NCBI GenBank assembly: GCA_963924565.1
Contig: OZ004608.1
Span: forward strand, 36,146,001-36,210,000
Length of the DNA: 64,000 bases
Direction: 5' to 3'
DNA from: Ascidiella aspersa
Lineage: Eukaryota
Shown here: positions 1 to 64,000 of the stretch, one piece after another
How the letters are laid out: each line of letters begins with the position of its first letter
How positions within the stretch are numbered: the first letter of the stretch is position 1
The notes under the pieces: model-generated
What the model was told of the DNA's origin: nothing
Seen by the model: the letters and a program-made list of their open reading frames with translations, nothing else
Databases searched by the model: none
Position numbers and translations under genes: made by a program

Positions 1-63
1 GTATCTTGGTAATCCACAAATTCTAAAGTTGACTGCGAATTAAAAAAAAATATTTTTTGCTAC

Positions 64-3000
64 CCGCAAAGGGAAATGGTCGACCCAAAACCTCTCGCGA
101 ACATTTTCCCAGCTCTTCAGTGAGAACAATTCACCAATATGCGCTTTCCTGTTTTCCAAATCTACATTTGCCCACTTCTGGATGTGACTTAGAGCAGATT
201 CCTCTGATTCAGCCTAAAATGATAAAATAACAAGTCAAGTCAAATAAGAAACGCAAAAACTTACCTAAATATGTCACCTTTTAATGGTTTAAAGTGGTTG
301 TCAACCTGTACTAGACGTATTCCATTTTTATAGTGGCTCGTGAGCTGCTTTTAGGTCTTACGCGGATTGTACAAAATTAAAAAAAAAGTGTAATATTATA
401 ACAGCTTTGGAGCATAATGGTGGGAGGTTGTAATGTAGCAATAATTACTACCCCATATAGAAGTAGCATTCTAAACTTGGTAAACAAATATTTTATTCGA
501 AACGTTCAAAATGATACCTATGGGCATCGATATTTTTATTACGTATATAAGAGCTGTGGTGGATTTTATTCTCTATTTGCTAGTTTGAATCGGCCTAAAG
601 TCTTAAATCTGCGGCTAGAGCTGGAGGTAATTAGAATTCATATTTAACTTTATTTGCAAAAAGTAAAATTGTTTCTTTAGAAGCCAGGTGGTGGACACAC
701 ACAAAGTTAATAAAACCACCAGTAAAACAAAAAAAGTTGTACTGGCAGGCGAGATAGAACTAGCCTAGTATTATTCGAACAAATTAATGTTCTGTCCAAC
801 GCACCTGGTGTGCTATACTGTTATAAAAACGTATGTCGTTACGGTTGGCCAGTGTAACTTTAAGAAAATAGCTCTCAGTCAACAAATCATAATAAAAATC
901 TGTTTTTATTTGAAGTCAACAAACTATATTATCTCTCGCAGAGTTATTTCTACCTGCCAGCGTATTTCCTTTAAGAAAAAACAAAGTGTAGTTAAAATTC
1001 TGCCGGATGCAATTCAAAACTAAATTTTTATCAAATTTTAAACTGTACGACAACTTGTCCCATATTCGTTTAGACTTTGTTTAACGATAATTAAGTTGAT
1101 CAAGTTTTGTATCCTGCCCGCGATGATCAGGCCTTGCTTTTTGCCCTTCAAGAAAATCGTTTGGTGATCCCTGGTTTATGTCGAACGGTTTACGTTTCTA
1201 CAGGCTTTTTATATATAGCTTAAGGAAGCGAAGGAAACTATGTAGCACAATGGCTGGAGGTTGTAGTAAGACGTAGTAAGTACATCAAAGCCCATACTGA
1301 AGTAGGTAGCATTTTGCACGTTTTTAATAAATTGTTTTAATTCATTTTTAACATAAAAGGAAACTGTAATCAGTAACTAAATACACCTACATTGTCAGGA
1401 GTTAGCTCTACAAGGGCTTTAATTGATTCAGATTCCAGCGAGGCAATCGTCTCGTCGTCTTTAAGAATAGGAAAATGCAGTCTTATAAAAGCAGCACATC
1501 TGTCCTCCACCATCTTGAATCCACACTTCCTGGCGTTTGACCATTTCTCCAAGCAATCAGTCAGCCTCAGCGCTGGCAGAATGCACTTGCAACATCCCTC
1601 CTCTAAACCTAAACAGTTTTCAGTTTGTAGATGTTATGTGTGTGCGAGGTTATTACCTAAGAATATGCTTTACATTTGATTGACATGCAGAACCAAACGG
1701 GTGACGGTCAACTCAAAAAATCATTAAAACAAATTTAACCAGACACATGACAGCAAGCTTGGACTATAGTTAACTATAGATAATTCTATTTTTTTGATTT
1801 GATTTAGTGAAATCTAACTTGTAAATTGCTCGTCTGCGCTAATTCTAGTTCTAATTTATTTGGATTTGACTTAAAATGCTACTTTGGTCAACGGTATTTT
1901 TAGTCTATAAGACAGAATTTAAATTATTACTCTTCGGTCGGAACGACTGCTAGTCGACTTTCACAGTTTAAAAGGCATAAGTTACGCTAAAACGTATAAA
2001 AATTAGCCCAGGATAATAGAATTACATGACATTTACATATTTACGAGAATAAATTTTCTTAAAATTCTAGGTTAAATTTTAAGTTTGAAGAGCTCGGGAA
2101 TTCTAAGTCTAATCTTATTTGAGAAAACCAAAATATTCTTATTCTGAACTAATTCGAAAAAAACTAAAAAATAGTTTTTCAAGTCTGTATGGCAGAGCCC
2201 TGCCCAATGAAAGTCTTAAAGAATATGCTATTTACGATGTACTCAGGCCAACGCGAATATTTACGTTTCAAGGTCAAGGCTATTATAATGTTAGTAGTTT
2301 CAGTAGGCAATTTGACATCTAGTTGTCTTGTGGGTTGTGGCTTTTAGCATGCACGGTTAACTATTAAAAAACTAACAATATATCCTATCATATGGTTAGT
2401 TTGGTTCGTTCGTATTCTCACTGCGTAGTTTCGAAATACGGTTACTAACTTGGGATTAGAAAGTAGTTGGCTGCTGCATAAACATCAAATACGCTTTCTT
2501 GGTCGATCTTAATTTCACCAGTGTAAATAAAATCCAAAACGGTCTCCAACTTTTCAGCACTAACTCCAGTGATTTCGAAACTCTCTTGATATTTTTCTGA
2601 CATCTGAAATGTATTTGCGCGAAATCATTACAGTTTGACGCAGTATAGAACTAAAATATTTTTCTGACATCTGAAATGTATTTGCGCGAAATCATTACAG
2701 TTTGACGCAGTATAGAACTAAGCAAGCGTAATGGTGCAAAGATTAACTATATTCCCTTAAAAACAACTAATTAAAAAAATGCTTTTTACCTCTGTAGTAA
2801 ACATTGTTTATTGAACTGTGCGTTGTTCGTAAAATGTGCGAACCGAAATTCGTTAAAAATTGCATGAAATGAATCCTTAAGGTACATCGACATTTGTTCA
2901 CAAAATAAATTGTTTAAAAAAAACTTTTAGGTTAAAATACTTTACCTCTGTAGTAAACATTGCCTCGAAAAACTTGGAAGCCGATGCAAGTATTGTCTTG

Positions 3001-3308
3001 TGAACGGGGAATTCCCTTTCGTCACATATCAGTTTCGCGTCGGTCATTTTCTTGGCATTCGTTCGGTCACTTGAAACATAAATGTAATAGCTATGCTTTG
3101 ACCCTTTATGTCAGAAAAAGTAGACAAGTTATTCGCAAGCGTTAATAGTTAACCCTGCTTGCTAATAAACTAATAGTATTTTTCACACTGAAAGCCACAA
3201 ACCACAATGAGATAAATATACTTTAAATTGCCTACTTAAACTACTGAGTTACCTGTTTAACCAAGCCATCATAGCTGTATTATGACACTCTTTTGTAGAC
3301 GAACTCAT
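64..3308 (-). CDS. BTB/BACK (Kelch-like) protein, paralogue 1; 5' five coding exons, 3' part continues beyond the left edge
   Basis: Exons 3253-3308 (MSSSTKECHNTAMMAWLN), 2946-3069 (MTDAKLICDEREFPVHKTILASASKFFEAMFTTE, BTB motif), 2450-2603 (MSEKYQESFEITGVSAEKLETVLDFIYTGEI), 1391-1608 and 64-213 (BACK region). All are GT-AG and phase-compatible. Exon lengths (56/124/154/218/150) are identical to paralogue 2. Confidence 0.88.
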
Positions 3309-5213
3309 ATTCCAACGATGATATACAGGGCTGACCAAAAGATAGCCTGCAAACTATACAAGCTGCAAGTAAAGGTATCTTTTAATATCTACCAGTTGCG
3401 TTAACGTTGCGTGCTTGAATGTAGTTACTTCTAATTCACCTGGTATAACATACTGTATAACAACTGCCAGCAGCCTACGCTTTTCGCTTGAGTGCCATTC
3501 ATTCAATCGAGACAATACACCTGTGCTTTGTCAGGCTCGTATGTAATATATTTTCTCAAAACAGGTTCTGTTTGTCTGGCACCAGACAATGACATTTATA
3601 AACGCTCGGTGCGCTGCTGGAAAAATGTTTAGTCCAAAGATACAGCAAATAACAGTATAGTCAGCGTAACTTTACAAAATCGCAGTAGGGATAAGATACA
3701 AATAACTTTAACACACTTTTATGTCACGAATTGTATAAAATTACCTTGGTAGGCAGCGCGGTCTATGCACCAACTTCATATAGTACGTAGCACGGACTTT
3801 TTGATGGGATTGGCACCGATACCCAATATAGGAGTTCCAGCCATGATTTGCAACCAAAGCAGCTATTTCACACGTGTCGATTATACACCAAGTTGAATAG
3901 AAAGCTAAAGTACGTTTTGCCTTAATTATCTAGAAAAATGCTATTAAACGTTTACATTTTATATGTTTTTCTTGTTTAAGCATAGGTTTGATGTCATTTT
4001 ACTACTTTGAGTCTAGAAAATATTTGAAATCGGTATTGGAGTGAAACGCTGAGTACCGAACATCGCTAAGCTCAACATTAGGGATGTCTAACATTTTTGT
4101 AGCTTTGTTCCGACAACCGATCATAGTATATCAGTTAATAAGGATTTTGTATGATTTATTTATAGTTTATTACAATTGTTACATGATACACGCAGTTGGA
4201 AATAGTTAATATTTGATATGTACTGTACATTGATATTTATTTTACATGAAAGGTTTACGCGCAAAAACGACGAAGTTTGAATTAAACAGTGAAAACGAAC
4301 AACATTATTATAATTGAAACCAATACAGTAAAATTTTCAAATTGGCTAAACGATGTTAAACACCAAACGTACAAGTATCGTAATGTCATTTTGGCGGGTT
4401 TCGATTTAAAAGGATTCAACCTTCAAAATCAGTGATTACTCTGATTACAAAACAAACTCTGGGCAACAAATTTTGTGGGTAAACTATTCACTTAGTTTTC
4501 CTGGTTTAAAATGTGAAAACCAAAAAAAGTAGAATACTTTTCTTACCGGAACATTTTTTTGCGGAACGTTTGAAAGTTTAGATATGTCGTCACAAAGTAA
4601 AAAAAACTGACGTTATCGTTTGATGTTGTGCACAAAAATGCAACTGAAATCTTAGTTTAAATACGTTTAAGGAGATGACGCGATGGCCGGTGAAAAACAT
4701 ATGTTGCCTGGTACAAATGACAATCTCCTGTCTGAACACCGTTCCGGCTTACTTTCACTACTGGAGAAAACAGAATTCGTTCATACCAATATATAATGGG
4801 TGTTTCATCACAGGGGTAAACTGGATGTGCGTACAAAGTACTGCTTTTACTGAGCAGCAAGTATACGCTGAACTTTTTCTTTAGACTTAAGAAAAAACCC
4901 ATATGTTTGGTAAGAGACTATTTACTGCGCTGCCGGTAAATACAGCAAATTTGCCATTTTAGATAAAGCTGTGCGAATATACGTCTACACGCAACTGATT
5001 GGAGATCCACATATAATTATGTGAATCTGCATGGTGGTCAACGGGCGTAATAAGCTTAACAATACTGAACTAACTGGTACGCAGTAATGATCTAAAAAAT
5101 ATGTGGTATAGGCTACATCTAAAGTATAACAACAATAGACTTAAAATAATAAACTCTTATAAGTATATCACACTACGTAATGAAAATATAGTACAATTTC
5201 AGTGAACATTATT

Positions 5214-5598
5214 TCACTTATATACAAGTTCAAATGAAAAGAGTTTGTGATACGTAGAGATTTCTGTGGACTCGAACACGAATCTCCACGTTGTCTCATA
5301 CGGATCTCTCTCGTATATCCGAAGAATTTTTTTAGATTCAGAAAAACCTTTAGGCCTTTCTACTTTTATATTCAAACTACATTCTGAACCGTCACTTGAC
5401 ATCAAATCTTCAGAAGGTTTGTCATCGTCGTTGTTTGCTGGTTCGCTAGCAGTTATGCTTGGTTGTTCAATAACTTCATCCTTGCTGTCCTCACAGGCAG
5501 CGATTTCACAGGGAAAAGTGTCACCTGTTTCACTAAAAAGAAGGGAAACAGTTTCCTTGAAGTTGCAGGTATTTCGATTTTTTTTATTTTCTCGATTG
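5214..5598 (-). CDS. Probable terminal coding exon, acidic/low-complexity; possibly the last exon of Kelch-like paralogue 2
   Basis: Acceptor ttgtaaag at 5599-5600 is followed by an open frame of about 128 codons (NRENKKNRNTCNFKETVSLLFSETGDTFPCEIAACEDSKDEVIEQPS...FELVYK*). Its upstream connection is hidden by the N gap. Confidence 0.45.
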
Positions 5599-5685
5599 CT
5601 TTACAAAACAAACAACTTTATATTATTACAGTTTAGTAAACACACATCTACAGTATTGCGTTCTAAGTTGGGGTAGAGCTTGTCT

Positions 5686-6390
5686 NNNNNNNNNNNNNNN
5701 NNNNNNNNNNNNNNNNNNNNNNNNNNNNNNNNNNNNNNNNNNNNNNNNNNNNNNNNNNNNNNNNNNNNNNNNNNNNNNNNNNNNNNNNNNNNNNNNNNNN
5801 NNNNNNNNNNNNNNNNNNNNNNNNNNNNNNNNNNNNNNNNNNNNNNNNNNNNNNNNNNNNNNNNNNNNNNNNNNNNNNNNNNNNNNNNNNNNNNNNNNNN
5901 NNNNNNNNNNNNNNNNNNNNNNNNNNNNNNNNNNNNNNNNNNNNNNNNNNNNNNNNNNNNNNNNNNNNNNNNNNNNNNNNNNNNNNNNNNNNNNNNNNNN
6001 NNNNNNNNNNNNNNNNNNNNNNNNNNNNNNNNNNNNNNNNNNNNNNNNNNNNNNNNNNNNNNNNNNNNNNNNNNNNNNNNNNNNNNNNNNNNNNNNNNNN
6101 NNNNNNNNNNNNNNNNNNNNNNNNNNNNNNNNNNNNNNNNNNNNNNNNNNNNNNNNNNNNNNNNNNNNNNNNNNNNNNNNNNNNNNNNNNNNNNNNNNNN
6201 NNNNNNNNNNNNNNNNNNNNNNNNNNNNNNNNNNNNNNNNNNNNNNNNNNNNNNNNNNNNNNNNNNNNNNNNNNNNNNNNNNNNNNNNNNNNNNNNNNNN
6301 NNNNNNNNNNNNNNNNNNNNNNNNNNNNNNNNNNNNNNNNNNNNNNNNNNNNNNNNNNNNNNNNNNNNNNNNNNNNNNNNNNNNNNNNNN
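5686..6390. other. Assembly gap (run of N)
   Basis: About 705 consecutive N. Confidence 0.99.
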
Positions 6391-8828
6391 ATGGTTTACA
6401 ATTATAGCCTATATATAGTTTATGATATTGTCGTAGTTTGGCGTTTCTAAAACTTTGAAGTTATACTAAAAGCGATGGGTTGGCGCAAACTTGTATATAT
6501 TAGAATTCGATCATTTTTGTTTTGTAAAATTAGATTAGAATTAGAACTAACGAGCTCTTCAAAACCAAAATTAAAACTAGAATTTGAATTGGAATTACAT
6601 TTTTAGTTATTTACAAACATTTAATTTAATCGCAAAAAATGTAAATGGTAAATTTTTTGTGCCAATTTTTATATGTTTAAGCACAGCCTATGCTTTTTGA
6701 ACAGTAAAAATCACCTACCAGTCGTTTCGACCAAGGTGTATTATTTTATGTTAAGCTTTGTTTTGATTAAGCGACTAAAAATGTCTTTGGACAAAGTATC
6801 ATTTTTGGTAAAACCGAATTAGATTAAAACTAGAATTAGAGCACACAAACCGAAATAGAATAAGAATGAGTCGTATTTTGCACTAATTGATTGAATTAGA
6901 AAATTAGAATTACAGTATCTAGTTGTCTAAGTCTGCCTGTTTTCTCTTTCTAACTAAAGCCTTATCAAATTTGTAACTGTAAAAAAGTCCAAATAAAACA
7001 GTACAGTTACTAAATCCAAATTAAACTAATAGAGCCATATCTTTATATTAATTTCACAATTTTCTAGCAATTTGGCTCAAAACCAATCACAATAAATCTA
7101 ACCGTGTAAACCACTTGCAGTGGGTGACCCAACCTGAACGTAACCCATAAGTTGAAAAACGCCTGTCATAGTTTTTATGGTACGTTAAAGTCGCAAATTT
7201 TAAAAACGATTCGCATATGGTTAACTTTGTGCTTTGCTTTTTTGTTTTTAAAACTTTTAGCAGAAGTTCAAACAGCTAAGGAGGCGTCTTCATAGTCTTT
7301 TCGGATTATATTTGTGACTGCCACAATTCTTTACCTGAAAAACTTTTAAACAATTACCAACCTGAAAGTGGACCTTCCAAATGTAAGTTTAAACTAACTC
7401 TATTCAGATTCATAACATCCCTTAGCCATATTTCCTCCATAAACAAATCGCAATTTTTTTAGTGTCTCAATCAATAGGTGATGAAAAACGGGTTAAAAGC
7501 TATTAAGGGAAAATAGACGTTTGACAGGAAAGTAATACAACGTTCAAACACTAACAAACCTTATAACAGCAACCACGATCTTTCCATGCGCCACGCAAGC
7601 GTCTTGGAACTTGCTCACGTGAACCAAGTTGGGTTCGACAGGTTCGTAAACACCACGTGACCTTTCAACCTTTAATATCAGTTGGTTGTTTTCTGTAAAT
7701 GAAAAACATTAGGAAATTTCGCTGAACTGTGCGTTTTAAAGTAGGTGTAGAGGAACGACGCATGTATGTTTGTGCTTGTAATTATAGCGTGTTCGCCTGG
7801 TAAAGTGTTAAATATTTTACCTCGATATTCATTTCCTTTCGTGGCCGTTCTGGCAAATCCAGCCGGCATTTCGACTCAATTAATCCCCATCGCAGTCGCT
7901 CTTGTGCTATATAGTGTCACGCTACTGCTGGATAAAACACCACAGTCAACGATGCGCTCCTTACTGACAACACGTGTTTTTACTGCGCTGTAAGCCATTT
8001 TATTGAAAGCGAGCTATACTTAATTATGTGAATGTACAATAAATCTATAAGCGACCTGACAGTATGCTCTTTAAATTACAATGGTAGTTTGTCTTAGTTT
8101 CGATTTAATGGAGTTCAGATAGCACGGTGGTCATGTCTCACCTGTTGAAATATACAATATAAACCAATAGGCTTTGCAAGCAGATGTTTACGTACAACAT
8201 CGTTCTTCCTTTGTTTCTTCTTTAAAAAAAATGGTTTGTCCAGTATGTAAACTTTGTACTTATTTGACTTTTTGGTCCCTACATTGATATTTGATATTTA
8301 TTAAACAATGTAGGCCAGTAAAATGAACTACTTTTCTAGCAAAACATTGAAGATTAGGTGAGGTCATGAATCTTGGGTGGCTTGGTTTGGTAGTATGTGT
8401 GTCACAAATTTAATTATTGCAGTCCTTTTAAAGCATAACTAATGTGTTAGGCCGCGGGAACTGCCGCTCGGGTCAGCTACCCGCCGCCACGGTTTCCCCT
8501 CAGAGATAGAACTTTGTGTGAGTTTCGAAGCCTCGGTTTTCCCGGCACTGCGTGATTTCTTTGTGTGCGATTTCGTTTTGAATTGCGTTGTGTTGCATTG
8601 TCATTCGTCGGGTGGATACCGAAAGAATCGGACACATTTTGAGCACAGTTTGCAATCTCGTTGGTTATAGACAAGCTGTATAGCCTTATGCGAGCACTTG
8701 GTGTGCATGGTTATTCGCCGTATACTGATTGTCGTTCTGTCCAATAAACGTCTTGCTCGAGAGAGTAAAGTCATTTCTATCCTTAGCAGCTACTTTGGGG
8801 ATCGTGTCCCGATCTGGTCTGCGACAAT

Positions 8829-8846
8829 TGGGGGCTCGTCCGGGAT
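8829..8846 (+). promoter_or_regulatory. Primer-binding site complementary to the tRNA-Pro 3' end
   Basis: TGGGGGCTCGTCCGGGAT, 2 nt after the LTR-terminal ACA; this is the canonical tRNA-Pro PBS. Confidence 0.93.
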
Positions 8847-8890
8847 TTAAACAAGGTTTGACATAAAGACCCCTTCAAGACGTAGTAGAA

Positions 8891-9677
8891 ATGGACAAGA
8901 TAGTCGAGGCAGGAAAGAGCATGGGACTTGCAGGTGGACCTGGTGAAGTTCGTGCAGCATCAGCAGGCCGCAGAACGTGAAGAACGTCGCTTGGATCGCG
9001 AAGCAGCGGCCGAAGAAGCTGAGAAAGTCCGCGAAGCTAAGGGAGCCGCCGAAGTAAGGCTGGCCAAAGAAGCTGAGAAATTCCGCAAAGCTAAGGCAGC
9101 TGCCAAAGGAAGGCGGGCCAGAGACGCTCGAAGAGAAAACGAGTTTCGATTAGAGATGAATCGGTTGGAAGTTGAAATAGCTCAACTTCAGCATCGGAAA
9201 CCAGTCGTATTAAAGCTGGTCGAATTCGAGAACAAAGAGAATAAAAAGAATACTTCCGATTATAGTAAAGAGAAGACTACGAGCCAAAAGTCTGAAGATA
9301 GACAACTCAAAGTGGACAAGCAAGTAGAAGCGTTTGAAAAGATGCCTACCGCAGGGATATGTGTCACAAAGATGCAAAACACAGGCACTTTGCATCCGTC
9401 GCTTGTCGCGAAAAATGTGATGAACAACAAAGAAATTACCGCGCCGAGCAAGGACAGCTCGGGAAGCTTGGTCGGCGGAAAAGTGGCCGAGAAGAGTTCT
9501 ATTGAGGAAGGTCAGTTGTATAACGAGGCATTGCAAACGTCAAACGAAAGTTGTTCTGACGACGCTCAGTTGTACAGCGAGGCTTTAGAAGCGACAAACG
9601 AACGGTGGGTTGAAGACGTTCAGTTGGGTCACGAATTATTGCAAAAGAATCGGACGCATTTTGAGCACAGTTTGTAA
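8891..9677 (+). pseudogene. Gag-like N-terminal coiled-coil ORF of the LTR element, frameshifted near 8935 and running into the 3' LTR
   Basis: ATG 8891 gives MDKIVEAGKSMGLAG, which continues after a frame change as DLVKFVQHQQAAEREERRLDRE. This resembles the GKxxGLxGxxLxxFVxxQQxxEREER N-terminus of invertebrate Gypsy Gag. Two 18-aa (54-bp) internal repeat sets lie at about 9015-9120 and about 9504-9643. Confidence 0.7.
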
Positions 9678-12379
9678 TCTCGTGGGTTAGAGACAAGCTG
9701 TAGCCTTATGCGAGCACTTGGTGTGCATGGTTATTTGCCGTAAACTGATTGTCGTTCTGTCCAATAAACGTCTTGCTCGAGAAAGTAAAGTCATTTCTAT
9801 CCTTAGCAGCTACTTTGGGGATCGTGTCCCGATCTAGTCTGCGACAATGTGTTAACCGGCTTTGCAGAATCGGTTTAGTAAAACTGAAATTTGTCGCCTT
9901 TTGCAAGATTATTTACTGCTTTTTTAATGTAAACACAATATCGAAAAAAAAACGGCCAAGTTATAGACTTTAAGAGTTTAGCTTTGACCCGCAACCATAG
10001 AACGTTTACATTATATTTAAAGCTAACCTATTGAAAGCAAGTATATGTTGTTGCCCAGCACGAGAGCTTTGCAGGTGTTTGGTGGAATCGTTTTGACGAT
10101 ATTCGTTGTTTTATTGTGAACATTGTACTCTTCACATGTGCATTCATCATAGTTGAAAGCAAGCATGGCGCCTGATGAATAAATATACACGCTTTAGCAG
10201 TAATTAACATAACACAGATTGGTTTGATGTTCAAAAGCATAGACATGTTTAAGACCGCTTTAAAATCGGTAGGAAAAACTTGAGTTTTAAAAAGTTTTTA
10301 AATATTACCGTTCCGAACCGCTGCATGGTGTGATTTGTTCTTCAATGGTTCCAGTCGGTATCCTCTTGAGTATTCATTGTTTTCCCTCTTTGCATATCTC
10401 TACGTAGAGGGCAGAAGTATCATTTCCTCCAACGGCATAAACAGTTTCTGGAAAGACATGTTTATGAAGATTTATCATACACTGTAAATCTAAAGGTGGA
10501 AATTATTGGCCTTATAGGTGGTTCATAATTTCCAACCAGACCAGGTTTTATGATTAGTGTACCCATTAACCAAAACTATTTGTACGTTAACAACAGACGA
10601 TGAAAAAACACAAACATTTCTTACATATGTTACAAAATTAAAAACTGCTGCTTTATTGCCATAAGCTGCATACAAGTTTTTTGTTAATATTTAAAGCTTA
10701 TTATTTTATAAAACATTTCCGAAATTATTGCGGTTGATAACTAATAGAACACACTCACGATTTATAGATACAGCTGCACACTTGCGACGTTTCTGATATA
10801 ACGAGCCATAATTTTCCCAACCACTCGATGGACGCTTTAAATTGATTCTTTGGATGGTAGCGTCCATTTGATCTTGTGTTTGTGAGTAGCCACCAATCAA
10901 GTAACAGTGATCTTGACTTGCAACCAAAGCAGATTCATACCGTGGTACTTCCCTATTCTACAGTAATAAAAGTAATATTGTACATACAAGCAACTTATTT
11001 TACATGAGATACAGCATTTCACTTACTGCTAGAACCCCTTGCTCATTAGTTTGCAGATCAAACATCCTTAAACAGGTTGAATCTTCGTTCATCACCAAAA
11101 TGCTTTTCCAGAAGTCTGCGATAATAACTGTATAGGCGGCTACTTCCTTAAATACAGCTTATAAAGCAGTGCTTCTAAATCATTTTTTTTTACGTTTTTT
11201 ATCGCGGACCTCTGAACACTCACACTGCTCTAAACATATTAATCGCAACACAAAATTTATATCCGTTGACGTTTGATTGTTTTTGTATTATCCTGTTGTG
11301 TGTTTAATTTCGCCTTACAAGAAGTTTTGCATCTACTAACTTCCTAATGCTACTTCGGTCACGCAAAACGCTAAAAAGGAATGAATAAGAACGTTAAACA
11401 ATACAGCTTAAAGGGCGAAGTACACCTCACAGAGAACAAAAGTACTTCACATTAAAGTTAAAGTAGGCTACTCACCAGAACGTAAAGTAGGCTTGTATAG
11501 AGTAGATATTCTTTCAACAAATGTAATAGCACACTCTGGGAACGTACAGCAAATTTCCTATAATATAACAACAGTGAGATTAATTTCGAATATCCGGAAT
11601 GTGAACCCATTTTAGTCCACCCTTAAACGAAAAACATAAAACATTCAAACCAACTTTAACCACATATCGGTGAAAATAGTTTAACACTCATTTTGAACCA
11701 AACGGGCGTCATTTTTTTTTTGAACGAATTTATTGTTATACTACATGTTTTGCTAAATATTGTGGTCCTTTTAGAAATCAAGTTTAAATATTTTGAGAGG
11801 AAGCACCGTCTCTGGAATTTTCGTAGTTGAAATTGTTGAAGGTTTATCACTTGGAAAAAATTATGCATAGATAACAATACATGTTTCCTATCCTTAAATA
11901 AATCTAATGTCCAGTGTTTTAATTGTTAAAGACAAAAGCTTGATCTTAAAGTAAGGGAGCAGCTTTCCATGGCTCTACACTCAAATACAGTGTTTCTTAA
12001 ACTTTGTAGGCCTTACTTGAAGTTTAAAATGGTCGACCCAAAATCGCCCACGGACATTCTTCCAGTTCTTCAGGGAAAACAAATCTCCGAAATGTTGTTT
12101 TCTGTTTTCCAAGTCAGCATTGATCCAGTTCTGCAAGTGACTTAAGGCAGCCTCAGCCGATTCAGCCTTTGTAACAAAAAGTTTATGTGATAGTGACAAG
12201 TCTTATTCAACGTTAAGGCAGGCCAACCTTTTGTTTTGACACTATATTTTTAGCCCTTAGCGGTCAATGTTGCCTTTTCGTAACAAATGAGTTTTAACAT
12301 AGCTTTGTTACTGTACCGGCCATAACTAGAGTGACTGTAGGCCCTACTAAATTTGCAGTTTATCTACTGGCGTGCTGAT

Positions 12380-12738
12380 CAGGGCTGTGGAGTCGGTTAA
12401 AAAAACCCGAGTTCAACTCTCGAGTCCGACTCCAGCCATTAAAATAAAGGCTAAATGTGCGATTTTGTCTAGTCCCACAAATCCGACTCTACAGCATGTG
12501 TTTCACCAAATTTCGTACTTTTTAAGGTGGGTTTTCAGCAATCCACGCAAAAAGTTGTCATATAACTCATTTACTCACAATACATAGTTGGAAAATATTC
12601 CACCGTTTGCTATTACACTTTTACGATTTATAGCGGTCGGTAATACCAGGTTTAAATTTAAAACTGCGCATGCGCACTTCGGACGCGGGTAGTTTTTGGT
12701 GGTCTTAGTCGAGTCCCGACTCCGACTCTGCAGCCCTG
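12380..12738. mobile_element. hAT-type MITE with GGAGTC-repeat ends
   Basis: TIRs CAGGGCTGTGGAGTCGG / CCGACTCTGCAGCCCTG; 8-bp TSD gtgctgat/ctgctgat. Confidence 0.75.
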
Positions 12739-13512
12739 CTGCTGATAATGTAAGTGGGATCTTTTGGAAAATTCTACATGTGCTACTGGGCCGAAAATGG
12801 ACTATTGCTTAAGTTGATACTTTTATTGCAGAAAGGCCACCGTTATTAATCAAAAACAGCTTAATACTGTGGCTGGTAGCAACAGTTTAAATTGGCCCAA
12901 ATTTATGTTTTCAACCTTAAATACACATATTTGTCGATTGAATTCATTATTGTAAGGGGTACGCCATGTCCATACATAAATCAAAAGGATTACGCCGCTA
13001 AAACAGTAAAAGAAACCCTGTTGCAGGTTTTTTTGTCTCACTTTTAATAATTGTTTTTTTTTGATTGTCAAATTAATTTGGGATATTTCTCTTACGTTAT
13101 CAGGAGATAGTTCGATTAACACTTTCATAGAAGCGAAATCCAATGCACAAATAGTTGCATCGTCAGCTAGAATCGGGAAATGCAGCTTCATAAAGGATTC
13201 ACTTCTTTGCTTCAAAACTTCGAAATCCGATTTTCTGCTTCTGAACCAGATTGACAAAGCATTTCTCGGATTAAGTTTCGGAACCACAAAGCCGCAGCAG
13301 AATTTTTCCAAACCTGCGCGTTTAATGGAAAAAGTCAAATGAAACGACACTTAACGTAGTTTGACTTTGACTACTTGATTTTAAATAGCTTTAAAAAATG
13401 GAAATCACAAATGCTAAAAAATGACGAAGTAAGCTAGGCATTTATAAAATACAATAGCTAAAAGTGCATAAGGTTGGCTTTATGCCAGTCAGCAAAAGTT
13501 TAACTTTTACCC

Positions 13513-13954
13513 CAGTGGTCGGCAAACTTTTTTGTTGCGGCTCAAAGTACTTTTTTTCAAAGCAACTGAAGGCCCACTATGTAGAACCACTACGAAAACA
13601 GTGGCGGGTTCAGGATATTTGTTTGTAAGGTGAAATATTACACGGCGCCTTGATGCCCGAAAAATCAAACAAAATACGCGCGAATCGCGAAAAATTTTGC
13701 GTTTACATATAGTTAAAATTGGCAAAATATATAGTTGGACTGGCTCTCGCTGGACCACATTTGGCACTTGGGTCTTAACCACGTTGAGAAAATGTATACA
13801 TTCTCAGCCACACGAACTTTTAAAATAAGGTTCAATCAAAGTACGGCTATCGCGCGGCGTCGCGGCCCACAACTACATAACAACACTAAGCTAGTCAAAA
13901 ATAACTCGCGGCCCACTAAAAATGGCTCTGCGGCCCACAGTTTTCCGACCACTG
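13513..13954. mobile_element. hAT (Charlie/Buster-like) MITE
   Basis: TIRs CAGTGGTCGGCAAACT / AGTTTTCCGACCACTG, subterminal GCGGCCCA motifs, 8-bp TSD ttttaccc/ttttacac. Confidence 0.8.
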
Positions 13955-16900
13955 TTTTACACGGTGAATTCTCCACATATATATTTTCCGTGCTAAGCTT
14001 TTAACTTACTTGACATTAAAAAGTAGTTGGCTGTTGCATAGACATCAAACACACTTTTCTGGTCGATCTTGATTTCACCAGTGTAAATAAAATCCAAAGT
14101 TGCCTCCAGCTTTTCAGCGCTAACACCACTGATTTCGAAACTTTCTTGGTATTTCTCAGACATCTAAAGAGTAAAAGATTTGTGTGGGGGTTCAGGTAGG
14201 GGGCAATGGAGCAGTCATTAAGGGGCCAGGGACATAACTCTCTAGCTAGGTAGAGCAAAAAACTAAAGTGTCACTACTTTTCAAAATTCGCCTGTTAACT
14301 TAAGTTTGTGTTGTTTATTATGACTCTTAAGGGACTATACCCTGTCTATCGCTACGTTGAGGACTTTAACATATTATTATCCCCATTTAACTTTTTCGCC
14401 TAAAAGCCATACTTTTGTGGGCTTTTTTGTTGCTCTTAAAATAGTGTAGCCTAAACCGAATATCGTTAAATGGAATATTACAGATAATTATTCAGGTTAT
14501 TTATCAACAGATTAAACCGTTCATAAAAAGTTAACAGATTAATTTATTCTCGCCTCTGTAGTGAACATTGTTTCGAAAAACTTGGAAGCCGACGCAAGTA
14601 TTGTCTTGTGAACGGGGAATTCCCTTCCGTCACATATCAGTTTCGCGTCAGTCATTTTCTTGGCATCCGTTCGATCACTTGAAAAAGAAACATTTTTTTT
14701 AACTTTTTGCACCATACATGGTTACATAAAGGAGAGATTATAACACAATTTTGTAATTGTAATATTTCTATAGTTTTATATACTGACGGTTAAACACTTG
14801 GCCAGACGTTTTCAAGAATTAAGAAATGAGTAACTTTTTTTTGCACAAGGATTAAACACTTTCGATTCAAACGACGACAAACTTTTTTTTTACATTTTTA
14901 ACAGCTAAATTATATGTAGAAAGTATATAATAATAAACATACACCAGCGAAAACATAAATAAGGTAGAACTTGCGATCGATAATTACATTTCAACACACT
15001 ACTTTTCGTTATAACTCAATTTTGCCAACTGAAGAAGCAACTGAATTACCTGTTTAACCAAGCTACCATGGCTGCATTATGGCATTCCTCTTTGGACGAA
15101 GTCATATTCCACAGTATACTCTGTTACTGGCTGCTCAATAATCCGTTTAATAAATCGTGACACAAGTAATCAGGCTCAGATAGTTTTCACTATCTACGAG
15201 TTACGTTTGGAATTACTTCTCATTCAACTGGTAAAACATCAACATTTAACACTGAGAGGATTAGACAAGCCTACAGTAGGCTATACGCTTTCTGTTTGGA
15301 CGCCATTCATACGATGGCGGACACCTACGCTTTTGTCAAACCTTTTTTTCTTCAATCAGAGCCTAGCCTACAGTTGAAACCCGACAATGATATTCAATAC
15401 GCGCCTACACTTCTGACCAAACGATCATCTTAATCATATCTATATTTGCCGACTTTAACAGTAAGCCGGATTACTATATTTAAAGAAAGACAATCAAGAC
15501 CCATACAATCAATATCTTGATTTCTGCAATACGAAAATTTATATGCACAACGGGATTATGTAAGCCAGAAGTCTCAGCGAAACAACAAAGTTCTTGGCCC
15601 TTATAATTCATAGTTTTGAGCTCATTTGTAGACTGGCCGCACTAACCTACTTCGATGGACAGTATTGATCAGATTTTTATCGAATAAAAGGCTCAAACAC
15701 AAGATTCCGATTTGTTTACTGCTACTTTATCAGCATTATTTGCAAACTTTTGCCGATCGGAAGCAAACAACACGCCAACGCACCGATCGTACTTAAGTCA
15801 TTGCAACGCGCGAATCTATTGATGTTTCTATGATTTCTTGCTCCATTTTCAATAAAATTGTTTGTCAATTGCATCTTGCTCCCTGCTCGCTGTATTTGTT
15901 TGCTGCCTTATCAGCATTGTTAGCCAAAACAACACTCCTACGCACCAATCGTACATACAGATATTAAGAGGGACTCCGGTAGGGGCGGATCCAAGGGAGA
16001 GAAAAATAATTTGTTTAACCTGAGCTTGTACCAACGTCCCTCTAAATATGCTTTGGAATCAAACACAGCGTTATCCACCAGGAAACTTACTTAGTAAAAT
16101 AGTAAACTGCCTATCAAAGATAATATTTAAGCTGAAGCAAACTTTGGCATGATAACCTAAAAACATTACCTTTGCACGTTAATTTTGCAAATAGAATATG
16201 GTTATGATGACTTATTTTATATCGAACAATGCTATATTTTGTCTGAGACATAAATATATCATTATCGGAAAACATTGAACAGTTTTCTATTCAACATACG
16301 TGTGTACTGAAACGCACTCATGCGTACACATGTTCAGTCATGCGTTGCGCGATGTCGTCAAGTGTTTGTTGATGTTCAGGAAAATTGTGACTGAAATCTT
16401 TACACGTTTGTGTGTTCAGGAAACGAATGAAGAAGGCGATCTAGGTTTGAAGGTATGCTGCTATAAAAACGTGCCAAAACTTCATCGTTGTTAGTCAGCA
16501 GTTGCGTTACACGCTTGCGCAAGCCTAACAATTTAATCTGGTAATAACTGTTTAGTATTTTTCTAGATTTTCTTGCAAAATATATTCGACTTCAAACTAG
16601 AAAAACTGACTCAATTTTGTAGAATTAATGGCTCTGGTCAACAATCTTACCACATTTTCGTCTTGTTATCCTAAACCCAATATTTTAATTAATTGCTATT
16701 ATTATTTGGTTTGGGGTGCGAGTTTGGGTTCGGGTGGGTCAAGTATATATATTATGTGAATTCTAAGATATTTATTTCTTTCTTGCAATTTCCAAATGTT
16801 TCGCTATTGTGAAAGAGGTGGTAGGATTGTAAACCAGTGCCAAAATTGTTCCTTTTATATAAAACAGGTGTATATTGTTTTATTTTACTTACAATATAAT

Positions 16901-16989
16901 ATATTTTGCGCTTTTTCAGTTATCAGGTTTAAAGACAATCATCGCTGATGCAAATCGCACTTATCCAACATATTTAAAATTAAGACGGC

Positions 16990-19900
16990 ATGGAGACGAA
17001 TGTGATTGTGTCGCGACCGACATACAACGACGAAAACTTCCATGAAATCTACAGTTTAAATGACAAAAGCACAATAGGTGCAACACAGCGACTCAAAAGA
17101 TGGGCTAGAACTCAGTGCCAGTGTTCGTGGCTCAGGTATGATTGGATTAATATAATTAAACAAACCTTGCAATTCAGTAGCACTGGGTTTTTTGAAGTGA
17201 TGGGTTTCTTGTTGCACAATTTTTTTTTTAAATTGTGCACCATCTCATTCGATTAGGGATTTTTTGGTCAAAATGTTGTATTTTAAATATTTATACACTG
17301 AATCAATGCTATGTCCGTCAGTTTGCATTTTATGGCACATTTCAATGTATACAGGTTCACAATAAATGTTTTACACATACCTGTTGTAATTTGTGCTAAT
17401 AGGGCAAAAATATGTAGGGTGCAATTTACTAAATCAACAAAAATTGCCTAAAACTTTGAGGTGTAAACCTGCCATAGAATACAGACTGGCATTACATTAC
17501 ATCTACTTACAAATATTTTGAAGTCAATATATTAACAATTTTTTTAAACCACTGCTCCTTGGCATTCTGGTGTTTCACGATACGGAGACAATATTATATG
17601 CCAATATGACTTCCAAAACTGCCGATCCCTGTTAAATAGTATGTATTTTAGTTAAGTTTATACTAACAGTGTATTTTTCATATCATATCAAAAACACATC
17701 TTTTTCTTACTTTGTAGGGTCTGGGAATGCTTTGTTGGGTTTTTCCCTGTGTTTTCTTGGCTTCCAAAGTACAAGAAGAGTTATATTGTCGGTGATATGA
17801 TTGCCGGGTGGACTGTGGGTGTTATAAGAATACCACAAGGTCAGCAGACATATACAGAGGAATTTTCCATTTTTATATTGTTTGTATATTAACTATTAGA
17901 ATGTAGGCAAAATTTGGATTTTTTTGCAATATTGTGTAAAAAAATCAATAAAAGAAGAATGGATTTTGGGGCAATAAGTCTATTTTGAATGTGTCTAATT
18001 TCTTAATTTATTGGATTATTAATTGGTTTTTAATAAGATTTCTATTTGTAACACTAACAGATAATTTAATAACAAATGATTATATTGATGTAGGTATGGC
18101 TTATGCTTTATTGGCTGGAGTTCAACCAGTGTTTGGCTTATACAGCTGCTTTTTCCCAGTATTACTATGGTTTGTATTTTCAACATCTAAGCATACGTCT
18201 GTAGGTAGGTTGAAATCACACATTTAATAAAGATTAATTTTTTCACGTTTTATTTGCTTCGAATGTGATCTGGATAAAATCTTAGCTTTTTTATTTTAAA
18301 TGTTAATCTTTCTTTTTAAATTTACAGTAAGTTAGATTACACTTTTACGTTAGATTACACTTTACATTTAAGCTTTTTCTCTTTTTTGTATGTTATATAT
18401 TTGTTGATTATTATTTAAGATGGAGAAAAAAATATTTAAAATAATATCAGAAATACTTATGTAGCTATTTAAAAATTAATTTAGGTACAATGGCCGTTGT
18501 CTGTTTGATGATACAGAATTTGATTAGTCTTCACGTTCCTGATGTTGAGCCATCTTACAACGGAACAGAATTGCTAATTAACGGCCAACAAGTTGATATT
18601 GATAAAGTGGAGGCGAAATTTGTAGTAATAGGTATATATATCGTTATTGTCAATAAACATAAAAATTTTTAACTTACATTATTCTGAATTTTATACCAAA
18701 TTTATAAATTATGACTGAATAAAATCATAGCATTTTAATTGATTGATTGTTTGCCTCTTAACATATGTAAGTAAGTATAAATTAATCAGCAGTTTAGAAA
18801 GGCAACAATTTTAACTTTTCTGAAATACAGGTGATGATAACGAGCGTCTGTTAAATACGACGTCGTACTTGAATGATTTGCTGCAAAGTTTTGAATCACA
18901 AAAATTGGATGTTGCTTGTTCTGCAACTTTACTGGTTGGAATTATTCAGGTAGGGTATTTTCCTAGACTTTTAAAAAAATAATCAGCAAATTCTAATAAA
19001 CAAGTTATTAAAAAATAATTCAAATTAAAAATTATTCTTCCATAAATTTTTTCCATAGAAGTTGGTGAGGGCTTATTAATTTTATATCCAAGGATATTTT
19101 TTTAAAGATTAAATAATAATTTCAATTTAAAATTAGAAGTTATATTTTAATAAGACTCTAGTTAGTTTATATGCTTTTCGATCTAATGTTTATTTATAAT
19201 TTTCTAATACTAAAGACACTAGTACTTATTTTGTTGTTGGTTGGAATACAATGACACAGCCTAATATATTTCTTTTGTATCCAAGATAAAATATTAAAGT
19301 CAGGCCTTATTGACAGCAATGTACGACCTAATTTTATTTTGGGAGTTGTGCTGTAATGAGATATTTGTTATCCGAAATGTTGTGTAAACATTGCTGCTAA
19401 ATGTTACGACGTTGTTGACCAAGATGTTAACGGCACTTGTTTTGGGATATGCTACACAGATTCTAACATCTAAACTCGTGTCAGTTTTTTATGTTTGTTA
19501 GTGGTGGCTATGGTTTCACCTGCGCACCAAGAAAAAACATTTAATTGGTCTCATGAACACTGATAAGCACTGATAACCAGCCAAATGTTGTTGTCTATTT
19601 GTGGTGATAAGGAATGCTGGTTAAAATAAAACATACACTTTTTATGAAACATGATGTTAAACAAAATAAATTTGGTAAATTTCAACACTAATGCCTTATG
19701 TAAAGTCCCTTCTTTACGTGAGGTAGTGTTCATATTTCACCTGACGATTTTGACTTAGATTTAGGTATAATATATTTGCTGTGATCATTTTCTGATTTTG
19801 AATCATGCTTGCAGTTTTACATTACTACTATACGACCTTAAATTAATGTCACAGAAAAATCAGTTTTATTTATTCAAGTTAAAAATGCAATTTATATATA

Positions 19901-22900
19901 TATCTTTTATTTTTTTTTGTATTTTAACACCACACCCATTTTTACACCACACCCATACAAACGTATCTATATATATATATATTGTAACAGAATTTATGTC
20001 TTGTATTTCTAAATATGGGTAAAAACTGCATGCTTAGAATAAAAAAACTAAATTTTGATTCAAATATGGCTAAAATAATACATCACTGAATTTAATAAAG
20101 CAAAATTTGACATATTTAAATTGTATACAAAGTTGATTGGCTGTAATATTTGTGTTTTGCTGATTTTTTAGCTTGTAATGGCATTACTCCGACTTGGATT
20201 TCTCACAACACTTCTCTCTGATCCAGTAATCCAAGGTTTTACGACGGGCGCCGCGTTTCATGTTATGGCATCCCAAGCCAAGTACATATTCGGCCTTGGA
20301 AAATATGTGGGCAAATATAGTGGGCCTTTTACAATATTTAAGGTAAAAAAAGTCAAGAAACTAAAACAATAAAGTTTATGGTTTTATGAGCGGCGTTGTA
20401 CATGAAAAGCTTTTAACTGATTGTTATTGATATTTTACAATAGCATTTGGTTTAACAATTACTCTTAAGTTTAAGTTTTTATTAAAGAGTAACAATAGAA
20501 AAGTTTTTATATATAAATTATTAAAAATAGTTATTTAGTTCAAAATAATTTCATATAATATTTGTTGTCTATGTTACATACCTACATATAATACCTGTTT
20601 TTTATGCTAATTTTTTCTGTTAATCTTTATACTGTCACAGTCTGTTATTTAACCTGTAAAGTAGTACTAACATTATTGTTCATAAAAACAGATATTTTCC
20701 GACATTATTGTCCACATCCCTCAATCCAATGTGACTGACGTTGTTATTTCGATTATTTCGCTTCCTACTCTCCTAGTGGTTAAATATCTCAACCAAAGGT
20801 ACAAGAAAAAGTTGCGCAATATTCCAATTCCCATTGAGTTGATTTTGGTCGTCGCGGCAACAATGGCGTCATACTTTGGTAACCTTGATGACCCGCCGTA
20901 TAATGTTAACATTGTAAAGACAATTCCTACTGGGTAAGACTAAAAAAATTGTTGTTTCGTTGTTTTACAATAAAACTCTATTTAATGTTTAGTTAAAAAA
21001 ATCATAAATTAGAACCCTAATTGAACCTCTTGCCTCTATGTAGTGCTAAATACTTCCAAAGGCCACATCAAAATTTGTTTTAGTTTTCGGGTAGTTTTAT
21101 TATAGTGTTAAATGTTCTTTTGTTTGTCTAAATATTCAGCAAACGTTCTGTAAAATTCTCACCCCCTATAAAAAATTTAAATGTGATTTTTTTGACCTAT
21201 AAGGCTTTTTTAAATGTACTCAAATTTGGGTTTGTTACAAGGTGTTATTTCTTATAAATAGTTAATTTGTCATAGTGTTATATCATTCATATTTATTTTT
21301 GTGAACTTATATGAATACTTTTAACATTAAAAGTGAGTTTTTTACATGTTAAAGATATTTATACCAATTTTGCTTCTATGTGTTTTATTTATTTCTATGT
21401 TGTTACATTTGTTATCTTACAATAATCTAATGTAATTACAAATAAATAGTTACTTTATTTTTTTTTAGGTTTCCCAACTTTTCAGTTCCCAGTCGAACGG
21501 ACTTGTGGGCAGAAATGGTGACGGACTGTCTCATCATGGCGTTTATCAGTGTCGCCATTTCCCTTTCGCTCACCAAAATATATTCCGACAAACACGGTTA
21601 TGAAATCGATGCAAACCAGGTTTGTTGTGACTTTATTTAATTTGTCTGTCTGCCTTCCAGATAGCGCTTGATAAGGAACATTTCCAATAGTGATTTTCTC
21701 ATTAAATTTGCGTTTGTTAATAAAATTGAATAAAAATTTACTTAAAGGCCATTTCATTTTATTTATATTGAAAAGCATAAGAATTTTTTTTAAGGTTTGA
21801 TTTGGGTATTTTCACCAGCTTGATTAAATTATAATCTGTATGTGAATTCCAATGTACAGTTGTTGTACATTTTTTGCCATTGTATGGCAAAGATACAAAA
21901 TTACCATGGAATATAACCACTCTAGATGTTTAAAGTTATTAGCTTAAAAATGGGGTCTTTAAGTGATTATCAGGCCAAAAGGGTGATAATTAGTGCATTG
22001 TAAAAATTAAAGGATTTTAACATGACACTTAAATACTCTTAGTGCTTGTTTTATCAAGTTATTCAAAACATTCACAGGGATACCAATTATCTCTCTAAGT
22101 CTGAGTGCTTCTTAAAGTATATAATTAACTTGGGTAGCATGTTATTTTTCTTTTGTTTTTTTCTTTAAATGAAGGTAACATTTTATTTTTCTTGCAGGAG
22201 ATATTTGCACTTGGAGTTTGCAACACAATTCCTGCATTTCTTAGTTCCTTTGCAGTTGCTGCATCTTTATCACGCACAGCTATACAAGAATCTACAGGTG
22301 TGTGTTTGTAAAACGCTCAGTGAAATTAGCTGGTCCTCAAACAGTTTGATTAAAGCATATGGTTTTAGTCATAAACCAAGTATGTAAATATCACAGCACG
22401 CACAGAAATTGATGTTTATCTGTTAACATCTAAAATACACTATTCATTTTTAAACATGTAATATTTATACTGGGTTTAGGATAAGTTGTCTACGTTATGA
22501 TTTAGTTCAATTTTTTAGTCTGGACAAAATAACTTGTGGTGTTTTTTTTTGGTTTTTAAGCGTTGGTCTTGCAATCATTTTTAAAAAGGCATATTTTTAA
22601 ATAAAAAAAATTCAGCTATTTAGGCAGTATTTTATCAGGTAGACATCAGTTGATAGGTTAACTTTACACACACAGGTGTTTTTACTGCTGAACCAAATAT
22701 GTTTTGTATTTTATTACATCTTTATGCAGTGTTTTATAGGCCGTGAATTGGTTTGTAAGCAAAAAACTGTGTCAGTGTGACAGATTTTAATTGGCCATTC
22801 CGAGATATTTTCTGTCAACATAAAGATAGATACATAGATAGATAGATAGATTTCAATTTATTTCGGAACAACCATCTATAAAATACATGCAAAAAAATTA

Positions 22901-25900
22901 GAATGAACAAAAAGGGTCCGTAGTTCGCAGGGCGGCGAAAGACTGTTAAGTCATCCAAGCAGCTACCTGGATCTAAAAATGGAATAAAACTTAAAATTAT
23001 TAGAATAATATGAAAACAGAAGTCACATACATGTAGAAAAAATATTCAAGTGTTTTAAATTTTTTAAAAAAATAATAAGCTTTTATAAAAAATAAATTTT
23101 AAATTAAATCATTTTTAGGGAAATAACTCGTTAACCAGAGATTAATCAGTGAAATAAAAAAGGGATTTAATTTATTAGATGTAGGAAATATTGTTTAAGT
23201 GTTTTAAATAAAAATTGTTTTTTACAAAAGTTCTTCTTTTAGGTGGTAAAACCCAGCTTGTCAGCATCTTGTCTTCAGTTTTAATGCTGATTGTTCTTCT
23301 GTGGCTAGCCCCACTTTTTGAACCTGTTCCAAAGTCACTCCTTGCCTGCATTATTATTGTTGCACTAAAGAGCTTGTTTATGCAGTTCGAGAAATTAAAA
23401 GAACTCTTTGCCGTCAGCAAAATCGACTTTGTAAGTATGTTTTTTGAGGTTTATTCTATGCAAGCTGATTTTATGATTCCAAGTTTAAAAAAAAAAACAC
23501 ATTACAACTTTTTGTTTCTTGTAGTATATTGTTTTTTTTTTGGAGGTTTTATTTTGGTGATTGTTCTGTAAATAAACTGATTTTTCGCAGTCCAGTTTTT
23601 GTCTAGTTTTAGGCGCATTTGTTTTGAGAAAATTCATACAGAAGTAGCAAACTTGTCTAAGATGTTTTCATAAACGTTTATATAATGATGTTTTCTTATT
23701 GCTAAACAAAATAGTTTTATTCAGTATTGTACTTTAACATAAATGTTAAACTGTGCTGTCATATAACAAATATTTACTTGCTGCAGTTTGCATTCAGGTC
23801 ATCTTAAAAATGTCGATTTTTGTGTAAGCACGGCAACAAACTTAAATCGGTTGACTAATTTTGTGGCCGATATATATACATAAATATCATAGATGTTGAT
23901 CCATTTGAATTAAGATACACTGACGATACATTTGCTAGTGAAATATATATATAAATATATATTTTAGTTATTTTAATAGTGTCTGTCCTGAATTGCTAGC
24001 TTTGCTAGAGTTTTCTGTCGTTACTGATCAGAAATTAGGGTTTACATTTATTTTACAAGGGTCAAGGTGATTTTCACTATCACGTATTCAGTGTTATCAA
24101 AGATAATTTTTTATATTAATTCTGTTTTCATTGAAGCAACTTGTTTTTTTTAAAGCGACACTAATATATATTTTATTGTGTTTTTTATAGTTTGTAAACT
24201 TTCTGAACCCTGTTTAAATTTAGATTCTTTTTAGCTGTGTCAATTATGATTTATGAATAACTTTTATTCAAACAAACTCTTGTTTTCTCCGTTTCAGGCG
24301 ATATGGGTTGTAACGTGCACAGGCGTGGTTGTCCTTGGGGTTGACCTTGGCCTTGCTATCGGCGTTGCCATGGCGATAGCGGCCCTGATCTTCCGCATCC
24401 AACATCCGAAGCACGCTGTGCTTGGAAGGATCATCCACACCGACTTGTACGCTGACAAGAAGAAGTATAAGGACGCTTACGAGATAGCTGGGGTGAAGAT
24501 CTTCCATTACGCCGACTCCGTGTCATTTACCAACAAGGACGCATTCAGGAATTCCCTCTACAAGGCTTTGGGGTCAGTTTTTTGGTATTCTAAAAAAGAT
24601 TTGGTGATTTAATAGCTTTCATTTCACCAGTAAGAGCCCATTGCTAATTTTCGAGTATTTAGGAATTCGTTTTAAAGCTTAGGCGCCAGTTTTGTGCATT
24701 CTATTAAATTAAAAGCTTGGTGATTTAAATGAGGTTTTATTACATCAATACGAGTTTGTCGTTTATTTTCGATAATTTTGAGAACTTTGTGTTTTTCACA
24801 ATCTAGAAGGCAAATCCGCAATGCGATGCTTATTGACATAAGAATATTTGTAGTAATTAATCTTACTTCTTGGCCGCTTTCCAACAAGGATGGCTTCAGG
24901 AATTCGCTCTACAAAGCTTTGTCTTGTAGACCATTGCTCTTTAACCGGTGCGCAAATACGCATGGGGTGTACCAGTACGAAAAGCTATACAGGGGTGCAT
25001 CACAAATCGGATTTCTGAAGTCTATTTGTATTGTGATAGTCAATTTATGACGTCACCTTTAAAAATTTCTTACCTATCGTGGCCCACGAGATGTAAAAAA
25101 ATAAATTAGGAGTCCGCGATAATAAAAGAAACACTGATTTAACCCCAATTTGTAACCATCTGACCCGAGTTTTGCTTTCAGATGCAGCCCGGCAACTATA
25201 ACACACAAACTGGACAAACTAAGGAGAAAAGGAAGTCTTGCGCCTGAGAGCGAACGGGTGGGTTGCTTGTGTTATTGACCTTTAAGACAGGGCCTGTGTT
25301 ACCACAAAGTGTTTTGGGTCTTTGAAAGTCTTTGAATTGATTAACATGTTGTCTTTGAAAACTTTAATGTTTTTCCCAAAATCTTTAAATATTTTTTGAA
25401 TATGTTTTATAAATGGTCTTTGAATGTTTTTTATTTTATTTTTTGCATAAATTCGTGTAGCAACCCTGTAAAAATGTCCTAAGTTACCAATTACACAAGA
25501 AACGTTTTTAATACAACAAGGAAAACCAAAACCAAAACATTTTCAAGGTAACCATAAAAATGTGTGGTTTATGGTTTTTAACAAATGGTCACAACGCACC
25601 GATATGTGTGTATTTTTATTATGACATTTATGGGAACACAGTCGTTAGGGATACACGAATACATACTAGACATCTTAATGTACAATTTAAAACATGGAAT
25701 TACAATTTTAAGAACCTACTCTTTGAAACTTTTCCCTTGAACGTATTTTGACTCCAATTCAGTTTCACATTTGTCGGACTGAAAACAGCAGGTTTCCTTA
25801 GTTTACTTGTGACCTTATGACGTCACCTCTTTAAATTTTATGCGTCCACGACTACCGAATATCATTTTTACGGCTTCTCGCCAAACAAATGTTTAGGTGG

Positions 25901-38500: not shown

Positions 38501-41500
38501 TTCAGCCCCGTAGTACATTTCATCAAAACGCTACAACGCAAGTGGTTCATATTTACAAATGGTGAGGAGTATGTTAACGCTACTTATAAGCGTGTAGTTT
38601 TATTTTGCCGTTTTTTATTGTAACAAAAAAAAAACAATGACCAAGTTGTGTGCTTGAACCCGTGGTTGGTAGTTTTGCTTCGTGATTGTAAGATCAACGT
38701 TGACAGGGTAATCGTTCTGTTTTATTTGTGTGCTCTTTGTAACAAAAAAAACTAACGATAAATGTATCAAATGGCTGTAGGTTTAAGTAATTCTCTTTAC
38801 TTAACTTAAGAGAATTAGCTTCTGCGCGTCAAAAAGCACGCCAAAGCTTTATGATTGTTACAGACATTCGTGAAAGATTTATTTAAATACGTGACTGTAA
38901 TATAATTATTTACTTAGATTACTAAATGCTCTTTTCTTCAAAACGAAAAATGTCTACTGTTTTACGCGACTAACAGGCACAATAGATCGATATTAAGCAG
39001 ATGTCATTAGTCTATATTGTGGGTAATGAACTTGCCATACTTGTGAAATATTCAATGTTAATAAAAAAGTGAAATATTCAACATTAATAAAAAGCAATCG
39101 CCGAACTTAGGGCATTTGTTATTGTTGCGATCTCTTAGTGCCTTGGCGATTAAATAACAAGTTGCCATTTGAACTCACGAATGCGACTTATTTTAAACCG
39201 CATGAGCAATCAGACAATAAATTGGGTGAGATTTGAACCTTTGACCTTGGGAATACACAACTACCGGTAGCTGTGAATGCGTGTTCATATCTGCACACCA
39301 GGGCCAAGTGTAGTGGATACGATATATTGTTTAATAACACAAAATAAGATGACAAATCTCACCTCCCAAGTGACAACCAGCTGGCCTGGCTTTCCCCCAC
39401 CACCTGAAACTCCTGAAGGTGATGCAACCGGTGCTGGGAAGAAAAGGAAGGTTTTAAGCACATCTTACTACAGTGATTCCTCCAACATTTACTATACTAC
39501 AGTGATTCTCTCTCCAAGTGCCTTTCGTTGTATTTCAAATAGGCATGAATATACACTATCCATTACAAAACTGATAATATTAGTACATTTATTTAGTGCC
39601 TTACCATGTATTAAGTGCGATTCTTAAGTTATAAAATCGTTGTTTTATAGAAATTGTGCCGCCATAGTTTTTAATTTTTTATTGTGCCGTAAGTTAAAAA
39701 ATGGCTTTCTAGCTCAATACGTTTAAAATTGTTACTGAAGGTAACTTTTCGCACTTCCAAGAACATTACGCCATTAATTCTTAGATGCGTTGTCTTTAAA
39801 CCCCGCCTACCAAGGTTAGGTACATAAAAGTTTATTTTTGTATTTAAATGTTACTGCTTTTATTTGATTTTTCCTAATAAAGGTCCTTTCACGCGACTCT
39901 AAATAACAGTAGCTGTTCAGTTATCGACACGACCCTCTAGTCTATTTGAACGTAGCCCTAGGTGCGACAATGGTGCGTTTTCAGGTTTTAACCGTAACAA
40001 ATTTAACTAACAATAGTTTTTAGCGGTTTAACGCATTTTGTGATGACTTGGGTTTCTGACATTTGCTTTACAAGATTTCTTCAAACGGACGAAACTTTGA
40101 TTCTTTATAATTGTTTTTAATTTAATTTTCGTACATTAAGTTGAAATTACAGATAAAGAACACTTTTCTTGAAGAGCCTAATCATACCTCCAGCTGACGT
40201 TTTTTGTGGGGTGCTAGGTTCACTTCCCTCTCCCCTTCCGATCTTGTTCCACGCGTAAACTGTGTACTGGTAGTCGTTGTATGGCAGGAGACCTTCAACC
40301 AGACACGAGGTCACGTTTGTACTGCACGCCACCACCCAATCATCACTGAAGCCATTCTTGCAGTGCACCTGTAAAACATAAATCGTATTATATGTTAAGG
40401 CTAAGGGGGATAAAGATACACACAGACATATTTCTTCAACAAGTGTGATCTAGCTCTTCTAAATCTGCTTATTGACCAACGATTACGGCTTACGTATTAT
40501 TAGTACGCCGCAACCATCGCACAATCAACGAAGCTGTCTAGTACAATCAACTTAATATTGAAGGGGATCTACAGTACCGTATCATTCAATGAAAGATGCG
40601 CACACATGTGTTTAATAAAAACTGTGATCTAGCCCCCCGGAAGCTGCTTATTGACCAACAATTACGGCTTACGACAAAATGTAGCAAATATTGGCGTATG
40701 GTTGTTTCTCGACTCGTTTCCCTCTGAGCCTATAGCTTAGTTGGTAGAGCCAGGGATGACCGGAGGTCGTGAGTTCTAACCTCACTGCAGGCTAGTTGTT
40801 TTTCTATCCTTCCCGGCTTGCATCAATGATCGACAGATTCTGCGATGGCTTTCAGTGTACTAATGAGCCGTAATCGTTGGTCAAAAAGCAGGTTCAGAAG
40901 GGCTAGATCTCAGTTGTTAACACACATATTTGTGTACATATGTTTCATTGAATAATTGATATGGTGCTGTTGATCCCCTTTAATATGAAGTTGCTTGTAC
41001 TGATTGAGCAAGCATTGGCGTATGGTTGTTTCTCGACTCGCTCCCCTCTGAGCCTGTGTAGCTCAGTTGGTAGAGCGACGGTCCCGGTATGAACGGAGAT
41101 CGTGAGTTCGAACCTATGTTTTCTAGCCTGCTCTGCTTGCATAATTGATCGACAACTTCGCTTAGTCTGCGATGGTTTTCGTTATGTTAAAGGCCTATTG
41201 TTGTTAAGTGTGGCAAATTTTGTTGATAAAAAAATTTAAAGATCATACTTCAAGACCAAATCAGCTCATCATGTTGTGATACGCATTTTGTATGAACGCT
41301 TGGTAAAATGGTAAACAAGCTAACATATTATCTGTTTAGATTTTTTTAGCAAAGCGTTAGTTTCTTTATATCGTTATTAGGCTATGTGGTGTTTGTGCGA
41401 CTCTAGGCAAATAAAATGGAAATGGCTAAAAAATATAACAGTGTTTTCAGCAGTCGTGCTTACATTTTGTGCTTTACTTTAATAAATACCCTTTAGAAGT

Positions 41501-44500
41501 GCAAAAATACATGCAAGTAAGCATGCAATACTTCAATTATAACTCATACCATTATGTTATTTAACTATCGCCTGACCATGTTGTATAAAAATGTAGAATA
41601 TTTTTTTAAAGTCATTTTAACCTCGTATTTCGTCACAGGAGCCCCATTGTCCTCAGCCGCTTGCCACGTGACTTGCTGGGAGGTGGAAGGAGCAGAGTAG
41701 GGTGGAGTGATTGTGACGTCATTAGGAGCGCTCGGAGGAGCTGGAGAAGCCACGTGGTTAGTTAGAATTGCTTATTGGATCTATCTGGTTTACTCACGAA
41801 AAAAAAAAATAACGTGCAACTTTATGGATGGAAACTGTGTAATGCAATATTTGTTTATTTATGGCTGACAAATGAACTGACAAAGAACTTTAACCGTAAT
41901 GTTCAACGCATACGGTATATATAATTGAGATATGGGCAATTTTGGGTTCAGGTGGTGGACATTTTAAAGCGCCCGAAGCGCTACCCTATACACATAAACT
42001 TTATAATTAATTGACTTACTGAAAATCAAAATCAAGCGAGCTTTTGCCCTTTTGCTCTACGCGAGGTTTCCGTCCTCACTGAAGCCCACCTTAGGACACC
42101 TGCGTTACTCTTTGACAGATGTACCGCCCCAGAATACAAACCGCGAAAGCGTGGCCTATCGATCCTTTTAATTGACTTAAATATAAAAAAAAGTCTTAAA
42201 ATTGTGGTAAAAAGTATTTTGACAATGTAGAAGACAGCAAAGATTGAAAACCAATGTTGAAAAACAACTCCTTAAGCGATCCATACAATGTTCTACACTA
42301 CAACCTCATAACAGCTAGTTTAGTTTATGAGATCGAATTTTATTGTGGAGTTTCTTTTGATCTCTCCATTGGCTGAAAAAACGTGCCAATTTCGGCGCTC
42401 TTTCACTATTGTACGTAAAAATTAATAAAAAAGAAATTTCTTCAAATGCCGCATACCACAACACATTGTTTGGGTTAGGTTGGGGTTAGCATTTGGTTGA
42501 GGGTGGGTCAAGTTATTATTAATAATAAACATAATATTACTTGACCCACCCTCACCCAAACGCTAACCCGCACCCTAACCCAAACAATATGCGTTGTGGT
42601 ATGCGGTATTATTATTATTTTTTTTTGCATAACTTTTCACGTACAATAGTGAAAGAGCGGCCCAATTTCCACTTACCTAGCACACTAACGTTGACAGATG
42701 CGCAGTCTGAGCCGACTTCTGTGCTGGCGCAACAGGCGTAAGTACCTGTCTGTTCACCTTCAACGTCCATAAGCTGTGTGTATTTGAAGGGTGTTAAACG
42801 GAAACTAAAGCTATGTTCGTTACAGTTTTGCGTTGCAGACTTAGAGTATCGAAACGAACCATATAATAGAAAAAATGAATTAAAAAAAAAACTTATTAAG
42901 GAGTCAAACAGTAAAAAGGAGTCAAACAATAAAAAAGTGTATTTAAAAATACAACACAAGGTAATGGATTACTGACTAATTCAATGAGAGCTTTACTAAA
43001 AGTAAAGACTATAGGTCACGTAAGGCAAAATAGTAGATATGATATAAACCTGAAAAATTAGCGAAAAACATTGCCACTAGTTTTCCGGATTTAGAATTAG
43101 ACAAATGCGACTATTAACAAAGATAGATAGTCAAACCTAAATGTGCGAATCTCAAGTTTCCATATATGGTCACCATGAGATCACACAAATTTCTACCTAA
43201 TCGTAATGACGACATAAGTGTTGTGAACAAGTCTGTCCAAGTTAAGTCTTTTCGCTTCTAAGTCAAGTCTCAACTGCAAGTTAAGTCTTTTTGAATAAAT
43301 AACAAGTCAAGTCCAAGCCACCAGTTGCTCAAGTCAAGCAAATAATAAAGCAAGTTAACTCCAAGTGTAAACCAATAAAAAGTCCAGTCTAGTCATTTCT
43401 CCAAAAGAGTCGAGTCAAGTGACTTTTCACAAAAGACTTTCGTCAAGTCATTTGTTAAAAACATTGACTGAAGTGCACTGAAGTCATGCCTTTGACTTAC
43501 GTCATTCCAATAGTACTACACAATATACCAACTTAAACATCACGCACCTTCAAAGAACCTCCCTGGTTTGCGTAATGTTCGTCCCTGATGACCAGTTTTC
43601 CATTTTGTGTCCATTTCCATGTAACCACGAGGTTGACGTCATGCGACTCCGAGCATTCAAGGTCAACCGCGTCACCGAAGGTCAAGTCAATGTTCTCCAA
43701 CGGGTATTTCGTAATAATCGTTGGCTCTGCGCCAAAGTCACATTTAAATCTGCTTTTTCATAAAAGAATTTCATAATGAAAAAAATCAATGCGCCTTATA
43801 GTTGGAACTTCAGTCGAAGAACATCAAACATGTTGCAAAAAGCTTTATTTTAAAATAAAATGCTGACCGATGGTTTATTTCTTGTCTTAAGGCAATCCAA
43901 GTATCATTTTTTTGTAAGTTTTGACAAGAATACCGATTTTTTTCGTTCTGTGTTTTTGATTTTAAACTGGAAGCAAAGAACGTTCAGTAGAAATGTAAAG
44001 ATCAACCTCCTTTTGTGAAACATCTTCCTTTTCCTTGCGTTTAACGTTATTTTCCAAGGTTTGTTAAACACCTTGTTTGTGTGGGTATTCTCCTATAGAG
44101 CCCTTTGTTACCACCAGGTGTTTAAGCACATCGTAAACTATTCTGATTTTGCAAAGTTGCCTCCAAAATAGCAGTTATAATTGTTACCGTAGCGTAGTCT
44201 ACTCACGATAAGCTTGCAGATAGGTTTGTCCATCCACACTCCCGAGTATGTTGGTTGCATTGCACGCGTACTGCCCCTCGTCTGAAATATCCACGTTCTT
44301 CACAGTAAGGCTCCCGTCATTACCGAAAGAGTATCTGGAAAAACATGGCGTTTTGAATAAGGGTGCCTCAGCTTGTATCATCGTTCAGTTTGTGATGATT
44401 TAATATAACAAAAAATTGTGGAAATTGGAAAATATACTTGGGAAATGTTAGGCTGTTCTGACAAGTTACAGTTTAGTAAAAAATTGCAATTCACATAATA

Positions 44501-47500
44501 TTGTTTAAAACACTTTGTTTTGCAAGAAGTGTGCAGTGATGGTGCTGAAAAAAGTTCAAGAACCTCTGGCTTAGATTTGGAGCATGCACTGGTGTGAAAG
44601 TTTGACAGTACTTTTGATTACGTTAAAATTAAACAATGTTAATAGTAATGCTTAAAGATTTGTAAAACTTGAACGCAATGTTGCCCTTTACTGTAAGAAC
44701 TTTGACATTTTCATTAAGTTAGATTTCGGTTATTATTCGATTCAGTTCTATTTCAATGAAATTACTTTGGGTTATTTTCGATGCTCATCTGATCTTTTGT
44801 CCACGTAAACGTTGGCGCCGGGGCTGCTGTGACGTTACAAGGGATGATGACGTCATGGTTGATTGCCGCTTTTGTAATGTCGTTCATCTTCGTCACAAAC
44901 ACGGGTGGCGCCGCTGAGCAAAATGGAGAATAACATACATTGGGAGAAAGCATATTTCTTGCGTTTGTTTCTAGTTGTGTAAAAAGGATGGATGGGGCAT
45001 ATCCGGCCAGATGTCAATTGGGGCGTCATGGTCGAATTTTTTTGAAAGTTTGGTAAAATTTTGGAACAAAAATTTTGGAACGTTTTTCACGATTGACAGT
45101 AACGTTTTTTACGATTGACATAGTGTCGTGCCACGAGACAACCTGGTAAAAAAGCATACATGCCTTTATGCCAGTTTTAGTCCTCTTGACAAATTAGAGA
45201 GGCCATTCTACTTGTACCAATGGCCAATACAACTATAGGGAAATTTTCCAAAACAACATTTATTGCCTTTTATACGTGCAAATCAGTTCATTGTGCTTGG
45301 TAATTCAAATTTTTTTGGTGTGTCATCTGACTAACAGCACACTCCCATATGATAACTATGACCCACTTAACCTATTGCTTAATCTTACTATCAACTGTAA
45401 TCTTGTCTACCTTTCTTAAACCTTAGTGCGCTTGACAATCCAGAGGCTCTTATAATAGTAACAAAAATCGAACTTACATCTGACAACTTTGATGTGGTTT
45501 CATATAGCGATTAGTAAATAACTATCGAATAGTTTTTTTTTTGTTAAATTCAGTTTTAAAGCGCTTGACAAAACAAAGGTTCTTACGTTAGCGTTATCTC
45601 AACAAAACACACACTCACATCTTACGACGATACGCGCGCTCGAGAAGATGGTTCCCTGATCATTGACAGCTTCGCACTGATACATCCCAGTGTCCCCTTG
45701 ATCAACCGAGTAAATGTACAAAGTACTTCCTTCGACGTCGTTGCTTATCTGTGTCTTCCCGTTGCTCCCTTGAGTAAGAGAAACTCCGTTCTTCATCCAG
45801 AGGTAGGACGCAGGAGGAACGGCTGCTGCCTCGCAACGGAGGGTAGCTGTCTCGGATTTGTCCACCATTGTTGTAGTGATCTCCCTAACCCATTGCGGTG
45901 CATCTGAGTGAAATAAAGCACAATCTGATTTGGAAACAGTATACGAGTGTGGTAAGAAAATATAATTTTTTTCCCGGCTGGCGAAATAAGTGCGGAACAT
46001 AAAGGTTTTTAGTTTTTTGAAATGATATACGCTTCCCTTTAAAATAAATTGTTTTTCCGTATTACATTTTTTTTCTATGTTCTGACTATTCTCACACGTA
46101 TCCAAAACAATACTGTCAAAGTGGTGCTAAAACACCCACTAGCTAGTTTACCTTGTCATTCCAAAGCAACCTGTGCTTCCATGTAGTTATAATGGAAAAT
46201 TTTAATTAATTTTCATCTTTCAGAAAACATAATTACAAACCATGGGTTTTTCCCAATCCTTAAGCAATGTTGGATGTTATTTTAAGTTTCAATTCTTGTC
46301 AAGTATCAGCTTTCCCATCATATCTGTGTAATTAAAACTGACCAGGCAAGACGGGGCAGTGACTTAATGGAACGCCTGGAATTTTGGTTACATATTGACT
46401 TGGAGATATCTGTTCGTCGAAATCGACCAAAGGTTGAGTTTAACTCGTCACGTACATGATTTCGTTATCATGGATTTTACAAAGACACTGGAAAGAGTTA
46501 CGTGATGTAACTGGCTTAAATCGTTTGTTCCTTTTTCCAGGTTCATTATTACGCAAAAATATCTTTCAATGTTCATAATTATATCTAGGTTTTGGGCAAC
46601 GATTATTAAGAGACTGCTTTGATGACCATTAGGAAATTGTAATGACCATTAGGAAATTTGTAAGGCTTATGCTCCAGTTGTTTTAAAGTAGATGGCGGTT
46701 GTTTTTCCTACGAACTGCAATTTGGCAAGTTTGATTTAATGTCACGAAATATTCGATGTTAAAGTGTTGCAAAATCAAACGATTAATTTACACATTGTCT
46801 GTTATTTCTTACAGTTTTTTTAAAGGGCTGAAAGTACCACGGAACTCGACAATTTAATTTGCAGTTAAAAAATAGTAAAATCATGTCTAAACCTGAACGA
46901 GTTTTTAGTGCTGACGTAATTGTTGCGTTGGTTTGTAACAGACAAAGTCAACATTTAGTAACTCGTTAAACGATCGTTGGCCTTTCCAAACAAATCCACA
47001 CTGTCTGTCTGTCGCAATATTTCGCAATATGTATTTTAATTTTAAACTACACCTACCGGCAAAGGATTATTTATAAGGCTTGAAATTTGTTTTCTGTTTT
47101 AAAATTTTTACTATATGTTAAAATATTTTGTTAGCGTCTTAAAAACATCTTAACCAAAAATTAGATTTGACACCATGTTTGAACAGCGTTAGTAAAACTG
47201 TACAACGGACATGTTCTACAGTGTAAACACTGGTAAATTAGATATTTTTTATACTCTCCAGTCTTGGTCAAATTTATAAATTCTAGTCATTTTAGAAAAT
47301 ATATTTCGTCACAAAATAAGGCAGCATCAGTAAATCTTGATTTGAAATTAAGAGATTGATGATGCCTTGTTTTGTGGCGGAATACATTTCTTGTTTGAAA
47401 GACTGGAACTTATAAATGACTGACTTTGACCAAGACAGGAAAGTCTGAAGAATATGTCCCATTTGAAGTCGTTGTCGTCACGTGTAAGGGCGAGGAGAAA

Positions 47501-50500
47501 TCTTCATATTTTACACGTTTAGTTTGCCATTGACAAACTAGATGTCTGATTATTGTTTCAGTTCAAGTAAATTTTTGTCACTTCTGGTCAATTTTTTTAT
47601 TAAGAAGTCCGCTGCTGAAGGTCATCTAATTACAATTACAAGAATATGGTCAATACCCTGGTTTAAATAACCAATGCACGTTTAAATTCCATCTAATGTT
47701 GTTCGTTTGACGATACAGTATGTGAAACGTCTGTAATCGGCGCATATTTTTTGCCCAAAAAATCGGTTATCTGAATAAAAAACATTCCTATCAAGTACTG
47801 CGTTGTTTGTCACTGGTTACTTTTCCACTTAAATTTCATCCTTAATGACTTTACTTAAGTGCACTTAAGTCACTGTTTTTAAATGACTTGACTTAAGTCA
47901 TTTTGACAAAATGACACGACTTGACTTAACGTTTTATTTTTATGACAAGGACTTGAAGTCGACTTGCTCTAATTAGGACTTGACTGGGACTTGACTTGCG
48001 CAACTGATGACTTGGACTAGAACTTGACTTGTTATTAATTCAAAAAGACTTGGACTTGGACTTCAGTTATTTTACAAAGGACTTGACTGGGACTTGACTT
48101 GTTATTTATTCAAAAAGACTTTGATTTGGACTTGAGTTGTTTTACAAATGACTTGACTTGGACTTAAGTTATTTTACAATGGACTTAACTTGGACTTAAG
48201 GGACTTAAGTCATTTTTAAATGACTTATTTACAACACTGGTTACTTTTATACTTGTGTCCACTTACATTGCAGCTCTAGGCGCCCTTCTGCCGACACTTC
48301 ACCGAGTGAGTTAGTGGCCGTGCATCTGTAGCGACCTTCCGACGCTTCCGTGACATCAGTGAAGACCAGCTGACCAGCTTTGGACACTTGGTGGCCAGTC
48401 GGCATCTTGCCGTCCACTCTGGTCCAGTTCACCGTCGGTGTGGGACTGAAAGTAAGTTGTAGGGTTTGTAGTTGGAATCCATCCCATGCCGATGTGTTAA
48501 TTGGGCAATACAAAGAGTTACTACATTTTTACTTTGGACAAAAATTGTTGTAACTAGGCTAAAACACTTTCGAATGTAAGGGATCTCCCGCAGACAATAA
48601 AATGTATAAGAAAGATTATTGCTTTTGTATCAAATGTTGTTTAAAGGTTAAGAAAAAACAGGTAGTTTTTTAGAATTTTTGTGTTTTATACCTGAGTTTA
48701 CAAACAGGATAAGAATTATTCTGTTTCAACTATACTTACAGTCTTGACGTTGGTTTAAATTAAAAGCTTGTTTCAGATTTTTGCGCATTAAACTTTGTTT
48801 GCGTTTATGTATTGAATACAAAACCAGCTAACTAAGTATCCTAGTTACTTGCAATTTAAAATAACCCTTCAGGAAGTGTATCAATAATGTTAACGTGTGC
48901 AACTGGACCTAATCCCGTGATTTAATCAATATATAGACGTTTCTAAAGACAGAGTGTCTAATTAAGGTTAATTTGTGACTTAAAAATTGTACAGTGCTAG
49001 TTCAAAACAAATGTTACCAGTGGTATGAACAGTTTATTGGTATATAACTTAAATCAGTTCACTAATAATTTCACAACAATGTTGAATTCAGCAATTACAG
49101 CTTACAGAATACGAGAAATGTTTCTTACTTTCCACTCGCGAAGCATTCGATGTATACACTTCCTCCCCTTTTAGCTTTGGTAACTTCAGCTGGAACAGCC
49201 AATAGCTTTGGTGCTTCCTCCGTAACTGAAATTGGTAAAACAAGTTGAAAACTTCGTACAAAATTCAATATGCGTTCACTTTGTTTCGGAGACCACAAAA
49301 AATAGGAAGAGGCTGTTTATCCGACTAGCAAAGTAATTTAAATCACATTACCACTATATTATGAGTGTATGTCTACCTCGCTAACAGAGCTATTTTTATA
49401 AGTTAGGGAATTAATAATAAATAAATGAACGTATACCTTAAACTATAGGACATGTTTTAAACATTTTATGATCGCTAGGCGATAATTCCGAACTCGATGT
49501 ACAATCACTAATGGGTGTATTTGTAACTCAAACGAAATAGGGCAAATAGCCACTTCCCAAACATTATGATTAAATCTGGAATAGCAGTTCAATGCATTTG
49601 GCAAGATCATTACCATTAAAAGGTCGTCCAAAAGCACCGCTTTTAATAGAGTGGTTTGACTACTATTTTTAGCGGTCAAAGACATAGGTGGCATCATAAT
49701 ATCTAGACCAGTAGTTCCCAAACTTTTTTGGTCTGTGGCCCAAATGTCTACTTAATAGCAATTCGTGGCTCATCACGTGCTCTAAATTTGGACACAAACA
49801 TTTTCTACAAAAATTTAAACCAAAAACTGTTATTTCAACACAGCAGCTAAAACCCTTTGTTAGGAGATAATGACCTTTATTGCTAAATAATTATTGTTTT
49901 TTAAACAAAGCGCATTATATTGTACAGTATAACAAAACAGTAGTAACTGTTCAAATGGCTCTGTGGCCCATTGAAAATGTCTTGGTGGCCTAGTACTGGG
50001 CTATGGCCCACAGTTTGGGAAGCACTGATCTAGACAAAAATACATATATAGGTTTGACTCTTCAGCTTACGTACGTTAGCAATTCTGTATGTCAACCGTT
50101 TAGAATAAAAAAAATTCAACCGTTTTATTATCCTGGACGAAAGTTAAGTTAGAGGCAACTAAATAACCGTAACCTGGGCTAATGCGGTCAACGAAAACCA
50201 CTGGGGATTTTATTGTTTTACGGATCCAAAAGTCACACTTTTAGGACAGCGAGTTTACGCCAGTTTTTATTCATAATTCTTAAGTTCTGAAGAAAACAGG
50301 ATCTTGTTGGATCAGTTTGCTTATCTGTGTAATCCGAAATCCTTAATTTTTGAGAAAACTTTATCTTGTTGGTTTACATCAAATTGGATTTATTAACTGG
50401 TCGTCAAGAGTGAATATCTGTCAAAGATTTTCTGCGCTTTCGGTGTACTAATGATACGTAAGCCGCAATCGTTGGTCAAAAAGCAGTTCAGAAGGGCTAG

Positions 50501-53500
50501 ATCTCAGTTGTTAACACACATATGTGTGTGAATGTTTCATTGATTTAGGCAACTACTGTTTGTGATAGAAGTTTTTATCTAAATAACAACAGAGTCCTCC
50601 AACGCGCACACCACGTCATTTCATCTCTGTACCAAAACCCATCGCCCTTGCGTAACCTTTGTGAGCAAGCGTTGGCGCCAAGTTTCAAACAATCATTAAT
50701 AAGTAATTTCGCGCGCTTTTTGGCGTGTTTCTTGAAAAGGGGCGAGTAGTGTTTGTTTCAGTAGAGATAAGAAAAGGCGGGCTCCGTGTTATAACGTTAC
50801 ATGTTGCGGTTTAACGGCGCAACATAAATGCTGGCTACCACGTGTGTATAGCGAGCGTTTCTAGACGTCCTGGATTTCTGTCAAGGTGTCAAAACGCCAT
50901 TTGACCAAGTTGGACTTGCATTTACTAAAATAAAGATACGCCGCCAGTTGCACAGTTTGGGTTCAATAACCTAATGTGCGAAACCACAGCGTGGAAAATT
51001 GTTACATAAATATATATATGTATATAAAATCATTTTTTTCATTTTTAGCATTGAACGTGCGTACTATAGTTGTACTAATAGATCCCGACTTGTTGTTCAC
51101 AGGGGTGCTAAAAATTTTCGCTAAACATGACCTCACATGCCCGCTGGAAAAGTGAGCTTGTAGACGGGGTAATATATATTTTTTAAGTTGGTGTTTTATT
51201 CTTTCATTGCTTGATAATCTCGCATTTCAGGGAATGCCCCTTAATGGTTCATTCGGTCTGGTTTGAACGAAAAAATCTCGTTTGAACGAAAAAATTATAC
51301 TTTTAACGAACGTTAGTAGTAAGAAACCGAAATACTCGAATGTAATAGGTTATTTGCTAGGCGGCAGGTATTTTTTTGTAAACGCCATGGTAAAGAAAAA
51401 TACGCACTATATCCACGACAGAATAATATCTAAATTTGTCGAAATAGGACCTAAACCTGACGGAAATCCTAAATTGATCAGCATAATGCCCAAATGGTCG
51501 AAATAACGCCTAAACTCTATGAAGGGGGTGGCTCATCAAGATGTGAGATCGACATTTGTTTTGCAAGAGTCAATATGATTTTAAATACGCCGGCGTTCGA
51601 TTTATACACAACTTTTCCTATACAGTACTCTTGCACAACACTTACCCGTACTGACAACTTCAAAAGGCACCGGGCTTCCACTTTTAGTCACAAAGTCTCC
51701 ATCCACTTCCCACGTGGATCTCATATGGCAGATCAGAGAGTCGGTATCTCCCTCCACCGGGTTTGCAAGGTACAGGCTGCCGTCCTTTTGCGAAACAAAC
51801 TTCGTCATGCTGCTTGTCTTTGGCGTGACGAAAGTAAGGGTTTTCTTTGATTCCCAATAGAAGGCCACGCTACGTTCTAAAACACAGCAAAAAAATAAAT
51901 AAAGTTAGACAAAGTTGGTCAATTATGAAACACAACATGAATCAACAAAACTAAATTTCAGCAATATACACGCTTAAATTAGAAACAAAGCATAAATCAT
52001 GACTGAAGTTTGATAATAAACCGCAAAGCCAAAAAGGTCGAGTAGATCGACAGCATCTTGATTAAGACCTTTCGATACGAGCTTGTATCATCTTCAGTTA
52101 ATCTGCTCGTATCGAAACGTCTTAATCAAGATGCTGTCGATTTACTCGATCTTTTTGGCTTTGCAATTTATTATCAAGCTACGTGACTGAAGTTCCTATA
52201 TTACTAAGGTATCGAATCGGCAACCGATACTACCCTAGTATCGGACCAGTACCAATACTACAACTTGGCATTAGGTATCGTTTCCGATCCGGCAGTGTTG
52301 GACTTCCGCAGTTGGAATGGGGTTATAATGTTAAAAATACTCACAAAGAAGTCTATACAATGTTCTAAAACCTTATGACAGCTGGTTTAGTTTATGAGGT
52401 CGCAATTTATAATATTTTCATAAACATCCTGGTGGTAAAGCAAAAAACGTAATCCAGTAAACTAAAGCGCCTAATTATGAAACAAAGTAACAAAAAATGT
52501 AATTTAGGTTGAGAAAGACGCTTAATACTGAACGATTGTGTTTGTAGTGTTCCCCCGAAAATCAGGTCATACATGGATTTTCAAGAACAACCGAATACAA
52601 AAGGGGAAGAAATATTAAAAAAAAACAAGTAAATACTTCTAGAAATTGGTGCAGAAGTTTGTATTTTTTATTAAAAATCAATGAAACATAGCATCACAAG
52701 GCAAAATCAAGCAAAAGGTTTTACATAACAACGCACAACTTGAAAAAAAGGTCTACACACAAGTTGCCTTCTTTAGTACAACTAAGTAAAAAGTAGTTTG
52801 TTGTACTCACTTGGTTCGTATTGTGGAGGCTGGCATTCGATTTTCACTCCTGATCCTTGGCTTGTTGTAACTTTCACGTGGGTGATTGAAGCAAATTCGT
52901 CGATGTCTGAAATTTAAAATAAACAGTGAATAAGCGTTGAATCTAGTTATGCCTGATGAAGGCGTAGATCTAGAAATTTTGTTGGGGGAAAATGACAATT
53001 TATTCAGAGATGACCTTACAGAGTACGTCATAACGTCACATCGCAAACTTACGTCAGAGAGTTATATCTCAATGAAACGTCATACAAAGTAACCTTATTA
53101 ACACCACAAAGTTTGTTTATTTTGTTATACAGGTCTTCAATACAAAAGCTACAACGATGCTATATATTCGCGCATAGCGCAAAACGCCCGTATAAGATCC
53201 TGTTCTGACGGGGTATGTTCACAGTCAGGGATACGGTTCAAATATATAATATACCAAGTTTGGTGCTAATATCGGTTTAAAATTCAAAGCGAGCGACGAA
53301 TATCCTTTGTATAATTAATACCAGAGACAGGACAACACAGTGGTTGACCAAAACGGTTCAAAACAAGTCGCTACTTGAGATTTTACTGTTGCTTTTCTGT
53401 TGGCCGAAAAATCTATACGCTCTCGTCAGTCGATGGGTCACTGCTAGACGCCGTGTACATTTTGCTGAATTGGTCCCTCTTGAATAAATTGAGTTACTTT

Positions 53501-56500
53501 CGATCTGTTAAACGACCAGGAATTTTTTTTCCGAAATGATTTCCTGTTTTCACCAGCGCTTGTTCGATTACCGGCAGTTGTACATTTGTCGCCCTGTCGC
53601 TTAGAGATTCGGGACACTTTTGCCCTTAAGAATGTCGAACTTTTCAAAAAGCGCATTTTAAAGCATGTAGCTTTTTCAAACTGTGTATCAGTATCGCCAT
53701 ATACAACTTTAAAATGCTCAAATCATACACCAGGGTTAACCATCTTCATTTTTGCAAACAAAACACTATGTTTTCTATATGCTATGTCTATGTCATTTTT
53801 TTAGTAACGATATTGGGTATCCACGGACGAGTTCATTAATTTTAACAGGTTAACGTTTTTTATGTCAATGATTTGACTTCAAGTTGACTTGCTCCAATTA
53901 TGGCTTGACTGGTACATGGCTTGTTATTTATTCGAACAGATTGACATGGACTTAAGTTATTTCAAAATGACTTGTGTACAACACTACCGTGTCGACGGTT
54001 ATCGTTGATAAGTACACATTTATAGCGCAAAGATATAATAATAATGTGGATGGATCAGCGTTTTTTGTTTTTCAAGTTTTTCAGCTTGCGGCACATTGAG
54101 AAAACAAAAGCATTCGGCCCACAACGCAATACGATTAACAATTGCACGCCAAGAAAATTACTAAATAACATATAAGTTATCTAATTTATGATGCACAACA
54201 AGTCTTACATGCTTGCCTGCAACTACATTTGTAACACCAAGAGGCTATTTCCTAAAGATTTTTCGTTGCACAGTTCAGTTACTTTTTAGGTGTAGTTTTA
54301 GAACCACTGGTTCTGATCGTAATTTAGTTATTTATTTTTTTTATGCTATATACACGCCATAATCCGAAAAGCTTTTACGAAAATATTATCTTGCTCTTCG
54401 ATATTCAGCATTTAGTTTCTAAAATATTAAGATGTAATTAGTGTTGGGACATAATTTTTCCTAAAATATCGCGCTGCAAACTGTTTTCACTCACGTTAAG
54501 GTCAGGCAATCGATGCTGAAATCGATATTCGGTGACGGTGTCACGTAGAACAGAAAACCGGGATGCGACAGTTTGTATAAAACAAGAAAATTACACATTT
54601 TGTCAAACATGTTTTGCATTTAAAGCTAAGCTGTTTGCAAAATGCATTTGGGATAATTTCAAGTTTAACTTAATAACTGTTTTTAATATTTTATCTGTAC
54701 TTTAGCGAAACCGTTCCGATTGTGTAATTCCATCACTGTGACCCCATGACTCGCTTGGAATGTCGTAATCAGTAAAAGTACTTATATATGTAGAACCCCC
54801 GAGAGTGCAAGGTTTGTTTTACCCCCTATTCTGAAATTTTGTACGTGATGAATATTTTGTTTCGGACTTTGAACGAAATCAGAACTGAAACTGCTTCGCT
54901 CTGCTTTCCGCCGTCGTTTATTTAAAAGTAGTAAAAACACAGTTCTGTTATACGCCTAGTTTTTCAGGGTGAGGTAAATTGTGCGCTAAAAGTATTATGC
55001 ATGGACCACGAAAATTAATTTTACCTTTTCTTAATGAATTTTTAAATTCGTGTTCAAGTACTTTATACAAATGACCCCCTAAAGCTGTTTTCAGCAAAAA
55101 TAAAAGTCTTTTATAATTTTACCCTGTCAGACGGTTATCACGCAGTGCTAATATTATGGGCCATAGTCATTTTATGCAGTTGTTTATAGTCTGCCAGGAA
55201 ACATTGTGCAGTTTAAAGTGATGTGTTATATTTGTTCAAAACAGTTTCCTGGTCTGATCATTTACACGATTTTTAGTAGTTTGTACACTGTTACATTGGA
55301 CTACGTTGTTCAGATGGTCGAATACCGCAACTATGACGTCAACCTTCGTGGGGATGTGACGTAATCGGTAAAAACACTTCGATAAAGAACCTCCCTGAGA
55401 GCCTATAAGGTTTGTTTTACCACCACTATCGAAATGACTTTGTGAAAGTTGTGTTTCCCCACTTTCAAAGCCCGGCGATTGACGTAGGTGGGTGTGGCTA
55501 GGGCGTGGTTTTTGTCTGCCAGTCATCTAAGGTGAGAAAATAGTAACTCCAAGGATACTCGGAACGAGTGAAACCATCACTGTAATGCCAAAGTAAAATA
55601 TCAGATCCTTAGATTCGAATCCAATTTTGCTCCTTAGATTTATTTTTAGAGTAATCAGAATTTTTCTTTCGAATAACAGAATCCGCCTGAATCCGAATGG
55701 TAAAAACAAACAATGATAAGTTAAAACTTAATACATGACTTAGTAAATCGAAAATTAGTTTGTTTGGGGGTTATATAATAAATATATTTTTTGTCGAGGA
55801 TACAATTTGTTTTCTTTTGATCTAGAAACCACTAATTAAAAACGATCGAATCAACCTAATATCCACACTAATGACAGAAATAGTTATACTTTCGACCAAA
55901 ATGCTTCCAGTTATCGGCTTTATTGTATATTGGTATGTTGAAAAATGACAAATAGATTGATTTTTTCTACATGCAATAAACCTCACTCCAATAATTAATT
56001 GACCTCAATCGAGTAAGATTGATATCCGCACTTCACCGCACTGTCAGCTTTTTATAGGAGTCCCTGCCTATTTTACACCAGAAAATCTCGGACAATCTAT
56101 TGTTTGATGTAGGCCCTAGATATATCCTAATATATATATTTTTTTGACATATGTAAAACATGTTTCTTCATACATGCACAAACTGTTTCTTTGTGTCTAC
56201 TTTATAATTTACTTCGTCATGTTAACGGGTATGTTCGCTTTAGCAATAACGAAGTTCTTGCAAGAGATTGGACGAAATAACGTACTAAAGGGATGCGCGA
56301 CAAACTAATATCAAACATGCGGACCTTGAAAACTATTTGTGCGAAACCAGACCTACTTTAGACTTTGAAATAATACTTAATTATCTATTTTGGTAAATAA
56401 TCAAATTTTCAGTAATCTTAGACCTTCAGTATTCTAAGGCCAATAGCAATCTTCAGCATAATTTTAATTGCAGAAATGTGAAACTTGATTACAAACACGT

Positions 56501-59500
56501 CCGCCAAGTTGATTTATGATAGGTTATATATGTATAGCCTTATTGTGTATTGTGTGGAAGCTACGACGAAGCAATACAAAACCATCTCTGAGCATGACTA
56601 TGCTAATCCCGTAGTCAGATTAACAAATTAATGTGTGATTTATCGTTATAGAATGTTTTTCCTACTAATTGCCTTTCCATGCAGCGTGAGATTGTAACGT
56701 ATGTACATACAATCGTTCACCTATACCAGGGGTGGCCAACCGGTCAGCAAGGGACACATTTCCGCTGTCTTAACCGCAAATATCCAAATTTCCGCTGTCT
56801 TGACCGCAAAGATCCACATTTATGATAATAATAATTTACGCATTGTCATTGTATATCGCAATTTGAGTTTATGACCCTTGCTTAGATTGAAATCAGAACT
56901 AAACATTTATAATGAAAAAAAAAGGATTTTAGGTTAAATCCGATTTTTGACGACGTTACCTACTGTATAGCGTCGAGATGCTTGGTATTCCCTTAACCCC
57001 AGGTAGTTAAACTAAAAGTTGATAAATTGCTTTTTAATCTACGAACTGCAGCTACCGGTGCGCTTGGGCGAGCGAGCGCCATTGTATTGCGCAAAACAGC
57101 TTGCTTCCCCATTTTCTACACACAGCGACAAAAGGCACACTTGTTAAGTCAAAGTGCACCACACGCACACCCCTAACCGCTCCTAGGCGATACGAAATGC
57201 TGACTCGAAGAGTAATGCAATTGTGAATAGCTTTTGTGGTTAATCTTCAGTTCTAATTCCTCTCTCGTTCGGAACAAATTAATTCACGCCAATTGTTAGA
57301 CCTACCTACGGGTCTAAGTGTGGAACTACATATGGATTTTACCCAAGATGATAGTGGATTAAAAGATTTAGATTAAATTTAATGTCCGACCTTTAGTTTA
57401 ATCGCTAGTTTTCGCAATTTTGTTAGTTTATTCCCCTAAAAACTAATTAGAGAAAGTCAAGTTTAAGTCAAGTCCTTGTCGTAAAAATAAAACGTTTGAA
57501 TATTAAAACTTATAAACTCGACATATTTTGGGCAATAAATCAAGTATCATATATCAGTAAAGTAAATTGATTTATTTGTAAAAGTTTGGATAAATTACGT
57601 AATTTCATAAAAAAAAGTTACCAAATGAAAATATTTCATTTTAACCCGAGTAATTTTTCTCAAAGACTTAAGTCAAGTCATTTGAAAACAGAGACTTATG
57701 TCATTACAACATGTCAGTTATTACGTTGGGCGGGAAATTAACAAACCCGTTTACTGCTTGTCAGCGTCGCCGTTCAAAAGCAAATATTCTTGCAAGAGAT
57801 TGGACGAAATAACGTATTAAAGGGATGCGCGACAAACTTATATCAAACATGCGGACCTTGAAAACTATTTGTGCGAAACCAGACCTACTTTAGACTTTGA
57901 AATAATACTTAATTATCTATTTTGGTAGATAATCAAATTTTCAGTAATCTTAGACCTTCAGTATTCTAAGGCCAATAGCAATCTTCAGCATAATTTTAAT
58001 GTGAAACTTGATTACAAACACGTCCGTCAAGTTGATTTATGATAGGTTATAGCCTTAATGTGTATTGTGTGGAAGCTACGAAGAAGCAATACAAAACCAT
58101 CTCTGAGCATAACTATGCTAATCCCGTAGTCAGATTAACAAATAAATGTTTGATTTATCGTTACAGAATGTTTTTCCTACTAATTGCCTTTCCATGCAGC
58201 GTGAGATTGTAACGTATGTACATACAATCGTTCACCCATGCCAGGGGTGGCCAACCGGTCAGCAAGGGACACATTTCCGCTGTCTTAACCGCAAATATCC
58301 AAATTTGTGCTTTCTTGACCGCAAATATCCAAATTTGTGCTTTCTTGACCGCAAAGATCCACATTTATGATAATAATAATTTACACATTGTCATTTTATC
58401 AACATCGCAATTTGAGTTTATGACCCTTGCTAAGATCGAAATCAGAACTGAACACCTATAATGAAAAAAAAAAGGTTTTACGTTAAAATCCGATTTTTGA
58501 CAACGTTACCTACTGTATAGCTTCGAGGAGCTTGGTATTCCCTTAACCCCAGGTAGTTAAACTAAAAGTTGATAAATTGCTTTTTAATCTACGAACTGCA
58601 GCTACCGGTGCGCTTGGGCGAGCGAGCGCCATTGTATTGCGCAAAACAGCTTGCTTCCCCATTTTCTACACACAGCGACAAAAGGCACACTTGTTAAGTC
58701 AAAGTGCACCACACGTACACCCCTAACCGCTCCTAGGCGATACGAAATGCTGATTCGAAGAGTAATGCAATTTGTGAATAGCTTTTGTGGTTAATCTTCA
58801 GTTCTAATTCCTCTCTCGTTCGGAACAAATTAATTCACGCCAATTGTTAGACCTACCTACGGGTCTAAGTGTGGAACTACATAAGGATTTTACCCAAGAT
58901 GATAGTGGATTAAAAGATTTAGATTAAATTTAATGTCCGACCTTTAGTTTAATCGCTAGTTTTCGCAATTTTGTTAGTTTATTCCCCTAAAAACTAATTA
59001 GAGAAAGTCAAGTTTAAGTCAAGTCCTTGTCGTAAAAATAAAACGTTTGAATATTAAAACTTATAAACTCGACATATTTTGGGCAATAAATCAAGTATCA
59101 TATATCAGTAAAGTAAATTGATTTATTTGTAAAAGTTTGGATAAATTACGTAATTTCATAAAAAAAAGTTACCAAATGAAAATATTTCATTTTAACCAGA
59201 GTAATTTTTCTCAAAGACTTAAGTCAAGTCATTTGAAAACAGAGACTTATGTCATTACAACATGTCAGTTATTACGTTGGGCGGGAAATTAACAAACCCG
59301 TTTACTGCTTGTCAGCGTCGCCGCTCAAAAGCAAATATTTGCACCAAACCTCATTTTCCCAGTGGCCGTTAAGTGTGCCACACAATGCTGCTTGTCGCAA
59401 GACCATGGTCGTACATTTGCCCAAGACACACGGTTAAGGCAAATGTCTGACGCTGTGGTTAAATATGCAGTTAACGTTCAACTGCGCCTCTCTTTTTAAG

Positions 59501-61856
59501 ACTGAGTAAAACATTTACAGATTATTCGAGGCAGTGGAATACAAACCAATCAAGTAAAAAGTAAATTTGACTGAACAAAATAACATTAAATGCTGTTTTA
59601 TCAAAAGGTGCAAACTTCTGGGCTGGTATAGACATTTTTTTTCACTTATATCCAGATTATTATATTTTGTATTCAGGGGTGTATCCATATTTTTCGTCTG
59701 GGGTGCATAAAATGTTCAGGAATGATGTAACAAAGTTACGTCATAACGTGATGTACTAATACAATTATTCCCAAAAACAACTGTCCTGGGCGAACTCTTG
59801 CGCAAAATGTAGGTGAAAAGAAAGGTGTAGTGTATTGTAGATGCAATCATTAATATACATGTTGACTCTAACAAACACTCGCTCGGTACGCAAATTTGAA
59901 ATCACAGCCTTTTAGTGAATATACTATTGCTGCCAGGCATTGTTTCAATTCCAAAATTGTTCTTTCCATCAAAATTCATGTTTTGGTAAACCGATAAAGC
60001 ACTTAAGGACATTTCTAAAAAAATAAACAAAATATGCGTAACTCGCATGATTTTTCTTTTTTAGCCAAGCTAAACAAAACGGGTGTGATGCCTTATACTG
60101 TGTAATTTATACCCATATCGAGACCTTTGCTCTATTGAGCTACACAGGCTCATAGGGAGCAAGTCGAGAACCAACCTAAAATCTGTTGCCTGCATTCTGT
60201 TCGTAAAACTAACCTGTGGTGAGATTCGAACTCACAACCTCGGTCATATTTGGACCGTCGCTCAACCAACTAAGCTACACAGGCTCAGAGGGGAGCAAGT
60301 CGAGAAATAACCATAGCACCGTTGCCTGCTGCATCGTGTTTGTAAAACTAGCCTAAGGTGAGGTTCGAACTCACGACCTCCGATCATACCGGGACCGTCG
60401 CTCTACCAACTGAGCTAAACAGGCTCATATTGCAACAAGTCAAGAAACAACCATAGCACCGTTGCCTGCTACATCCTGTTCATACAGTAGCTCAGTTGGT
60501 AGAGCGGTATGACCGAAGGTCGTGAGTTCAAACCTCACCACAGGCTTGTGTTTCTAGCCTAACTTTCTTGTAGTATAACCCTGATGAGACTAACTGATCT
60601 AGGTAAGCCTCTTAGAAGGCATCCTGTTCACTTCTGTAACTACAGCAGTTTCGTTAAATATGGTTATTTTTACACACAAAAAAAGTTGCGATCTCTTACA
60701 GTTTTCAGTGGACGACAAAACCAAAACCTTAACAAACACGAAAAAAGCGTGTTAAAGTGTACTTACATGCGAAGATAAGTTTCCCGTAGTTGCTGACTAC
60801 TACGCCTTCATCACTTTTTACCACGCACTGGTAATCTCCTCCATCACTTGCTTGGGGCTGCGAGATCTGCAGAGTGCCACCGATCACTTTAAACCGGCTG
60901 TTTTCTGTGTTAAAAACATAGCGAGTGGCGCTTAGTTCTAAACATGGTGTGAAATACAGTTGAAACCCCCCAAAAAATTTGTGCTAAAATTACAAATAAA
61001 ATTGAATTTTTAGAACACAATTTTTTTTAGTAATTTGAATAAAAATACGAAAGCCAATATATTCTATAAAAACGAAATTGATGGATTAAAGAATTTTTGT
61101 TTATGTTTTATCCCCACAGTTTAGCTTTCTGCCAACAGAGGGTATTATTTTTATTTAAATATAAAAGTTTAGTAACTATTTTTCGCAATTGAACCCCGTT
61201 AGCTTATTTTACCAACCTCAAAAAGCTTAAAAAATTCCCTAAATATTTGCGTATGAAATTATAAAGCTACAAATAATAATTTCTTCTTCTGGCAAATAGT
61301 TCAGTAACCAGATGAGAAATGTGTTCTAATAAGATCACGCTCGAGAAAAATAATGTTTTCTAATAAGATCACGCCTGAGAGTTGCTTACACCCTCATTCA
61401 GAACTTAAGGCCCCTCTTAATTTAGATGGTCACTTGCAACAGTTATTTTGATTTGCGTTATTAAATACAGTTTGTTTCTGTCAATTAAACTTCGAAAAGT
61501 CCACAATTTACACCAAATAATATAAATCAAAAACAGATCCTCTGGTAATTTTAATTCTTTGCCAACGTTTCGGCAACCTGTTCAAGCCGCCTTCGGCTTT
61601 TCTTTCCATTTATTGTACGAGCGTTCAGTGTCATTACCCTGACGAAGGCGGCTTGAATAGGCAAAGAATTAAAATTACCAGAAGAGCTGTTTTTGATTTA
61701 TATTACGCCAAATAACTTTACCTGGTAGAGGCTGGTCATTCTTTCTCCACGAGTAGATCGGTGTATTTTCAAGCTTCGCTTTGCACTGGAAGGTTATCTG
61801 CGCCTTGGAGTCGAGAGGTACGACTTGGTCGCTTGGCTCGACCTCGAAAATTCCAG
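32501..61856 (-). CDS. CNTN: Contactin (GPI-anchored Ig-superfamily adhesion molecule, 6 Ig + 4 FnIII); signal-peptide exon not found in window
   Basis: 21 phase-compatible GT-AG exons: 61722-61856, 60767-60904, 52811-52906, 51646-51876, 49129-49225, 48267-48445, 45619-45903, 44766-44913, 44207-44334, 43548-43726, 42677-42773, 41622-41740, 40188-40368, 39363-39433, 38354-38530, 37373-37481, 36161-36270, 35722-35869, 34339-34502, 33694-33868, 32501-32601 (about 1020 aa). Ig DxGxYxC motifs are present, with the contactin-typical FN2 motif VSGGGGKPGQLVVTW. The C-terminus GTSSKYGGKATHLSLNVSLLFLICFTILKAWLN* is a GPI-type hydrophobic tail with no cytoplasmic domain. Confidence 0.93.
32784..33298. 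mobile_element. hAT (Charlie/Buster-like) MITE
   Basis: TIRs CAGTGGTTGTCAAACT / AGTTTGAGAACGACTG; perfect 8-bp TSD GGCTAAGC. Confidence 0.88.
36651..36859. mobile_element. Fold-back MITE with degenerate GGGTTA-like arms
   Basis: Long inverted repeat TGGCGGTGGTCTAGAATCC...GGATTCTAGACCAGCGCCA. Related copies lie at about 16629-16832 and 42394-42661. Confidence 0.7.
37599..37917. mobile_element. hAT (Charlie/Buster-like) MITE
   Basis: TIRs CAGGGTTTCTTAAACT / AGTTTAAGAACCCCTG, subterminal GGACCCC motifs, TSD ctttaaat/ctttacat. Confidence 0.82.
40410..41180. repeat. Composite inverted-repeat element containing two tRNA-derived units (40728-40792, 41052-41116)
   Basis: The arm GATCTAGC..CTGCTTATTGACCAACGATTACGGCTTACG occurs twice directly (about 40440, about 40620) and once inverted (about 40860-40930); another copy is at about 50445-50540. 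The internal units have A box TAGCTCAGTTGG and B box GTTCGAACC. Confidence 0.7.
42017..42169. pseudogene. 28S rRNA-derived insertion (two adjacent 28S segments, the 5' one inverted) in a contactin intron
   Basis: 42017-42132 is the reverse complement of conserved 28S CTGGGGCGGTACATCTGTCAAA..GCAGGTGTCCTAAG..AAAAGCTCGCTTGATTTTGATTTTCAGTA. 42132-42169 is the next 28S stretch in sense (GAATACAAACCGCGAAAGCGTGGCCTATCGATCCTTT). The insert is flanked by the direct repeat TTAATTGACTTA. Confidence 0.9.
42394..42661. mobile_element. Fold-back MITE with GGGTTA-like arms
   Basis: Ends GGCGCTCTTTCACTATTGTACGT / ACGTACAATAGTGAAAGAGCGGC; direct repeat CCAATTTC on both flanks. Confidence 0.8.
43217..43505 (+). 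repeat. AAGTC-pentamer-rich dispersed repeat (MITE-like), same family as 47850-48238 and about 53870-53985
   Basis: Begins AGTGTTGTGAACAAGTC and carries many AAGTC/CAAGT units. Confidence 0.6.
47242..47455. mobile_element. Old inverted repeat carrying two degenerate hammerhead ribozyme cores (Penelope-like pLTR relic)
   Basis: Plus arm TTGATGA-T-GCC-ttgttttgt-GGC-GGAA-TACATT; minus arm CTGATGC-T-GCC-ttattttgt-GAC-GAAA-TATATT. The arms pair over about 90 bp. Confidence 0.55.
47850..48238 (-). repeat. GACTT-pentamer tandem-rich repeat (MITE-like) ending ACAACACTG
   Basis: Dense GACTT/GGACTT units with roughly 30- and 65-bp higher-order repeats. Confidence 0.7.
49709..50027. mobile_element. 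hAT (Charlie/Buster-like) MITE
   Basis: TIRs CAGTAGTTCCCAAACT / AGTTTGGGAAGCACTG; perfect 8-bp TSD ATCTAGAC. Confidence 0.88.
52008..52180. mobile_element. Near-perfect inverted repeat (Penelope-like pLTR relic) containing a hammerhead ribozyme
   Basis: Arms about 52008-52082 and 52105-52180; flanking direct repeat TGACTGAAGTT at 52000-52010 and 52184-52194. Confidence 0.75.
52060..52103 (-). ncRNA. Minimal type-I hammerhead ribozyme motif
   Basis: Minus strand reads GATTAA-CTGAAGA-T-GATAC-aagctc-GTATC-GAAA-GG-TC-TTAATC. This gives a 6-bp stem I, the CUGANGA core, a 5-bp stem II, GAAA and a UC cleavage site. Confidence 0.8.
56255..59337 (+). repeat. Tandem duplication of about 1.53 kb (copies 56255-57786 and 57787-59337)
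   Basis: Both copies start TTCTTGCAAGAGATTGGACG and end CAAAAGCAAATA. They are near identical, with a few SNPs and small indels. Confidence 0.95.
60125..60560. repeat. Cluster of tRNA-derived repeats: about 140-bp tandem units on minus (one partial, two full) plus one inverted unit
   Basis: Cloverleaf-like units at 60212-60284 and 60351-60424 (minus) and 60488-60546 (plus), with pol III A/B boxes but non-canonical, variable anticodon loops. Confidence 0.75.
61518..61705. mobile_element. Inverted repeat (Penelope-like pLTR relic) with a hammerhead ribozyme split across the two arms
   Basis: Plus arm CC-CTGACGA-A-GGCGGCTTGAATAGGC (61637-61662); minus arm CGAAGGCGGCTTGAACAGGTTGCC-GAAA-CG-TT-GG (61595-61562). 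Flanks are acaccaaataa/acgccaaataa. Confidence 0.7.
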
Positions 61857-62926
61857 CTGCGGTGAAACACTGTGTTGTTAAATAAAGACCAAAGCAGACA
61901 AGACCGATATTTGGTAAATGCTGTAGTAGTTAAAATTATACACACCACTTGCCTGATGAGCGTTAGAAGTTCAGTTATCTCCAAGTTGTTATTAACCTGC
62001 TGTTTTTTACTTTATTTAACTTACAAGACCGATGGTTGACGAATTTGATACTAGTTAAATAATGCATACCGCTGGGTAAATAGTGATACTTCACTCTGAT
62101 AAGTAGAAATTTCGATATTTATTCTGATATCCGACATTTTAGCAAAAAAGTATCGCGGTCGGATCGGATACCTAATGACGTCATTACTATACTTAAACAA
62201 GCAAAATCGATAAATAACATTCAGCGGCAATTTTTTCAGGTTAGGGCTAACTTTGCCTGAGCGTTAAAAGTTCGGTTACATGTAGTTGTTAAATTTACCC
62301 TTTTATCAGTTTACCTTTTAAGTATAAATAACTATTTCGGGCGCAACCTATGGAAAAAACTACTGTGTTAATTTGCTATCAGATCGGCCCTGATACCATC
62401 GTAATATCGGGCGAGTAACGATACTACCACTTGGTATCGAGTATCGGTACCGATTCAATATTATCGGACATCGAGTATCGGCACCGATCCGACATTATTG
62501 GACATGCCTACTGGTATGTAGTATTAGTAAACGAAAACTTTTGATTCACGGCTGTGCAATTTACACGTTTTTGAGGTTCATTTATAGACCACGTTTTTTG
62601 TTACACAAATTTAGCTCCGGCACACGGCAATGCCCGACTTCTGTTTTAGGTTTGTTTGTATACCGTTGTAAATTCGGCTTATAGCGAGATGACTAAACTC
62701 CGCATTATACATATATTATACGTGTTTTTCTGGAATCTTTATGTTGTTTTTTTATATTGATTGATAAACCAGTTTCTGTTTGGCTAAAACTTTCCTTGTT
62801 TAAAGCCCAAACAGACAGGTATTGGGATTTATATAAAGTTTTCAATTTTTCTGTATTCGTCTCGTAACTATATAAAGTTGATAAAACATATTTTTTGATT
62901 GCAAGTGCAAAATATACTAACTAAAG

Positions 62927-63216
62927 CAGGGATGTCCAACCTGCGGCCCGTCTGAAATTTTTGTGCGGCCCGCTAGTCATTTTCACTCCCAAGTAGTATT
63001 TTAAACGTTCAATATTAGCCTAATTAAAATGTACCAGTCAGCTTTTAGGGGCGCACTAATAGTATAGTATGGGTAAAAAAATATATATATAACTCAAAAG
63101 ACCCGTGATAACTCTAAAGAGCAATACTTAATCTTGAAACGTAATAGGTTATGTGGCCCATTAAATTATTTCAAATGTTAATGCGGCCCACTATAATAAA
63201 ATGTTGGACATCCCTG
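62927..63216. mobile_element. hAT (Charlie/Buster-like) MITE
   Basis: TIRs CAGGGATGTCCAAC / GTTGGACATCCCTG, subterminal GCGGCCC motifs, degenerate TSD aactaaag/acctaaac. Confidence 0.8.
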
Positions 63217-64000
63217 ACCTAAACCATGAAAAAAGAGCCATTTAGTCCAAAACATTTGCAGGTCTAAAATAGTTGGATGATATTTATGGATGAGGTTCAT
63301 AATAAAGCCGTCCTGTATTGACTTCGTTTTGGTCGTGCAAATATTGCCCCTTTGTGACATACAGGTACGAAGCAATGAAAAGTATTTTCAATTGGTATGT
63401 AACCCTTGTTCCACTCGAGTTAGCTGGTTCGCAAATTCAAAATATGCATAAACCGAAGCTAACTCGAAATGTGTTATTCTTGGTTCTTTGCCACGAGATT
63501 AGTTTCATGATGTTATCTTCACGCGCATTCATTATTTATCCGGCACTAAAAGGCAGCAGTGGATTGCAAAATGCACGCTCTCTGCGTCTTGTAATTTAGA
63601 CGAACGAGCGTTTGTCAAATTGACTCTTGCCAATCGAACTTGATGACAATGACGTAAATACACAAATTACCTCGTTGTTTTCCTTTTAACATTGCCTTAA
63701 TACGACCAAGGCCCTAAATCGATATAACACTTTCATTTTCGCTTATTCTTATCGATGCTGATATTATATTTTGCTTGTTTATGCCTTATTGCGCAACTAA
63801 CGAAAATTATGTAATATCGTGCTAGGCCGCTTTCTGCAATTAAAGCCGCTAGGGTTGGGATAAATTAAAAAAACATGTATGCCAGAATATAGAAGGGGTA
63901 GTGGTCGGTTAATGACTGTTTTTAATGAGATTTACAACGAATTTTCGTGCTAATTGTAATTTCGTCTGTCAATTCCACCTCGAATTGTTGAAATTCGAAG

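What the first reader, a model, noticed from the sequence alone, without database searches (positions are those of the whole stretch)
42007..42179. 28S rRNA fragment retroposed with a twin-priming-type inversion and a 12-bp TSD
Seen: TTAATTGACTTA (42007-42018), then the reverse complement of 28S segment A, then sense 28S segment B, then TTAATTGACTTA (42168-42179). Established: A and B are contiguous in 28S (..GATTTTCAGTA-N-GAATACA..). The geometry matches twin priming during target-primed reverse transcription: A's 3' end at the left TSD, A's 5' end joined to B's 5' end, about 1 nt lost, and 1-2-nt microhomologies at all junctions. There is no poly(A) tail. Inference: an internal rRNA piece was captured in trans by a retroelement RT, a mechanism mostly described for mammalian L1.
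Basis: partly seen in the sequence, partly recalled or inferred. Interest (0 to 1): 0.72.

Follow-up and report, generated by a model that had tools for sequence, protein, structure and literature searches.

The report
Half-flipped ribosomal RNA copy, sea squirt
A 149-base piece of the animal's own ribosomal RNA gene sits half-flipped between two identical 12-base repeats inside a gene of a probable sea squirt, likely pasted there when a jumping-gene enzyme copied one RNA from both cut DNA ends at once; it is likely a dead one-off scar, but this kind of accident is described mostly in mammals.

Summary
Real. A 12-bp direct repeat flanks 114 nt of reversed host 28S joined to the next 36 nt in sense. 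One base is lost, microhomologies are 2/1/2 nt, there is no A-tail, and the flanks are single-copy. The host is probably an ascidian. One public contig bridges the left junction and carries a variant there; the other junctions and an empty allele are unshown. Best reading (0.65): a tailless rRNA retrocopy made by twin priming. L1 is not the best suspect: its family here has 13-20-bp TSDs and 0 of 27 inverted copies. A GAA-tailed LINE (2 of 26 inverted, median TSD 11) and Penelope-like elements (head-to-head arms, TSD about 12, two start points 25-39 nt apart) fit better. The insert's two priming points lie 39 nt apart. A second insertion here captured U2 snRNA two-sidedly. The main rival is cDNA snap-back (4-bp inverted repeat). 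The scan noted rRNA retrocopies and twin-primed Penelope or Vingi copies before, on other DNA, but not this combination. New variant of a known kind; no function; interest 0.42.

The parts
42007..42018 (+). Left copy of the target-site duplication; its last 2 nt (TA) also match 28S
42019..42132 (-). Segment A: inverted 28S piece, LSU 2901-3014 (114 nt); its RNA 3' end faces the left repeat and lies in a hairpin loop of the Rfam consensus; differs from the array at 42086; variant T at 42019 in runs X19 and X21
42132..42132 (.). Inversion junction, 1-nt microhomology (G); 5' end of A joined to 5' end of B; unique in the assembly
42132..42167 (+). Segment B: sense 28S piece, LSU 3018-3053 (36 nt with the shared G); differs from the array at 42139; no A-tail
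42168..42179 (+). Right copy of the target-site duplication; first 2 nt (TT) match 28S, with a gapped match of 8 nt
40147..46126 (-). Context: FN3-coding frame (40147-40449) and Ig-coding frame (45599-46126) of a minus-strand Ig/FN3 gene; the insert lies between them, probably in an intron
   Evidence: exon structure not mapped with RNA

Best explanation
This is a single insertion of host 28S sequence, likely a tailless retrocopy of 28S rRNA made by twin priming, with a retroelement enzyme likely acting in trans on an RNA not its own. Shown: the order TSD, reversed A, sense B, TSD; A and B abut on the 28S; both target 3' ends have microhomology to the sense strand; no tail. Inferred steps: (1) an endonuclease made a staggered cut leaving 3' overhangs of up to 12 nt; (2) the bottom-strand end paired with UU(G)AA(C)UUGA in the RNA and was extended 36 nt; (3) the top-strand end paired with UA in a hairpin loop 39 nt upstream and was extended 114 nt; (4) the first copy stopped at the second primer, and the two cDNA ends were joined over one shared base; (5) fill-in made the TSD. 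The enzyme is not identified. My split, given this mechanism: Penelope-like 0.4, GAA-tailed (Vingi-like) LINE 0.25, L1 clade 0.2, other 0.15. No function is proposed.
For: Chance that two independent breakpoints abut within 4 nt is about 0.1-0.2%. Exact 2-nt microhomology is offered by 3.5% (left) and 4.7% (right) of LSU positions; the right primer's gapped match is in the top 69 of 5110 rRNA positions. The left priming site and the lost base are the last three bases of a terminal loop, and B starts at the first base of the helix's 3' strand; Noll et al. report priming at single-stranded regions. In-genome precedents: GAA-tailed LINE copies L266 and L269 are 5'-inverted with 12- and 9-bp TSDs and left-junction microhomology. 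RT plus GIY-YIG elements are present; 20 of 35 GIY-YIG loci show inverted repeats, and 12 of 15 examined have AT-rich TSD-like repeats of 9-18 nt with arm ends 25-34 (6), 77-81 (5) or 98 (1) nt apart. A short stub family has head-to-head arms in 28 of 45 loci and TSDs in 15 of 45, median 12. One such insertion (L173/L300) has U2 snRNA in both arms and an 11-bp TSD.
Against: The dispersed L1 family shows 0 inverted among 27 truncated copies and TSDs of 13-20 nt in 17 of them; the difference from the GAA-tailed family is not significant (Fisher p 0.49 as run on 2/29 against 0/27). Penelope-like arms overlap (palindromes), whereas A and B do not, and no tail-only arm was seen among the 45 stub loci (the search favoured longer arms). 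The best-preserved stubs give a spacing of 26-30 nt, below 39. The two inverted GAA-family copies have 2.1-2.5 kb between their pieces. The left primer's pairing beyond 2 nt is unremarkable (694 of 5110), and the right priming site lies in a helix strand. A's ends form a 4-bp inverted repeat that twin priming does not need (chance 1% exact, 6-10% with slack). At 42139 none of 122 X21 reads has the assembly's letter. It is one event.
Confidence: 0.65

Rival explanations
1. One-ended copying followed by snap-back. A single cDNA ran through B and A; its 3' end folded back on the 4-bp inverted repeat at the A/B border and copied B in sense; the single-stranded loop (reversed A) was opened at its base and joined to the left end over TA. 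The final order would be the same.
For: A's ends read A-CTG and CAG-T in 28S itself; 15 of 1480 alternative 5' ends would give this exactly, 149 of 1480 with 4 nt slack. Snap-back junctions are reported for R2-driven insertion (PMC11371274, passages). Hairpin centres occur in stub insertions L355 and L356 of this genome.
Against: Priming on the inverted repeat predicts that TAT is kept at the middle junction; it is absent and the junction has 1 nt of microhomology. The route needs an extra nuclease cut at the loop base. Plain snap-back duplicates sequence, and nothing is duplicated here.
Confidence: 0.15
2. DNA-templated break repair. A staggered break was patched by a repair polymerase that copied rDNA (about 848 units) or a displaced rDNA strand, with template switching; no retroelement enzyme.
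For: rDNA is abundant (848 matches). The coding region is about three quarters of the unit, so a hit in 28S is expected anyway. Orientation gives only one bit of evidence. No tail.
Against: Repair-type (class 2) templated insertions lack TSDs (PMC5110952, passages). The TSD length matches three retroelement families in this genome. Both ends copy the same sense strand and abut.
Confidence: 0.12
3. An ordinary uninverted retrocopy was inserted first, and A was flipped later by replication template switching between the short inverted repeats.
For: With the TSD's last bases the inverted repeat would be 5 nt (sequence).
Against: One breakpoint must coincide with the insertion's own 5' junction and 4 nt must be lost; the insert is young (2 of 149 differences), leaving little time for so rare an event (inference).
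Confidence: 0.04
4. Assembly chimera.
For: No listed record bridges the middle or right junction; X18 and X19 have no depth at 42218-42271 (the tool says a filter removes records and a hole proves nothing).
Against: The left junction is bridged by an X19 contig, and X19 and X21 share a letter at 42019 that differs from both the assembly and 29 of 29 rDNA units. An artefact would not be expected to build an exact TSD. The contig is 39.8 Mb.
Confidence: 0.04

Closest known systems
Tailless retropseudogenes (Noll et al. 2015, PMC5322556; abstract, passages, part 3 of 5, section 19 and supplement searches read; supplement file 1 not searched)
   Same: 3'-truncated ncRNA copy, no A-tail, TSD within 8-35 nt, target complementary to the RNA at the 3' end; ten 5'-truncated 28S cases listed in human.
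   Different: Reported from therians, the green anole and eight U2 cases in maize; attributed to L1. The word 'invert' occurs neither in the main text nor in the searched supplements. Here the copy is inverted and the host is probably an ascidian.
Twin-primed 5'-inverted L1 and mRNA retrocopies (Kojima 2010 PMC2912911, part 1 and passages; PMC11702581, passages; PMC4245944, passages; Ostertag and Kazazian 2001 not held, seen only as cited)
   Same: Tail-out order, pieces adjacent on the RNA with a small deletion, microhomology at the 5' and inversion junctions, TSD of 10-20 nt.
   Different: Those carry a poly(A) tail at the first priming site. [quoted passage not shown] Here both primings are internal, and the genome's L1 family shows none in 27 copies.
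Head-to-head insertions of Penelope-like elements with a 30-40-bp tail (Craig et al. 2021, PMC8557442, passages)
   Same: Inverted 5'-truncated arm joined 5' to 5'; two 3' ends offset by 30-40 nt (39 here); in this genome AT-rich TSDs near 12 nt; PLEs are said to move host genes in trans.
   Different: No PLE sequence in the insert, and the arms do not overlap, so there is no palindrome.
28S rRNA/LINE-1 chimeras (PMC13174262, passages)
   Same: 28S fragments enter insertions; antisense pieces are ascribed to twin priming.
   Different: Those join two RNAs and include L1 sequence (18 loci, 83% sense); here one RNA supplies both pieces.

Membership tests
Tailless retropseudogene | TSD of 8-35 nt | tested here: met
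   12 nt exact, 9-12 depending on how microhomology is assigned
Tailless retropseudogene | 3'-truncated RNA copy without oligo(A) tail | tested here: met
   B ends at LSU 3053 and runs straight into the TSD
Tailless retropseudogene | Target complementary to the RNA at the priming site | tested here: met
   2 nt exact; gapped match in the top 69 of 5110 positions
Tailless retropseudogene | Priming at single-stranded RNA regions | tested here: inconclusive
   left site in a terminal loop, right site in a helix strand
Tailless retropseudogene | Target consensus TT/WAAAAWW | tested here: inconclusive
   can be read TT/AATTGAC: TT/AA fits, the rest does not; the flank is AT-rich
Tailless retropseudogene | Made by L1 machinery | not testable with these tools
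   an intact L1-clade ORF exists but the enzyme leaves no unique mark
Tailless retropseudogene | Empty orthologous site with one copy of the repeat | not testable with these tools
   no relatives held; no paralogous empty site; no skipping joint among the 15 shown
Twin-primed 5'-inverted insertion (L1 type) | Inverted piece's 3' end at the 5' TSD, 5' ends joined | tested here: met
Twin-primed 5'-inverted insertion (L1 type) | Inner breakpoints within 1-10 nt on the RNA | tested here: met
   1 nt lost, at most 4 (standard)
Twin-primed 5'-inverted insertion (L1 type) | Microhomology of 2 or more nt at the 5' junction | tested here: met
   TA
Twin-primed 5'-inverted insertion (L1 type) | Poly(A) tail at the first priming site | tested here: not met
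   none
Twin-primed 5'-inverted insertion (L1 type) | Resident L1 family makes inversions and such TSDs | tested here: not met
   0 of 27 inverted (upper 95% bound 10.5%); TSD 13-20 nt
Penelope-like head-to-head insertion | Two 3' ends offset by a 30-40-nt tail | tested here: met
   39 nt; in-genome values 25-34 and 77-81, 26-39 for stubs
Penelope-like head-to-head insertion | TSD like that of the genome's PLEs | tested here: met
   median 12 in stubs (15 of 45 loci)
Penelope-like head-to-head insertion | Overlapping arms forming an inverted pseudo-LTR | tested here: not met
   A and B do not overlap
Penelope-like head-to-head insertion | PLE sequence or hammerhead in the insert | tested here: not met
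   all 149 nt are 28S; the only Rfam match over the insert is LSU rRNA
Vingi clade (for the GAA-tailed family L069, a candidate enzyme) | Single ORF, APE endonuclease plus RT, no RNase H | tested here: met
   1033-aa frame, Pfam shows endonuclease and RT only (definition)
Vingi clade (for the GAA-tailed family L069, a candidate enzyme) | RT phylogeny with named Vingi elements | not tested
   no named Vingi among 114 homologues; the clade name is recalled
Class 2 templated sequence insertion | No TSD | tested here: not met
   12-nt TSD present
R2 3' read-through copy | R2 sequence or R2 target site attached | tested here: not met
   insert lies 353-507 nt downstream of the R2 site and holds no R2

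The most novel reading that the evidence does not exclude
A Penelope-like reverse transcriptase twin-primed on host 28S rRNA in trans and kept its usual 30-40-nt spacing between the two primers on an RNA that holds no Penelope sequence. The enigmatic PLE 'tail' would then be set by the geometry of the protein complex, not by an RNA signal, and PLEs would be a source of tailless, inverted ncRNA pseudogenes in invertebrates; the U2-containing head-to-head insertion in the same genome would be a second case.
Probability: 0.25. Interest if true: 0.7.

Novelty: new variant of a known kind. Interest (0 to 1): 0.42.

Why it matters
The insert is most likely a functionless scar. Its value is mechanistic. 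Tailless retrocopies and twin-primed inversions are each described almost only for mammalian L1; here both appear in one event in a probable ascidian whose L1 family does not visibly invert. If a genome-wide set of such inserts shows a fixed 30-40-nt spacing, it would make the open question of how Penelope-like elements form their inverted ends and tails testable on foreign templates. The variant at 42019 also makes the insert a usable population marker.

Tried and rejected
Foreign origin: rejected; the insert is 147 of 149 identical to the host array. A rearranged rDNA unit as source: the junction 16-mer has one exact match in the assembly and two 1-mismatch hits, against 6 for the control pattern. 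R2-linked 28S orphans as source: four examined carry the array's letters at both diagnostic sites, not the insert's. Survey of dispersed rRNA pieces: two 18-mer patterns listed only 100 of about 850 hits each; in C1-C4 only this insert appeared, and 1.4 Mb of fetched, overlapping, repeat-biased DNA held no other young piece. This is too thin for a rate. U2 family search returned mainly the tandem array. Two other L1/Tx1-like families were low-copy and clustered, with no opposite-strand pieces in the hit tables. The stub family matched none of 35 GIY-YIG loci and no Rfam hammerhead, so it is Penelope-like by architecture only. Protein atlas gave only 'Chordata commonest'. Literature: 10 full-text searches showed no report of an inverted tailless rRNA copy or of twin priming on a host RNA in an invertebrate; subscription papers are largely outside the library, three key papers were not held, and one supplement file of PMC5322556 was not searched.

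Full report
1. Observation. The 12-mer lies at 42007-42018 and 42168-42179 and nowhere else in the window. An exact repeat of 12 or more bases abutting both ends of a random 149-nt cut arose in 0.02% of 20,000 draws. Between the repeats are 114 nt of reversed 28S (A) and 36 nt of sense 28S (B), sharing G at 42132. With microhomologies counted, A covers 28S 2175-2290 and B 2292-2329 of locus L073, so one base is lost. The host array has about 848 units; 29 of 29 fetched units agree here and the insert differs at two bases. The middle junction is unique and both flanks are single-copy. The insert lies between FN3- and Ig-coding frames on the minus strand. The best named relatives of a host ferroportin are ascidian (70% Phallusia, 62% Clavelina, against about 43% for vertebrates), so the host is probably a sea squirt.

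2. Is it in the animal? Four runs were laid on 41300-42900. An X19 contig crosses the left junction by 31 letters and has T at 42019; six raw X21 reads from five start places have the same T. An X18 contig is identical to the window but crosses by only 28 letters and may be the assembly's own source. So filled alleles exist on at least two haplotypes. Against: no listed record bridges the middle or right junction, X18 and X19 are empty at 42218-42271, and none of 122 X21 reads has the assembly's A at 42139. The tool filters human-like reads, and rDNA depth (about 240) is far below what 848 units would give, so these holes are weak evidence. No empty allele was seen among the 15 joints shown; 169 were not shown. 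This question stays open.

3. Anatomy. Both target 3' ends point into the insert and both copy the sense strand. The right end needs UUAAUUGA and the RNA offers UU(G)AA(C)UUGA, in the top 69 of 5110 rRNA positions. The left end has 2 nt only (694 of 5110). In the Rfam structure the left site and the lost base are the end of a terminal loop, B begins at the first base of the helix's 3' strand, and the right site is in a helix strand. The two priming points are 39 nt apart. Independent pieces would abut this closely in about 0.1-0.2% of cases. This fits the published signature of twin priming and of tailless priming.

4. Which enzyme? (a) L1 clade: family L061 is intact and young. Among 27 distinct 5'-truncated copies, after dropping duplicates and copies whose 5' end ran off the fetched DNA, none has an inverted piece and 17 have TSDs of 13-20 nt. 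In human and chimpanzee about 31% of L1 insertions are inverted. (b) GAA-tailed single-ORF LINE, L069, Vingi-like by recall: of 37 distinct loci one ran off the edge and 10 were near full length; 2 of the other 26 are 5'-inverted, with TSDs of 12 and 9; exact TSDs were found in 19 of 36, median 11. Their pieces are kilobases apart on the RNA. The contrast with L1 is not significant. (c) Penelope-like: RT plus GIY-YIG frames; inverted repeats at 20 of 35 GIY-YIG loci. I examined 15 of the 20, leaving out four that reached the locus edge and one short hairpin; 12 had TSD-like repeats of 9-18 nt (one mismatch allowed, AT-rich, so lengths may be inflated) and arm offsets of 25-34, 77-81 or 98 nt. 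A stub family shows head-to-head arms in 28 of 45 loci and TSDs in 15 of 45, median 12; 17 of the 28 short arms end 26-39 nt before the long arm, the best-preserved at 26-30. Craig et al. give 30-40 bp for the PLE tail. One stub insertion holds U2 in both arms. But PLE arms overlap and ours do not. I was led to PLEs by earlier AI notes and then tested the idea in this genome; the notes are not independent support. (d) R2 exists, with 28S-tailed orphans, but nothing ties it to this site.

5. Rivals. A's ends form a 4-bp inverted repeat in the 28S (chance 1% exact, 6-10% with slack). One cDNA could snap back on it, copy B in sense, and be opened at the loop base. This gives the same order but predicts that TAT is kept, which it is not (0.15). 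DNA-templated repair stays possible because snap-back removes the need for a single-stranded template, but such patches usually lack TSDs (0.12). Later inversion (0.04) and assembly chimera (0.04) are unlikely.

6. Comparison with the known. It works like a twin-primed insertion and meets the sequence criteria of a tailless retropseudogene that could be tested. It is not an L1-type inverted retrocopy in the strict sense (no poly(A); resident L1 not inverting) and not a PLE copy (no PLE sequence, no overlap). Tailless copies were reported in therians, the anole and maize; culture inversions only for L1 in human cells plus one Nimb-2_DR insert. Ten searches of the held library showed no inverted tailless rRNA copy in an invertebrate; three key papers were not held and one supplement file was not searched, so this is a limited negative. 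Earlier notes of this scan record rRNA retrocopies, an inverted 28S beside a LINE tail, a twin-primed Vingi copy and many twin-primed PLEs in other genomes, and PLE stubs in this genome; none holds all the terms of this finding.

7. Verdict. Real, young (about 1.3% from the array), single and probably functionless. A new variant of a known kind. Interest 0.42; 0.7 if a PLE enzyme set the 39-nt spacing on a foreign RNA (probability 0.25).

Noticed in passing
L173 1441-1728 (G000:C5 about 16,782,940-16,783,230): Head-to-head insertion with an 11-bp TSD in which both arms are U2 snRNA (1-97 reversed; 32-97 sense, sharing one variant) fused to the 3' end of a short Penelope-like stub; the arms end 53 nt apart. 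A second two-sided capture of a host ncRNA.
   Followed up: partly
L266 676-1770 and L269/L270 1156-1770: Two independent 5'-inverted copies of a young GAA-tailed single-ORF LINE; both inverted pieces start at element position 88-92 and run to or near the 5' end; TSDs 12 and 9.
   Followed up: partly
L300-L319, L355-L374, L260; also window 1241-1316 and 408-466: Short stub family (about 115 nt) forming head-to-head arms and 88-nt tandems, with two preferred end points; some centres hold foreign or hairpin sequence (L355, L356, L360). Autonomous partner not found.
   Followed up: partly
L139-L142 (G000:C5 7.43-8.39 Mb): R2-like 3' ends still joined to 520-700 nt of downstream 28S, outside intact rDNA units; one ends 13 nt from the end of segment B.
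   Followed up: partly
L061 (G000:C7 15.31 Mb): Young poly(A)-tailed L1-clade family with two open frames (E 6e-128 to human ORF2p), copies mostly 95-99% alike, TSDs 13-20 nt.
   Followed up: yes
L175 1506-1655 and L176 1476-1649: Dispersed U2 copies that begin at position 40-41 and end in A-rich tails, as if cut at the site used by U2-targeting retroelements (recalled).
   Followed up: no
window 42383-42672: High-copy palindromic element (depth in the thousands), MITE-like.
   Followed up: no
window 41054-41120 and 60136-60481: tRNA-like heads; the second is a 140-nt tandem with two Rfam tRNA matches, probably a SINE.
   Followed up: no
L320, L321 (small contigs C35, C11): GIY-YIG frames of a different type, one beside distant LSU-like sequence (73-77%); possibly an organelle or cobiont contig.
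   Followed up: no
L254 2175-3188: Old 28S orphan (81% identity, about 1 kb) just outside the rDNA array.
   Followed up: no
L065: 632-bp tandem array whose unit matches sequence beside two dispersed U2 pieces (L174, L176).
   Followed up: no
L062 8356-9999: Ferroportin frame open for 548 codons without a break, next to an L1 copy.
   Followed up: no

Follow-up and report, generated by a model that had tools for sequence, protein, structure and literature searches.

A hairpin-shaped insertion of two truncated Penelope-like element ends with broken hammerhead motifs beside a splice donor of Ascidiella aspersa

The window analysed here, a stretch of 64,000 nucleotides from Ascidiella aspersa (contig OZ004608.1, positions 36,146,001 to 36,210,000), carries next to a host splice donor an inverted repeat whose arms each hold a different part of a hammerhead ribozyme motif. 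The initial annotation had read this arrangement as a hammerhead family divided between the two arms, disabled either by selection against cleavage of the host pre-mRNA or by truncation during insertion. The locus raises the question of where the two arms came from, and why neither holds a complete ribozyme. The insertion (61518-61706) is a hairpin-shaped element of 189 bases, in which two 3' ends (pLTRs) of a Penelope/Poseidon-type retroelement stand head-to-head, and its inverted repeat consists of a first arm pair of 46 nt (61518-61563/61660-61705, 96% complementary) and a second of 19 nt (61577-61595/61643-61661, 95% complementary). The following features were recognized on and around it:

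61508..61520, no strand: target-site duplication, left copy of 13 nt, of which the last 3 nt overlap the arm start (direct-repeat detection, family and mismatched-flank control)
61518..61595, minus strand: inverted pLTR arm without a tail, in sense orientation to the host pre-mRNA (family positions +82 to +4)
61596..61706, plus strand: second pLTR arm, without tail, antisense to the host gene, beginning about 45 nt upstream of CTGACGA (61639-61645)
61703..61715, no strand: target-site duplication, right copy, of which the first 4 nt (TTAC) overlap the arm end
61716..61721, minus strand: host splice donor GTAAAG of an intron of 784 nt (61721-60938, phase 1), the joined exons giving an open Ig-domain frame
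61722..61870, minus strand: host exon for an adhesion protein of contactin/L1/Robo-like type, with the first half of an Ig domain (Ig_3, Robo1 and contactin-1 matches)
60783..60937, minus strand: next host exon, with the second half of the Ig domain (Pfam and joined open frame)

The flanks of the insertion, described earlier as an 11-bp target-site duplication, form a direct repeat of 13 nt with one mismatch (61508-61520 and 61703-61715). A flank repeat of at least 13 nt occurs in 0.14% of 5112 mismatched flank pairs, while by the same measure a duplication of at least 11 nt accompanies 58 of the 72 head-to-head sister insertions described below, the family duplications being mostly 11-17 nt long with overlaps with the arm counted. 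What had been called an A-rich tail is internal pLTR sequence, and the true tail of the Penelope-like element (PLE), which is about 27-30 nt long and encodes the first codons of its ORF, is missing from both arms. The tailless right junction is crossed by contigs of the sequencing runs X1, X3 and X4 (two studies), and the central junction is matched exactly in contigs of X1, a run that may be the source of the window itself. Over the roughly 63 nt that they share, the minus and plus arms differ by three substitutions, so this is not a new copy.

The host gene model was inferred from sequence. Minus-strand ORFs on both sides of the insertion match Pfam Ig_3 (E 6e-5 for the exon 61722..61870) as well as the Robo1 (E 1.6e-10) and contactin-1 (E 2.5e-7) chains, and splicing from the donor GT (61721-61720) into the AG at 60939-60938 yields one open Ig-domain frame. 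This frame supports the donor at 61721, from which the element end had been placed at about 15 nt: the arm ends 15 nt from the GT, and the insertion begins at intron position 16. Because the host gene lies on the minus strand, the minus arm is sense and the plus arm antisense to the pre-mRNA. RNA of the host strand is predicted to fold over the insertion into one long hairpin (-98.4 kcal/mol, z -12).

Read in the window, the arm sequences are as first described, with the CTGACGA side in the plus arm and the GAAA side in the minus arm, which is cut before CTGA. The minus arm reads GGCGGC-TTGAACAG-GTTGCC-GAAA-CGTT-GG and begins at the central junction (61595), past CTGA; stem II, GAAA, the CG palindrome and UU are retained, as is the cleavage site predicted between 61564 and 61563, and C3-A6 and the 5' side of stem I are absent. 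The plus arm reads CC-CTGACGA-A-GGCGGC at 61637-61652 and carries, between GG repeats at 61660-61661, a 15-nt deletion that takes out the 3' side of stem II and GAAACGTT. The deleted segment is present in the minus arm and is predicted to fold into a local 7-bp hairpin of its own. CTGANGA is joined to GAAACG on neither strand of the 64-kb window, an Rfam scan returned no hammerhead family match anywhere in it, and the window copy holds no complete minimal type-I hammerhead core on one strand; that neither strand keeps a full core, as previously noted, is confirmed.

The origin of the arms became apparent from the genome. A 216-bp query against the 309-Mb assembly gave 976 candidates, of which 40 were scored, and a 30-mer of the family 3' end has 131 genome matches. 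The exact pattern CTGACGA plus GAAACGT on one strand was found 147 times, against 0 for the reversed-pattern control. The initial annotation had staked its hammerhead family on genomic copies that join both parts on one strand, and with 147 exact copies that claim holds; the motif itself is not divided between the arms, which are two damaged copies of one and the same sequence. Within the family, the window copy falls into a minor variant with 15 matches at up to 1 mismatch, and in locus L173 the same GGCAA flanks an intact core. In line with the earlier claim of an unrelated family, BLAST of the hammerhead-like hairpin at 52044-52143 gave no match to the family described here.

Longer copies of the family extend upstream into a GIY-YIG frame and reverse transcriptase (RT) motifs, which bears out the proposal of a PLE pLTR insertion. 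Locus L043 (703-1833, 377 aa) encodes RT motifs followed by GIY-YIG with a CxxC..H..H pattern, L034 has a weak Pfam GIY-YIG match (E 7.7e-4, below the curated cut-off), and the parent frame scored 0.97 in Atlas to RVT_1/GIY-YIG/HTH_animal clusters. The RT fragments searched had no match to Pfam RVT_1, a PDB sequence search with the RT/EN fragment gave 0 matches, and no intact full-length ORF was found, 17 candidates being scored for the N-terminal region. In L214 the pLTR (865-979) continues straight into a 293-aa frame starting MPGSNSLY, and L216 is a partial tandem in which an ORF end is followed by the pLTR and an ORF start; in both, these first codons are the tail of about 30 nt. Judged by its translated frames, the parent family is of the canonical EN+ PLE plan, with an RT, a C-terminal GIY-YIG domain and the pLTR upstream of the ORF. 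A zinc-finger-like linker between RT and EN is present in Neptune and Nematis according to the available text of PMC8557442. By eye, no further Cys/His cluster separates the RT region from the GIY-YIG motif in the L043 translation, and because such a linker is missing, the sequence points to a placement in the Penelope/Poseidon clade. Repeats of 3.8 kb on C3 were considered as full-length tandem elements and rejected, being duplicated host DNA that holds one short copy.

Intact family copies contain a 3-bp stem I, CUGACGA, an extra A, an 8-bp stem II, GAAA, a CG palindrome and UU. Among 15 hand-picked intact variants, 94% of the cells are paired, and the core is invariant except for position 7 (C/U), H17 (U/C) and one G16.2 change. 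One compensatory change (G-C to A-U) is present in two sequences of a sister family, and covariation across these 15 variants is no higher than in shuffles (58/500). With the minimal hammerheads (min-HHRs) of metazoan PLE pLTRs (PMC4209133), the family shares the CUGANGA core, the single extra nucleotide between 9 and 10.1, G10.1-C11.1, a long stem II (8 bp), a short stem I and a palindromic 15.2-16.2 without loop III; in contrast to those, both motifs of the window copy are broken, and the family sequence is not known to figure in that paper. The conserved core, stems I and II and the palindromic stem III would thus tentatively identify the intact copies as minimal type-I hammerheads. The predicted minimum-energy fold of the monomer motif is an off-register alternative. 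Natural min-HHRs are mostly solitary, although pairs 100-700 bp apart on opposite strands occur as well; a single min-HHR did not cleave itself, and dimers cleaved at low levels (PMC4209133). A literature search found no paper linking Penelope-like elements, ascidians and hammerheads.

How common damage of this kind is was determined on 176 unique loci, some of which were sampled via an intact core, so that the set is biased towards intact copies. Seventy-two of them are head-to-head insertions, and among these 15 have intact cores in both arms, 35 in one and 22 in none, with 62 of the 144 arms cut 3' of C3. When only the 28 head-to-head copies picked solely by the 3'-end 30-mer are considered, 14 lack an intact core. 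Internal deletions of at least 5 nt affect 14 of 245 arms and are not enriched in hairpin copies (7/144 vs 7/101 arms, p 0.58). Lesions like those of the window copy are common in sister copies, which fits two unrelated neutral accidents. The locus is very probably a non-coding head-to-head insertion of two 5'-truncated PLE 3' ends whose hammerheads were likely lost in this way, and the breakage of the arms most likely reflects ordinary truncation and later decay rather than selection. Truncation during insertion, as first suggested, is likely for the minus arm, but the plus arm suffered an internal deletion instead. It was also considered whether the inner arm ends are truncations produced by ribozyme cleavage; they cluster at +36 to +47 yet are scattered, often carry untemplated bases and come from a sampling that favours short arms, and they were not counted as a sign of cleavage.

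The tails show how such insertions may arise. Exactly one arm is tailed in 68 of the 72 head-to-head copies (p 5e-16 against a 50:50 expectation), two arms in 1 copy and none in 3, the window copy included. The tailed arm is the shorter one in 27 of 53 head-to-head copies (a manual count that includes L105, a doubtful pairing), and in sister copies the tail runs into the duplication, its last bases being GTTTA(TA). The contig joints listed, from which absence cannot be read, include no empty allele, and for this reason the order of events is one that we infer. The protein of the element would have placed nicks about 10-13 nt apart in the two strands of an AT-rich target, and two short cDNAs, one begun at a tailless site and one at a tailed site, would have been joined head-to-head, the minus-arm cDNA ending just within the ribozyme core. 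The 15 nt of the plus arm may have been lost, in copying or later, by a skip between the two GG repeats around the local 7-bp hairpin; such a polymerase skip is plausible because the deletion lies between GG dinucleotides and the segment folds into a hairpin. The plus arm probably lost a tail of its own, likely by deletion between the two TTAC repeats of the arm end and the duplication, together with one substitution, the right duplication copy (61703..61715) being the likely site of this microhomology deletion.

It is conceivable, though we hold it as a tentative view at somewhat below even chances, that every head-to-head insertion of the family results from asymmetric twin priming, in which the nicked strands prime separate cDNAs at a tailed and a tailless site before these are joined. 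Twin priming is favoured over fold-back because the tailed arm is the shorter in 27/53 copies, and because fold-back of a tailless strand cannot gain a tail. Two start sites bounding the tail have been demonstrated in vitro for the Poseidon element PAc of Anolis (PMC11167929), while PMC3846280, in its available text, instead favours self-priming on an antisense template. If true, twin priming would link the two start sites that PAc uses in vitro with a rule for genomic structure and would counter simple self-priming, and the window copy would be a twin-priming product with later loss of the tail. The one-tail-per-insertion rule offers a cheap genomic test of how the inverted ends of Penelope elements are built, which is still undefined in the PLE papers cited here.

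A selective origin of the damage has to be weighed against these neutral accidents. If self-cleavage of the host pre-mRNA were selected against, only a copy without a working host-strand core could have persisted, and the host-strand arm of the window copy indeed lacks CUGA. This was scrutinized in gene-associated copies by a Pfam search of 446 of 468 candidate flanking ORFs, plus 19 earlier ones, the gene models consisting of Pfam matches and manual intron calls made from domain coverage. Matches to transposon proteins, doubtful matches and elements apparently outside the gene were left out, and a host strand was assigned to 31 insertions, including the window copy. Strict cores are present on both strands in 4 of these, on the sense strand only in 6, on the antisense strand only in 11 and on neither in 10. 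The excess of antisense-only over sense-only copies (11:6, p 0.33; 9 vs 4 in the confident subset, p 0.27) has the direction that selection predicts and is not significant, in a sample small enough to be compatible with weak selection. Intronic transposons generally show an antisense excess. Retrozymes are mildly depleted from Xenopus introns, according to the available part of 10.64898/2026.07.22.740005, and the PAc hammerhead cleaves with its protein present; it cleaved only then, however, was dispensable for in vitro insertion, and RNA-seq showed no ends left by its cleavage (PMC11167929). No study of PLE-hammerhead strand bias in introns was among the literature matches listed.

Against selection on cleavage stands the plus-arm deletion, which cannot protect the pre-mRNA because the plus arm is antisense to the host gene. 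Moreover, 10 of the 21 gene-associated copies with a strict core carry it intact on the host strand, with fully intact examples in likely introns of SCO1, SSRP1, carboxypeptidase and aminoacyl-tRNA synthetase genes, and a copy in an SLC1A gene, about 10 nt from the donor, has two preserved catalytic cores and a single mismatch in stem I of its sense arm. Truncations that cut the core affect 62 of 144 arms, whatever their site. A single min-HHR is inactive in vitro (PMC4209133), and the arms in the host pre-mRNA would pair with each other into a long hairpin, leaving no ribozyme to fold. The proposal that the hammerheads were broken by selection against pre-mRNA cleavage gained no support, with a plus arm that is antisense, 22/72 copies that are coreless and cores on the sense strand of likely introns, and we consider it very unlikely. 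Likely introns seem to tolerate intact minimal hammerheads on their sense strand, which matches the low activity of the monomer.

Selection on splicing appears just as improbable. It would explain the absence of the tail, which, when read on the host strand, would put a repeat of the last 8 nt of the exon and a cryptic TG|GTAAT site about 35-40 nt below the true donor; both arms are tailless in only 3/72 head-to-head copies, the window copy lies 15 nt from the donor, and its tailless junction is common to the runs X1, X3 and X4. However, 16 of the 31 gene-associated copies have the antisense tail on the host strand, with the cryptic site unchanged in 13 of the 16, the 4-nt TTAC microhomology accounts mechanically for the loss, and the argument is post hoc and built on a single case. 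A functional split ribozyme in which each broken arm supplies what the other lacks, in cis or via sense and antisense transcripts, is hardly credible: the arms together contain all core nucleotides and natural min-HHRs are thought to work as dimers (PMC4209133), but the halves lie on opposite strands so that no single RNA has both, stem II of the plus arm is moreover without its 3' side, transcripts of the two orientations would instead pair along their full length, and the lesions resemble those of many sister copies.

The locus itself, read as a damaged pair of PLE ends, is inert, ordinary mobile DNA, neither ribozyme nor retrozyme, and a 'split ribozyme' pattern in an inverted repeat should be taken in the first instance for a pair of damaged copies of a single PLE end. 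The inverted truncated pLTR, the one-end tail, the short target-site duplication and the microhomology deletions are all already described in the available texts of PMC3846280 and PMC8557442. There, insertions of Adineta Pen2a and other EN+ PLEs likewise have an inverted 5'-truncated pLTR beside a direct copy, a duplication of 9-10 bp, a one-end tail of about 30 bp encoding the first ORF residues, and microhomology deletions, an optional tail of 30-40 bp at one end being an EN+ PLE feature; the window copy differs from them in being only 189 bp long, without ORF and without tail on either arm. Non-LTR retrozymes, as presented in the available part of 10.64898/2026.07.22.740005, are also non-autonomous, hammerhead-bearing derivatives of PLE pLTRs, but they form head-to-tail tandems with a complete hammerhead per unit, whereas the window copy is head-to-head with none complete and has no such head-to-tail units. 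With PAc (PMC11167929) the family shares an RT followed by a C-terminal GIY-YIG domain, a pLTR hammerhead just upstream of the tail, a tail bounded by two ends and AT-rich targets. The PAc ORF, in contrast, starts at stem II, whereas here, in L214, the tail begins with the ATG, some 80 nt downstream of the core.

Splice-site-adjacent insertion is also seen at other loci of the Penelope-like family, and the studied copy (window 61518-61706), a head-to-head pair of arms lying 15 nt from a splice donor, is not unique in this respect; three copies elsewhere in the same genome are likewise placed near likely splice sites (coordinates internal to each locus):

L108, 1949-2430: family copy within about 15 nt of a likely SLC1A splice donor
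L067, 3038-3245: family copy within about 15 nt of a likely acceptor, the AG of which belongs to the target-site duplication
L196, 2487-2600: family copy adjoining an ADAMTS ORF, with a likely splice site within about 15 nt

Two further stubs of the family, and a second hammerhead-like inverted repeat, are present in the window:

35623-35715: second head-to-head stub, with the tail and without any ribozyme part
12844-12892: third, tiny stub, composed of a tailless arm of about 18 nt followed by a tail remnant
about 52004-52190: hammerhead-like inverted repeat with the broken-arm pattern of the studied copy

Decay of the second stub is more advanced than that of the studied copy. The minus arm of the inverted repeat retains CTGAAGA-stem-GAAA with an altered palindrome, and its plus arm contains GAAACGTC but is truncated before CTGA; this repeat gave no BLAST match to the studied family.

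Outside the window, the 3' end of the family has given rise to a tandem array, and a sister Penelope-like family was found at two loci:

L212 (G000:C6:12084529 onward): tandem array of a 37-bp unit derived from the family's 3' end
L219, 924-969: sister-family stretch with the hammerhead core
L220, 1079-1124, minus strand: sister-family stretch with the hammerhead core

The sister family displays about 75-80% identity to the studied family and has the same hammerhead core, with a compensated stem II (L219/L220) and, at L219, a GUC cleavage triplet.

The window also contains other features:

60211-60539, neighbouring intron: three tRNA-like copies, two on the minus and one on the plus strand
41958-42120: large-subunit rRNA fragment (Rfam E 4.5e-10)
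42482-42570: near-perfect hairpin of 89 nt
about 56300-58800, host-gene intron: direct duplication with a spacing of 1532 bp, based on paired matches

The tRNA-like trio is probably a cluster of tRNA-derived SINEs, and the rRNA fragment presumably resembles eukaryotic 28S. The hairpin, matched weakly by several miRNA models, each scoring under its gathering score, is possibly a MITE.
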